A stretch of DNA of 64,000 bases from the NCBI GenBank assembly GCA_023920165.1, contig CP089277.1:1054001-1118000 (forward strand), given 5' to 3'. The notes below the pieces were generated by a model. The model was not told the origin of the DNA. It did not search any database and saw nothing but the letters and a program-made list of their open reading frames with translations. The DNA comes from Curvularia clavata (taxonomy: Eukaryota). Position 1 is the first letter of the stretch. Each line of letters starts with the position of its first letter. Below are positions 1-64,000 of this stretch, piece by piece. A program made the position numbers and the translations under genes.

Positions 1-1389
1 ATGCCTGGTACGAGTAAGGAGGACCACGAAGAATGTAATTATGCCAGCTCAGCATGTCACCAATCTCTCATTCAGCCAACCTCGCTCCGCCGTCTTGGCA
101 TTTGATAAGGAGTGGTATTTGGTTTTTTGACACATCTCTCCCACATTGACAATTTGGACCCGAGAATTTGTCGTACCGCTGTGGAGCACATTGAAGGCTT
201 ACTGTGCAGAGCCTAAGGCACGATAACACTGACTCTTGGTACCGTTATCGCACTGGCTAGCCGGGGCATGATAACGATGCCCCTCTATCAAAGCGCCAAG
301 CCACACACCGGTGTCGGTCTGGGGATTTGGGTGTTGGAATAACCTAACAGTATCATGTGACTCCAGCGGACGACTTGGTTCCAGCCTTATGCGTATACTG
401 TCCCTGCGTACTTAGGCCGCGCTTGTTCAATACATGGACGACCAATCTCTTTCGCCTTTCTTAACTAATGCACCTGACTCGAACTTTTTTAGTACAATGA
501 AGGCTAGGAGACGAAATAGCACGCCCCGTAGTCGAGACATCCTGAGCTTCTCCGGATTTCTATTGCATCCTGGACATTTACGAGGCATGGACGCTGCTCT
601 ACCACTTTAGCAATAGTGATATGCGGAGAAGCAGCATCATAGTGGAGCCGTAACGCCCCACAGTGTAACCCAAGACATGCTCACCAACGCGAATCTCTCT
701 GAGGCTCTTCTTCCAAACTGGTCAAAAGACAGCCTATATAGAACCTAATGCAGTCGAAGCTCACTTTCGAACTCGCAGAGAACAATCGCAAACCCTCAGC
801 GACGCTATCGGTCCACCGGCCGAAGTCGCCGTGCCTTTCTCGAAGCGGCCCGTTTCTTATCAGCATCCATCTCCGCGCCGCACCCAACCCCCCCTCGTCT
901 CTCCCAATCCTACGTGCCGATCCCGCCCTTCACGCCCGCACTGACACACGTGGAACGAACGGGCTCGCCGCAAGGGGGTTGTCGCATAAGCGGTATTGGT
1001 CAAAACCATGTTCGGAGAAAAAAAAGTGTAGGTAGGGGCGGAGAAGGTTACTTCGCGCTTTGCGGTTCCTGCTATGGTTCGATGGCCTTAGTGGCACCGC
1101 ACTCGCTGGGGGGTTGCAGGGAATGGGAACGAGGTCTGATGTAACTCCACGGCAAACAAGATTGGGTAAACCGTTGGGACTGGATTGATAGGGCGGAATT
1201 GGAGAAGTTGTACAAAAGGGTTTCTTCCGGTCGCTTGCTCTTCTCTGTCGCTGCAATCGTGTTTCCATTCCTTTTTCTTTGCTTTTGCTGCACCAGCGCT
1301 CCTCCCTAGAGAGCACTTGACTGCGCCCTTCTCTATTGGAAACCCTTATCCCCTCTAGGCCTCCGTCCAACACATTGGGCATAGCCAAC

Positions 1390-3041
1390 ATGTCAGATAT
1401 TACCAAGGACCCCGAATTGGCGAAAAATGACCTCCAAGTCACCGCCTCAGCCTCATCCGGAAACCCAAATGCCCCCGTCCCCATCGCAGGCACAACACAA
1501 CATCTTCCCACCTACGAGCACGAAAAAGCATTGACATGGAAATTCGACATCCGCATCCTGCCCATGCTAGCTGTCATGTACCTCTTCAACGCACTCGACA
1601 AGGGAAACCTCGGCAATGCAAAGACAGATGGCATGGACAAGGACCTGGGCTTCAAGGGAAACCAGTACAACATTATGCTTAGTATCTTCTACGTGCCATA
1701 TGTCCTTTTTGCGCCACCGATTGGTATGCTGGGCAAGAAGTATGGGCCGCATCGCGTGCTGCCGATTATGATGTTTTGCTTTGGGAGTGCGACGTTGTTG
1801 GCGGCTAGTGTGCAAAATTGGGGTGGAATGATGGCATTGAGGTGGTTTTTGGGTAAGTCACTTTGGTCCAATATGTGAGAATGCGATGAATGTGGAATTA
1901 ACGGTGTGATTAGGTATGTCGGAGAGTGCGTTCTTTCCGTTGGTTATTTATTATCTCACTACGTTTTACCGCCGTGGCGAGCTTGCGAGACGACTTGCGA
2001 TTTTCTATGCTGCGTCAAATATCGCGAATGCCTTTTCTGGACTGCTTGCGTTTGGTGTGTTTCACATTGAGTCCAAGTTAGATAGGTAAGTGTTTTCTTG
2101 ATGTGAACAACTTCACGATTTTTACAGCACTGGCTCTACCTTCGAGAATGGAAAGCTGACATTCAGATAGCTGGCGTTATCTGTTCATCATTGAGGGGTC
2201 GCTCACAGTCTGCTTCTCGTTCTTCGCATACTGGTATCTGCCCAAGAACGCCTATGAAGCCAACTTTCTCAATGAAGCGGAGAAAGAGCTCGCGTATACG
2301 CGCATTCAGATTGATTCCTCTTCCGTCGTCGGCCAAGAATTCAACCTGAAAGACGCTCTCAGCATTTTCAAAGAACCATCGACGTATGGCTTCCTTGCTA
2401 TCGAAGTCTGCCTGGGTGTCCCGTTGCAGTCGGTGTCGCTCTTCTTGCCGCAGATTGTCGGGAGACTTGGATACGACAAGATCAAGACGAATCTCTACAC
2501 TGTCGCACCAAATGTTGTTGGCGCCTGTGTCCTCCTTATCCTCGCCTTTGCCTCGGATTTCACCCGTCTCCGATCGCCATTTATCGCTCTAGGATTCCTC
2601 CTCACATTCATCGGCTTCATCATTTACGCCACCATCGATGTCAAGCACTCTCTCACCGTTGCGTACTTTGCTTGCTTCATGATGACATGGGGAACATCTG
2701 CACCCTCCGTGCTCCTCTCCACCTGGTACAACAACAACGTCGCGGACGAGAACCGCCGTGTGACTCTTACTTCTGTCGGTGTCCCACTGGCGAACCTGAT
2801 GGGCGTCGTCAGCTCGAACATCTTCAGGCCGCAGGACGCGCCCTCGTATATCCCTGCGCTGGCTACGACAGCGGCGTTTGGAGCAACGGGAGCCTTGAGT
2901 GCGGCACTGCTGGGTCTCTATATGATGATCGATAACAAGAGGAGGAATTCGAAGCAGGGTGTCAATCTCACGGCAAAAGACGTCTCGACGGAGAAGTTGA
3001 GGGATGGGCCTAAGAATCCTGAGTTTAGGTGGTTCTTGTAA
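1390..3041 (+). CDS. MFS transporter, anion:cation symporter (allantoate permease/DAL5-like) family; 3 exons (~1390-1852, 1914-2085, 2171-3041)
   Basis: Motifs KFDIRILP..YLFNALDKGNLGNAK, GMSESAFFP..YLTTFYRRGELARR and WRYLFIIEG join in frame after removing two GT-AG introns; many hydrophobic helices. Confidence 0.9.
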
Positions 3042-3739
3042 GATTCCAAACAGCGGAAATCTAAAAAGTGGCTATTTTTCGACTGCAGCTAGATACCAAT
3101 AGTTCAAATGTTGTTATTGTATATTGGAAACGAGGCTTGTGCTTGGAGAGCTTGAGCCGGTAAGCGGAAATGCTCCTGAAGCCACCGTGCCTGACTTGGT
3201 CACGCGTGACCCGTTCCCCGAATGAGCACGAGACAAGTGTGGAGGCTAGCGCATCTTCTGGGTCTGCCTCGCCATCATCAGCAAGCATGGGATGAGAGGT
3301 GCAAGAGGATTGATGTGATTGAAGTGTGCATGTTGTGCTTTCACAGCCCACAGAGAAACCACATGAATAGAATCAAGCATACAGCTGCAAGCAGTGACTG
3401 CTGCAGGGGGATCATCCAGACAGCGTCATGTACGTAGCTGAGGCGCGCGTCGCCGGCCCCAGCGCTAGCGCCATCTCTTATCGCCGAGGCGGGTGCTCCT
3501 ACATCACTCGTCGCGCAACCTCACGCGCCTCACTTACGGTCCTACACCATCACGGGTTACAGCTTGGAGCTCAAAGCTGCCTAGCACCGTGCCGCTGAGT
3601 CCATCTATACTCTCGTCCTCCATCTTCCATTTCTCTCCATCACTTCTGCCTACAATCATCTTTCCTTGTAGGCAACTAGGTTGCGCCCGATAAGCATACA
3701 GGCACTCGACGAGCTCCGGAAGCTCGACTCATCTCCATC

Positions 3740-5085
3740 ATGGCGGTCAAAGCAGCAGTACCGTTTCTGGTGGCTATGATGCTGTTGACAGGTGTATGCA
3801 ATACGCTGTTGACAAAGTACCAAGTATACCAACCCCCCTTCCCATGAGTCAATCATCTCGATGCTGACGCCTGCGACCAGGACATGCAATGCGTCAAGAA
3901 CTGCGACTCTCCCTCGTCGAAACAGAAAGAACACTTTGAGCAGCCCGTTCTCCAGACGCTGCAGATGTTTATTGGAGAAATGGGCTGCTGGCTCGTCATT
4001 GGCGCTTTTACTCTCTACCAGCGATACGCGACGGCAAAGGCAGGCTACGAGCCCATCCCGGACGGCGCAGAGACTCCTGCTTCGGAGGAAAGCGAGACGG
4101 CGCCTGTTGCGAACCCGCTCAAGCCGGCTCATCCAGATGACGAGGGTAGGATTCCGCTCCAAGGACGCAACATCTTCTTGCTGGCGCTTCCGGCGTGCTG
4201 CGATATCGCTGGCACGACGCTCATGAATGTCGGACTGCTGTTTGTCGCGGCCAGTATCTACCAGATGACCAGGGGTGCACTGGTTCTGTTCGTTGGTCTG
4301 TTCAGCGTGTGGTTCCTCAAGCGCCATCTCGGATTGTACAAGTGGTTCTCGCTATTCGTGGTCGTGACGGGTGTCGCGATTGTTGGACTCGCTGGCGCCA
4401 TCACCAGGGATGACAAGGCGACGCCTGGTCACAAGTCTGTTCATGAGACTGCTACTGGGTCGGACGAGGTGAAGGCGGCCGCTTCTCAAGCTGCCATGAC
4501 CATCATTGGTGTGCTGCTCATTGCTGGTGCGCAGATCTTCACTGCCACTCAGTTTGTGCTTGAGGAGAGGATCATGGAAAAGTACTCCATGGAGCCTATC
4601 AAGGTTGTCGGCTGGGAAGGTGTCTTTGGATTCTTGGTCACATTCATTGGCATGATTGTCCTGCACTTCTCTATCGGAACGGGCTACTTCAACGCCAGAG
4701 AGGGCCTGTATCAGATGTTCCATTATCGGGCCATCGCAGTCTCCTCCGTGTTGATCATGATTAGCATTGGGTATGTATCCTTCCAGTGGATTCGATGGTA
4801 TCACCACTAACTCTGTGCAGTGGCTTCAACTTCTTCGGTCTCTCTGTTACTCGCACCGTCTCTGCGACTTCGCGCTCGACCATTGATACCTGCCGCACGC
4901 TCTTCATCTGGATTGTGTCGCTCGGACTTGGCTGGGAGACTTTCAAATGGCTGCAGGTTCTCGGTTTCGCTTTGTTGGTGTACGGAACCTTCTTGTTCAA
5001 CGACTTGATTCGCCCGCCGCTAAAGGCGTGCGTCGAGAGGCACCACGAGCCGCTACTGCCTGAGGAGCCGATTGAGCATATCTAG
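3740..5085 (+). CDS. SLC35F6-like / nucleotide-sugar transporter-like DMT superfamily membrane protein; introns ~3824-3880 and ~4771-4820
   Basis: MAVKAAVPFLVAMMLLTGVCNTLLTKYQ|DMQC, FEQPVLQTLQMFIGEMGC, ASIYQMTRGALVLF, SATSRSTIDTCRTLFIW. Confidence 0.85.
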
Positions 5086-5447
5086 TCAGTGGCATAGAGA
5101 GTAGACTGGTACAGGCGCTTTGTACACGGGATCCTGAAGGGCGGCGTTGTTTGGGCATTTTTTCGAGGGTTACAGTTTGTCTTTAATTTTCAAGCATCAT
5201 CTTGCACCATGTCATTTCATCACCAGCCACATATTGCAATCATCTATTTTACGTGCTGCCTTGGCATGGCAGATCCTCGCTATCTTATCAGTTGTGGTTG
5301 GTGACGAAGATGGTTAGCGCGCACTCGGTTAAGCGACCGACCATCGAATTGTCTTGATCTTGTGCATCACGACTTCGATAACAACGGCTCGACTTTTCTG
5401 AACACCCACGCCCGGAGTTCAGTTACGCCCATCGACAGTTCGACAAA

Positions 5448-6531
5448 ATGGCCACCACTCAAACCGCAATGTGAGTACACCGGCTCGTCACCGCTGCAGC
5501 CCCGCGCGCAATTGGGAACAAGTACTGACGGCCTGTAGCTCCAAGAGGAGAAAGTTCGTTGCTGGTACGGTATACCCATTCCACAGTCCCAGGATAGAGA
5601 GAAAGAGACCTGGAAGAGATTGGAGGTGGATCTGCCTTTGGCGGCCGCTGCCAGGGTCGTAGGATGTCGAATGCGAGACGGTCGAAATCATGCGCACACA
5701 GAAACAGATTGGCTAACACAACTTCCCACAGACGGTGTTTTCTACGCCGAGCTGAACGAGTTCTTCCAGCGCGAGCTGGCCGAGGAGGGCTACTCCGGCG
5801 TCGAGGTCCGCGTCACTCCCACCGTCACCGACATCATCATCCGCGCCACACACACCCAGGAGGTTCTTGGAGAGCAGGGTCGCCGCATCCGTGAGCTCAC
5901 CTCGCTCATCCAGAAGCGCTTCAAGTTCCCCGAGAACTCTGTCTCCCTCTACGCCGCCAAGGTCCAGAACCGTGGTCTCTCCGCCGTCGCCCAGTGCGAG
6001 TCCCTCCGATACAAGCTTCTCAATGGTTTGGCCGTCCGAAGGGCTTGCTACGGTGTCCTGAGGTTCATCATGGAGTCTGGCGCCAAGGGTTGTGAGGTCG
6101 TCGTCTCCGGAAAGCTCAGGGCCGCCCGTGCCAAGAGCATGAAGTTCACTGTATGCTTCCCTGCTTTCCCTGTATTGAGATTGGCATATTGACAAGCGTA
6201 GGACGGTTTCATGATCCACTCCGGTCAGCCTGCCAAGGACTTCATTGACCACGCCACCCGCCACGTCCTGCTCCGCCAGGGTGTGCTCGGTATCAAGGTC
6301 AAGATTATGCGCGGTTCTGACCCCGAGGGCAAGGCCGGCCCATCCAAGTCTCTTCCCGACTCCGTCACCATCATCGAGCCCAAGGAGGAGCAGCCCGTTG
6401 TCCAGCCCATGTCGCAAGACTACGGCGCCAAGGCTATCGCCGCCCAGCAGGCTGCGGAGCAGGCCAGGCAGGCCGAGCAAGGCGAGGGCGAGGCCCAGCC
6501 TGCTGGTGAGGGTTACTCTGGAGAGCAGTAG
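5448..6531 (+). CDS. RPS3: 40S ribosomal protein S3 (uS3); 4 exons (5448-5470, 5539-5564, 5732-6150, 6202-6531)
   Basis: [58 protein letters not shown]; strong codon bias; canonical splice sites. Confidence 0.98.
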
Positions 6532-7240
6532 GTTGGTTCTTTACTGCGGGCGCAATGAGGTTACGAAAAGGGCATTTAGCGAAAAGTTATGATGCCATTA
6601 CGAACCCTGACATAAATTCCTTTGCACTTTCGGAACGGGCTGGGCTGCTTTTGATAGGGAGGGAATAAGGAGTCTCCACTGCTTCACTGCTATGTACTCA
6701 ATGAAACCACCCAAACATCAAAGATGGCTTTGACCAACTGAACTGTTCTTGTCATTTGTCATGTCTTCTGTCTTGCTTGTCTGGGTTGTACAAGTCACTT
6801 AAGGATGATTGATGAACTGCACTTCATCATGTCACGTGTGTGTCCCTCTTCAACATGTGTCATGGATGTCTCGTGCGTTGCCGTATTGGGGCAGGATTCC
6901 GGTCGGAGATATTACCCCTCGCACTATCGTATCTGACAAGTCAGGTGTTTCGAAACACCTCCCTTGTGTACAGCGGAGCACAAGGCCCCTAGTGTGATTG
7001 GCGGAAGTACTGTCTTCGACACTTTATTTTCGGGTCTACGCTACTTTTCCAAGCCGCAATGTAATGAAGGAAGGATAGGCAGGCGGGTCACCTCGTTTAA
7101 GAGAGCTTGTCCGCGGCCCGTGTATTGCAGGACTTGGAGGATGGTCTTGGATATATATCATCTAGCATCCTTGTGAATGGAGAAATTGTAGTTTTACTCC
7201 TACACCTCTCTCCCCCGGTGTCTCTAAAACTGCGCCCAAA

Positions 7241-8320
7241 ATGCGTCTCACAACCCTCCTTTCGACGCTGCTCTGCACCAGCACAGTGCTCGCGGCTCTC
7301 CCCTTCAAAGGCGCAGACTGGTCCTCGCTGCTCATTGAAGAAGCCGCCGGTAAAAAGTACAAGAACAGTGCCGGCACCGTGCAACCCCTCGAAACCATCC
7401 TCAAGGCCTCCGGCGTCAACACCGTCCGCCAGCGCATCTGGGTCAACCCATCCGGCGGCAACTACAACCTCGACTACAATCTGCGCCTGGCTAAGCGCGC
7501 CAAAGCCGCCGGCCTAAACATCTACCTCGATTTCCACTATAGCGACAACTGGGCGGACCCCGGCAAGCAAGCCACACCTGCTGCTTGGCAGAGCCTGAGC
7601 AAAGAAGCTCTCGTGAAACAAGTCTACGACTACACCAAATCGACGCTCGACGCGTTCCAGAAAAATGGTATTCAGCTTCAACTCGTTAGTATCGGCAACG
7701 AAATCACATCCGGCATGCTTTTCCCCATTGGCAAGTTGAACAGTAACGACAAGGGTGCGGCCGCGAATCTCGCTGCCCTGCTTAAATCCGCGAGCCAAGG
7801 CGTCAAAGCATCTTCCTTGAGTCCCAAACCCAAAATCATGATCCATCTCGACAACGGCTGGAACTGGGAGACGCAAAAGTGGTGGTACGATCTCGTTCTC
7901 GGGTCTGGAGGCGGCCTGTCGCTCTCTGATTTCGACATCCAGGGCGTGTCGTATTATCCTTTTTACAATAGCGCGGCTACGCTGTCTGCGTTGGGCAGCT
8001 CGCTGGCGAACATGGCGAACAAGTATGGAAAGGAGGTTATGGTGGTGGAGACAAATTGGCCGTCTTGGTGCCCGAACCCCAAATATGCTTTCCCTGCGGA
8101 TACTAAGTCGATTCCGATTTCTGTGGATGGACAGGTTACGTGGATGAAGGAGGTGGCGAAGAGGGTGGCGGCGGTGTCGGGTGGAAAGGGTACTGGGCTG
8201 TTTTACTGGGAGCCGGCGTGGATTGATAACGCGGGTCTGGGTAGCAGCTGTGGATGGAACTTGATGTTTGGAGATGACGGCAAGGTTATGAACAGTTTGG
8301 CTGTCTTTGGATCCATCTAG
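7241..8320 (+). CDS. Secreted GH53 endo-beta-1,4-galactanase
   Basis: Signal peptide; KGADWSS, GVNTVRQRIWVNP, DFHYSDNWADPGKQ, SIGNEI (acid/base), VVETNW (nucleophile), FYWEPAW. Confidence 0.95.
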   Translation: MRLTTLLSTLLCTSTVLAALPFKGADWSSLLIEEAAGKKYKNSAGTVQPLETILKASGVNTVRQRIWVNPSGGNYNLDYNLRLAKRAKAAGLNIYLDFHYSDNWADPGKQATPAAWQSLSKEALVKQVYDYTKSTLDAFQKNGIQLQLVSIGNEITSGMLFPIGKLNSNDKGAAANLAALLKSASQGVKASSLSPKPKIMIHLDNGWNWETQKWWYDLVLGSGGGLSLSDFDIQGVSYYPFYNSAATLSALGSSLANMANKYGKEVMVVETNWPSWCPNPKYAFPADTKSIPISVDGQVTWMKEVAKRVAAVSGGKGTGLFYWEPAWIDNAGLGSSCGWNLMFGDDGKVMNSLAVFGSI

Positions 8321-8474
8321 ATGTTGGAGTGGGTGTTGGAAGAGGAAAAGAAGTGACTGAAGGAGAGGGGGGAAGAAAGACGGCTGAGGGAAAAAGACGA
8401 GAAGAAACATTCAGTGTACATATTTTCTACAGTCGACGTACATATACCGCCAGCAAACAAGGAATTCGGCTCTT

Positions 8475-9532
8475 TTACTGATCAAAGTTCTTGACCTCAG
8501 GCATCATGCCTAGACCCTTACCCTCCTGCTGCTTTTGGCCTTCGCCTTCAATGACGCCGCCTGCCTTCCTCTCATTGACGTGTTTGCGGAGCAGACTGAG
8601 AATCTCGCTGCCCTTCCACCTGTTGGGGACAGGTCTGTACGCAGGCTTAAAGGTACCGACCGTCTGCGCCCACTCACCCTCTCCAGGATCCCGCTTGCGC
8701 TCATCCTTTTCCGGTAGTTTGGTCTGCGTCGCCGCATCCTTGCCCTGTGCATTGGCAGTCGACAAAGATGATCCAGCACCCTCGGCCGTTTCGTGCGAAG
8801 TGGGCGTGGGTTCTTGAGTGGCCCAGTAGTAAATGTCCCAATCATTTTCATCCAGGAAAGAATCGTATTGCTGCATTAGAGAAGGGGACATGGTCGCAAG
8901 GTGCGTGTCGGCGAAGGTGCTGAGCAGCAGATCACTTTCTAGTGTTCCCCGCTTCCGGCTTTGGTCTGTGAATTGTTAGTAAACCTGCGTTTTCGTCCAG
9001 CATGGTGCCATGATCATGACATCGTTCGTCATGTGAAGCACAAGACGGGGGATCGTAGGAACAGACATAATAATCTTGCACGCATCGTATTCGCGTCTTC
9101 GCCTGTCCGCTTGATAGGCTCGACCTTGAACTTGGCACCCTCCATCTCGCCAACGCCGAGCTCGCTGTTGTTTCCACTCACATCTTGGCCCTTGCTGCTC
9201 TGCGTGCCGCCAGTCATACGCTCAGTGTTCTCAGGAACAGAGTCCTTGGGCGTGAACTTTTTGTCTGCGTTGGTGATCAACTCTGGCGGGGCAGCATCTT
9301 CACCAACGGGGGGCATTTCGTTGGCGATGGTCGAGGTCGTGTTGGTCAGATGCGGGTTCAGAGGCTTCTCCATCTGGTATCTCCGGTAGGTTTCCGAGGT
9401 GTCATTTGTGCGCTTGTTGAGCGCATCGAACTCGCCATTGCGGAGGGACGCGACACTGAAAGTGCGGCATTGAGTACGCTGGAGCGAGAGAAGAGCTCTT
9501 GATGAGCGGGCGACAAGTCTGGACGAAGCCAT
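8475..9532 (-). CDS. SDH5: Succinate dehydrogenase assembly factor 2 (flavinator); intron 9066-8966
   Basis: Arg/Ser-rich presequence; spliced [41 protein letters not shown]. Confidence 0.93.
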
Positions 9533-12500
9533 CGTGCTTTGTGATGAGAGAATGGTGCGGGGAGTGTCAATTGCGCTTGACCGAGAGATGTTGAAAGGTG
9601 GGTTACCGAGGACGATGGAAAACGTCACTGGTCCAAGCTCTTGGATGACTAACACAAATGATCCCTGCTGATCCGCTCAGAGAGTCTATTACTCTTAGAC
9701 ATCGCCCAATGGCGTTTCGATCTTTTTATACAGATTTGGACATAACATTGCCGATGATTTTATCAAAAACCCTGTTCATGTTCGACACATCATGCTGAGA
9801 GGATACGGGTCATGACGTTGAAACAAAGATAGCGGAACCTAGACGCTACTAGTTGTACCATCGCAATGTAGCTTGGTATTTCTTCTATCGACTGCCCACA
9901 GTACCAGCATCACTTTTTTTTTTGAAAGAGAACTGCTGCGAAGCATTCCTCAAGGTTTCTAGGCTTTGTCAATCATAGTCTGCATTAAGAATGTTTTCGC
10001 ACAAGCATACTGAAGCAGTATTTTTCTATGTTTGTATTGTTGTTCGGTGTACTAAAACAGTCGAATAAAAACTCCTACAACAGTGCAGCCATGCACCAAC
10101 GTTCACAAATCGCATTGCATAGCTCTTGGGCAGGATGGATAGACATTAGTATACAGATAGTGAGCAATCGGATTATTTCCATAATTCTCCACATAAGTTT
10201 ATACTGTTGTGATGATTGTCACAGTGAGTCGGGTTTTTTTAGTGGGCATATTCTTATCTGGCTTCTAAGCAGGTACCTGCACTGAGGAATTGGGCATAAA
10301 ATATGTTTCGCTGATACCTGGTAACAACACACATACGGGAACAATAACCTATAAAGCCATAAGAATGTGTCTAGAACATTGCAATGTTGCCTAAAACCCA
10401 ATCATGTCGGCCCTGATCATCCCTTGCTATTCCATGAACATCTCGACCGTTCAGACAAACTTTAGTGGGGTGAACCGGCTCGAATGCCAAAGTTCTCACC
10501 CTGAGCACCTCAAGACTGGTAAGGATTACTGTGGATATATAGAGAAAATATGCAAAAGTACGCCTTTGGGGTCTAGGACCCAGAGTGAAGTCAAATGTTG
10601 TGAATATCTTCATGCATGGGCCAACCCATGTCATCTCGTTGGCGTTCCAGACCCAGCTGAGCCCAGCTGTCGTCGCTGCTAGTGCAGCCACATGTTCGCC
10701 ATAGGCTACATGCGGGCGTCAAAGACCTTGCAAGGATTGACGTGACAGCTTGCACATCCCTGATTTGCTTCTGTACCGAGGAGTGGCTGTTTTTTCGGAT
10801 ACGCGCAGCGGCCATGGTGTCACTGCCGAACACCTGTCAAACCCTCTTCCGGTGCAGCATGTGTGCATCCCCGATGCGAGACCAAAATCTAGACCTGGCG
10901 ATTGTTGAAACACTGCCAGCTTTTTCGCTTATACGAGAGTCACGTTTTCCATCCCATCTGAAACTTAGTGTTTCAATGTTTGGATGACCAAACAGGCCAG
11001 AAAGAAGTGTACATATGGCAAAAGCTTCCCAAAACTTGAGGAGTGTATCTGAAAATCAATTTATGCAGCCCTGGCGGTTCACAAGGCGCAATCTTGCCCA
11101 AGGTGACGGAGACGAGCTCGCGATCGGTCGTTCCGGGGGATTTCACCAGCCACGTAACCGACCCTCTGGGACAACTTCCCGAGCAAAAAGAAAAGCCTCC
11201 AATTGGTTGCCACGTATCCTGGACACAACCTTCTCTCCTTCGCATTGTCAACAGCTCTAAAATCTAGACCTATGTGGAACAGCATTGCGAATCATGAAAC
11301 TCCAACACCCGCCAGCTCACCACAATGTTCTGGAGGAGAAAAGAAATGAAAAACAAACCCAGGAAAGTCGTAACACTTTCGACCACACCGTTAAGCCCGC
11401 TCTAGAATTGTTTTTGCTTCTGTCAGTTACCATCTCGATGGCATGAGCGTGGCATGATGTTCGAGCGTTTTGTTGACAACAAAAGCATTCGGATCGTTTG
11501 ATGGCAGCTAGGGACGCTTTCCGCTCGCTTGGAACACTGCCCGGCGTACTGGTACCTTGAATGGCTTGCTGCAAAACGGTATCGTATGACCTCGTATTCG
11601 GGTCCTGCATGTCGTTATTGTGGGAGTAGCCGGGGCTTTTTGTGGCGCTTTTTCTTCAAACGATCGAAGATCGTAGTTGAAAAATATCAGAAAGATCGAT
11701 TCGGTTAATGCTTGCAGTACAAGCGATTATTGCGTGATCTTTGCATGGGCTTGTAATTGACTCGCGAGTGTAGAATGATGAAGGGGTGAATAAGATTGGT
11801 CAAGAGCGCCATGGGGGGTCAATCAAAGGAGCATCCAATGGCCCTCACAGGATTTTGAGAGACTATCAAGTAGTGCTGAGATCTTGTAATACTGTCCCTT
11901 GCATCAACGGTGGGTTAACAAAGCCCCGCGGAGGTAGTCATTGTGACTCAATTCTTTTTCAGCCATTGAGAATCGCAACACCATCACAATAACCGAGGGT
12001 AAATTAGCCGCTGGTAATAATGCGGAACTCCCCTAAAACCGCCTTTGTATTTTCCTTCTGTTGCACTGTTGTTTTGACGTCCAGGGATTCGCCAATTGGT
12101 ATCTTAATGGCTGTCAGACATGGCCACGGCAGCCAACTGTATATGATTTTGCTTGACTCGACATGGAACTAAGGTATCAGATATTTGATCTGTTGAATTT
12201 GGAACTTGTAGTAACAGTGGTCAATGTTGACTGGGCAAGAGGACACTTACACAAGGATAGATTCGATTGGTTGAATGGATTGATTTTAAGAAAATTGGTG
12301 TTGTTGATATCTTTATATGATTCGAGGAGCGTGTACATCTTGTGACGTGACTCAAACGGGATATGCAACCATTACGGCATATTATCATCACGATATGACC
12401 AAACACCAACGATCGGATACAAAGGGCAAAACGATAAACAGTTGCTCATAATATGCAAGTTGCTCTTGCTGTTGCTCGTAGTTGATGTCGCAACTAGCTT

Positions 12501-15456
12501 TACCGCTAGGTAGCCGGAATCATTTCCGTACACTAGATCCTAGTCAAGGACTAGGCTCGTGGGTCTTGCCTCTTCCTACATTGTCGCCTTATTCAACGAG
12601 CTCACACTGCACACCGTACAGACATATCTCTCTAAAAGTTGTGGCATTTGCTCGTGCATTCTCTTTAAGTGATTTTGAGACGAGCATGCAGCATATGAAA
12701 TGGCCCATCCATAGATCCCGACAACATAGTGCGATAACAGTCCGCTCAAGAAAGATGAGGCTGTATACGGGAGCTGGGTCTGCGAGTCTGAATCTTGCCA
12801 CCTGCAGTCTCTGTCTGAAGAGCACACGAAACCACAACGAAACCATAGCTTGTTCCTATACAGATAGCTGACAACATCACCGCTTACAACCTGTCTTCGA
12901 GGTAAACATGCGATCCAGAGAGGCTGGCATTCTCTGCGCTTATCGCTTTGTTCCCAATAGCTAATCGAGTTATTTACGGAACACCATTTTGAGCTCGCAT
13001 CATCTTTTAGCTGAGATGGTCCCCGTAGCTGACATGCGTAGGCAACAAACAACCGACTGTGCCCCTGATTCTGTCTCAGGTCATTATCCCATGTGTACCA
13101 GTTTGCCACCGCTGTAATAACCATAGGCTATTCACAAAACCCCTACACTGCTCAGGGTCTGCCGCTAATTGGCTGTCGTTCCTGTCACTTCCGCGTCCCG
13201 CGGGCTGACCATACCTATTGCAACAGGACACCGGTTTTTGCCCCGTGCCCCTTGACATGCCGGTGAAAATAGCGTCGGTTGCACGACGACAGGCATGCAA
13301 CCCTGAATAAGCTTGTTCAGCATCTATCTTTGGGGAACTATCAACACTAGCGTTTCCCCTCACATGTTATCCCCGGACTATGTTGTAGCGCTATGCATTT
13401 ATCGCTCTTTGCTGATTATCAATCAGCACCCTACTCCGGCATCGCAACGACCTTGTGTCCGAGAGACGATGCTCATCGTAAGCATCAAGAGTCATTTTCT
13501 GAGAACAGCAAGAATCAGCCCGCTAGTACTTCAGCTCGACTGGTACGTACTGTTAGCGTGGCTACCGACGCCCCCCGATGTTCACACGATGCTCATGAGC
13601 AAGTGGCGTTCGTCCCGATGGTATGCGCCCGATCACAGCCTTACCTTATCGTTTACAGGGGCTAATCTGTATAGTGTGTGGCAAAGTCGAGTATACCAGT
13701 GGCGTTCACTGCCGACTTGGGTGGCTTGTTGAAGTCAGACGGCAGCAGGCACCCGATGGGAAAACGAGTTCCGGCACCGCCAGGTACAGGTTAAGCGAAT
13801 CCAGCTGCCGAGAAAGCTGGCTCCTTCAAGGGGATTCTTTGCGGGTGGTGATCGATTCTGAAGCTCCAGTATCAGACCAATAATTACATCCAAATGCAAT
13901 GGTTACCAGTTCGATTGAATGAGATTAAATTCAGCTTGCGAAGACGACCAACACATGGCAGAATTCTTAGCAGGTCATAATGTAAATTCTCAAGGAACTC
14001 GTCTATTGATTGGTTCTGCCATGTGAATGCAATCGTGATCTTGATATCTTGGCAAGGCTATTTTCTTTGAAGCAATCTGGTATTTTGGCGATATGCAGGG
14101 GTTCAAAATCTCTCTCTCTACGTAAGTTCGATTGTATCATTGGTCGATATTGCTGAAAGGTTTCACATTTTGCTGAAGCCCGACTCTCGTCGAATCATAT
14201 CCACAACCGCGCGCCAAGAAGACGAAGGTTTCTTTGAGGACATGTAGCTTGGGCGGCCCGGGATGCGCGAACCGTGGTACCCGTGCGGTCGATTTGGCCA
14301 CAACATGAACTTTGTGCCTTAGCTGATCAGGCCAACATCACACGTGAGTTGGCCGAGAGGACCCACAAAAAGCGGATCACTCGATCAAGCGACATGTTAG
14401 TGCAAAGATCTGGTGGCTCTGCTCATTAAACCACCTGTGGTTCATGTATGTTTGACCCACATAGGATGACTAACTAGTTGGCCAGTATACAGTGGCCAAG
14501 ATTTTTGGTTCCGATCACTACCTGCTACACGCGACGAAGAGAATGAAAGCACAGTATAGGCACCTAGCAGACTCATTAGAACTATACTGCAAGTGCTCGG
14601 TGTGATCCAAAAGTTTCCGAATTTGAGATGCCACAGGATCACAAGCACCCAGCGCAAAAGCAACTCATAATTACCTCATGTATCGATACTACACAACGTC
14701 CATCTTCAAGCCTACAATAATCTATGAGTTCAAACCGTTTTGCTCCAGCAGTGTAAATCACTGTCAGCCCTAGATGGCCTGGGGTAACTGCCACAGCAAG
14801 CCCACGCTGTCACCACCCCACACTTGTCAGCTTGTTCTCAGTAAAGATCAGCAGTCGGAGAGGCCGAAAGATACCCCACAGTTGGGAAAGTCGGACCTCG
14901 AAACAAAGCTTGTCTAGCAGCCAGGCGGGTAGGGGTAAGCGACACCCGCATGGCCTATGCACGTGGGTATCACCAGCATGGGGGTCGACCGGCCAAGCTT
15001 GCTGAGTACGTCAGCTGTAAAATATCTAGACCCGCGGTCCACGGGCCCCGTCCTAGCCACTGAAGCTACACATTTAATTGGTGACAGGGCCGTTGAACCG
15101 CAAAGCTAGCCCATTTGGCCAGCCTCTCAACTTTGGTACACTGCCAAAACCTGAGGACACTAAGCGTGTCATCCCATTCTCTTCAGCCTGTTTGCAAACA
15201 CGCTTGGTTGATATGCTTATCCGCTCTTACCGCTACAATGTCTTTGACCCCCATTTCCCATCAACGGTTAGAGAGAGTGTGGTTGAAGGGAAGGCTACTA
15301 GGCGAAGTCTTTTTTGGGTTTAGCGCACGCGTGCTTGCATCCTCCAATACTCTGTCGCTATATGGCGAACGTGCATCGACATCATCGATCGACACCGGGA
15401 ATGTGCTCGGTTAAGCATCCCGTGAGGGAGATCGACACGGCCGGATTAAGCGATGA

Positions 15457-15485
15457 GGGGGTTTGGGGGGTTTGGGGATTTGGGG
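15457..15485 (+). other. Putative G-quadruplex (GGGGG TTT GGGGGG TTT GGGG ATTT GGGG)
   Basis: Four tracts of at least 4 G separated by 3-4 nt loops. Confidence 0.6.
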
Positions 15486-16549
15486 ATGCGACATCATTGT
15501 GCAATCACCACAGCATGACACGCAGGGACTTGTCGGTGTGAGCGAAACAACAACCTCGCAGCAAATGATGACGAGCTGAGAAGATGTGATGCATTAGCTT
15601 GACGAGTCGTATGATACTTTCCACGAAGCGCTTGGCGCTGTGGCTCAGGGGTCTATGGTGCGGACGTTTGGGGCGCAGGGAGTAGGTGTGGTGAACACGT
15701 TGTGCAAAGGAATATTCACTGCAGCATGTTCACTGCAGGGTACCTCAAGCGGCTGTCTTGCCATGTGTCTGCTAAACGGCTCATGACCTGATTCTCAGAT
15801 GACCAAGTGAGATGCATGTCAGCCCCTGGAACCTCCTGGTGATGATTCTCTTACGGTTCCCTAATTGGCATCCGTAAGGCACCACACCTACACACAATCA
15901 AGGAAAGACTGCTGCGTTGAGCGTGAGACGACTATCTTCGTATTGCAACCGTTCAACAAACCTACCTATCCGCCTACCCCCCCAAAGATTATCGCCACTA
16001 TCATACGGCTGTTCGCCCCACTGGCCCCCCGAAATACCGAATCCAGACTTGGTTCTTCAGTATCCCAATTTAGCCTCGCTTGGGCACAGTCAAACGCCTA
16101 TCTTTTTTGGCGAGAGGGGTGCGGAAGCTGCCTGCCAGCCGCCGCGCGCGCGAGCGCCCCCAACAGCCTACCAGGCTGTGGGTAAGACAGAGAGAGCAAA
16201 CAAAGCGGTTGCTTTTTCTTTGTCGCCAGAATCGGGACCGCGCTAGGTACAAGAAGAGTGGGGACATTGCATGCTTAGTCCACCCTTTTGTGCTGGCTAG
16301 TGGCTGTCCAAAAGAAAAGAGAGCCATGCAAAAGAGGCTTAGGTGTCGATCATGCGCTAGCAAAGCATGTGGTGGTGGGATGACTGTGGGTCTAGGATAT
16401 CCTAGTGTACCTTGCAGTTGGAGTGTGTCGCTTGTTTTTTCTTGTGCTTGGGTGTGGTTAATTCCTTTTACGGGTGTTCGTTTGGGTGAGGAGGCTTACC
16501 CTGAGAGTTACGTGCATGCTTGTGTACCTGTCGCAAAAGACTGTTTTTC

Positions 16550-16634
16550 AGGGGTGTGCTTGCGCGCACGCGAGGGGCCCGAGGGGCCCGATGGGTGTAG
16601 TGGCGGGTTTAGTAGGTTGCGAGTTTTTTATATA
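16550..16634 (+). promoter_or_regulatory. Candidate promoter: three AGGGG (STRE-like) elements followed by a TATATA box
   Basis: AGGGG at 16550, 16573 and 16582 (the last two in a tandem CGAGGGGCC repeat); TATATA at 16629-16634; followed by a C/A-rich leader. Confidence 0.5.
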
Positions 16635-16865
16635 GGGACGTGGATTTCCCACGATGGATGGATATTCAGAAGCATCAACATCGAACATCATCTCCTCAAC
16701 TCTACAACTCTCCAACGCTACACGGGTCTCACTGAGAGTCACGCTCTCTTCTCACCAACCAAACACACTCCAACACACACAACTATCAACAACTACACCG
16801 AGTCCCCAAGACTCTTACTACTACAACCAACAACCATTTCCGCCCAACACCCACACTACCGCAAA

Positions 16866-16949
16866 ATGGCTCCTCGTCCATGGACTGTTCTTCCTCCCTG
16901 CCCTGGCCCACCACCAACCAGGCCTCTTCCTCCAATCCCCTCTTCATAA
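16866..16949 (+). CDS. Candidate 27-aa proline-rich micropeptide MAPRPWTVLPPCPGPPPTRPLPPIPSS
   Basis: ATG in strong context (gcaaaATGG) after a TATA box and C/A-rich leader; contains RPLPPIP. Confidence 0.55.
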   Translation: MAPRPWTVLPPCPGPPPTRPLPPIPSS

Positions 16950-17110
16950 GAATCTCATGAAGAGTAATCGGCGGCAAACACTCTGTCCTCACTCATACTA
17001 AAGGACAAAATACTACATCATCACGCCACATTCTACCAACACAAACTCTTATACGCAACACGCGCCAATGCACTGAAGTGTGCAATTGTGCAACTACGAA
17101 ACGACATCGC

Positions 17111-17130
17111 CAACCAACCAACCAACCAAC
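17111..17130 (+). repeat. (CAAC)5 microsatellite
   Basis: caaccaaccaaccaaccaac. Confidence 0.8.
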
Positions 17131-17615
17131 ATCGCCTCCGACCTCCAACCATTACTACATTTTCTTGAACTTGATTTCCATGGCTCCATTATACCAGTAG
17201 CTGCCATGCTACACCTGCTCGCGACTGCTACTTTTCACCTTCACTTCTACCTCCCTACGAAACTTGGATTCGACCGGGACTTCTTCTACTTTTTCTTCTT
17301 AGGTATTCTACGGATGCCTGGCCTATCAAAGGCCCTTTTACTTGAGGGGTGGTTTGGGAAATTGCGAAGGATGAAGGATGGGAGGGAAAGGGGGATGGAG
17401 GGAAGGGAGAGGGAACTATGATAATGACTTGAAATGAAATATTTATTCTGCAAACCTCTTGTGTGCTTTTTTTTTCTTCTTCTGGGGGTGAGTGAGATAA
17501 GGTCGAGGCGAAGTAGGAATAACCGTTGTTCTTCAAGTGGCAAGAGCTTATAGGTCTTTGCTCTACCATCTACATATATACTTTTAGTCACAACTAACAT
17601 ACCCGACATCCCGAC

Positions 17616-18614
17616 CTACTTGCCCCCCGGAAATACCAACCCATTCGCATGCCTCACCTTCTCCATCACCGCCAGCGTATCTCTCGAATGCCTCTCCAAC
17701 CTCTCCAACGCCACCATATCCCTCTCCTCAAAACACCTCGCAAACTCCCTCGCCTCCTCTGTCAAATTCAGCTTCTCGGGCACCTTGATCCCTTGCACAT
17801 CCTCCCTCGTCTTCTTCTTCGGATCCCACAAGACCACCTTGTCGATATCCGTAATCGTCGGCACAATCAAGGTGCCCTTTTCGCCATAAATCTCACTCGG
17901 CGCGTCGGAGTTATAGATCTTGGAGTGGCACAGATGGACCGTGAAGTTTGGATAGGTGAGAATCAAGCGACCGGCTCCATCGGCCCCCGTAGCGATTTTC
18001 ACAGGCCAGTACTGGGCATCTGTCGGTGCGCCGAAGAGATCGACGGCCGCGGCGACACAGTAGACGCCGAGGTCGACGAGGGCGCCGCCGCCCATTTCCA
18101 GGTTGAAGATGTTGGGGACTTCGCCTTGGAGCACTTTTTCGTAGCGGCTGCTGTACTGTGCAAAGTTGATTGAGGCGCCGTAGATAGGGCCCAGGTCGGC
18201 GATCTTTTGCTTGAGGAGCTTGAAGTTGGCTTCTTGAATGTGGCGGAAGGCTTCGACGAGGAGAACGTTGTTTTCCTTGGCCAGGGAAAAAAGGTGGTCG
18301 AGCTCTGAGACGGTGCTGCAGCTGGGTTTTTCAAGGATGACGTTTTTCCCAGAGGTTAGGAAGAGCTTGGCTTGCTCGTAGTGCAGGATGTTGGGGCTCG
18401 CAATGTAGATGGTGTCAATGGTGTTGCTGCTGGCAAGCGCGGACAGGTCTGTGAAGCATGTGATTTGCTTGTCCGTGTACTTGGAGGCAAACTCCTTTGC
18501 GGTCTCTTCTTTCCGGGAGTAGACAGCTGTCAGAGTGTACTTGCCGGTTGCATGGGCCGCCTCGACGAACGAGTGCGTAATCCAATTGGTTCCGATAATA
18601 CCTAGGTTGATCAT
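17616..18614 (-). CDS. Gfo/Idh/MocA family NAD(P)-dependent oxidoreductase (YgjR-like), intronless
   Basis: MINLGIIGTNWI, IYIASPNILHYEQA..GKNVILEKP, QYSSRY, GGGALVDLGVY. Confidence 0.9.
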   Translation of the reverse strand: MINLGIIGTNWITHSFVEAAHATGKYTLTAVYSRKEETAKEFASKYTDKQITCFTDLSALASSNTIDTIYIASPNILHYEQAKLFLTSGKNVILEKPSCSTVSELDHLFSLAKENNVLLVEAFRHIQEANFKLLKQKIADLGPIYGASINFAQYSSRYEKVLQGEVPNIFNLEMGGGALVDLGVYCVAAAVDLFGAPTDAQYWPVKIATGADGAGRLILTYPNFTVHLCHSKIYNSDAPSEIYGEKGTLIVPTITDIDKVVLWDPKKKTREDVQGIKVPEKLNLTEEAREFARCFEERDMVALERLERHSRDTLAVMEKVRHANGLVFPGGK

Positions 18615-19277
18615 TTTGGCTAATGGATGTGAATGTTGATGGAAGAAACAGTGACAGTTTGAACGAGAAGAAAATATATAGGGCCCAATTGATATGTCAG
18701 CACGCCAGACTTTTCTGTTGGTGCCTTGGTGTTTGAGGGGCAGTCGTCTTGACCCCACTAAAGAAGCTGGCGTAGAGTGATGTCATTGGCCGACTGTTAC
18801 GGTTTCCCAAAAGGGAAATAGTCCACAAAAAATGGTAGCTCGCCACATCAAGAGTTCACAAACGTCGGTGTTTTCGGATCATTATTACATTGGATTGGCC
18901 AGGATGCTTGTATGTATGTAGGCTGAGTTCACTAACAAACTCGCTAACTACTCTGTAGAACTACATCTCCTGCCAAGGAGGGTATCGTCTGCTGACAGTT
19001 GTCTCATATTGTGGAATGTATCATACTGTATATCCATGAGACCAAATTTGCGTCAGTGCGCCGTTTGATGAAACGAGCTTCGTAGAACGTTGGATGATCG
19101 TAATGTAAGAAGCAAGAAAAAAACACGTCAATCTGCTTGTTAACGCAGAGACAAGGAAAAGGCATGAAAAACAAACTCCAAAACTCCTCGCGCTGGTAAA
19201 TGAGTGCTGTGAAAATGCGACAATGCTTGCAATAACGCCGGGCAACCCCTGTTGACATGCTGTTTTTTTTTTCGTGA

Positions 19278-20474
19278 TTAGTCCTCCCAAATGGTCTCGA
19301 GGTCCAAGTCTCCTCGTCGTTCGGCTCCGCAGACACTCCACCTCTTCCGAGAGTCTCGCTTGCCAAAGCCCATGCTGCTGCGCCCACGACCCTCAGGGCC
19401 GTCTAGGCTAGACCTCCTCGCATCACCGCCGTCTTCACGATCGGCTGCAGCCTTGAGCCTAGCGATGCGGTCTGCCTCGATTGCTTCTTCCTCGGCATCT
19501 GGACTGTCCTCGATAGTTTCGAGAGAAGAAATCGAAGGGCTGCGGGAACGCATCGACGTGGGGGTAGAGGGCACAGACGAAGATGCAAGCGAAGCGGGGT
19601 AGTTTTCGTTGAACCTGGCTGGTGCAAATAGAGGAGAGGAAGCTGTCGATGTGGGAGTGGTGACTAAAGGATTGCTGGTAGGTGCTGTGCCGAAGGGGAT
19701 AGAGACGTGGTAGAGAGGTGAGACTGGGCGACGTCGTCTGGAAAGCGAGCCGGTACTGCTGTACAGATTGGAGAGGGCCGTGCCGACACGGGGGGTGAGC
19801 TCCAGCTCTGCGTCTTCGGAGATGTCGCACACGCTCGGGGCGCCGTCAAAAGAGCCCATGGATACTGGGCGAATGGCGGAGCCGTAGCGCTCGGGAGGTC
19901 CGGCCGTATGTGGACGGGACTCGAGAGCGCGTGGGCTGCGGGTTCGCTTGGGGGATCGTAGAGGGGACGTGGGCCTAGTGAGCGGCACTGGGCTGGATGG
20001 AAGCATGAGGCTGCCAGTTGGTTGCATGCTTGTCGGTAGCGAGTGGGCTCGTGCCATGGGTATGGCTGATCCGCTCCGTGAGCGAAGGTGAGGGCGAGCA
20101 TACGGCAGTGTGTTTGGCTGATAGGTGGAAAGAGAAGCAAGGGCGTCTGGCTGAGGGTCGGTTTGCGCGCGGGGGGTGGTTGGCCGACGCGAGCTCATGG
20201 TGGTGCTTGAAGAGCTTGCGGGCTGGCGAGCGAAGGCGGCGCTTTCTCCCATGGTGGATGGCGTATCTTGAGGAGGAGGAGGAGCTATTTGGTGGTCCGA
20301 AGATGAGGGTATTTCGAGTGCAGCAGGAGCTGATGTTGGCGGAGCAGGGGGAGTAGGAGCAGGAGCAGGAGGAGCAGTAGGAGCAGTAGGAGCAAAGGTA
20401 GCAGCAGAGTCGTCGTCGTGGGTCAGTTGGCTGGCAGCAGGCGGCGGCGACGAGGAGGGATTTGCGGCAGTCAT
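19278..20474 (-). CDS. Ser/Pro-rich, probably disordered fungal protein with C-terminal KRWSVCGAERRGDLDLETIWED; start uncertain (20474 or 20252)
   Basis: Long low-complexity ORF; RSRSPSISSLETIEDSPDAEEEA and an ordered-looking C-terminal motif. Confidence 0.7.
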   Translation of the reverse strand: MTAANPSSSPPPAASQLTHDDDSAATFAPTAPTAPPAPAPTPPAPPTSAPAALEIPSSSDHQIAPPPPQDTPSTMGESAAFARQPASSSSTTMSSRRPTTPRAQTDPQPDALASLSTYQPNTLPYARPHLRSRSGSAIPMARAHSLPTSMQPTGSLMLPSSPVPLTRPTSPLRSPKRTRSPRALESRPHTAGPPERYGSAIRPVSMGSFDGAPSVCDISEDAELELTPRVGTALSNLYSSTGSLSRRRRPVSPLYHVSIPFGTAPTSNPLVTTPTSTASSPLFAPARFNENYPASLASSSVPSTPTSMRSRSPSISSLETIEDSPDAEEEAIEADRIARLKAAADREDGGDARRSSLDGPEGRGRSSMGFGKRDSRKRWSVCGAERRGDLDLETIWED

Positions 20475-23235
20475 GGCGGCGGTCTGCGCGTATACATAGT
20501 CGACCTGGTCTCGCGAAGCCTTTTGGCACGCGGCGGCGAGGGCGACGGCGAGACTAAGGAGCGCAGGGGGTAGTGCGTTGCTCGTGTGGGTGCTGGGCCG
20601 TGTGCCAACCGCTCGACGCACAATGCGCCTTTGGGCGTTTCAGGCGGCGGGAATTGGGTCTGGCGACGCTTTCAGTGGCCGGAGGCGGCCAAGATGTTTG
20701 ATGCGAGGCGGGTCACATGGGCAGGCGACGTGACGGGTTGGACATGGACGCGACGATGCCGCAGAGAGAGTCGGAGCAGTGTGAGGAAAGCTGGCGATGC
20801 GAGGGCGATGCGACTGCGGGCGGAGGGCGCGGCCAGGCGTCGTGGTACCTGCCGCCGGGACCGCCGCTATCGAATCCGGGGCAGTCGCGCCGCCGAGATA
20901 AGAAGGCGCCGGCCGAGGCTGCACGCCCACAGCTGTACTCTCCGACTTTGTCAAATATCTTAGCATTGCACCCTCTCTTCGCCCACGAGCGTGTGTTTCG
21001 ACGCTGGACCCTGCAAAAGTGCCATGGCGCCAGACCTGTGTCGAGAGAGATTGGAGTGTGTCTTGGCGAGGTGGATGGAGGATGGTTGTTCCCGGCAGCG
21101 TGATTAAGCAACGTCGTGGGTACATGTCAGACCCTGAGTGTGCCTGATTTGAGAGCGTCGCCCAAAGCGGACAGGGCGCCTGCTTTGGGCCAATTGCCGC
21201 CCGCCCGCCCTGGCTCAGGCCGCCGGGCCATTTATTTATGCCTAGTCCCCCACAATTCTACGCGCATTGTAATCGATAGGATTATTGCCTGCATGCCAAA
21301 ACACAACCCCGGCTCTCCAAAGAGACCTCATCTATCTATATATCATTCCCCTTCAAGCACGCCAGATTCAGCACCATCAAGCCGCCGCCCTTTTCTGGCC
21401 TGCTTCTCCGTCTGCTCCAGCGGCCACAGGCGACTCGACTGCACAAGCTCGCAGTCATGCACTGCACGGCCCTTCTCCTCCCTCCGCCTCCGTCTTTTCT
21501 CACCGCATCACCCAGAGCGACAGTCTGGGTTGCAGCACTGAGACGCGTCGCGCAACCTACCACGACTGCGACGCTCTCTCTCCTGCATGCGTCTCCACCC
21601 CGTAAAATCCCTGACTCAGCATCAACGCCGCCCCTCTCCTCAACATTCGTCCTGCACCCCCAACGGCTGCATCCCGCTCTCCCGGCGGTGTAGCAACCAA
21701 ACCTAAATCCTCTCCCTTTGCTCTCTTACTGCATATGTATCCCACTCACATGACCCGGCCAGAACTCTGCTCTCCCTCGCTTCTCGCACCTGCTCTGTTT
21801 TCGTCTCCAGGGTTCACACCAAAAATCAAAAACAAAAAAAATGTCAGTACGACGGCTGTTGCCGTGATGCCAATACACATTCTTCCTTGCGCCCTGACGC
21901 TGAGGCCTCTCCTTGTACAGATATAGTACATGTGGCGTCTGATCATCGACACGATGCGCCATCTCGAGCTAGCCAAAGTAGCCTCGCTCCCCGACCCCCT
22001 TGTCGAGTTTGAGAAATCATCGACATACTCGCCCTCTACTACTATGTGATTGACACCAGAGCTGTTGATGGCTTTCCCACTCTTGACGCTCGTCAAATCT
22101 ATCTTGGCCTTGGCATAGAACTGCACACATGAGATGCATCATCACAACACCTTTCCTCACTGCAGCCCTTGTCGTCTTCGCATCTTCCCAATCTGCCTTC
22201 AAGTTATTTGGCTTCCACCAATCGGCTCGCTGACACTCTCATGACCTGCCGTTCGCTATTCGCTTTGTGTTGGTGCTGGTGCCAAGACGCTAGCTCGACT
22301 ACGCCTTGGCATGTACATCACGCAACTAGCCACTCTTACTACTTTGAACGCCCTGAGGGGAGCCCCTATGCGCTGTCATAGGAACCGGTTGCACAATCCC
22401 CACAGAACAGTGGTCAATTATGCAAGAGTGCGAGCACATGAATCTAGCTGGGGCTCGCGACGATAATGCACATGCAATGTTCAGTGCACCAATATCCTGT
22501 ATCCTCAACTTCGTTAGAGCTCTCAACTGCTGCGCGCGAACAAGCCTGCATCACGTTCTTCCCCAATGAACGCAGCATCCATCAAATTTCATCCAATTGA
22601 TGCGTCCCTCATCGTTCCGTCGCTGCAGTCATCAACAGAACGAGTCGTGTTCCAAAGCCAGTACCATACGTCATTTCTCGCCTAAGCTCTACCGAACATG
22701 TACTCGAGCGACGGCATAGTACGAGCCAGGAAACCACAACCCCCCAGTGCGACTATGCACGGAAAAGTCGCTCCATCCATCCACGTCACCGGGCTGGCTC
22801 GCAAGAAAAATTCTACTGACACCTGACAAGATACCTATTTGTGCGTACTCCGTAGCATCCGGCATGTGGAGAGCCCTCCCGTGTCACAACGGATTGATGT
22901 TGTAGCGAGCAGCGAATGACAGCTTCTTCAACATTCGCGAGCTTCTTTCTACCCCACAGTACTCTCCGCACTCCACTACCGAGAATTAGCCCGACCGTCC
23001 TCGCCCGAGATTCTGCCATTACCCCAGATCTTAAACAGGTATGGAGAAACGAGGAGATTTCCTGCTTTGTCAACATATGTATTTCCCGTCGTTGCATTGG
23101 GCCAGGTACTAGCTACTAGCTACGTACAATGACGACGTCACGGACGATTCTTGGACAAATCGGCGCTATCAGCCGCTGCTATAAAGCTCTCAGGGTACAA
23201 GAGCAACATGTACCAAGCTCTTCTTTGCTGGCACC

Positions 23236-25116
23236 ATGAGACCTCAAGCTCTTTTGGCATGTGCCTCTGTGGCGCTTGCCCAGCAAGTCTACATCCCCAC
23301 TGAGGGACAAGCTTCGCGGACGCAATGTGCAGCAAACAATAGCTATGCAACTGCGCTTCCCTCGTACAGCTTTCGCGAGTTCAGCTTCACACAGTCCGAG
23401 ACAGTCCGTACAGCCACCTCAATTCCCGCGCCGACGACTACAACTACCTATGCACCGCCATATCAGTCTCTCAGCAGCCTAGTGCCCGATCTGACAACAA
23501 CACAATGGGGAAACTGGTATCCCGGAGCCAATGCCACAGCTACAGATACTGCAAGTCCGTACGGAAATGCTTCATGGTCTGCTCTCTGGGCCACCGTTCC
23601 CTGGGTAAATTTTACCCGGGGCATCTACTCTACCACTGTGTCGCCCACTCCAGTCCCTACCAGCGAGCTCATCCTACCTCCGCCAGAGCCCCTAGTTCCT
23701 CAGCAATGCTATTATTTTCCTGCTGACTTTATGCTCGGCGTTGCAGCATCGGCCGTTCAAATCGAAGGAGCTATTGCCGACGAGGGACGAACACCAGCCC
23801 ATAACGATGTGGCCAGCCTGAACAACCCAGGTCAGGCGCCAAACTGGATAGCAAACGAAAACTACTATCTTTACAAGCAAGACATCGAGCGCATCGCGGC
23901 CATGGGTGTAAAATACTACCGCTTCTCCATCCCATGGACACGCATCCTCCCGTTTATCCTTCCAGGCACACCAGTCAACCACCAGGGTTTGGCGCATTAC
24001 GACGAACTCATCAATTTTGTCCTAGAAAAGGGAATGCTCCCTGCTGTCATGATCTATCATAATGACAGCCCATTTCAGTTCTTTTCTAATATCAGCGATG
24101 TCTTCATCAAACCAAACACAGGCGGCATCGGCTATCTAGACAGTTGCTTCCAGTGCAGCTACAAGAACGTAACCTGGGAAGATGCTTTTGTGAACTACGG
24201 AAAGATACTCATGACTCATTTTGCAGACCGCGTTCCCATCTGGTGGACGTACAACGAGCCGCTCCTCGGTGCGAGGAATGGAAGGTCGGTTGACGCGGTC
24301 ATCAAGTCACACGCACGACTCTACCATTTCTACAAAGAGGAGATTGGCGGCAAAGGCAAGGTTTCCTTTACCCTGAGCGACAACTTTGGCGTCCCGCGCG
24401 ACCCAAAGAACCCTGCCGATGTGGACGCTGCCAACCACTTCAATGAATTCCAGCTGGCGACGTTTGCCAACCCCATTTTCCTTGGGAAGGATTACCCCGA
24501 AGCTTTCAAAATGAGCATAGACGACTACGTCCCGCTGACTCAGGAGGACCTCAAGTACATGAATGGCACCGCCGACTTCTTTTCCATCCAGCCTTACACC
24601 GCTACCGTTGTCAGCCCGCCGCCCAACGACACCATTGCTGACTGCGCCGCCAACATCACTCACCCCTTACGTCCTTACTGCGTCACGCAGAGCCAGACAA
24701 CCACAACAGGCTGGAACATTGGCTATCGCAGCCAGTCCTATGTCTACATTACACCCAACTACCTGCGCACATTCCTCGGCTACCTCTGGAACACTTGGCG
24801 CCACCCTGTCGCCATCACTGAATTCGGCTTCCCCGTCTTCGCTGAGTCAGAGAAGACCCAAGCAGACCAGGAATTCGACAGCCCCCGCAGCCAGTACTAC
24901 CAGACCTATCTCAACGAGGGACTCAAGGCTATGTGGGAAGATGGCGTCGAGTTCATTGGTGCGTTTGCGTGGTCCTGGGCAGATAACTGGGAGTTTGGTG
25001 ACTACAAGCAGCAGTTTGGCATTCAGACGGTTAACCGCACGACGCAGGTTAGGAGGTATAAGAAGAGCTTTTTTGACTTCGTGGATTTTGTACAGAGTAG
25101 GAGACAGAAGGCGTAG
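23236..25116 (+). CDS. Secreted GH1 beta-glucosidase-like protein with a Thr/Pro-rich N-terminal extension
   Basis: Signal peptide; FMLGVAASAVQIEGA, YRFSIPWTRI, TYNEP (acid/base), ITEFG (nucleophile), WSWADNWEF. Confidence 0.93.
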   Translation: MRPQALLACASVALAQQVYIPTEGQASRTQCAANNSYATALPSYSFREFSFTQSETVRTATSIPAPTTTTTYAPPYQSLSSLVPDLTTTQWGNWYPGANATATDTASPYGNASWSALWATVPWVNFTRGIYSTTVSPTPVPTSELILPPPEPLVPQQCYYFPADFMLGVAASAVQIEGAIADEGRTPAHNDVASLNNPGQAPNWIANENYYLYKQDIERIAAMGVKYYRFSIPWTRILPFILPGTPVNHQGLAHYDELINFVLEKGMLPAVMIYHNDSPFQFFSNISDVFIKPNTGGIGYLDSCFQCSYKNVTWEDAFVNYGKILMTHFADRVPIWWTYNEPLLGARNGRSVDAVIKSHARLYHFYKEEIGGKGKVSFTLSDNFGVPRDPKNPADVDAANHFNEFQLATFANPIFLGKDYPEAFKMSIDDYVPLTQEDLKYMNGTADFFSIQPYTATVVSPPPNDTIADCAANITHPLRPYCVTQSQTTTTGWNIGYRSQSYVYITPNYLRTFLGYLWNTWRHPVAITEFGFPVFAESEKTQADQEFDSPRSQYYQTYLNEGLKAMWEDGVEFIGAFAWSWADNWEFGDYKQQFGIQTVNRTTQVRRYKKSFFDFVDFVQSRRQKA

Positions 25117-25567
25117 GTGGGAGGGCTGGAGGAAATTAGTTGGGAGTCTGTAGTTGGCTCGATAATGTAAAATTCAGTTGAACAGGTTATCCAACAAGCG
25201 TAGAGCGCGTGATGCGATGTCTGCTGTAAAGATGCAGTTTGCCAAGGAACTCCCGCTAGAAGCGTCAAACGCTAAAGAATTGCACCAGACGAATTTGCAT
25301 CGCTCTGGAAGGGTATATTTGTAGCAGTCCTGCTAGAGGGTGTCAAGGTGTAGCATGTGATTAGTGGCTTAAAATATCACACATGATGTGAATACTCAAT
25401 GAACAGCACCTCTCGAGACTACCCACCAAGCAGACCGCGAGAACACAAGCACATAGCAGCGCTTAGCTGACCCAAAGATCACCGTGGTACCAAAACAAAC
25501 CCCTTCTAAAAAACATAAACAAGATACACGCACGAACTCACACCGAAACCACGATCTCCACTCCCAA

Positions 25568-26725
25568 TCAAAGCCTACTCACAAAGCCGTCCTTCCCGAC
25601 CTTAACCAAATACTCTTTCCCGATATCCTCCACTCTTACTACCCCCGCCAGCCCCATACAAAGCCTAAACTCATCCCTTAGCAACCTCAACGCCAACTCC
25701 ACCCCTTCCTGCCCCTTGTACGCGAGTCCCCACAACACCGGTCTCCCCACCCACACGAAATCCGCTCCCAACGCCAGCGCCTTGAAAACATCCGTCCCGT
25801 GCCTCACGCCCCCATCCACATGCACCGGAATCTTCTTACTGGACTGCGACGAGCGCACAGCAGCTACGACCTCTGGCAGCGCATCGAGGGTAGCCAGCGC
25901 GCCGTTGAGTTGACGGCCCCCATGGTTGGATACAAGGATGCCGTCAACAGAGTGGTGGCATGCGAGAAGGGCATCTTCGGCGGTCGCGATGCCTTTGACC
26001 CAGACCTGCATCTCGGGGTGGCATTGGGATTGTAACCAGGCGATGTCGCGGTCCCAAGTCAATGTGGGGTTCGGGGCGTGCGTGTGAAATGTTATGCGTG
26101 GTTCTTTCTCTTCCTTCTCTTCGGCGCCAGTGGCATCGTCCTGGTGGAAGTTTGCGGCCTTGAGGTGCCGCGGGAGCTTGAACTGGTTTCTTATTTCCAA
26201 GTTGCGGCGGCCGAGGAGGGGCGTGTCGACGGTTAACATGACGGCTTTGTATCCGGCTTTCTTCGCGCGCTGGATTAGTGCCTGGCTCTTTTCGCGGTCT
26301 TCGAAGAGGTAGAGTTGTAGGACGGCTGGATGGTCGCCTAGTGCGTCTCTGATGTCTTCGAGGCTTGTGGTGCTGAAGCTGCTGAGACCCATGACGATAC
26401 CCATGTTTTTGCATGCGCGGGCCGTGGCGAGTTCGCCGTCGTCGTGGGCGAGGCATTGCATGGCGGTTGGGGCGACGCCTAGGGGAATCGTGTTCCTGTG
26501 TCCAAACACCTTGACGCTGGTGTCGATGGAGGAGATGTCCCGGAGAACTCGTGGCCGGATACGGTATTTTTGGTAGGCGGTAATGTTTTCTAGGAGCGTG
26601 GATCCATTGTCTGCGCCTTCGTTGTAGTAGTCGCGTGTTTGCTTGTCCATGCGCTCTGCAGCAAGCTTCTCGAGCTCGTCTATAGTGAGACAGTTGAGAT
26701 CATGCTCCGTTTTGTTACCCGGCAT
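25568..26725 (-). CDS. FMN-dependent alpha-hydroxy acid oxidase (glycolate/L-2-hydroxyacid oxidase family), likely peroxisomal
   Basis: RIRPRVLRD, APTAMQ, TVDTPLLGRR, VSNHGGRQL, VDGGVRHGTDVFKALALGA; C-terminal SRL fits PTS1. Confidence 0.93.
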   Translation of the reverse strand: MPGNKTEHDLNCLTIDELEKLAAERMDKQTRDYYNEGADNGSTLLENITAYQKYRIRPRVLRDISSIDTSVKVFGHRNTIPLGVAPTAMQCLAHDDGELATARACKNMGIVMGLSSFSTTSLEDIRDALGDHPAVLQLYLFEDREKSQALIQRAKKAGYKAVMLTVDTPLLGRRNLEIRNQFKLPRHLKAANFHQDDATGAEEKEEKEPRITFHTHAPNPTLTWDRDIAWLQSQCHPEMQVWVKGIATAEDALLACHHSVDGILVSNHGGRQLNGALATLDALPEVVAAVRSSQSSKKIPVHVDGGVRHGTDVFKALALGADFVWVGRPVLWGLAYKGQEGVELALRLLRDEFRLCMGLAGVVRVEDIGKEYLVKVGKDGFVSRL

Positions 26726-28422
26726 GATGATGAAGGTTACAATAGACTTGACTTGGTAGAAGAAACAGGCAATGTCGAACTTTGATAGGAACGCGAAGAG
26801 ATACTGAAAGAAACGACCGATGCGCCATGTCTTCAACTCCTATCGGCTGTTTGTCCTAACATCGGTTATGCAGTGCGGGATGACGATATACATCTAGCGG
26901 TGCCGATCATTCCCCTTCGTGCGGTGTGGAGTACCGAGGGCAGCGGTAGCATAATCAAGACGTTATTGGCAGATTAAGCTCATGGCGTATTGCTAAGCTT
27001 CTTACGGGATGACTATATCAGTAGGCGTAGTCGAGGATTGGATTTGGAAAGAGTTATACCACCTTATACTTAGCGCTATGGGAAGACTTGGCATTTTCTG
27101 TACTATATATTTACTAGGTTAAATATGTCCTGATTAACGCTGCCATAAAGGAACTGCGTCATAAATATAGTCACTGGTGGCTTTGAGGTATAATCGAACG
27201 ACTCCCTTAGCCATACGGTCTTCCCGATAAATCATGAATACGAAAAGCTACAAGCGTTGACACTGGGGTCCGTCAGGGAGGTTCCTCTGAGAACGTCCCA
27301 ACTGCTGTGAAGCTTTTTATAGTTGGATGGGCCTCAGTGAGTGTGCGTTCAGTTCATCTAGGTGTAATCAGATTTCAAAACAAAGACACGCCGATTTGAT
27401 CTGCTGCCTTTCAATTCTCGTACCTTATCACCCCTCATATGCAATGCATACAGCCAGTTATCTCCTAGATCAGCGAAGAATATGTCTTCAGTTCATGATA
27501 TCAGTTCAACAGGTTGAGAAAACATGGTTACGATCGGTTCACCAAATGCAAAAGTGCCCACATGAAGCTAACGCGCCCATACTTTGCTTTTCTACGTCGA
27601 TGACAAATCTCCACCCCATGTCGCGGTGAGAACATTTCCTCGCAAAAGCAAGACCTGCAATTGTAAGCATCTGAGTGGATACAATGTTGTACATGCTTCA
27701 TAATCAGCTTATGACAAATTCGGAAAAGCATTCGAGAGGTGAGCAGTTTCTGTGCGTCAGAAAAGTTTCTTTCGGTCCTGAAGAGAAGTATCGAGCGGCG
27801 ACCTAACAAGGCATCATCAAACCGCTCAATCGATACCTGTCACTATAATAGCGATTGATTTTGACCTTGAAAACATAAGTGCTCGCATTTACGTTGTCGC
27901 ATGCCTCCCCAGGCTTCAGGCACACCACAAGGACCAAACCGCACGGCGTTGAGCCACGATTTCTAAGCATCTCAATAAATGCAAGTTTCTACCCTGGTGC
28001 ACGGCCATAAAAGGCTGCAGCCTGGCGTCTATAGTGATACTGCATTACAGGTACGACCCTAATCGACCCACGCCGATCAGCCGTATATATCGATTTACCT
28101 GTCCGCGGCTGATCGGGGTGGGGTGTGATTGGCTGAGCGAACCCCTCTGTCTACATGATCAGGCCCACACGTGTTGTGATCGACCAACCACCAGTAAAAC
28201 CATCTTGTTTCTTCGTCCCGAATCGAGTTAGATGGTGGAGTTAGCATAATGCTACGTGTTATCAGTGTTAGTCGGTGAGTTGAGCTGGATGGGAGAAGGG
28301 ACATAAATACTCATTCGCCGACCGCATCCGAAAGACACAGCAAGCAACAGTAGCCAACTACCATTCCTTCACTCTTCAATCAGCCTCAACCTTAACAACA
28401 GACTCCCTCAAAAAACTTCAAA

Positions 28423-29038
28423 ATGGCCGCATTGAACTACTACGCCGTTGCCATCGCCCCTGGAATCGCAGCCCTGAAAAATGCCCATGCCTTCATCACA
28501 AAAGGCCACAAATATGCCCTCAGCAACAACATCGACCCAGAGACCTTCGTCACCGCCTCCATCCACCCAGACATGAAGGACTTCCGCTTTCAAGTCTACA
28601 TCTTCACCGACGCTATCAAGGGCATTCCCTCGCGCCTGAACCCTGCTCTTGAACCCATGACCCTACCCGACGACCAAAAGACCTTCGAGGAGCTGCTGGC
28701 GCGCATTGAAAAGACGATCAAGTACCTCGAGAGCTTTAAGGAGTCGGACTTTGACGGAAAAGTGCAAGAGGAGATTGTGATCAAGTTGCCCAGCAGGCAG
28801 GTCAGGTTTTCGGCACTGGACTACGTGTCCAAGTGGGCGCATCCTAATATGTGGTAAGTGATTAGAAACCCGAAACCCACGGAGGAATTCTGAAGAAGAT
28901 GATGGTTTTGCTAATTCACAATCAAGGTTCCACATCATGACTGCCTACAACATTCTCCGCATGAAGGGTGTAGACGTTGGCAAATTTGACTTTTTGAACG
29001 GCGCCGGCATGCTGAACGTTGAAACTGTGGAACAGTAA
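28423..29038 (+). CDS. DUF1993 family (DinB/YfiT-like) protein; intron ~28854-28926
   Basis: ASIHPDMKDFRFQV, EELLARIEKTIKYL, spliced PNMWFHIMTAYNILRMKGVDVGKFDFL. Confidence 0.88.
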
Positions 29039-29188
29039 AAAAAAAGTTTGCATTGAATGAACGAGAGTTTTGGGATACGGATCTAAAAAAAAAAGAGCGT
29101 GACTAGCAATGAATGCTACATGATGCATAAAAGAGAGCAAAACATAACAAAATGAATGAAACTCGCTGAGACATGACTCCATCCTTCC

Positions 29189-30493
29189 TCAATACATGGG
29201 CTTCGTGACGGCGGCAGCAACAAGCGCATCCATGGCACTGCTGTGTGTGCTAGCATTCTCAGGCTTGACATAAGGCCCGGCCCAGTTGACACTGAAAAAT
29301 GGAGAGTTTCCTCTGGTTACCCTATCATTATTCCAGATGGAATCGCCATTCACACGGATAGCCTTGGCGAACGTCGCATTTGGCGCTGCTTGATGCAGGC
29401 GGTAGAGGTTCCGAATGAAGATACCCTTGAACTGAGCGCCATCAGCACCGCAGTTTGGCTCGCAGACATCGTGTATGACGCCGTTGTGGTCTGAGAGTTT
29501 CTTAAGGGCAGCCAGCGCGATGTCGTGTGCAGTCTTGAGATAGTCGTACTTTGGGTAGGTGTCGACGCGGTGAAGTTCAACCAGACCACCAAGAATGACG
29601 CCTTGGTTGTATGACCAAGTTGTCTTTCCATTGTTTTGGCACTTCTCGGTAAGGCCATCGTTGATGGTGCCCTCGCTGTTGATCATTCCGCTCGCGAAAA
29701 ACCAATCCAAGCTCTTCTTTGCCCAGTCAAGGTAGGTCTTTTTCCTCGACTGAATGCGGTTGGCTAGGTGGGCTGCGGTGCTGAAGAAGAGCTCATTGGC
29801 AATGGCGTTGACGTAGTTCTTCTCCCAGCTCCAGTAGATGCCGCCATTCCAGCAGTAAGTACCCCAAGTCTTTGATACGGCGAGGAATATGCCTTCAGCA
29901 AGGTCGAGGTACTGTTGATGGTGGGTAACATCGTAAGCATTGATCCAGGCCAGGGCCCACCAAAGATCGTCGTCGTAGTAGCCGTCAAGCCATGCATGCG
30001 GGTCTGGCTTCGCAGGATAATATGGAGCACTGGATTTGGATACGCGCCTGTTCGAGTCTCTCCAATTAGCTGGGAATCTGCTATGTGGCTCGAAGGTAAC
30101 TGGATCACGGTCTTTGAAGTATCCGGTCTGGAACTCGGCAAGACCATTGTTCGGACCGTATGGTGTTGCATCTTCAATACCCGGCTGAGGATTTTTCATC
30201 GGTGCACGAGCAAGTGCATTTGAGAAGGCTTGCGTGGTCACCGTCTGCACTTCAGCGTCCGCGGGAAACGCTTTGGCGTAGTCACCCAACATGGTGACGA
30301 TGTTGGCTCCATTCCACCACCCTGTGGTTTCCCACAGTCCCGTAGTCTTGTTGTACCATGTCTGAAGAGCTGGTACAGCGAGCTTGGCACGAGATGCTGG
30401 GTCTGGGGTGACATAAGTCGCGCCGCTGCTTTGCGCGTTAGAAATGAGGGGAAAAGCAAATAGCGTATAGCAAAGAGAGCGAGTGGACAACAT
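29189..30493 (-). CDS. Secreted GH76 alpha-1,6-mannanase-like protein
   Basis: Signal peptide; LQTWYN..GLW..GWWNGAN, YYDDDLWWALAW, GGIYW..YVNAIANELF, TWSYNQGV, QFKGIFIRNL. Confidence 0.93.
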   Translation of the reverse strand: MLSTRSLCYTLFAFPLISNAQSSGATYVTPDPASRAKLAVPALQTWYNKTTGLWETTGWWNGANIVTMLGDYAKAFPADAEVQTVTTQAFSNALARAPMKNPQPGIEDATPYGPNNGLAEFQTGYFKDRDPVTFEPHSRFPANWRDSNRRVSKSSAPYYPAKPDPHAWLDGYYDDDLWWALAWINAYDVTHHQQYLDLAEGIFLAVSKTWGTYCWNGGIYWSWEKNYVNAIANELFFSTAAHLANRIQSRKKTYLDWAKKSLDWFFASGMINSEGTINDGLTEKCQNNGKTTWSYNQGVILGGLVELHRVDTYPKYDYLKTAHDIALAALKKLSDHNGVIHDVCEPNCGADGAQFKGIFIRNLYRLHQAAPNATFAKAIRVNGDSIWNNDRVTRGNSPFFSVNWAGPYVKPENASTHSSAMDALVAAAVTKPMY

Positions 30494-31484
30494 AGTGAAG
30501 GAGTGTTAAAGAGAGTGATAAAGAATGAATAGTGGTGAAGATAGCTCACAAAGCGGATTTGGCATCGTATTAATACTCTAATATTTTTTGCCTCAGGAAA
30601 GAGCATGAAGTTTGTGAAATCAGAACGAAGTACAATAACGGAGTTCGTTGTTCGAGGTCGTGACGGTGAAAAGAAATTCATAGCTGTGCTAACCCTTTTT
30701 TTTGAAGCAAAAAGAATTGGCGCTTCATCGATATAACAAATATGCTTCGTGATGTATGGAAAAACATTAAGATGGATCAAGTCTTACCCCTGCACTATGC
30801 CTACAGGCACCTGGGCGCCGAGCCCGTGGTTATCCGGCTGTGAAAAAGATGTTTCCAAGAAGGCTTCCGTATCACTGGGCGATGGTCCACTGTCATGCGA
30901 GATCTTTAGATGCGCAGAAGCAGTGAAAAAAAGGAGAGAGATGGCGAAAATCAATACGCACATGGTGGTTACTTTGTGCTAAAGTTGTGAGAATACATGG
31001 CCATTCATGGCCTTTAAGCGATGCTTTCAAGTCAGCTAAGAGGCCGCACCTTTACTACGCCTTCCAGCAGATGATAGATGCAGCATCAAGGCACATGTTC
31101 AGATGTGGCACGAGGTCTTGGAAGAATCCCGAGCTTACTCCTTTGTCAGACCCCGCTTACCGCCTTTGTCGATCATCCTCGGGCCAGTCAACTAGTGCGA
31201 CACTGACCCACACCATAAATGCGTCTTTTTGCTTCAAAAATTGGCCAGCACTGAAGGTCTAATTCCAAAGGAATGATGTTCGTGTATGCAGACTCCGTCA
31301 ATGTCGTGTCAACACTTGGAGGCCTTGGCTATGATTTCCTTCGCCCCAAAGGTTATGATGCTCTGGCACGAGGACATGTTTGCATGAACGTTTGGGCTCC
31401 CAGGTCGTGGAATGCAACGCTCTGCTGCTACCTCGATAATCGTCATGAGCATTCTCGTCTTCTGATCCTGATGTGACTAGAATA

Positions 31485-33335
31485 TCAAGCAATCAGAATC
31501 TCGTGGCCAAAGTCTTTGACTTCCTCAACCCAGCAGTTGTCTGCACCAGGCCCGGCTTCATCTTTGAACTTCCAAATCGCCTCTAGCACGCGCTTCGATG
31601 TGCGCAGGTAACCCCAGAACATGATACGATAGAGTTCATCGAGAGTGTTCATGATCCACTCGCGCTGGGCAGGATCCTCTGATTCTGCACCGGCCAGGAA
31701 AAGTGGCCAACAGATCGACTTGAACAGCGCATCCCCCGGTTTTAAATGTGAAATGTGATGAACAACATCATCAGCTAGAGCGGTAAGACTGACAATGGCG
31801 GTACCACTTGCTGGATCGAGTAGCGGGTTTGTAGAGGGTAGGACGCGTGCAAGATATATGCAGACCGCCGACCGGTGTGCAGAGGCGATGCGGATGCGTT
31901 GCTGAATGTCTTCGAAAGGTGACGCGCGCTCAAATTCACATGACCATGCAACTGGATCAAAGTCCAGCGCGCACCGAAGCAAGGCGCCAACCTGCTCCTC
32001 AACGTAAACTGGAGTGCTGACTTCGGAAGAAGGCGCATGAGTGTCTGGCAGTGCAAAAGACTGCAGCATGATACGGAGCAGCGGTCCAGGGCAAGAGAGG
32101 TAGTTGTTTGTCTCAGCGTAACGTAGGATAGGGTCGAGTTCAATCGTTTCTGGAATAAGAGCTGGAAGTGTTGTAAAACTAAATGTCGAACCGAGAATGT
32201 GAAATACCAGAAGGTCTGAAAGTATAGTCTGGCGAAGTCTGCTCATGGGATGCTGATAATATGGAGGTTCGCCGAGGAGTTTGATAAGTTTGAAGGCGCC
32301 GTCCATATGAACCTTCCATTTATCTCGACCAGATTCTACCAGCGCGTAATTAACAAACAACAGGATGGTCATCAATATAAGATCAATGTTAGATGCGTTT
32401 ACCGAGGTCACGCTCTTGGCTAGTAACGAGAGCGCTTGTTGTTTTGCGACAAGAGCGTCTCGGTATGATGACTTCAACGGTCCTCCAAAGCGACTCACGG
32501 CTTGATAGTAGGCCATGACTGTTGGACTCTGACCACCTTGGTAGGCCGATTGATCCATGGGATTGCGAGTGATGTTAAAGACGTGGAAAGCCGAATTGGC
32601 GAGGATGATCTGCAAAAGCAGTGGGTAGTCAGACGTTGCCGGTATGAGATCGCGGATGGGATTCTGACCCGGCACATCGTACACAACCATGACTTCGCAT
32701 AGCTGCGTTGCGAAATGGTAGAGATAATATCGTGAGTTGCGGTCGAGGTCATTGACCAGGGGGTCTGTCAGTGCCCGGTGAACATCCGAAACCATGTCCT
32801 GTTCCTGCCCGGACATTCGGTATACAGCTAGTTCCGAGTTTCCAGTTACGGCTTCATGACTAGATTCTGGTTGTTGCTGCTGCTGCTGTTCCTGAAAAGG
32901 ACCCTGACTGTCCCATACTAGGGCCGGTATGCGCTGAGTCTTGGCTGCCCCTTCAGTTGCTCCCACATCTACAGCGCGATACTCCTCCATCTTCTCTTCA
33001 TACCCCTTCCCCATCATCTTTCCGCGACTAGCGACCCCGCGATTCCAGACAAACAGCTTGCCGTACCCCAGACATTCTGTACCGGCTGACAGGCATTTCT
33101 GGCAGCTTGGTAGAGATCGATCGCATCTCCATCGTCGCTTGCGGCAGTTATGGCAAGCTTTGGTCGGTAAATTCAAGTGCGTCGTGCTCATTGGATGGAA
33201 GCCATGCAAGAAGTGCTGGTGATTGACTGAATTGAGATGCGCTGCGTACAGCGTGGGGTCGACTTGTTCTACTCGTGGTGGTTGAGGGGGGATGGAGCGG
33301 CGATGCATTGGCGCTAGCCTCCTTGGGCCTAGCAT
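31485..33335 (-). CDS. Zn(II)2Cys6 transcription factor with fungal-specific TF domain (acr-2-like); start may be 33191
   Basis: CHNCRKRRWRCDRSLPSCQKCLSAGTECLGY..WNRGVASRGKM; C-terminal ICWPLFLAGAE. Confidence 0.92.
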   Translation of the reverse strand: MLGPRRLAPMHRRSIPPQPPRVEQVDPTLYAAHLNSVNHQHFLHGFHPMSTTHLNLPTKACHNCRKRRWRCDRSLPSCQKCLSAGTECLGYGKLFVWNRGVASRGKMMGKGYEEKMEEYRAVDVGATEGAAKTQRIPALVWDSQGPFQEQQQQQQPESSHEAVTGNSELAVYRMSGQEQDMVSDVHRALTDPLVNDLDRNSRYYLYHFATQLCEVMVVYDVPGQNPIRDLIPATSDYPLLLQIILANSAFHVFNITRNPMDQSAYQGGQSPTVMAYYQAVSRFGGPLKSSYRDALVAKQQALSLLAKSVTSVNASNIDLILMTILLFVNYALVESGRDKWKVHMDGAFKLIKLLGEPPYYQHPMSRLRQTILSDLLVFHILGSTFSFTTLPALIPETIELDPILRYAETNNYLSCPGPLLRIMLQSFALPDTHAPSSEVSTPVYVEEQVGALLRCALDFDPVAWSCEFERASPFEDIQQRIRIASAHRSAVCIYLARVLPSTNPLLDPASGTAIVSLTALADDVVHHISHLKPGDALFKSICWPLFLAGAESEDPAQREWIMNTLDELYRIMFWGYLRTSKRVLEAIWKFKDEAGPGADNCWVEEVKDFGHEILIA

Positions 33336-33756
33336 CGGCGCAGCTTTTCGTCACATTGTTCGCGACAACGAGACCCAGAGCACAGCAGACCAATGGCGGA
33401 ACATTCACTGCTGACACATCCCCAGGCGGCTCAACGCCACACTAAACCCCAAGCAGCAGCCAAGAAACACATGCTGCAGAAAAAGGTCCACTTCGTGACA
33501 TCTTCATCCATCGTCAGAGTTGCCACCGTCATTCTGCTCTATACTGGAAAGCACATGAAAAGATGCTTTTGTATTTCACATTACCACATAGTCCGCCGCG
33601 CCGCGGTGTTTGCGGAGTCCGGCCGGATTTTGTAGAAAAGGATGACTGGAGTGATATAATTGTTTTCCATTCAATTCAAAGAATCTTCTGTGATACGCTT
33701 TTTAAAGGGCAGCCCTCTCATCACGACGCGTATCTTGCACTGCACATACTACTAGA

Positions 33757-35418
33757 ATGACTGTTCCAATACAACCAACAAGCCAGCCTGTCACGACTCA
33801 TGGCAACTTTGCCCCAGCATCCCCAGACCCAAGTGGCTTGATACCGTCATCGGATCTAGCCGCCACACCAGAAAAGGCTGAAGAAGCCATCGTTCCGAAC
33901 CGTCGAACCTCATACACCCCTTCCGATATCGAAAACCTCGGCCGCGAGCGCCCTCCATCATTCCGCTCTCTTCTCCATGAAATCGGCTTCTGCTATGCCC
34001 TGCTGGGCTCCATGTTCATATCTGAATACATGGTCTCCGGCTTCGCCATTCTCTTACCCAGCCTCTCGACAGCGCTCGACATCCCCTCCAAGGCGCAAAC
34101 ATGGCCAGCCTCCGTCTTTTCCCTCGTCGTCGGGGCTTTCCTCCTGCCAGTTGGCAGACTGGCCGACATGTTCGGAGGCTATCTAGTCTTCAACGTCGGT
34201 ATCGTCTGGTTTCTCATCTGGACCATCATAGGCGGCTTTTCTCAGAACTATACCATGCTGATCATGTGTCGGGCACTACAGGGATTTGGGCCTGCTGCAT
34301 TCCTCCCTTCGGGCATTATGCTGCTCGGTTCCATATATCGCCCTGGGCCGAGGAAAAACCTCATCTTTAGCTTGTATGGAGCATTCGCACCCTTTGGTTT
34401 CTTCGCCGGTATCTTCTTCGCCGGTGTCTCTACACAATATATAACTTGGGGCTGGTTCTTCTGGATTAGCGCTATTATTCTGGCTACTGTGGCTGTTCCT
34501 TCGTATCTCTGTATACCCAATCAAAGAAAGGATGCCAATAGACAAGCCAGTGGCGTTAAGATGGACTGGTGGGGCGCCATGACAGTAATCCCAGGATTGG
34601 TCCTGGTAGTCTTCGCACTCACAGACGGAAGCCATGCGCCACAGGGCTGGGCAACGCCCTATATTCCTGTGACTTTCGTCATAGGTTGGCTCTTCCTCGG
34701 TGCCTTCTTTTACATCGAAACCAAAGTAGCTGAGCAGCCGCTCCTCCCTGGCGATTTATTTCACGTCAAAGGCATGAAACCCCTCGCCTTGGCTCTCTTT
34801 TTGCAGTACGGTAACTTTGGCATCTTCATCTTCTATGCTAGTTTCTACATTGAAGAAGTTGCTGGAGTAAGCACAATTCTTACTGCGGTGTGGTTCACAC
34901 CAATGTGTGTCGGCGGCTTGATCTTGGCTACCGTTGGCGGAATGGTCCTGCATCTCTTGCCTGGCCGCATCTTACTTCTCATCAGTGGAGTGGCATATAT
35001 ACTCTCTACTCTTCTCTTCGCTATCGTCCCAGTCGAATTCAACTACTGGGCGTACATCTTCCCCGCCATGATCTGCGCGACACTTGGTGTCGACATCACC
35101 TACAACGTTAGCAACATCTTCATCACGACCTCATTACCAAAGGCACGTCAGGGTCTTGCAGGGTCTTTTATTAATTCGCTTCTCTTCTTAGGCGTTACGG
35201 TATACTTATCCCTTGCTGATTTAGCTGTAAGTGAGACAGAGGACAAAGGCAAAAGAGAGAGTTACAAGATTGCCTTCTGGCTTGCGACAGGACTCGCAGC
35301 GGCGGGGCTTGTCATCATGTTCCTTGGCGTTAGAATTGGTAAAGCGAAGAGCGAGCTGACGATTGAGGAGAAAGAAGAGTTGGAGAATGAATTGGTTAGA
35401 AGGCAGACCAACCAGTAG
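33757..35418 (+). CDS. MFS drug:H+ antiporter, DHA2/ATR1-like (about 14 TMS), intronless
   Basis: GAFLLPVGRLADMFG, CRALQGFGPAAFLP, GSIYRPGPRKN, MDWWGA. Confidence 0.92.
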   Translation: MTVPIQPTSQPVTTHGNFAPASPDPSGLIPSSDLAATPEKAEEAIVPNRRTSYTPSDIENLGRERPPSFRSLLHEIGFCYALLGSMFISEYMVSGFAILLPSLSTALDIPSKAQTWPASVFSLVVGAFLLPVGRLADMFGGYLVFNVGIVWFLIWTIIGGFSQNYTMLIMCRALQGFGPAAFLPSGIMLLGSIYRPGPRKNLIFSLYGAFAPFGFFAGIFFAGVSTQYITWGWFFWISAIILATVAVPSYLCIPNQRKDANRQASGVKMDWWGAMTVIPGLVLVVFALTDGSHAPQGWATPYIPVTFVIGWLFLGAFFYIETKVAEQPLLPGDLFHVKGMKPLALALFLQYGNFGIFIFYASFYIEEVAGVSTILTAVWFTPMCVGGLILATVGGMVLHLLPGRILLLISGVAYILSTLLFAIVPVEFNYWAYIFPAMICATLGVDITYNVSNIFITTSLPKARQGLAGSFINSLLFLGVTVYLSLADLAVSETEDKGKRESYKIAFWLATGLAAAGLVIMFLGVRIGKAKSELTIEEKEELENELVRRQTNQ

Positions 35419-35570
35419 TCTGTTTAGTTTTTTTATTTAGAGTAAACAAGGATCCTATTCCCATAACAATAAATTTTGCCATGGTATGCAATCCCATCGT
35501 TCTTGGCGGTGCATTGTCTCGGCTTCTTTTGCCCTATCCCGTATCATTCTCAAGGTGACAGCTGGTGCTA

Positions 35571-36604
35571 TCATTTCAGAAAGTCGCCCCCAGTCTTCGC
35601 GAGAATCTCGTCGTAGTAACTTTGGAAAGCCAGCCAACCCTTTTCAGGTGTCCCTACTTGTTTGTATGTCTCGGCTGCCTCGCTGTCTGGTATAATCTTA
35701 GGCGTATGCCTACTTCCAGCGGCGGCAGCGTCCACAAGAAGCTGCGCTTGACACGTTTTGTCGAGGGAGAGAAACCAGAATGCTGCTTCATCGACTGATT
35801 TGCCTACTGTGAGTATACCGTGGTTTTGGAGAATAGCCGCCTTTCCGTCTCCTGTTCTAAGTCAGTGTGGTTGATATCATGTTCTGAACAAAGCACACCT
35901 AAAGCATCGGCGATTCTCTCACCCTCTTCGCTTGCTAACACGATACCACCAAATTGCTTATAGACACCATGGCTTTTGTAGAAGCGCACACTATCCTGCG
36001 TTATCATATCAAGCTCTCTACCAAATGCACTGAATGCCTTTCCGTGAACGCTGTGAGCATGACATGCGGCATGTACTTCTGGTCGTCGTTTATGTATCGC
36101 GCTATGAATGGCAAATGCAGCCGCATTAATGGGTTGGTCACCCTCAACCACATCGCCCTCTTCATTAACCAGGATCAGATCCGAGACTCGTATCAAAGAA
36201 AAGTGTGCCGATAGTGGGTTGAGCCAGAAATGATCGGTCAGAATAGGATCGCGCACACTAATGTGGCCAGCAACTCCTTCGTCGAAACCGCGGGAGGCGA
36301 AGATCCGATAAGCAGCAGCAAGATGCTGTTTTCGATATAGCCGCTCATCCTCAAGGCTATTGAAACTCGGATATTTTCTAATTCTTAGTGATTTTCCTGA
36401 CTTGGTACGACCCATGGCTGCTACCGCTTGGTTATCGGTTTCCTCAGCATGGTCAACGCGTATATTTGCTGCAGCTGATGCGCCACGTGGGTTCGAAGAC
36501 GTTGCTAGACATCGGATTGGACATGGTAGAGGTGTCGCATGCCGAAATACGAAGGGGCGGGAAGCTCTGGGTAGTAATCGGGGCAGAAAACGGGTAGCAG
36601 ACAT
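35571..36604 (-). CDS. Class II aldolase/adducin family protein with putative mitochondrial presequence; intron 35898-35852
   Basis: EGVAGHISVRDP, INAAAFAIHSAIH, ACHAHS, spliced ALGDGKAAILQNHGILTVG. Confidence 0.92.
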
Positions 36605-37311
36605 TGGAGTTGTAGTTCGTGAGATCTTGGTGCCTGGATAGTGATGTAGTCGGTCTTCACAAGTTGGAGCAGGATGTCCCCACAGTAGATACGAGGGATT
36701 GACAAAGTAGCCATGGATAACACGACGCTACATGCATCCTGGCGCTATTGGTGATCTGTGGCTTCGTATGTGGGGAGAAGCATGGGGTGTCGCGGGGTAA
36801 TGGGCCGAGGTCTACTGAGGCTGACGTACGTATCTGTAAGCAAATACATGTTGAAAGTTTCGCCGCGCTAATCTAGTTATATTATCTTCTTTGCACTGTT
36901 ATAAGTGGTCGAATAAAATGATTAGAGCGATTCAGATAGGAAGCTTTCTTGGAAAAGTGGAATAAAGCCATCAACTTATAGAAAGAGTTCTTTACCCATC
37001 GCATACTAGTCTAGACTGAGGCCAAGCGGCTGATCATTGCTACCGAGGAAGCTTCAACCTCTACTCCTGCCTTCAAACTCTGTCAAGCGCTACATAACTC
37101 AGATCAATCGCCCGAAATTCCTAGATCTAACAATCACAAACCCATACTTCAATCTCTCTGAATCTTTCAAACTTATTGTTTGCGCTTCCCTAGACGTTGA
37201 AGACCCCTTCGTACGTGCACCCCACCGTCGCCTAGCTTTCGGTTCATAATCGTCATAGCAGGTCTAGCGCAATATCGCAGAACAGCTTGGTATAAATATC
37301 ATTCAATTACA

Positions 37312-38476
37312 ATGGACATCTATGGAGAATTACTTCGTTGGGCGGCTGAACAAGACATTGAAATCAACGGAATCGAGCCTCGGATCCTTTCCAATAAAGG
37401 CACTGGAATTATCGCAAGGCGCGACATTCAGGTACCAAGTCCAAGCATGGCCTTGGGACTTTCTCTGATCCTAGTAGGTTGGAGAGAACATACTCATTGT
37501 CCCGTTCAATACATTTCGAACGCTACAGCATGTCCCAAGAGCTATCTCACAAAGACTGCCCCAACACACACCACTTCACGCCATCCTAGCCGCACACCTT
37601 ACTCTAGACAAAACAGACTCCTATGACTCACCAAACAAAGTCTTACCAGATTTAAGTTCTTTCAAAGCCAGTATGCCCTTCTTCTGGACATCAGAGCTCC
37701 ATTCTTTCCTTCCCAAACTGACCCAGGATTTGATGCAAAAGCAAAAGAGGAAATTCCAGCGAGACTGGGAAATCGTCTCAAGCAATTTCTCAAACATAAA
37801 CCGTACTCATTATTTGCATTCTTGGATGGTTGTCAACACAAGGTCGTTCTATTGCACGACTTCAAACATGGAAGGGCTGCCCCACGATGACAGGCTTGCA
37901 ATTCTGCCAGTAGCCGACCTTTTCAACCACTCTGACGTTGGTTGCGAGTTAGAGTTCTCTTCGAACGAATATACGTTCACTGCAGATCGTAGATATGACG
38001 CTGGCGAAGAAGTTTATATTTGCTATGGGAAACATTCTAACGATTTCCTTCTTGCTGAATACGGCTTTGTGCCTACAGAGAATCGATGGGATGTAGTATG
38101 CCTAGATGATGCGATTTTACCGTATTTGAACGAAGAGCAGAAAGCTGCATTAAGCGACAAAGGATTTTTAGGAAAATACATGCTCAGTCCAGAGACGGTT
38201 GGGTGTTCTAGGACTCGAGTAGCGATGCGGCTATTGTGTTGCACGATAGAAGAATGGGAGCAGTACTTGTTTTTCGAGGCTGGCGAAGATTTCTCTTATG
38301 GAGAGAAAGATGTTTTGATTGAGATTTTGGATACATTCGTCAAGATGATTCATCAGACGTTGAAGGATATCGGGAACCTCAAGGCCGGCGAGATCTGCCA
38401 ACGGGAGCTACTTGTGAAGAGATGGAGCCAAATCGAAACTATAGTCACAAAGGCTATGCAAAATCTTGCTAGCTGA
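37312..38476 (+). CDS. SET-domain protein lysine methyltransferase (Rkm/SETD-like); intron ~37432-37477
   Basis: KGTGIIARRDIQVGE, VVNTRSFY, LPVADLFNHS, GEEVYICYGKHSNDFLLAEYGF; TATAAAT ~20 nt upstream. Confidence 0.9.
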
Positions 38477-38551
38477 TTGAAAACGAAGATATGTTACAAT
38501 TAGCACTCATGAATATGATTCCAGATATTTTCCCAGCCTTAATAAAGCTAA

Positions 38552-39115
38552 CTAAACCAATTGCTCCGATTCATCCAATGAGGGGAAGAGATCGTCGAAG
38601 CTTGGAAGGACATACGTGTTTTGAAAAACCAGCTGAGAACTCAGCATGTTCGCGTCGAGGGCCTTTGGGCGTTTACGAGGGTTACCAGCGCAGACTTGGC
38701 ACTGTTTGAGAAGGTAGATGACATCTGCTCGAAGAATGCCATAATACGAACAGCGTATGTCCCTCCATGTAGCATCCCACCCGGTATGACCGTTATTGTT
38801 ATGAACTAACTCCACCACGTCCGCGATTGAGTCTTCAGTGACGACCATCCGACCCTTCCCTCCAATTTTGGATGCGCATGCGAGCAGGTTTTGTGTGTGC
38901 TCGTCCCAAGTAAATGTTTTCCGAGCATAATGACGGCGGCTGAACTCCTGTTGGGAGGACGGTCGTTTCTCAGGATTGATTAGCCATTGGATAAGACTGT
39001 TCTTCTCAGCTTGGGAAACTCGATGAGTGCTTTGGTTCTCCTGCAGATATTGAAGAAATGCGGCTCTAGTATCATGAGTAAAGGTGATGGAATTCTGAAC
39101 AGAGTGCTTGCTCAT
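38552..39115 (-). CDS. Stand-alone integrase-type HHCC zinc-binding domain protein, no DDE core
   Basis: VELVHNNNGHTGWDATW..YYGI..LLKQCQVC matches the integrase H2C2 spacing; ORF stops ~45 aa later. Confidence 0.7.
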   Translation of the reverse strand: MSKHSVQNSITFTHDTRAAFLQYLQENQSTHRVSQAEKNSLIQWLINPEKRPSSQQEFSRRHYARKTFTWDEHTQNLLACASKIGGKGRMVVTEDSIADVVELVHNNNGHTGWDATWRDIRCSYYGILRADVIYLLKQCQVCAGNPRKRPKALDANMLSSQLVFQNTYVLPSFDDLFPSLDESEQLV

Positions 39116-39169
39116 CTTGCTTTCTTTAACTCCGGGGTAGGATGTTGCGCTTACGCGCGAATTTAGCGA

Positions 39170-39241
39170 CGGCGTACGCGCCCAGTCGAGACCCACTCTT
39201 GACTGGGCGCGTACGCCGCCAGTCAAGAACCCCCTTGACTG
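39170..39241. repeat. Two adjacent inverted repeats: 21-22 bp arms (39170-39218) and 8 bp arms (39220-39241), sharing the core CAGTCRAG-N6/7-CTTGACTG
   Basis: cggcgtacgcgcccagtcgag-acccact-cttgactgggcgcgtacgccg, then cagtcaag-aacccc-cttgactg. Confidence 0.9.
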
Positions 39242-39319
39242 CAATCACACGGAGATAGGCCATTCACTTTAGCTTGATTTTCGATCATTCTTAATTTCAT
39301 TGCTAGTCCTCTTTCGGCG

Positions 39320-42300
39320 ATGTCGAGTGATACACATATCCAATCTGTAAGCGGACCGTCTACAGATATTGGCGCGATTTGGGATGCAGCTGTTCTGCGT
39401 TATGAAACGACTGCCGGTATCAAAATCCAGTCTCTCGCCGGACCTGCAAGCGCGGACAATATCCTGATCAATTCCAAAGAAAGAGAGAAGCAGTTTACAA
39501 GTCGTCGCCATGATGGTTCCAGGTTAGACAAGTTTAGGACGTTGGTGAGGAAGGCTCTTGGTCCGATAGAAATGTGGGGTGATATCGTAACCAATGCGAC
39601 CAAAACTGTAAAGAACCTTATCTTTCTCCGAATCTTGAGATAGCTGACCCTTGCAATGCGATAGATTTTCCCCGCTTCTGAGATCATCTTCGCTGCTGCT
39701 AAATATCTTATTAGCGTATAGTGCCTACATCCATATGTTCCGTAGTTGCTAATAGCGTCAGACTGCGAATGCTGTATCGGCTGATTTCGACAGAGTCGAA
39801 GAGTTCTTTCAGGAGCTCTCGTCATATCTCATACAGCTTCGGGTGTGGGAGAATGGACTCCCACGTATACCGGAACTTGAAGAAGTCATAACGGAGGTTT
39901 TCACCTCAGTTCTAGTACTTTGTGGAATATGCACGAAATACGTCAGGACGAAAAGGCTAGGTTGTTTCCAACTATACCTGTATTTCCGCTTAGAGTTAGA
40001 TCACTAACAAACGTATTCCTGCAGTTAAAGCTTTTCGAGCTCTAGCGGGCGAAGATGATGAACTGAAGTCAGCATTTGACCAACTTCGTAAAACGATCCA
40101 AAGAGAGCAAGGGATAGTTCGCAATGCTATCCTGGCAGGCGTACAGGATCTAAAACTCGAAACGAGCGCTGTACGCACAAATGTTGAGGATAACCTGGTG
40201 TTGACAGAACAAATAGACCGCCAGACGAATCATATTGTTGCCAGCACAAACCAAATACACAAGTATCTTGAGGGTATGATTATAGAGTTCTTTAACCTTT
40301 CAGATACTCAGCTTTTGCAGACCAAGAAAACGCACTCGAGCGTGGTAACATTCTAGCGTGGCTGTCGACTCTTGACTTCCACAAAAAGCAAAGAGATACA
40401 CATGGCAGACACTGCAGTGGGACTGGCAATTGGTTCTTGGATAGTGACTGCTTCAAGGAGTGGCTTGATAGTACGCATAGTTCCACTCTTTGGTGTTACG
40501 GGATTCGTAAGCATATCACCCCTACTTCGGTGTTTTATCTATCGATTCACTAACCACCCAGAAAAGCCGGCGCTGGAAAATCAATCATGACGTAGGAGTT
40601 TCGCACTTTCCGGGTAGTCTAAATTGACTTCGTGGGTGAAAACTGATTCATGACCTAGATCGATAGCTATCAGCCACGTCGAGGAACACACCGTGCGTGG
40701 GGATGTCGCGATTGCATACGTGTATTGCGACTACACTGATGCGAAATTGCAATCTGGGGTTGAGCTTGTTTCCAGTATAACTCGACAATTAGTTGAGCAG
40801 AACCATCGAATACCTGAAGAAGTCAAGACATATAGGGACAGATGGGCCGAGAAGAGAACTTATCCTACTCAAGAAGACCGAGTGTTACTCATCAAGGATG
40901 TTGTTTCGCGCTTCAGCAAAACCTACATCTTTGTCGATGCATTGGTAGCTGTTACCCTTTGTTGTTCAGTATCAGGTTGCTGACCTGAGGCCCCAGGATG
41001 AATGCCCCGAGCAGAACCGTACCGAATTTCTCCATATGCTCAGAATGCTGGAACCTTTTACCCATCTATTCATAACTTCCCGCCCACATCTCGACCTTCA
41101 AACGCAATTTGCCAACCTTGTCCAGATCGAGATTGCGGCCAGCTCTTCCGACATTCAGGTTTATTTAGAGTCTGAGATCAGTAACAATAGTAGGATGTCG
41201 CTCCTGACCAATAAAGACACTGCTCTGAAAGGACAGATCATTGATACGATAAGTAAGAAAGCCGCTGGAATGTAAGAAAAGTAACAAGAGCATACTGTTC
41301 TCAACTAGAATCTAATGTCGAGTTCAGGTTCTTGGTAGCACATTTCCAATTGGCGCGTATTTGTCGGATGTCAAACTCCAGGCAAGTGCGGAAGTCTCTC
41401 GAAGCCCTTCCAACTGAGATACATGACTTTTACGAAGACGCCTTAGAAAGAATCGAAAGCTATTTTGAAGAAGATAGGCAGCTAGTTAAGAAGACACTTG
41501 CCTACGTGTACTGCGCAAAAAGGCCGTTGACCATGGAAGAACTCAGTCATGCGCTGGGTATCGAAACAGACGACACAGAATTTGACGAGGATGCTTGCCC
41601 AGAAATGGAGATTGTACTCAATATTTCCGCTGGTCTCATCCGCGTCAACGAAAAAAGCAATGTCGTGGTACTTGTCCATCAAACCTTACAAGAGTATCTG
41701 GCAAAGAACTCTTCAAAGTTGTTTCACCATCCAGAAGCAGAAATTGCAAAGACATGTTTGACGTACTTGTCCATGGATGTCTTCGAACAAGGGCCCTGCA
41801 TTGAAGGGAGGGTCTTAGAGCAGCGCTTGAAAGACTATCTCTTCCTTGACTACGCCTCGCACCATTGGGGGCATCACCTGCTTGAGAATGATTCACACAT
41901 GTGGATTGATTTGCTCCTCAAGTTTCTCAAAAATAACAAAAAGATAGCTTCCTACCTACAGGTACTCCACATTCCCCGGTATCGAGGTCAAGACTGGCAT
42001 GATCGCTTCCCTAAGCAATTCAGCCCTTTACATGTTGTAGCGTACTGGGGTTTGCACTGGGTCTTCCAGATGAACCTTGCTGACTGTGTAGACATCGACA
42101 GTCAAGATAGCCACGGCACAACGGTACTGCTACTGGCTGCAAAATATGGGCACGCAGTTCTAGTGCAAATGCTCATCGAAATCGGCGCTGAATTGGACGT
42201 ACGCAACAAAAGAGAGGAGACTGCATTGTATTGGGCAGCCAGGTCAGGACACAGGTCTATAGTAGAGCTACTAGTCGCAAAAGGAGCTGATCCTAGGTGT

Positions 42301-44097
42301 GAAGATTCCGAAGGATGGACCGCGCTTGACTGGGCTGTCATCAAGGGATATCCAGAGTTGGCGCGGCTGCTACTGGACCGATGTCATCGCATTGATCCTG
42401 AATACAGCGGGGAAAACAAAGCAGTTATCCTAGCAGCCGAAGCAGGCACGGAGATGACAGTGCAGATGCTTATAGACTTGGGAGCTGACGTCAACTGGAA
42501 GGATCATTTTGGTAGTACGGCATTGACCTGGGCTATACCTGAAGGGCACGAGAAAGTAGTACGACTATTACTGGACAATCAGGCCGATGTCAACTCAAGA
42601 GATGTATACGACAACACGCCATTGCACTGGTCGCTCCCATATACGGCAATGGTGAAACTCCTTTTAGAAAATGGGGCGGAAGTTGATGCAAAGAATCAAA
42701 GTGGCAAGACGGCCCTCATTTGGAGCGCCCACGACGGGCAAGAGCCGGCCCTGCGCTTGCTTCTCGACAACGGGGCGGATGTTGCTGTACAGGATTGCCA
42801 CGGATGCACAGCACTGCATGCCGCCTCATTGAGAGGCCATGAAAGTATTGTCAACGAATTAATGAAGAACGGAGCAGATCCTGGTACGAAAGACCAAGAC
42901 GGTTGGACCCCGTTACATGCTGCAGCACTCAAACAACACCATGGAGTAGTGCGTATCCTACTAAACAAAACCGATAAAGGTGAAGAAATACTCAAGTGGG
43001 TTGAGCTGCAGCAGAAGGACGCAAAAAAAGGGGCTTTGTTGGCATACATAGCAGAGCGAAAATCAGAAGGAAGCACTGTGGTTTCTGGCCTTGGCTCCGC
43101 CGCCCAGGATGGACAGTTTGAAAGAGTGCAGGCACTCTTAGAAACCGGAGTAGACATCAACGGACTCAGTGCATGTGGCTCTACGGCTCTTACTCTAGCA
43201 GTCTCTCAGGGTCAAGAACGCATAGTACAATTGCTACTGGAACAGGGAGCTCTTGTCAACAAAGTCGAGAGCAACGGACGTTCGGCTTTGCATCTAGCGG
43301 CTGAAGATGGGCACCAAAAGATAACACAAATGTTGGTTGAGAATGGTGCTGACGTCAATGGGTGCTTCTATACGTGGACGCCATTGTTGACAGCCGCAAG
43401 AGAAGGACATGAGAAGGTCATCGAATATCTGGTTCAAAACGGGGCGAACATTCATGCTGAAGACTATTACGGACGAAAGGCAGTGCATTGGATCGCTCAG
43501 CACGGATATTGGAAGACGCTGAAGTTGTTCACCAGATGCGGCGGTGATATTAATGCGACGGATCACTGGAACAGAACCCCTCTTATGTGGGCAGTCCACG
43601 GCGAAAATCTAGCAGTCGCAAAGTTGCTGCTAAATTTGGGGGCTAGCCTCGAATCAAAGACTGAAGATGGATCCACCGCACTCCATATGGCATCGTTTCT
43701 TGGTGATGAAGAGATGGTACTTTTGTTGCTACAAAGGGATGCTAGCATTGAAGCAAAAACTCGGAGAGGCTTTAAACCCCTGCATATTGCGGCACTCTTT
43801 GGACATGAGGAGGTAGTCCGCTTGTTACTGGAAGAAGATGAAAATATAGATGCAGAAAGCCATCTATTAGAGGCTGATGATGAGAACGATGAGGACGAGG
43901 GTGTGAGGGATGGCTCTGTGGATACTGACGATATTGACTTGAGGGCAACTCTAGCATTGGACAAGTATATGTACCAGTGCCTTGTTGGCAAAGAGAAGGA
44001 TATGAAAACGTCACGTAGTTGGACGGCATATCAGCTTGCTGCCGAAAGTGGAAACAGAGAAGCGCAGAGACTCTTGAGGAGAGCGTTCAAGGCCTAG
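39320..44097 (+). CDS. Fungal NLR-like protein: Goodbye-like N-terminal domain, NACHT, winged helix, ~19 ankyrin repeats; about 8 introns in the 5' half
   Basis: IWDAAVLRYETTAG..FTSRRHDG, GTGNWFL, spliced P-loop LWCYGIPGAGKS, Walker B YIFVDALDEC, LFITSRPH, AAGMFL, RPLTMEELSHAL, repeated GxTALxxA. Confidence 0.9.
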
Positions 44098-44422
44098 ATG
44101 AATTGAACCATGAATGATTGTGACAACTACGGCTTCTTTTAAATTCAAAGTCGCAAGTACTGAGAACACAGTATGTAGTAAGCAGCTATTACAACTACAA
44201 ATAACATTCAAAAGGGGTGGTTTTTTTTTGGGCTACCATTTCCCGGTTTCGCCAGTTGTTGTGGGAGAGTCGCCATGCACTTGCCTTTCACTTGCCCCAC
44301 TTATCTCCGCACTAGGGCGTTTGCCTCACCTACACTTCACCTCTCCCAACATGTAAGCTCTCAAATGCAAGAATTTTATACTCTGGGACTGCACGTAACA
44401 CTGGTTTCCACTAGCACGCACG

Positions 44423-46107
44423 ATGGCGTGGATCTTCTATCTCATCGTGGCCCTGCTGGCAACTCTCACAGTTGCAAGCTCGACAGTGGACGTCGATAGC
44501 ACGGTGTTAGGTAAGTAAAAAAATTATCTGGCTGTTTCAAGCACTAACCGTTGTCAGAATCGCTTTTTCATGCACAGCTTGATGCTGGCGCGGACTCATC
44601 GATATCCACTTCCCTTAACGGTACAAATACTCTCGCCGAGTCGCTTGGGGCCGATATAGAACTTAAGGAATGGTTCGCTGCTCTCAATCATGCCACACGT
44701 CTGAACGAGACCTGGAGCTCAGAGCACGACTTCCATACCGCTGGCGCCGACGATTCCCTTTCAAATATCACTGCCGCGGACGCCGACATACCTACTGCTG
44801 CTGCTTCTGCGGTGCAGATGAGGCCAAAACCAAATCTAGATGGGTATTACCGATTAGACGTGCGCATAGGACGAGGCTCTACCCACGTCGGTACACTGCG
44901 GAAAGGACGCATGTTCAAGCGCATGTATGCAGCGCTCAAGGTCTGCTCATTTGCTCCCGACAATCCCAACAGCCCGGGCGACTGCAATCCAAGCCGCCCC
45001 GGATGTCCCGAAATATGCCGCTTGCCAAATATTGTGTACGATAGGGGCAACCTCAACTATGCCGCTGATTCGTTCCTCATGCTCAATGTGCGATGGATAT
45101 ACTTCGATGTCAAGAATCACCCCGTGATCCAAGACCTAGCAGTAAGTGTCCAATCAAGTGGCTACAAAGGAATGGACACTAATGTACATGAGCAGTACCG
45201 CATTGTCGCTCGCATCTTCGAACTCATGACCCTCCAGGGCGACAACTGTCGCTATACCAACTTCCCAAAGTCGCGCCCGACATACATGTGTAGTGTAGCC
45301 AACAAGGTCGAACTCGCCTTCCCTATCAATGGCGGCGTGATCCAAGGCGTCCTTAACGTGGAGCTCAAATGGAGTAAGAATACCGGAAAAGACACTTTCA
45401 AGTGCGAAGGCAACACCGAGGGCAACGTCGACTCTATGATGTGGACCGATTACAGGGGACCCCTCGCCAACGCCATGTCCTGGCCCGAGAAACAACTCCT
45501 CCCCTTCGTCTTCTGCGCCGATGATGACTGCTTCAAGCAAAACCTCAAGCCCAGCGAGCCCTGGCATGAAAACGACAACTGTGTCCCGCTAGACTGGCCC
45601 ATTGGATGCGACCCGAAGCTCTCAGGCCCCAAAAACCCCAAACTCAACTGCCCACCTGAGACCGCCCCTCCCAAACCAGTCAACCAAAACAAAATGCTGT
45701 CCATTGTCTATCAGGAAGTCAGGTCTCGGGCCCAGGGTAAAGACGAGAAGTCATGGCTGTTCTTCTCGAGCGACTTCAGTAACCAGTCAGCGTGTCGCAA
45801 TGAGAAGGATGCTGTGAAGAAGGTTAAGAATGCCCCTGGCGGTATGGAGCAGCCGCCTTGGCCTGGGGGCACGTATACCCTTAACCTGTTCGGCGTGGAG
45901 TGCGATTACAAGAACGATGGGACCAATGCTGGGGCTTTGTACTGCATGGAGGAACTGCCTCCGCTGCTGCCAACAATGCCTCCAGTAATGGCAAAGACGC
46001 GACGTATCTCGTGTCTGTCGGAAACGACGAGGTGGAATAAAGGAGAGATTTGTGAGCGCGGCGCTATCGAGATTGCACGTCACAAGGTTGTGTTTTGTAG
46101 CTGGTGA
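44423..46107 (+). CDS. Secreted cysteine-rich protein of unknown function (~527 aa, 18 Cys); introns 44511-44557 and 45142-45195
   Basis: Exon 1 MAWIFYLIVALLATLTVASS is a signal peptide and splices in frame to the long ORF; GTAAGT donors with CTAAY branch sites. Confidence 0.8.
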
Positions 46108-46329
46108 TTCGATGATGGGCAGACGGTAACTTCGTGGTTCGCAGCAGAGACATCTGCTAGGTTTCCTGATGTAGCTGAAGGAGTGAAGCTCTAAAATCCC
46201 AGTGATGATTTTAAGTCATTCTCTGAAAGTGCTATACACTCGATCCTCTGACGCGAAAGATCCTCAACAGAAATGAAATTTCTGTTAAATCTTCTATCGT
46301 TCATCACACAGCATCATTTCTCACGCAAG

Positions 46330-46810
46330 ATTATTCGTAAACTGCCTCTGTTAATTCTCAACATTCTTGACAAGCCCACTTCTCTCCTCTATCAGCTTGA
46401 CACAGTGCTCATTCACTTCTTCTAAACCCATGGAAAACGCGCCCTTGTCTTCATTCAGATAATAGCGTACATGATTTTGCAGCTCCTGAGGAAGATGACA
46501 GTTACGATCGGTCGTGAAGTCCTGCGCTCCGGACTGTGTGAAAAGTTTGATGATATCAGGAGGCAGCTTGTCGAGCGCGTCTTTGCGGGCTGAAGCATCC
46601 GACCCCAGTATATCTTTCGCATGCCACCTACTGAAGAATCAAATTTCTCGGGTGTCAAATCAACCGAGGGGAATTCTACAATGATTTGGAGTCCAGAGGC
46701 GGCGAAATACTCAACAAGCCGCTCGCCGCGATTCGGTGTGTAATCAACCTGAGCCAAGAAGGAAGGTTTGACTGCCAAGCAGGCACAGCAATCATGAACT
46801 GGTTCTTCAA
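46330..46810 (-). pseudogene. DUF4246-like pseudogene fragment (internal deletion, frameshift, stops)
   Basis: VDYTPNRGERLVEYFAASGLQIIVEFPSVDLTPEK in one frame, then LDKLPPDIIKL..LPQELQNHVR..SMGLEEVNEHCVKLIEERS* in another. Confidence 0.6.
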
Positions 46811-47216
46811 ATGCAAGATCTTCATTTACATCAAATGGTACCTATGTTGATGCTAGAAATTGGATACATGAGCAGTAAAGTGCGTAGAATTCCAGTCGTG
46901 AGCACACACGTGTGCAGTCATTGGCTGCATCAGTAGCTGGTATTTAAACCCTAGGGATTTACATAAATGCTTACTTTGGGTCTTAAGTTCAAGTGTTCAG
47001 TCCTAGAAAAGCAGTAGACCGAATGAGATAACATGACGACTTTCCTTTCACATGTGAGTTCTGACTCGCGCATGCCTCGTCTTGGCGTATCTCCACGTCA
47101 TCATGACTCGCCCTGGCTGACCGTTCACCAGTTGCACGCTAAGCGGCCTGACACCTTACCTAGGCTCCACTACTCCTACACTCTAAGAAAGTCCACACAC
47201 ACCCCAGCATCTCCTC

Positions 47217-47993
47217 ATGGCTGCAAACAAAGCCTTTCCATCAATAACAGGCGGCTGTCTCTGTGACACAATCCGCTACCGCCTCCTCACCTCCCCCCTC
47301 TTCTGCTACGCCTGCCACTGCACAGAATGCCGCACCTTCACTGGCAGCGCATTCAGCCTTGTTCTCAAGATAGAAATGTACAATATCAAAGTCATATCGC
47401 CTACGCTACCGACGTTCTTCAAGTCGCAGAAGCAGCGTGGCATTGTTGTGCAGCAAGCTGAATGCCCAAAATGCCACGTGCACCTATGGAGCACGAATGG
47501 AGTAAAAGGCGAAGAGGCTGTGTATGAGGTTCGGGTTGGTACGTTGGATTTTGCGGAGCTCATGGAACCGGATGTACATATATTTGTACAGAATAAGTTG
47601 GAATGGGTCATTTTGCCAGAAAGTGCACGCACGCTGCCGAGGGGGGTTGATATGAGAAAGTTCTGGCCGAAGAGCAGTTTGGCAAGACTCGAGAAGAGTC
47701 AGAGATGGGCTGCTGAAGTGAAGAAGAGGGGACATACTGCTTTGGTGGATTCAAGGGGGGTTGCAAATACCACGGAAGAGGGGGGTGTAGATGATGCAGG
47801 TGGAGAGGGAGACAAGACGCCAACTGCTCTAGAATTCAGCAACGAGGACGACGAGGAGTTTGAGAAGAAGGTCAAAGAGAAAGAGAGACTTTTGCTAGAG
47901 CGGCTGGAGAAACTTCGACTCAAATTGGATGAGGAAGAGACCTCAAAGACAGCGCATACTAATACTGAATCGGCGGACTCTGATCCAAAATGA
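47217..47993 (+). CDS. GFA/CENP-V (Mss4-like) zinc-binding protein with acidic, coiled-coil C-terminus
   Basis: TGGCLCDTIRY, YACHCTECRTFTGSAF, ECPKC, VRVGTLD..PDVHIF..KLEWV. Confidence 0.88.
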   Translation: MAANKAFPSITGGCLCDTIRYRLLTSPLFCYACHCTECRTFTGSAFSLVLKIEMYNIKVISPTLPTFFKSQKQRGIVVQQAECPKCHVHLWSTNGVKGEEAVYEVRVGTLDFAELMEPDVHIFVQNKLEWVILPESARTLPRGVDMRKFWPKSSLARLEKSQRWAAEVKKRGHTALVDSRGVANTTEEGGVDDAGGEGDKTPTALEFSNEDDEEFEKKVKEKERLLLERLEKLRLKLDEEETSKTAHTNTESADSDPK

Positions 47994-48117
47994 GCACGTC
48001 AGTCTGCAAGAGAACGGCTAGAGAATGAGCACTCAACATAACAACCAATAATGCGAAAGCTCGTGTCCCAAATCTTTTGAAGATTGAGCAATAATGATCT
48101 ACATAATGTACATGCCT

Positions 48118-49680
48118 CTAAGCGGTCGCGCTCTTGAACGCATTCCGTACAGGCAAAAGTGTCGGTATGCTACTCTTCAATGTAGGTGCTGCCTCATGGC
48201 TTGATTGCAAGCCTTTGTTCGCTTGCAAAACCTCCATGATGCGTCCGACGTCGTTACTCTTTTCAATCTCAAACTCCTCAGCCGAGAGCAACAAAGTCTC
48301 TCCTCGCGCCCTGTTGATCTCTAGCGGCTCGTGTTCAATGGGCTCAGGCCATTGACCGGCCGCATAGAGAGCGTCTTGCATGTCTGCCCATTGTACCGAA
48401 ACACCATTCAGCGTGTAAGGCTTGACCGGGGGTTTCTTGAGGCCCTTTGGGAGAACTGAGCGAGCAATATAGTGATCACGAGATTCGGCCTGGGCCTTGG
48501 CGTCAAAGGCCGCTTCGAGAGTTGCAATCTCATCTTGCTGTTGAGCAAGGAGTTGAGCATCCATCTCAAGGTCTGACGCGGATCGGGTGGGGTCTGGGTT
48601 CTGAAGTGCCTCCTCTAGGACTCGCGCTTGGGACCTCAATTCGTCTAACTTGGCCTCCGCACCCGGCTCATTAGCAGGCGCCGCCTTTTTGGAAAGATCG
48701 TCTTGTATCTTCTTAAACTGCTCTGCTTTTCTGATTGCATACTGCAACTTCCGTAACCGAGTTTCGAGGGCTTCCTTGGTGGCCTTTAGGCTCTTCTGAT
48801 CGGCTTCACTCTGGTGGTGCTTCATCTTGAGCTTCAAGTCCATTGATCTTATTTGTCCCTGGAGCCACTTGACATTGTCTGTTGGCTTTTCCTTGGCCAG
48901 GCTTGCGTTGGCTAGGGCGTCGATTTGTTCCCAACGCTTATCCAGCACAGCGGTCGCCTTTTGCTCGCGCTTCAAGAGCTCCTCCGCAGCCTGAATACCG
49001 TGCTCTTCTTGTATCCGTAGTACCTCAGCTAGGTCAGCGCTCGTGTTGGCCCGCTGGTCCATGATCTTCGTAATCCGCTGCTTGCGATCCATGGAGATCA
49101 TCTCTGGGTTCGTCTTGTCCCAGGCGGTCTCGTGTAGTTTCCGGAACTCACGCAGCTTACGATAGGCATTGTGTCCCTGAGCAGGAGTGGGGAAGGTTAC
49201 GACACAGTGAGGGACCCATTCGTCTGGGCGCAGAGCAGGCGGCTTCGAGTGCTTGCCAATGAAGGGGAGTTGGTCGAGGTGGTGGTTCTGGAGACAATCA
49301 ACAGCCAATCAATGCATTGAGTGCGAGCAGCATACGTCTAGGAGTTCCTGGAGAGAGTAGATGATCTGGTTTGTCTTTGTGTTGCGAAAAATGTAAATTA
49401 TCTCGCCATGTTTGGCCGTGCCTTCCGGGTCTACCACATCCCGCAGGGTGTAGGGCTTAATGGGCGCATTTACATGCTGTCCTGTCGGCTGGCGCCTTGC
49501 CTTTTCGTTGACAACGGTCTGCAAGCGAAGATGCTGAGGGTTGGACTGGCGTTGGACATAGGCGGCGACTCGCTTCTGAAGCAGTTCCTCGTGGGCCGGT
49601 GTTATGCGTTTCGCTACGGGAGCAAATGAGATAGGCTTCACCGGCGGCTTGTACCGGAGCCGGGCGAGTGAGCGAGGCAT
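48118..49680 (-). CDS. MHR1: Mhr1/mL67-family mitochondrial protein with long coiled-coil extension; intron 49335-49288
   Basis: HGEIIYIFRNTKTNQIIYSL, LPFIGKHSKPPALRPDEWVP, GHNAYRKLREFRKLHETAW, IMDQRANTSADLA. Confidence 0.82.
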
Positions 49681-50027
49681 GGCCGCAGGGTGGGTGGTGA
49701 TGCCAATTGACCAGCAGACTGACCAGCGATGGGGTCGGTCATGGATGCAAAGATGCGAGAATCATTTGGCGCACGGGCCCGTTCGCCGTTTCGCTGTCTC
49801 CCGCTGTGTCGCGGAACGCCAGGGTCATCTCCGCCTGCTAATAGCGACAGCTCCCTGTATCCTTGATCACAGCCAACCTCAACATTTACTATGGGCTGCG
49901 CGGATGCCGTTACTGATGCGCCTGCTTGCCTGTTCCCGCCCTCGTCCTCCTCCTTCCATGCTGCACCCATGAGACGCTCTCAAGATTCACATCCCATCTG
50001 CCTGCCTCTGCGACAAGCTACGTAACC

Positions 50028-52018
50028 ATGGCCGGCGATCCGTTCCAGACGGCTGGCCAGCCCGACTCTCCTCCACCACGCGAGCGCCCGTGGTTGCTAC
50101 CATACGTTTGTTTTCCATTTGGTGCCAATGGAAGACGTCGCTGACTGAAGCCCAGAACCGCAAGCTCAGGCATCTACAAGGCATCTCCATTCGCAATCTC
50201 ACTCTCACAGCCGGTCCCTCCAAGCCACGCGGCAAGACCATCGATGATGAAGCCATCCCGAGTACCTTCAAGTCTCCTGCAAAGGCTCTTGCATTGCGTG
50301 AGAGCAGGGGATTAACACATTCCTGGTCATCGAGCGACCTCACTTCTCCCGACGATGCTGGTCGGCGCAGCAATGGCGGCTTGCGCGAGCCAAAGACTCC
50401 CCAGAAGACAACGCGTCCAGCGTATGGTACGGGATTGAGAAGGCGCTCTACAATGGAGTGGACCAATGCGAGTCCACTGACCCGCCAGAAGAAGCTAGAA
50501 GACATTACTGCCGTGCGCATGGCCGACACCTTCTTTTCTCTGCACGTTGAGCATCAGCCGGATCCAGTGTATGTTTCTGAAATTGCCGAAAAGGCCATGA
50601 ATCCAAATTTCAAGTTCTTCGATCTTGGTCCCAGTGGGCCAGGCGTCACGCGACTGGATACACTCAACGTAAAAGTATGGGCAAAGAGCGAGACAATGCA
50701 GACTTGGCAGTACTTGTTAGACTATACCGTGCAGTTTCGTTCGCTCCAATTCATTGGAAAGACTCTGGGAAGATTCAGACACCCACTTCCTCAGAATTGC
50801 ATACTCTTCCACATGACGGACGGCATCTACACAAGCTTCACAGATCTACCGGTAGAGCAAAGGGCGCGGCCAGAACTCCTCGCACCGCCCAAGGAGAATC
50901 CCGATGGCAGAATCCTCCCCTCTTCCTCTTATGACGCCCTCATGAGGCTGTCCACGCTTGATGACTGCATACAAGATGCACTAATCACCCGCGATAGGAT
51001 CGCAGACGAGATTGAGAGCATCCTCATAGCTAACAAGGAGGACATATTTACAGTAGAGTCGGTGGCTGAGACGCAAGAAAACATACGGACAATGGAGGCT
51101 GCGGTGACGACGGAAAAGCGCCGTGTCGCTGCTGCACGAAGAAAGCATGACGAGCTGCAAGCCAATATTCAAGACCGCAAAGAGAAGATGAGGTCTGGGC
51201 GCGAACGGCAGCTACAGGCAGAGAGTGAAATCTCTGAGCAACAGTTGAAGGATACCCAGACCAAGCAGCTCCTCGAGAGGACGGGAGAGGACATTACCGG
51301 ACAAAGACGAAGGGTCTGCGAAGACTTACTGAGGATATTTCCCATCGAGCCTGTACCTGGCAAAGCTCTTACCTTCACGATCCGGGGATTGATATTACCA
51401 AATTCCATGTTTGAGGACGCAAAGGAAGACGTTACCTCTGCAGCACTAGGCTATGTGGCCCAGGTTGTCAGTCTGCTTTCGCCTTACCTTTCGGTCATTC
51501 TGCCGTACCCGATCACATTGAATGGCTCAACGTCGACCATCGATGATCCACTAGCCATTTCGCAAAATCAACAGAACCAGCAACGAACTTACCCCCTGTA
51601 TATGAAAAACGTCGTAAGGTATCGCTTCGAGTATGGCGTGTTTCTTCTCAACAAAAACATTGAAATCCTCTCCAACTCGCTGGGGCTACGACCACTCGAC
51701 ATTCGCCATACATTGCCGAACCTCAAGTATTTGCTGTACGTGGCGACTGCTGGCAAAGGCGAGCTGCCAGCGCGGAAAGCGGGCGGCATCAAAGGGTTGC
51801 TGCGACAGGATGGTGCTCTCTCTAGGAAAGGGAGCATGGATAGCACAGTTACCGTGAGTAGCCTCGGCACGCCCACGACCGAGGTGAAGAAGAGCCTGGA
51901 GATTGCTGGGAAAAAATTGGACCAAGTCAAGGCCAATGGTGCGCCTATGTATGGTGTGGGGACAGTACAGTATAAGACTAACACGCATTCTGGAAGCCGG
52001 CTCAGACCTTCCGAATAA
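50028..52018 (+). CDS. VPS38: UVRAG/Vps38-like PI3K complex subunit; intron ~50106-50155
   Basis: RERPWLLPY|NRKLRHLQGISIRNL, SYDALMRLSTLDDCIQDA, coiled coil, SAALGYVAQ, RFEYGVFLLNKNIE, DIRHTLPNL. Confidence 0.85.
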
Positions 52019-52734
52019 GGCTTGACTGGCCTGTATTGGATCCATGTTGTACGATGCGTATGTATGTAGCGAGACCGGGCTGGTGGTTCTTCCGCGTGCA
52101 TCACAGAAGGGGCAGACTGCCCATGACGCTAGGGTGGGCGTTTGGTATTAGGTCGTTCCACGATGTCGTCGCTTTTCGCCCGTAGTATTAATAGTAATAA
52201 TCACCCTGTACTCTGGTCTTTGATCCTTTCACATGCGTACACCACATGCGCCAGAAATACGGGACTGTCGCGGACCGGGCCTCGTTCTAGATTGCAACAC
52301 CATCCATCCCCTAGCCTTGATCTCCGCTGTAATCCATCTCACCTAATACATGCATGCACCTTCGAAGGGCCTTCTGACGAAGTTGGTGCTGACATAAACC
52401 CTCACCCCAGCCATCATTGGGAGGCAGATCGACATCAGAGATCCTTCACACGACACGCGATGATCGTGAGCCCCACTCTTATGGCTGGGCAGGGAGGGCT
52501 TGTGAGCTTTGGGAAATGAAGCGCACCAGACCTCTTTTTTTGTTTACACTGTCTGTGCCCACTGCACCCTTTGTACACGCTGGCGGCCTTCTTACGCCCT
52601 GCATTTTCCCCTTCTTCTTGGCATTGCCGTGACTTAGATTGTGCATACATCACTGCTGTCAAAACTCCTCCTTCCGCCGCCCTGCGCGCTACCTTGCACG
52701 ATCGTCCCTCCCGCGGCCACCTCTCTAATCGAGT

Positions 52735-54265
52735 ATGACGGAACCGTTTCCCCCGCTGAATGGCGCCCTGTCGCCCAACACCCCAGCCAACAATGCACCC
52801 AGGCGGAGAAGGAAATCTAGCGGGCTCGGCGCTGATGTGCCTGGCGATGTCGATGTGGGTGCATTCGCGACACAGCGGCCTGGCACTCCTCCACTGAACA
52901 GCCCAGTGACAATGGACTCTGTGGGTAGCCATTGCAGTACGCCACGGATATTCACCATTTACTAACCGCTTGACAGAAGTCAGACAAATTCCCACGACGT
53001 TCGAAGCGAAAGACTACTCGCGGCTACATATCCAAAGCGAAGCGTATGTGCATACGACACACCTGGCTGCTTCCCCTCGTACTCGGCCTCGCCGTCATAT
53101 CTGCGTACCTCGTCTACCCCTACTCCTCGAATCCCGTGTCCGCCTGTCTCTTCCTGTCATACCCACTCGCGCGAGATGACCCTCTCATTCCTGCTCATGT
53201 GCGAGAGGACCCCAATGCACCTCTACACTACGGCAAAGGCGGGCGGGACTTTGCCTTTGTCGGCTTCTACATCATCGTTCTTAGCTTTACCCGAGAGTTC
53301 TGCATGCAACGATTGATCCGCCCTATTGCCATACACTTTGGAATCAGAAACAGAGACAAGCAGTCCCGCTTCATGGAACAGGCCTACACCGCCCTCTACT
53401 TTGCCATCTACGGGCCCTTTGGCGTCTGGGTCATGTCGCGCACTCCCGTTTGGTACTTCAATCCCATCGGCATGTACGAAGGCTTTCCCCACCGAACGCA
53501 CGAAGCCATTGTCAAGGCCTACTACCTCCTCCAGGCCAGCTACTGGGCGCAACAGGCCATTGTGCTGTTGCTGATGCTCGAGAAGCCAAGAAAGGATTTC
53601 AAAGAGCTGGTTGCACATCACATCATTACTGTGAGCTTGATCTGGCTAAGCTACAGGTTCCACTTTACATACATGGGCATTGCCGTCTACATTACGCACG
53701 ACATTTCCGACTTCTTCTTGGCCGTAAGTCCCAGTTCCCCTTTCGGTTACTGAGTTCAAGTATGCTAATGTGAATGTAGACATCCAAGTGCCTGAACTAT
53801 ATCGACTCGCCCATCGTCGGTCCCTATTTCTTCGTCTTCATGGTCGTCTGGGGCTACACTCGCCACTACATCAATCTCAAGATTATCTGGTCCATCCTCA
53901 CCACCTTCAAGACCGTCGGCCCCTTTGAGCTTAACTGGGAGACCCAGCAATACAAGTGCTGGATCAGCCAATACATTACGTTCGCCCTGCTGGCCTCGCT
54001 GCAAGCCGTCAACCTCTTCTGGTGGTTCTTCATCTGCAGAATTGCATACCGCTTTGTCGTGTACAAGGACGCCGACGACGACCGCAGCGAATACTCAGCG
54101 ACAGAGGAAGAGATTGAGGAGAAGGAGGCGCTGCTGAAGGAGGAGGTAGACGAGCAGATGGAGAAAATTGAACAGGCACCCGCGACCCCGGCTACCGGAG
54201 CTGCGCCTGTGGACCAAGAAACAATTGGCTCAAGGGTCAAGCAGAGGAAGAGCGGGAAACAATAA
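52735..54265 (+). CDS. LAC1: Ceramide synthase (Lag1/Lac1, TLC domain); introns ~52921-52976 and ~53724-53779
   Basis: RRRRKSS, YGKGGRDFAFVGFY, RFMEQAY, EKPRKDFKELVAHH, HDISDFFLA. Confidence 0.9.
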
Positions 54266-55052
54266 TAATGGGCTGAGGGATACAATGGACCGGGCATTTC
54301 CCCTCCTCTTTCAGAGGTGGGAGTTTGTTTCTCTTCTCCAAGGTAAAGGACTGTTGAGCGTTGAACAGCTCCAGGGGTTTTACGTGGATTCTAACGGTGC
54401 TTGGATATTGCGACGCAACCGTCTTCTTTTAATTTCCATTCGCTTCAGTTCGCTGTAGGGTTGATACGATTGTACATGCGGGCAGGGAAATAATTGCCCC
54501 ATGCTCTCTTCTTCGACGGATGAGATTGTTCAAATTAACGTAATGACGGGTGTAGTATAATAGCGTATATGTATCATAAGTGTAAGACATTTTCATACAC
54601 ACACTCTCGACTTTGCATGTTGTGCATAACATGACGTGATGTTGTACATCTCGGTACTCGAGTAGTGGATGTAGGCTCCACGAGTTTCAAACGAGAAGTC
54701 CTACGACATTCACATATACGTATGCGGAATTTCATGAGAGAACTTGAGTTAACGCAGGAAATAACAACAAAGTCTATTATCCAGTCCTAGTAAACTTGCA
54801 ACCGAAAGGCCCAGAAAAGTAAAGAAGAGACCATGCTGCAATGCCGCAAGAAGTCTAGAAAGATCCATCTATACCGCCATATTACTCCCAAGACATGTGT
54901 TCAGGTAGAGGTAAAGGGTAGCGACAGACGCACTCGTCGAGTGTAGCAATCACCCATTCTAGGTGGTTGCCACACTCCGAGTCGGAAAAAAAAAATAGAG
55001 AAGTGTAGTGTAATGTCAAGGAGGGGTATCGTGAAGAAGGGTCGTCATAAAA

Positions 55053-55351
55053 TTAAACAATAAGCAGCTTCTCAACGTTGCTGCCTGCACTGCGCTCGCT
55101 CATGCGGTTCCATGCGGCGTACGTGAGAGCGCCACAGGCGACCCAGGCGAGGGGGACGGCGGCTTCGGCGGCGTCTGGGAAGATTGTTAGTGAACGGCCG
55201 GTAAAGTAGTGGGTGATGTGTAGGAGGACGTACTAGGGCGCTCAGCCTGTGCAGCCATTTCCATCATGCGGGCTGCGCTGCTCGATGTGCTGGACGAGTT
55301 GAAGCGCTTGGCGGCGAAAGTAGGGGCGCGGGTGAAGAGGCGGGCGAACAT
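55053..55351 (-). CDS. Candidate 79-aa mitochondrial single-pass membrane microprotein; intron 55233-55175
   Basis: MFARLFTRAPTFAAKRFNSS..AERP|NAAEAAVPLAWVACGALTYAAWNRMSERSAGSNVEKLLIV*; GTACGT..CTAAC..CAG intron keeps the frame; TATA-like element at ~55628-55636. Confidence 0.75.
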
Positions 55352-56524
55352 GGTTGCGTTTGAAGGTTTCTTGTTGTCGTTGAACGGTGGATAGTTGATG
55401 TAAGAGAACTCAAAGTTGAGGCTGGAGTAGCGACGAGTGTGGTATGACTGGTTTTGGTCTGCTGAGTCGAGGTCGGAGTGTGTACAACGGCCACGTGTGA
55501 CTTGAAAGTGAACGGGTTCAACGGCGCTTGAGATAGAAGCGTTTGAAGCGGACTTCGTTTGAACGAAAGTGAATGCGTGTGAGCAAGAGAGTGAGAGAGG
55601 CAAAGTCCCAAAAGAGGTGATGGTGGTTTATATAAAGAAAGTGGGCCTTGTTTAAGCCAAAGGAATGTTGTTGTGGGTACACGGGTAAAAAAGAGTTAAA
55701 GGAGGCAAAGCGAAGCGGCGAAGGAAGAAATTTCAGGGGCGGTGAGCGATCCGTGCCAGGGGGGCGCGGCGCCGCAAAACAAGCGCCCGAGAAGGGGGAA
55801 AACAGAAATTATGGGCCTAAAACTTGGGGTTGCGGGGGTGCATGGACCCTCTTGTGTTGCCCTACAGAGTTTCTCTCAGATTGTCTGGATGCTTTTGCCA
55901 AAGAAGCAATATACAACATTTCAGAGTTACAAACAACGCAAAGATGAGGCTCTCCGAGTCTCGTCCGGCAACGCAGCTAAAAAAGGAACCCTGCGCGTCA
56001 GGTCAGCACGCCACGGTAGCCTGGTCTTCTAGACGAATCTACCGAGAAATAGCCTGTTGCCACGCACTTTGTGAGCCTCAACAGTAGCTCCAGGGCCAAC
56101 CAGCCGGCAGTCCCGAGACTGGACTAACCACTGGTATTGCGTGGGGTGAGGCCTACGACCTAAAGTCGAATGATCCTGTAGCGTGACATACCTCGCACCG
56201 GCCATCATGTCGTTGACCCTATCCTGGGACATTTGGGCGGTGAAACTCCGTTGACGCTCTGCTACGCTTCATGAAATTGTTCCTGTGGGAAGAATTGTAT
56301 TCTGGGTGTGGTATCAAAGACCAGGATATTCATTCAAAAGTGGTGTGTGCGCCTTGCAAATGCTTGACAAAATCCCAACCCCAATGCAATACATCATCCG
56401 ATCCAAGAATGCGAGCCAATCCCCGGAATTTACGTGTCAGATCCCTAGAATATGATACAACAAGTCGTACACAAAAAGAAAGTAGAAAACAAAAAGAAAG
56501 CGTGTGTCACAGGGCAATGACAGG

Positions 56525-59500
56525 TTACACCCTTGCAGCACTGGGCGAAGGAGTATTGCGAGATTGCGCATACTGGCTCTGCATCCACTCTTGCCTGATC
56601 TTCGAAATGTCTCTGTCGTTCGATGGGTTGTACGACCTCCAAGTATCTACGGGAAGATACTGCGCCACCTGCTCGTAATGCCGAACTTTCTGAGCAATGT
56701 ATTGCTCTTCCTTTTCAATCTCCTCGACTTCCATTGCTGTTTTGGACCGAGGAGTAGGTGTGGCACGGAAGGGTCTCATAATCTCACGCAGTTCCTCATC
56801 TGACGATGATATTTGCGCTTTGATGTAGGCCAGTGCCAATGGCGATGTCATGTCGGAGCCCGAGAGAGTGTTGATAATGGGCGTGCGGGGCGTGTAGGCA
56901 TGTGTGTATTGCTGGGGTCGTGGTTGAGAAGTTGGCTTAACCGAGGGCTTCAACTGCGCTTGCTTGCCCTTGTCGAGAAGCGCCATGATATTCAGGCTCT
57001 CACCGTGCGGTATCGCTTCCTTGTTACTGGGTGTGATGCAGTCCATGTCGACTTCCTTCCGCAAGACGTGGTCAATGTCGACAGCAGAGAAATAGGCACA
57101 AGACTGAGGGAGTTCGTTGATGCCCATTTGCTGTGCGAACATGGCCCGTGTCCATACATTCGCCACTTGCAGCGCCATGGCTACCTTGTACTTGTCTTTC
57201 TCTTTCGCAAGATACCTGATCTCATCGTGCACAGTAATGGCGAGACGGCAGTTGAGATTGTAGCGACGTGTGAGATAGTCCATGGATACAATCAGGAGAT
57301 GGAGGTAGTCCACGCCAGAAGATTGAATAGCCCAATTGATCCGAGAAGTCATGAAACCGCCTTTGGAAAGATACCGTCGCTGTAGCGCCTCAGTAATGGC
57401 AGCCCCAAGCACTGGCGTCCTCGGTCTCTCTTGCTCGGCAAAATCTTCCAGTCTGTTGAAAACAAAAGATTCGGTACCGCCACGCCAAAATGTCCTCTCA
57501 TGTAGCGCTTTTCGCGTCGTCTTTTTCCCTTTTGTGTTTTGATACAGGTCGTTTGCTGTCTTGGAAGTTTCTGCATCAGTCAAAGACGGATTGAACTGCC
57601 GCAGCAGGGTCGAAGCGAATTGCAACCCCGCACCATAAATACGACCGTAGTTGAACACTTTGGCATCGTTCCTGGAAATGCCTAAGATAGAAGCTGTCCG
57701 GGAATGCAGATCGGTGCCTGCCGCTTTAGTGCCCTCTAGGGTCATGAAGCCAACAGCATTACCCCCATGCAGTTTGAAAGTTGCATCTCCAATCAGACTG
57801 GCGATCCACAGCTCCTGCGAGTCGACGTCGGCCCCGACAAAGCAGTAACCTTTTGGCGCCCGTACCATGGACTTGAGTTCTGAGCCAACCCGGTTCTTCT
57901 TGGCATTGCTCGCTGTTAGCCACGTATTCTCAACCGACCGCCTAGTAATGGTACCCATGGGGATAATTTGTGGTAGTATAAAGCCGACTTTGGACTTCGC
58001 GCCCGTACCGGAGGACGAGGAGAGCTTCGGTGAATTGGTTGCTTCCTTGTTGTAGACAACCATTTGCGACATGATTCGGTCCCGTGCACTGATCCAATAC
58101 GAGCATGAGGCATTCATCTCTAATGCCTCTTTGGCATAAGCGTATTCTGAGCCTAGTTTCCCCTTCTCAAAGTATTGTAGATAACCCTTGGCGAGTGGGT
58201 TGCTACACCTTGCAAGCGGACCATCCTTGTGTGGAATCTTAAAATACGCGTGTTCAGTATCGTCGCGCAGCTTCAAGTTCTCTTCTCGTGACATGTCCAA
58301 TTCCTTGATTCCTTTCTCATTGTAGGCAGAGACATCTGCCATGGGCACTCGGTATGTCCATCCATATGTGTCTGACCAGAACAAGGGGTAACCGTCCCAA
58401 GCCAGCCTTAGCAGTATTGGTGTTATTCGCGTTCGCACAGTAAGGTTGATAGGGCCATCACTCTTGGTGAAAAGATCTTTGTACCATTTTGGCATACCTG
58501 GCTTCTTCTGTCGCGCAGCAGGCCGAGGCGGATCGCCCTTCTTCTTTCCCTTTACCATTTTCACTTCCTGGCCTGACCAGTCAAGCTGACTGAGCCAAGG
58601 GTCATTATTGTACACGTCTGGCTGATCTTTGACCTCTAGTGCCTTTTCTGTCAGACCGACCAATCTTTCTTTGACTCCGTCGTCCAGTTTGTGATATGTT
58701 GCTTCCGCGTTCTTTATGTAAGCATCCCAAGTCTCGTCCACAGGTAGTATTTCTGCGGCCAGAAACCGCAAAGCAGCAAAACTGACTGGATGTGGGCATG
58801 TCTCAGTGAAGAGCGGAAAGACCTTCTGATAAACACGATGTGTAATTTCCACGTCGGAAGCGCAGTAGTCCAGCAGCTCATCTAGCATTTCACGCACGCC
58901 TGCACGATCAAGCTCACCAAAATACTCTCTCCTTGCTTTATCAAGGGTGATGTTGCAATGGAACTCGGCCACATCCCGTAACGAGTTGATCGCACTTCTT
59001 CCCATCCAAAGCTCCTCGTCATCCGCCATTGCACCTGAATTCAGAAGCGGGGCCAGACCCGCGTTCTCTTGTGATGTAGCTGTTGTATCGCGCTTCTCTT
59101 GGCTTTTCTTGTGTTTCATCCACGAAGGACGTTGTCGTGAGCACATGCCATTAGAAGCAACATGCAGCGACATGGTATCAACAAAAGCGTTCCTGGACTG
59201 GGAGATGCTGTACTCCTCTGCTATACGAGCCCTATCGTAGCCTATATTGTGTCCAACGATGACACGGGGTGTGGAGATGTCTCCCAGGGGAATGAGATGC
59301 CGATCTGACTCTGACTCTCCGAGCAACCAGGGTGATAGCCAGGCATACCAGGCGGTTGGACTGACGGCGCATGCCATACATGCAAACGATGTCTCTTTCC
59401 ACATGACTTCGGTATCGAACGTGAGCATCGTCTCATCAGGCGCATCGACTGCTTCGGTGGTTCCGTCGCTGTTGTATTTGGTCCAGCCGCTTTGGCGCAC

Positions 59501-60032
59501 CCATCGCTTTGGTTTTGGTGGTGGATTTGCCCATGCTAACCTCTTTGCCATAGTCAAGTACGGTTCCGCGGCATCCATTCCTAGCTTGTAGAAGTGCTCG
59601 TCCAGCGACGCGCCCTGCAGTTCGGGCATGTCAAAACCGACAGGCGGGCTTTGATCCTGATTTTTTCCAAGCAAGTCATGGCGAGCAAGGTGGTCCTTGG
59701 AAAGGGCAACTAATTCGGGTGGAGGTTCAGTGCTTGCGCCGGGGAAGACTTGGTGGTGAATGTGTGAGGAAAGATGCTGAACACCAATAGGACTAAAGCG
59801 GGCTTCCGAAGGGACTAGAAATGCTTAGCGCAAGAGAGACGGCCGGGCGTACAGAAAAAGACATACCATTGAGACTGGTCTTTTTGGTGTCGCTCCCTTT
59901 GCTTTGGGATCGTGGCTGGGTTGTGGCGAGGCATCGTCGCAGCGGGGGACTAGAAAACGGCGTCTGCGCAGGCAGTGGACGGGATCGGTAGGCAGCGTTT
60001 GCGGAGAACGGCCGGGACGAGCAGCGCATCAT
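56525..60032 (-). CDS. MIP1: Mitochondrial DNA polymerase gamma; one intron near the 5' end (~59866-59815)
   Basis: Exonuclease motifs TFDTE and VGHNIGYDRAR; polymerase motifs VGADVDSQELW, RNDAKVFNYGRIYGAG, ITVHDEIRY. Confidence 0.97.
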
Positions 60033-60369
60033 CGCACCAGAATCAAATGCAGGACAGCATTTTGTCGTCGACTGACTGTGTCGCGGAGGGTATTGCGCTG
60101 TATTGCCGCACCAAAGCGTGTCGTCATGATAGTTTGGCTAACCAAAGTCTCGAATGCTTGGCGTGGTTGCATGCGCCACGCTCTCCTCTCCTCAGCCCTA
60201 CGCGGCCGGACTGCATGCACCCCCGTTGGTAATCCCTCTTCTCTGCTGCACGCCCAATCCGGCGGCCCTTGCGACACCATGCCCAGACCCCTTGCTGACC
60301 TGGCCATCGTGTCGGTGAATTACCACGCTGTCCGCCACTGCCGTCCGTTAGGTAGTCGCTTGCGCCACC

Positions 60370-61334
60370 ATGTCGGCCGACTATGCCCAGCTCGACGACG
60401 GCAATGACATAACCTCACCACCACACTCCTCCAACCCACCTGGGGACCTCACCCCAGACAGCCCCACTTCTCCTTGCTTGTTCGGTCCCTACTCATTCTT
60501 CGAGAGCGCAAACGCCGCCACACCTGCCGACCGTCAACCCGAAGACTTGTATCCCGCACCTCTCCCCTTCAGCACCGGCTTCTTCGAGCAGATCCTCAAT
60601 CCGGCCGGCCTTGACCACGGCAGGTATTCTCCATTCGACTGGCGACCCGACCGCCCCCTGGAACCAGATATGCCGCCCTCCACCCGCGCACATACACAGG
60701 ACTCGCAGAGTTCACAGCGGCCCGACCGCCTCGCAAATGGCTACGTCGACCTGACCAGTGCCCCGGACTCACCTCCTCGGACGAGAAAGCGGGAATCGCC
60801 TACGCCAGGCCCTTCGGCGAAGCGGCGCAAAAGAGAAGATGGCACAGCCAACGGGGTCGAGCAGCAGAGTGCTAAGCCTGCAACTGCAGAAGAGGTCGAC
60901 TTGACCGGAAACTCTTCCGTTCAACAGGCACAGGAGAAGCAGCGGGAAGACGTTGTCAAGCCACAGGCGGGACCTGACGAGACATTCACTACATTCAACT
61001 CGTTCAACTGCGTCATCTGCATGGACAATCCCACAGACCTCACAGCTACAGCATGTGGTATGTCTTGCTCTATACTTCTGGTCAAGGACCGCGTTAACAA
61101 CTGATAGGTCACTTGTTCTGTCATACCTGCCTTATGGAGGCTCTGATTGCCGGTGAAAACCGCACAGGGCCCCACGAAACCAAACGATCACAATGCCCCG
61201 TGTGTCGAAAGACCCTTAGTCGTAATAAGCCCTCCGATGTCATACCCTTGCTGCTTAAGAAAGGACTATCCACACAACCCCGGAAGAAGAAGGCTGCTGC
61301 GCCAGCCGTAACCACTGCACCGAAGGTATCGTGA
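60370..61334 (+). CDS. RING-finger protein with SUMO-interacting-like motifs (STUbL subunit-like); intron ~61058-61107; start may be 60670
   Basis: CVICMD..ATACG|HLFCHTCL..CPVCR; YVDLT and EEVDLT motifs. Confidence 0.8.
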
Positions 61335-61769
61335 ATGCAATTGGATTTCGCGATGCTTTCTCCAGTTGCTAAACGAACCCCGTAACTATCCCATACTAAG
61401 CCACGTATTAGCTAGCTCAGATAGAGTTCCCGCGGATGCCTCGCAGATCCACACGACGCTCGGCACGGAGACCCGATATCACCGAATGTGTATGAGTGGG
61501 AAGACAGTATGATTCGGATACACCGGGTGGTTCATCATCGCAGTAGCAAGGAGTATGCGATGGGAATGGGCGTTCTGCAGGGATGCACGACAGCCGCCTG
61601 AAATAATGACTGCATCAGTATGATAGCTTGGTAGACTGAGTACTGCATGGATACTAGCGCCATCTAGATGACGTAGTTCGCTACGCAGTTGAATAGAAGA
61701 AATAGAACTACAGTGTACTCGTCAATACCAGCATCTTTCCCCTCCAGACCAAAACTTCCGCTATTCAAT

Positions 61770-62758
61770 ATGTCCCAAGATCCAAAATTCACCTCCCAGA
61801 TCGCGATCCTCGGGGCCGGCGATGTTGGCGCCACGATTGCTTATTCACTCATCATGAACCCAGTCGCTGGGGATATCTTGATGGTAGATCCAAAAGAGGA
61901 GGTCCGCGATGCCCAAGTGCAAGACTTGTCTGATGCTACATTCCACGGAAATACCACGACACGTGTAAGAGCGGGAAAACACAAAGAAGCAGGGCAGTGT
62001 GATGTGGTAGTCATAACCGCCGGCGCGAAGCAGAAAAAAGGTATACATCGATTGAGCTTGGAAAAACAATGGTGAGACCGCCAGACACTTACCAATCCGT
62101 AGGTGAAAGCCGAACCGACCTCATCGGCCGCAACAAGGCCATTCTTGAATCAGCGATCAGCGATATGAAGCCCTTTCGCTCAGACACCATACTACTACTG
62201 GTCGCCAACCCCGTCGACGTACTCACCTACTTTGCTCAAAAGTTCTCTGGCCTCCCCAAAGAGCAAGTCATCGGTTCCGGCACCTTTCTCGACTCAGCGC
62301 GTCTCCGCGGGCTTCTCGCCACCAAAGCCGAGGTTGCAGCATCTAGCATCGATGCCTACGTCCTCGGAGAGCACGGTGAATCCCAATTTGTCGCCTGGAG
62401 CCTTGCGAGCATCGGCGGCGTACCTCTCGAGCAAGCCATTGCCTCTAGCCACAGCATAGACAAGAATGCTATTGCAGAGGAAACAAAGAACAAGGCTACC
62501 AACATTATCCAGAGCAAGGGCGCGACAAACTATGGCATCGGCGGTGTCGCGGCTAGTATCTGCAAGTCCATACTGTTCGATCAGAGGAATATCAGACCTG
62601 TCAGTCATTACCAGGAGGATCTAGATGTTTGTTTGAGTGTTCCGGCGGTGCTAGGAAGAAAGGGCATTGTGAGAAGTGTGCTGATGCCGTTGAGTGGGGA
62701 GGAGAAGGAGTTGTTAAAGAAGAGCGCGAAAGCATTGAAGGAGGTTATGAATGCTTAG
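61770..62758 (+). CDS. NAD-dependent L-lactate dehydrogenase; intron ~62041-62102
   Basis: ILGAGDVG, ITAGAKQKKGESRTDL (Gln at the LDH specificity position), VANPVDV, GSGTFLDSARLR, GEHGES, KGATNYGIG. Confidence 0.9.
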
Positions 62759-63277
62759 ATTTCGATAGACATATGGGCAGCCGGTCAATGGCGTTTTCGG
62801 CAAAAGGAATTAGATCAATGCACCATACTCGCGTGCAAACTACGGACTCGATTTGTCTTGCTCATTCCACATACAAAAGCACAGCCACAATGCCATTGCA
62901 CTCACTAAAAAACAATCATCTCCTGTGCAAAGCCGTTCCTAAGCGTCTCCACCTGGCCAAGCCTTCCTGCAGTAATTCAATACTGCAATGTCTGCCAAAA
63001 TCTGGTTTCCATTGAAACCTGCGATGTATTGGCTAAAAGGGGTGTGGTGGAACCTTTCGCGTGGGAATTAGTCTACGCCCCGTGGCCCCACTGCACTACA
63101 TGTATTCTGCATGCCTCACGTCGACTCATATTGGATCCATCTGATTGGCTTGCGCGACCCAGACACCTGAAGCTACCCACCAACGTACCTGGATCAGGCA
63201 CAAAGGTGTATACATATATATTGAGGCTGAACGACCAGTCTGTTTGAACTCTTCACACTCAAGCACCTTTTTTTTAC

Positions 63278-63287
63278 ATGACGTCAT
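63278..63287. promoter_or_regulatory. Perfect ATF/CRE-like palindrome ATGACGTCAT upstream of the GST-like gene
   Basis: Exact TGACGTCA core ~45 nt before the ATG. Confidence 0.35.
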
Positions 63288-63328
63288 CGCTTCTCTCTAA
63301 CAACACCACAAACACCAACAACTCCAAA

Positions 63329-64000
63329 ATGGCAACATCAGAAACGCCAATTGCATTCTTCGATATCGCCTCCGGGCCCCCAAAACGCTGTTATGCGCCT
63401 AATCCATGGAAAACCCGGTTCGTCCCTCACATACACATCCCCTTTGCTCAAGACTAACACCACGCCCCATTAGCTACACCCTTAACCTCAAATCCGTACC
63501 TTACAAAACAAACTGGGTCGAGCTGCCCGACATAAAATCCGTCCGTCAATCTTACAACGTAGCCCCGGTACGAAATCTCCCCGATGGATCAGATTTCTAC
63601 ACACTCCCCATGATCCACGACGCCGGAAACGACGATACTTGGGTTGGTGACTCCTTCGACATTGCCGTGTACCTCGATTCGAAGTATGCCGATAGTGGGG
63701 AGCGTCTTTTCCCGCCCAACAGCATTGGCGTGCACCGCGTCTTCAACGCACATGTCGACGCCCTGTTCACGAAGCACGTAGTGCTATGTGCAAATTACAT
63801 GCCTCTGAACCCGGAGACAGCAGAGCAGACGAGGCGCGAGTTCGTCGAACGTCTGCATGTAGATAGCTGGGATGTGTTTTGCGTCGAGGGCGAGGCGAGG
63901 GAAAAGGTATTGCAGGCGTTTGAGGCAGATTTGGAGGAGTTTGCGAAGATGTGGCGGTTTGGAGATAAGGGCCCGTTTCTGGAGGGCGAGAAGTTGACGT
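63329..64000 (+). CDS. Glutathione S-transferase, fungal GSTFuA/etherase-like; intron ~63418-63473; cut off by the window end
   Basis: FFDIAS..CYAPNPWKTR|YTLNLKSVPYKTNWVELPDI..FYTLPMIHD..VGDSFDIAVYLD. Confidence 0.85.

What the first reader, a model, noticed from the sequence alone, without database searches (positions are those of the whole stretch)
16550..17460. Candidate 27-aa micropeptide gene encoding a class I SH3-ligand motif, with its own stress-type promoter
Seen: three AGGGG elements, TATATA, a C/A-rich leader, a strong-context ATG (gcaaaATGG) and the ORF MAPRPWTVLPPCPGPPPTRPLPPIPSS, with no larger plus-strand gene downstream. Established: RPLPPxP is the canonical class I SH3-binding motif (RPLPPLP for Src-family SH3) and AGGGG/CCCCT is the Msn2/4-type STRE. 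Inference: a stress-induced, nearly motif-only peptide that could compete for SH3 domains of polarity, endocytosis or HOG-pathway proteins; the single Cys might be modified. I recall similar CPGPPPxRPLPP stretches in tiny fungal hypothetical proteins but cannot verify that. Gene finders would miss an ORF this short.
Basis: partly seen in the sequence, partly recalled or inferred. Interest (0 to 1): 0.75.

Follow-up and report, generated by a model that had tools for sequence, protein, structure and literature searches.

The report
Conserved proline-rich fungal micropeptide gene
The 27-codon reading frame is a real small gene from a strongly conserved but unannotated family of fungal micropeptides that consist of little more than a proline-rich docking motif, whose binding partner is still unknown.

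Summary
The ORF runs from ATG 16866 to TAA 16949 and encodes MAPRPWTVLPPCPGPPPTRPLPPIPSS. Three AGGGG elements, a TATATA box and a C/A-rich, ATG-free leader lie upstream, and no larger plus-strand gene follows.

It is not a chance ORF. A DNA pattern that demanded only [LF]PPCPGPPP found 50 metagenome loci with the same tiny gene. A profile search found 68 more proteins, mostly over-extended "hypothetical proteins", three of them from named Sordariomycetes. Downstream of the demanded part, R-P-L-P-[P/A/S]-[L/V/I]-P is kept while codons change freely: pN/pS is 0.19-0.29 in frame and above 1 in the other frames. DNA similarity between loci starts at the ATG and ends at the stop. Leaders avoid ATG (8 seen, 36 expected).

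The window copy belongs to a divergent subtype (MAPRPWTV…, no C-terminal Lys) with an orthologue in another assembly. A second, different copy seems to sit in the same organism. Contigs from three studies cover only 16675-17346, a weak hint of a separate, unspliced transcript of about 0.6 kb.

The conservation pattern fits a class I/II SH3 ligand position by position. Binding, translation and stress induction are untested. I found no paper and no Pfam, PDB or Rfam entry for it.

The parts
16550..16586 (+). Cluster of three AGGGG (STRE-type) elements, about 90-125 nt upstream of where the transcript-like contigs begin
   Evidence: sequence; the only cluster of 3 or more within 40 nt in the window; shuffles give a mean of 0.14. 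Function not tested.
16629..16634 (+). TATATA box, 41-56 nt upstream of the contig starts at 16675, 16680 and 16685
   Evidence: sequence. table 8 (contig starts). The promoter role is inferred.
16675..17346 (+). Extent of the separate, unspliced contigs; probable transcript of about 0.56-0.67 kb
   Evidence: table 8: X15 covers 16675-17235 (whole 561-nt contig), X10 covers 16685-17346 (whole 662-nt contig), and X9 covers 16680-16923 plus 16909-17137. No joints. Contigs of the neighbouring gene start only at 17487, 17525 and 17550. The DNA-like run X1 spans everything in one contig. The RNA nature of these runs is the tool's guess, so this is a weak hint.
16675..16865 (+). C/A-rich 5' leader free of ATG
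   Evidence: A 65, C 78, G 14, T 34 and no ATG. In the family, 35 of 39 leaders have no ATG in -150..-1 (8 seen against 36.2 +/- 5.6 expected).
16866..16949 (+). Micropeptide ORF, 27 codons plus TAA: MAPRPWTVLPPCPGPPPTRPLPPIPSS
   Evidence: Start context has A at -3 and G at +4. An orthologue with 24 of 27 identical residues sits at the end of P0002.
16890..16940 (+). Conserved core codons: LPPCPGPPP-T-RPLPPIP
   Evidence: The core is invariant or nearly so across 65 distinct peptides, with saturated synonymous change; a second contig in all four runs matches 16890-16931 only.
16950..17346 (+). 3' trailer without a conserved ORF
   Evidence: only a 71-aa frame at 17206-17421 that partly overlaps; 10 of the 11 differences in the X10 contig lie here; family trailers are not alignable except between close relatives.

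Best explanation
The ORF at 16866-16949 is a stand-alone protein-coding micropeptide gene. It belongs to a conserved and essentially unannotated family of 21-32-residue peptides from filamentous ascomycetes, built as M, then 2-13 variable residues, then [LF]PPCPGPPP-x-RPLP-[PAS]-[LVI]-P, then 1-3 residues and a stop. It has its own TATA-type promoter. Its RNA is short and unspliced, and the micropeptide AUG is the first AUG on it.

Shown: the gene model, protein-level purifying selection, the avoidance of ATG in the leaders, and the absence of a larger ORF nearby.

Inferred: the peptide is made and acts in trans as a free proline-rich docking ligand. R-P-L-P-P-[L/V/I]-P is a complete class I SH3 motif (+xΦPxΦP). 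In most members the basic residue after the last Pro also gives a class II reading (ΦPxΦPx+). The invariant [LF]PPCPGPPP would then be an extended specificity element or a second contact. A peptide like this could occupy or compete for an SH3 domain. Sho1-type SH3, whose yeast ligand is the Pbs2 motif KPLPPLP, is the nearest precedent.

The window copy is a divergent paralogue. It has a W-containing N-terminus and no C-terminal Lys, so only the class I reading applies. A second, canonical-type copy appears to exist in the same organism.

The STRE cluster suggests stress-responsive transcription, but this is the weakest step.

My odds: real selected coding gene about 0.9; ligand of a proline-recognition domain about 0.65; specifically SH3 about 0.5; stress-induced about 0.35.
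For: (1) Family. Of these, 50 carry x-[R/K/G/C]-PLP next and form tiny ORFs.

(2) Selection. I compared 45 distinct sequences. Arg uses CGG, AGG, CGT, CGC, AGA and CGA, and Leu uses six codons, while the residues stay the same. Across RPLPPxP, column identity is 0.64-1.00 at codon positions 1 and 2 (below 0.87 only at the first base of the Arg and [L/V/I] codons) and 0.41-0.62 at position 3. It drops to about 0.3-0.45 right after the stop. Pooled pN/pS is 0.19 for xRPLPPxP. It is 0.285 for the four codons that neither the pattern nor my filter constrained. The two other frames give 1.5 and 28.7.

(3) ORF boundaries. In all-against-all blastn of the 51 loci, most pairs align only from about -6..0 of the ATG to about +77..+100.

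(4) Translation signals. The base at -3 is A in 39 and G in 6 of 45. Leaders hold 8 ATG against 36.2 +/- 5.6 expected, and 35 of 39 have none. Trailers hold 98 against 69.8.

(5) Independent protein evidence. A profile search of 1.84 billion representatives gave 68 hits at E <= 1e-3. In 46 the peptide sits at the end of an over-extended prediction of 67-432 aa, and 3 are 35-37 aa. Named examples come from Seiridium cupressi, Sodiomyces alkalinus and Hypoxylon sp. EC38, all as 'hypothetical protein'.

(6) Window subtype. P0002 ends in MAPRPWTVLPPCPGPPPTRPLPPLPTA, and only that part aligns with the window frame. P0022 has MPSKGWTTLPP….

(7) SH3 logic. Of 65 distinct complete peptides, 64 parsed. 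The + position is R 55, K 1, G 7, C 1. The first Φ is L in all 64. The second x is P 55, A 6, S 3. The second Φ is L 37, V 17, I 8, T 2. A basic residue lies on both sides in 52, only C-terminally in 8 (the forms that lost R), only N-terminally in 4, and on neither side in 0.

(8) Stand-alone. No recurrent downstream ORF appears. None of 148 open frames of 110 aa or more within +/-1.5 kb of 25 loci passes a Pfam cutoff.

(9) Transcript hint. Contigs from three studies start at 16675-16685 and end at 17137-17346. They are separate from the contigs of the neighbouring gene, whereas the DNA-like run reads straight through.

(10) Precedent. The ScPbs2 motif VNKPLPPLPVAG binds the Sho1 SH3 domain, PDB 2VKN (passages of PMC4904012). 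A. nidulans PbsB lacks that motif (passage of PMC3153207).
Against: There is no direct evidence that the peptide exists; no Ribo-seq or mass spectrometry was available.

The most invariant block, [LF]PPCPGPPP, is not explained by a minimal SH3 motif.

Ascertainment matters. The DNA pattern fixed nine codons, and my family filter fixed x[RKGC]PLP, so only the last four codons, the N-termini, the stop position and the flanks are fully unbiased. They still show constraint.

Proline-rich frames arise easily in C-rich DNA. That explains this one ORF taken alone, but not its conservation.

STRE enrichment is modest (36 against 25.6 in -700..-250) and absent over -800..0 (48 against 41.6, reached by 46 of 300 shuffles).

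For the window copy itself I have no DNA of an orthologue. Its own constraint therefore rests on one protein orthologue, plus the absence of any listed variant in the ORF among the rows shown, where 56 rows were not shown.
Confidence: 0.6

Rival explanations
1. The peptide is a trans-acting ligand of a different proline-recognition module rather than SH3. Candidates are a group II WW domain (PPLP), profilin, or an EVH1- or GYF-type domain. It could also bridge two such modules, one on PPCPGPPP and one on RPLPPΦP.
For: PLPPLP contains the PPLP motif, a WW group II ligand (recalled knowledge). The invariant [LF]PPCPGPPP block goes beyond what an SH3 core motif needs and could be a second binding site.
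Against: The position-wise tolerance fits the +xΦPxΦP / ΦPxΦPx+ scheme better than PPLP. The x position takes P, A or S. The Φ position takes L, V or I. Not one of 64 peptides lacks a flanking basic residue, and the forms that lost R all keep a C-terminal K. PLPPVP and PLPAIP members lack PPLP.
Confidence: 0.15
2. The ORF acts in cis. It would be a polyproline-rich nascent peptide (PPP, PGP, PP runs) that stalls ribosomes depending on eIF5A, so that the RNA or its translation state is the functional output rather than the free peptide.
For: Pro makes up 11-13 of about 25 residues, with PPP and PGPPP runs. Arrest peptides are also conserved at the amino-acid level. Family RNAs seem to carry long trailers (contig lengths).
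Against: The window contigs hold no downstream ORF to regulate, and none recurs in 25 loci. Conservation of R, L, the Φ position and the flanking Lys, and their compensatory pattern, is not needed for a proline stall. Trailers are not conserved.
Confidence: 0.12
3. The peptide is a precursor of a processed or modified peptide. It could be RiPP-like or lipidated at the Cys, and either secreted or membrane-anchored.
For: The single Cys is present in 59 of 67 profile hits that did not require it. One hit, P0052, looks like a secreted protein with two similar motifs separated by KR.
Against: The peptides have no signal peptide and no CaaX end. No tailoring-enzyme gene lies within +/-1.5 kb in 25 loci. 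In RiPP families the core usually varies and the leader is conserved, which is the opposite of what is seen here. Relatives with R, S, P or A at the Cys position exist.
Confidence: 0.05
4. The window copy is a transcribed but functionless duplicate, or a chance ORF on a non-coding RNA, and only the canonical paralogue is functional.
For: The copy differs from the canonical type at both ends. I had no orthologous DNA for a dN/dS test of this subtype.
Against: An orthologue in another assembly keeps 24 of 27 residues and the same length while the leader has diverged beyond alignment. A more distant relative, P0022, keeps the W-T-x-LPP N-terminus. The ATG is the first one in the contig-supported RNA and has A at -3 and G at +4. 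In the X10 contig, 0 of 11 differences fall in the ORF and 10 fall in the trailer.
Confidence: 0.06

Closest known systems
Pbs2 proline-rich motif (VNKPLPPLPVAG) bound by the Sho1 SH3 domain in S. cerevisiae (PDB 2VKN; passages of PMC4904012)
   Same: The motif is almost identical, basic-P-L-P-P-L-P. It is fungal, and it is a class I SH3 ligand used in MAPK signalling.
   Different: In yeast the motif sits inside a 668-aa MAPK kinase. Here it is nearly the whole gene product. The invariant N-terminal PPCPGPPP block has no counterpart in Pbs2. Binding to Sho1 was not tested. According to a review passage (PMC3153207), A. nidulans PbsB lacks the motif, which leaves the Sho1 SH3 domain without its yeast ligand there.
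Canonical class I / class II SH3 ligand consensus (+xΦPxΦP / ΦPxΦPx+), e.g. the synthetic Src-SH3 ligand RPLPPLP (recalled knowledge, not from a call)
   Same: The family consensus RPLPP[L/V/I]P matches every position. Most members also read as class II through the C-terminal K or R.
   Different: Those are motifs within proteins or library peptides, not naturally encoded stand-alone genes.
Microproteins that carry short linear motifs and are translated from small ORFs on 'non-coding' RNAs (human catalogue, PMC10032668; seen only as a search listing and abstract)
   Same: A tiny ORF is the first AUG of a short RNA. The product is essentially one linear motif, and annotation misses it.
   Different: Most of those are evolutionarily young. 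This family is conserved across many fungal genomes under strong purifying selection.
Earlier notes of this scan on other genomes (e1-7648094, e1-7568740)
   Same: They describe the same kind of gene: a 23-aa and a 27-aa proline-rich RPLPPLP-type micropeptide on unspliced fungal RNAs. The 23-aa form matches the type I found in loci L018, L037, L098, L107 and L115.
   Different: Those are AI notes on other genomes. The window copy is a distinct subtype (MAPRPWTV…PPIPSS, no terminal Lys) and appears to coexist with a canonical copy.

Membership tests
Fungal [LF]PPCPGPPP-x-RPLPPΦP micropeptide family (defined here) | Invariant core [LF]PPCPGPPP followed by x-R-P-L-P-[PAS]-[LVI]-P | tested here: met
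   The window has LPPCPGPPP-T-RPLPPIP. Alignment A1 has PPCPGPPP, P, L, P, P invariant and R at 90% or more.
Fungal [LF]PPCPGPPP-x-RPLPPΦP micropeptide family (defined here) | Tiny ORF: ATG 3-14 codons before the core and a stop 1-3 codons after the last Pro | tested here: met
   In the window the ATG lies 8 codons before the core and the stop 2 codons after the last Pro. In the family, the stop comes 1-3 codons after the last Pro in 41 of 45, and ATG offsets are 3-14.
Fungal [LF]PPCPGPPP-x-RPLPPΦP micropeptide family (defined here) | Purifying selection in this frame only | tested here: met
   At family level, pN/pS is 0.19-0.285 in frame against 1.5 and 28.7 in the other frames. For the window subtype, only a protein orthologue is available.
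Fungal [LF]PPCPGPPP-x-RPLPPΦP micropeptide family (defined here) | ATG-free C/A-rich leader and a purine at -3 | tested here: met
   The window has no ATG in 16659-16865 and A at -3. In the family, 35 of 39 leaders have no ATG, and the -3 base is A in 39 and G in 6 of 45.
Class I SH3 ligand | Sequence +xΦPxΦP | tested here: met
   R-P-L-P-P-I-P at 16920-16940. The family substitution pattern follows the consensus.
Class I SH3 ligand | Physical binding to an SH3 domain | not testable with these tools
The window's large ORFs hold no SH3 domain. No complex prediction was run.
Upstream ORF (uORF) / cis-regulatory leader peptide | A main ORF downstream on the same transcript | tested here: not met
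   The window contigs end at 17137-17346 with no further sizeable ORF. No recurrent downstream ORF or Pfam domain appears in 25 loci. One NCBI model, P0053, fuses a C-to-R variant to an MFS transporter; this is probably a modelling artefact and I did not examine it further.
RiPP precursor / lipopeptide pheromone precursor | Signal or leader with neighbouring tailoring enzymes, or a C-terminal CaaX | tested here: not met
   There is no CaaX; the Cys is internal. No Pfam domain lies within +/-1.5 kb in 25 loci. The window's neighbouring oxidoreductase is not a conserved neighbour.
STRE (Msn2/4-type) stress-regulated gene | Clustered AGGGG/CCCCT elements in the promoter | tested here: met
   Three lie in 37 nt at 16550-16586, a cluster unique in the window. 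Family promoters show a modest excess, 36 against 25.6 +/- 4.4.
STRE (Msn2/4-type) stress-regulated gene | Induction by stress, dependent on the elements | not testable with these tools
   No RNA run is on record and no condition data are available.
Any curated family (Pfam, Rfam, PDB) | A match above threshold | tested here: not met
   Pfam found 0 families for 4 peptides at E <= 10. PDB sequences gave 0 matches at E <= 10 with the profile. Rfam gave only a 23.9-bit match against a gathering score of 55.

The most novel reading that the evidence does not exclude
Filamentous ascomycetes encode free SH3-ligand micropeptides that act as genetically regulated decoys or adaptors for a signalling SH3 domain. 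The obvious candidate is Sho1, whose yeast partner motif (KPLPPLP in Pbs2) is reported missing from the A. nidulans Pbs2 orthologue. Genomes would carry two functionally distinct paralogues. The canonical type is bidirectional (class I plus class II). The window type is class I only, has a Trp-containing N-terminus and sits behind an STRE cluster. Stress would then change which ligand occupies the SH3 domain and so gate MAPK, polarity or endocytic signalling.
Probability: 0.12. Interest if true: 0.88.

Novelty: new variant of a known kind. Interest (0 to 1): 0.72.

Why it matters
If the peptide is made and binds an SH3 domain, it would be a naturally encoded, conserved, stand-alone SH3 ligand: a gene whose whole product is one docking motif. 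That would add a new layer of regulation to fungal signalling scaffolds in the Sho1/MAPK, polarity and endocytosis pathways, in a group that includes many plant and animal pathogens.

It also shows a systematic annotation gap. In public protein sets the family appears almost only as the last 25 or so residues of wrongly extended 'hypothetical proteins', because the C/A-rich leaders have no stop codons.

Standard proteomics would also miss it. In the window peptide both Arg residues are followed by Pro, so trypsin would not cut.

The claim is directly testable with a synthetic peptide and the roughly 25-30 SH3 domains of one fungus.

Tried and rejected
- **Whole genome:** none is held for this window. 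The paralogue and the organism's SH3 proteins could therefore not be fetched.
- **Sequencing runs:** no RNA holder is listed. The parts of the stretch without cover in X15, X9 and X10 (16200-16668 and about 17350-17480) are not evidence in themselves. Contig depths cannot rank genes: the second-copy contig had 3054 against 158 in X15, 83 against 13.5 in X10, and 481 against 681 in X1.
- **Protein search, near lengths:** the 27-aa query was below the tool's 40-aa minimum. I re-sent a 40-aa reference that includes 13 upstream in-frame codons. It gave 1 hit, P0001.
- **Protein search, longer lengths:** 1 hit, P0002.
- **Curated libraries:** Pfam gave 0 families for 4 peptides. PDB sequences gave 0 matches with the profile. 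Rfam gave only a sub-threshold lncRNA match. The ESM Atlas gave a best score of 0.76, which is a lead only and was not used.
- **Papers:** the strings CPGPPP, PPCPGPP, RPLPPLPK, RPLPPVPSK and RPLPPLPKRG are found in 0 papers. Two topic searches listed nothing that describes such a family. The library lacks most subscription journals.
- **Earlier scan notes:** searches by place and by sequence found nothing. A search by words found two notes.
- **Bacterial-type promoter/terminator scan:** not applicable to a fungus.
- **uORF hypothesis and synteny with the oxidoreductase:** rejected.
- **Metagenome loci:** 68 of the 118 lack x[RKGC]PLP after the pattern. They are mostly long GC-rich frames or repeats, and I dropped them as chance matches.
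- **Complex and structure prediction:** not run. No SH3 sequence was available, and a 27-residue polyproline peptide has no fold to predict.
Full report
**1. The observation**

- AGGGG lies at 16550, 16573 and 16582.
- TATATA lies at 16629-16634.
- A C/A-rich stretch follows: 16675-16865 has A 65, C 78, G 14, T 34.
- The ATG at 16866 sits in gcaaaATGg.
- The frame MAPRPWTVLPPCPGPPPTRPLPPIPSS ends at TAA 16947-16949.
- No ATG lies between 16659 and 16865.
- The next large gene is a convergent minus-strand GFO_IDH_MocA oxidoreductase at 17616-18614.

The window is fungal: it holds a Zn(2)-Cys(6) / Fungal_trans_2 gene among others. The STRE triplet is the only cluster of 3 or more AGGGG/CCCCT within 40 nt in the 64 kb, against a mean of 0.14 in shuffles. 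The frame is open upstream to 16326 only because the leader is poor in T and G. That upstream part has no counterpart in the orthologue.

**2. It is one member of a large hidden family**

A protein word search with a 40-aa reference found a single 35-aa JGI protein ending in …LPPCPGPPPTRPLPAVPST. The 40-aa reference was needed because the 27-aa peptide is below the tool's minimum.

I then scanned metagenome contigs with a degenerate DNA pattern for [LF]PPCPGPPP only, leaving the proposed SH3 motif free. The loci fall into two sets.
- **Family loci (50):** the pattern is followed by x-[R/K/G/C]-P-L-P and sits in a tiny ORF. Examples are MPAQRPSQLPPCPGPPPSRPLPPLPKRG, MPAHRPSQ…LPK, MPAASFPPCPGPPPTRPLPPLPK and M[GAVT]SQNLPPCPGPPPTRPLPPVPSK.
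- **Dropped loci (68):** mostly long GC-rich frames or repeats unrelated to the family. I dropped them as chance matches.

A profile built from 30 peptides (A1) was searched against 1.84 billion representatives and gave 68 hits at E <= 1e-3. They break down as follows.
- In 46 the peptide forms the last residues of an over-extended prediction of 67-432 aa.
- 3 are 35-37 aa.
- 12 have the core at the N-terminus of a longer model.
- 6 are internal.
- 1 lacks the core.

The named records are 'hypothetical proteins' of Seiridium cupressi, Sodiomyces alkalinus and Hypoxylon sp. EC38. One further record is an MFS-transporter model of Setomelanomma holmii that begins with a C-to-R variant of the peptide. 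Pfam, PDB sequences and Rfam have nothing. Four literature searches found no description.

**3. It is under protein-level selection**

- **Codon usage.** In 45 distinct sequences the conserved Arg uses six codons and the Leu six codons, and Pro uses all four.
- **Column identity.** Across RPLPPxP it is 0.64-1.00 at codon positions 1 and 2 (below 0.87 only at the first base of the Arg and [L/V/I] codons, where synonymous or conservative changes fall) and 0.41-0.62 at position 3. It falls to background (0.3-0.45) immediately before the start region and after the stop.
- **Substitution rates.** Pooled Nei-Gojobori proportions for xRPLPPxP are pS 0.68 and pN 0.13. For the four codons constrained neither by the pattern nor by my filter they are pS 0.67 and pN 0.19. 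The two other frames give ratios of 1.5 and 28.7.
- **ORF boundaries.** In all-against-all blastn, most pairs align only from the Kozak bases to just past the stop.
- **Stop and start.** The stop lies 1-3 codons after the last Pro in 41 of 45. The -3 base is A in 39 and G in 6 of 45.
- **Leaders.** They hold 8 ATG against 36.2 +/- 5.6 expected, and 35 of 39 have none. Trailers hold 98 against 69.8.

Together these results say that scanning ribosomes are meant to reach this AUG and that the peptide sequence is what is selected.

**4. It stands alone**

No downstream ORF recurs. Of 148 open frames of 110 aa or more within +/-1.5 kb of 25 family loci, none passes a Pfam cutoff. The ORF is therefore not a uORF of a recognisable gene, and it has no conserved neighbour. 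The Gfo/Idh/MocA gene beside the window copy is incidental.

**5. The window copy**

It belongs to a minority subtype. P0002, from another assembly, ends in MAPRPWTVLPPCPGPPPTRPLPPLPTA. That is 24 of 27 identical residues and the same length, while the preceding 'leader' residues do not align. P0022 has MPSKGWTTLPPCPGPPPNRPLPPLPS. Together with P0001, these are the only four of 64 parsed peptides without a basic residue after the last Pro.

Laying contigs of four runs on 16200-18200 gave three results.
- **DNA-like run.** X1 is near-identical and spans everything in one piece.
- **Separate contigs.** In X15, X9 and X10, which come from three studies, contigs cover only 16675/16680/16685 to 17235/17137/17346, without joints. 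The oxidoreductase is on other contigs that start at 17487, 17525 and 17550. It would start 41-56 nt downstream of the TATA box.
- **Second copy.** In all four runs another contig matches only 16890-16931, which is 14 codons of the core, with 6 mismatches. In three of the runs (X1, X15, X10) its flanks read …ATG GCT CCC CAG AAC before and GCT GTC CCT ACC AAG GGC AAC TGA behind. This is an in-frame second tiny ORF of the canonical MAPQN…AVPTK type; compare P0013. X9 holds another variant. I infer a second paralogue in the same organism.

In the X10 contig, none of the 11 differences lies in the ORF, 1 lies in the leader and 10 lie in the trailer. Note that 56 rows of the variant table were not shown.

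**6. How it most likely works**

The substitution pattern follows the SH3 ligand consensus position by position.

| Position | Residues seen (64 peptides) |
|---|---|
| + | R 55, K 1, G 7, C 1 |
| first x | always P |
| first Φ | L 64 |
| P | P |
| second x | P 55, A 6, S 3 |
| second Φ | L 37, V 17, I 8, T 2 |
| P | P |

52 peptides also have a K or R within two residues after the last Pro, which gives a class II reading. The eight that lost the Arg all keep that C-terminal basic residue. No peptide lacks both.

This compensation is what a pseudo-palindromic PxxP ligand predicts. A mere proline stall does not need it. I therefore favour a free, trans-acting docking peptide. The nearest precedent is the Pbs2 motif VNKPLPPLPVAG bound by the Sho1 SH3 domain (passages of PMC4904012). 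A review passage states that A. nidulans PbsB lacks this motif (PMC3153207).

The invariant [LF]PPCPGPPP block is unexplained. It may be an extended specificity element or a second site. The Cys is present in 59 of 67 profile hits and is replaced by R, S, P or A in a few, mostly longer, relatives. A Cys modification therefore cannot be universal. Stress control is suggested only by the STRE cluster and a modest family-wide excess.

**7. Novelty and verdict**

The kind of gene is known in principle: micropeptides that carry one linear motif. A conserved, stand-alone SH3-type ligand gene family in fungi is not in Pfam, PDB, Rfam or the searched literature. Two earlier notes of this scan describe related genes in other genomes. 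I reached the family independently from sequence. Binding partner, translation and regulation remain to be shown.

Noticed in passing
window 16326-16865 (+), and P0002, P0011 and similar: The C/A-rich leader has no stop codon in the micropeptide frame for 540 nt. Gene callers therefore extend the ORF upstream. In public protein sets, 46 of 68 profile hits are such 67-432-aa 'proteins' whose only real part is the last 25 or so residues.
   Followed up: yes
L006, L025, L040, L042, L087, L117, L010 (family loci): One subfamily has a conserved in-frame upstream ATG that gives a 33-36-aa form (MAA[IL]x[YF]xES[NV]M…). The extension is conserved at the amino-acid level, so these members may start 10 codons earlier.
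   Followed up: partly
P0053 (KAF2022560.1, Setomelanomma holmii): An annotated 501-aa MFS transporter begins with MSQELPPRPGPPPTRPLPPIPSK, a Cys-to-Arg variant of the micropeptide. This is probably a gene-model fusion across the stop. It hints that Dothideomycetes carry an R-variant of the family.
   Followed up: no
P0052 (108 aa, profile hit): This protein looks secreted: it has a hydrophobic N-terminal segment and two QLPP[AT]PGPPP[TS]R[SP]LPP repeats separated by KR. It is reminiscent of kexin-processed repeat precursors. Its relation to the micropeptide family is unclear.
   Followed up: no
window 9700-16300: This stretch of about 6.5 kb is unusually gene-poor. Its only stop-to-stop frame of 150 aa or more is 12576-13127 (-), which has no Pfam match. 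The micropeptide gene therefore sits at the edge of a long stretch without recognisable genes. Similarly, all 25 family loci examined lack Pfam-recognisable genes within +/-1.5 kb.
   Followed up: partly
window 16570-16589: Two of the three STRE elements lie in a direct tandem duplication of CGAGGGGCC.
   Followed up: no
window 38552-39241 (-): An open frame with an Integrase_H2C2 zinc-binding domain match (E 6e-7), probably a retrotransposon remnant.
   Followed up: no
window 19278-20474 (-): A 398-aa Ser/Pro/Ala-rich ORF with no Pfam match, just beyond the oxidoreductase. It looks like a low-complexity, probably disordered, protein.
   Followed up: no
window 17487 (X15 loose end): The contig of the neighbouring oxidoreductase gene begins at 17487 with a loose end that looks like a sequencing-adapter tail (recalled, not tested). 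This would place that gene's 3' end about 130 nt past its stop, and about 140-250 nt from the end of the micropeptide contigs, so the two transcripts would converge.
   Followed up: no
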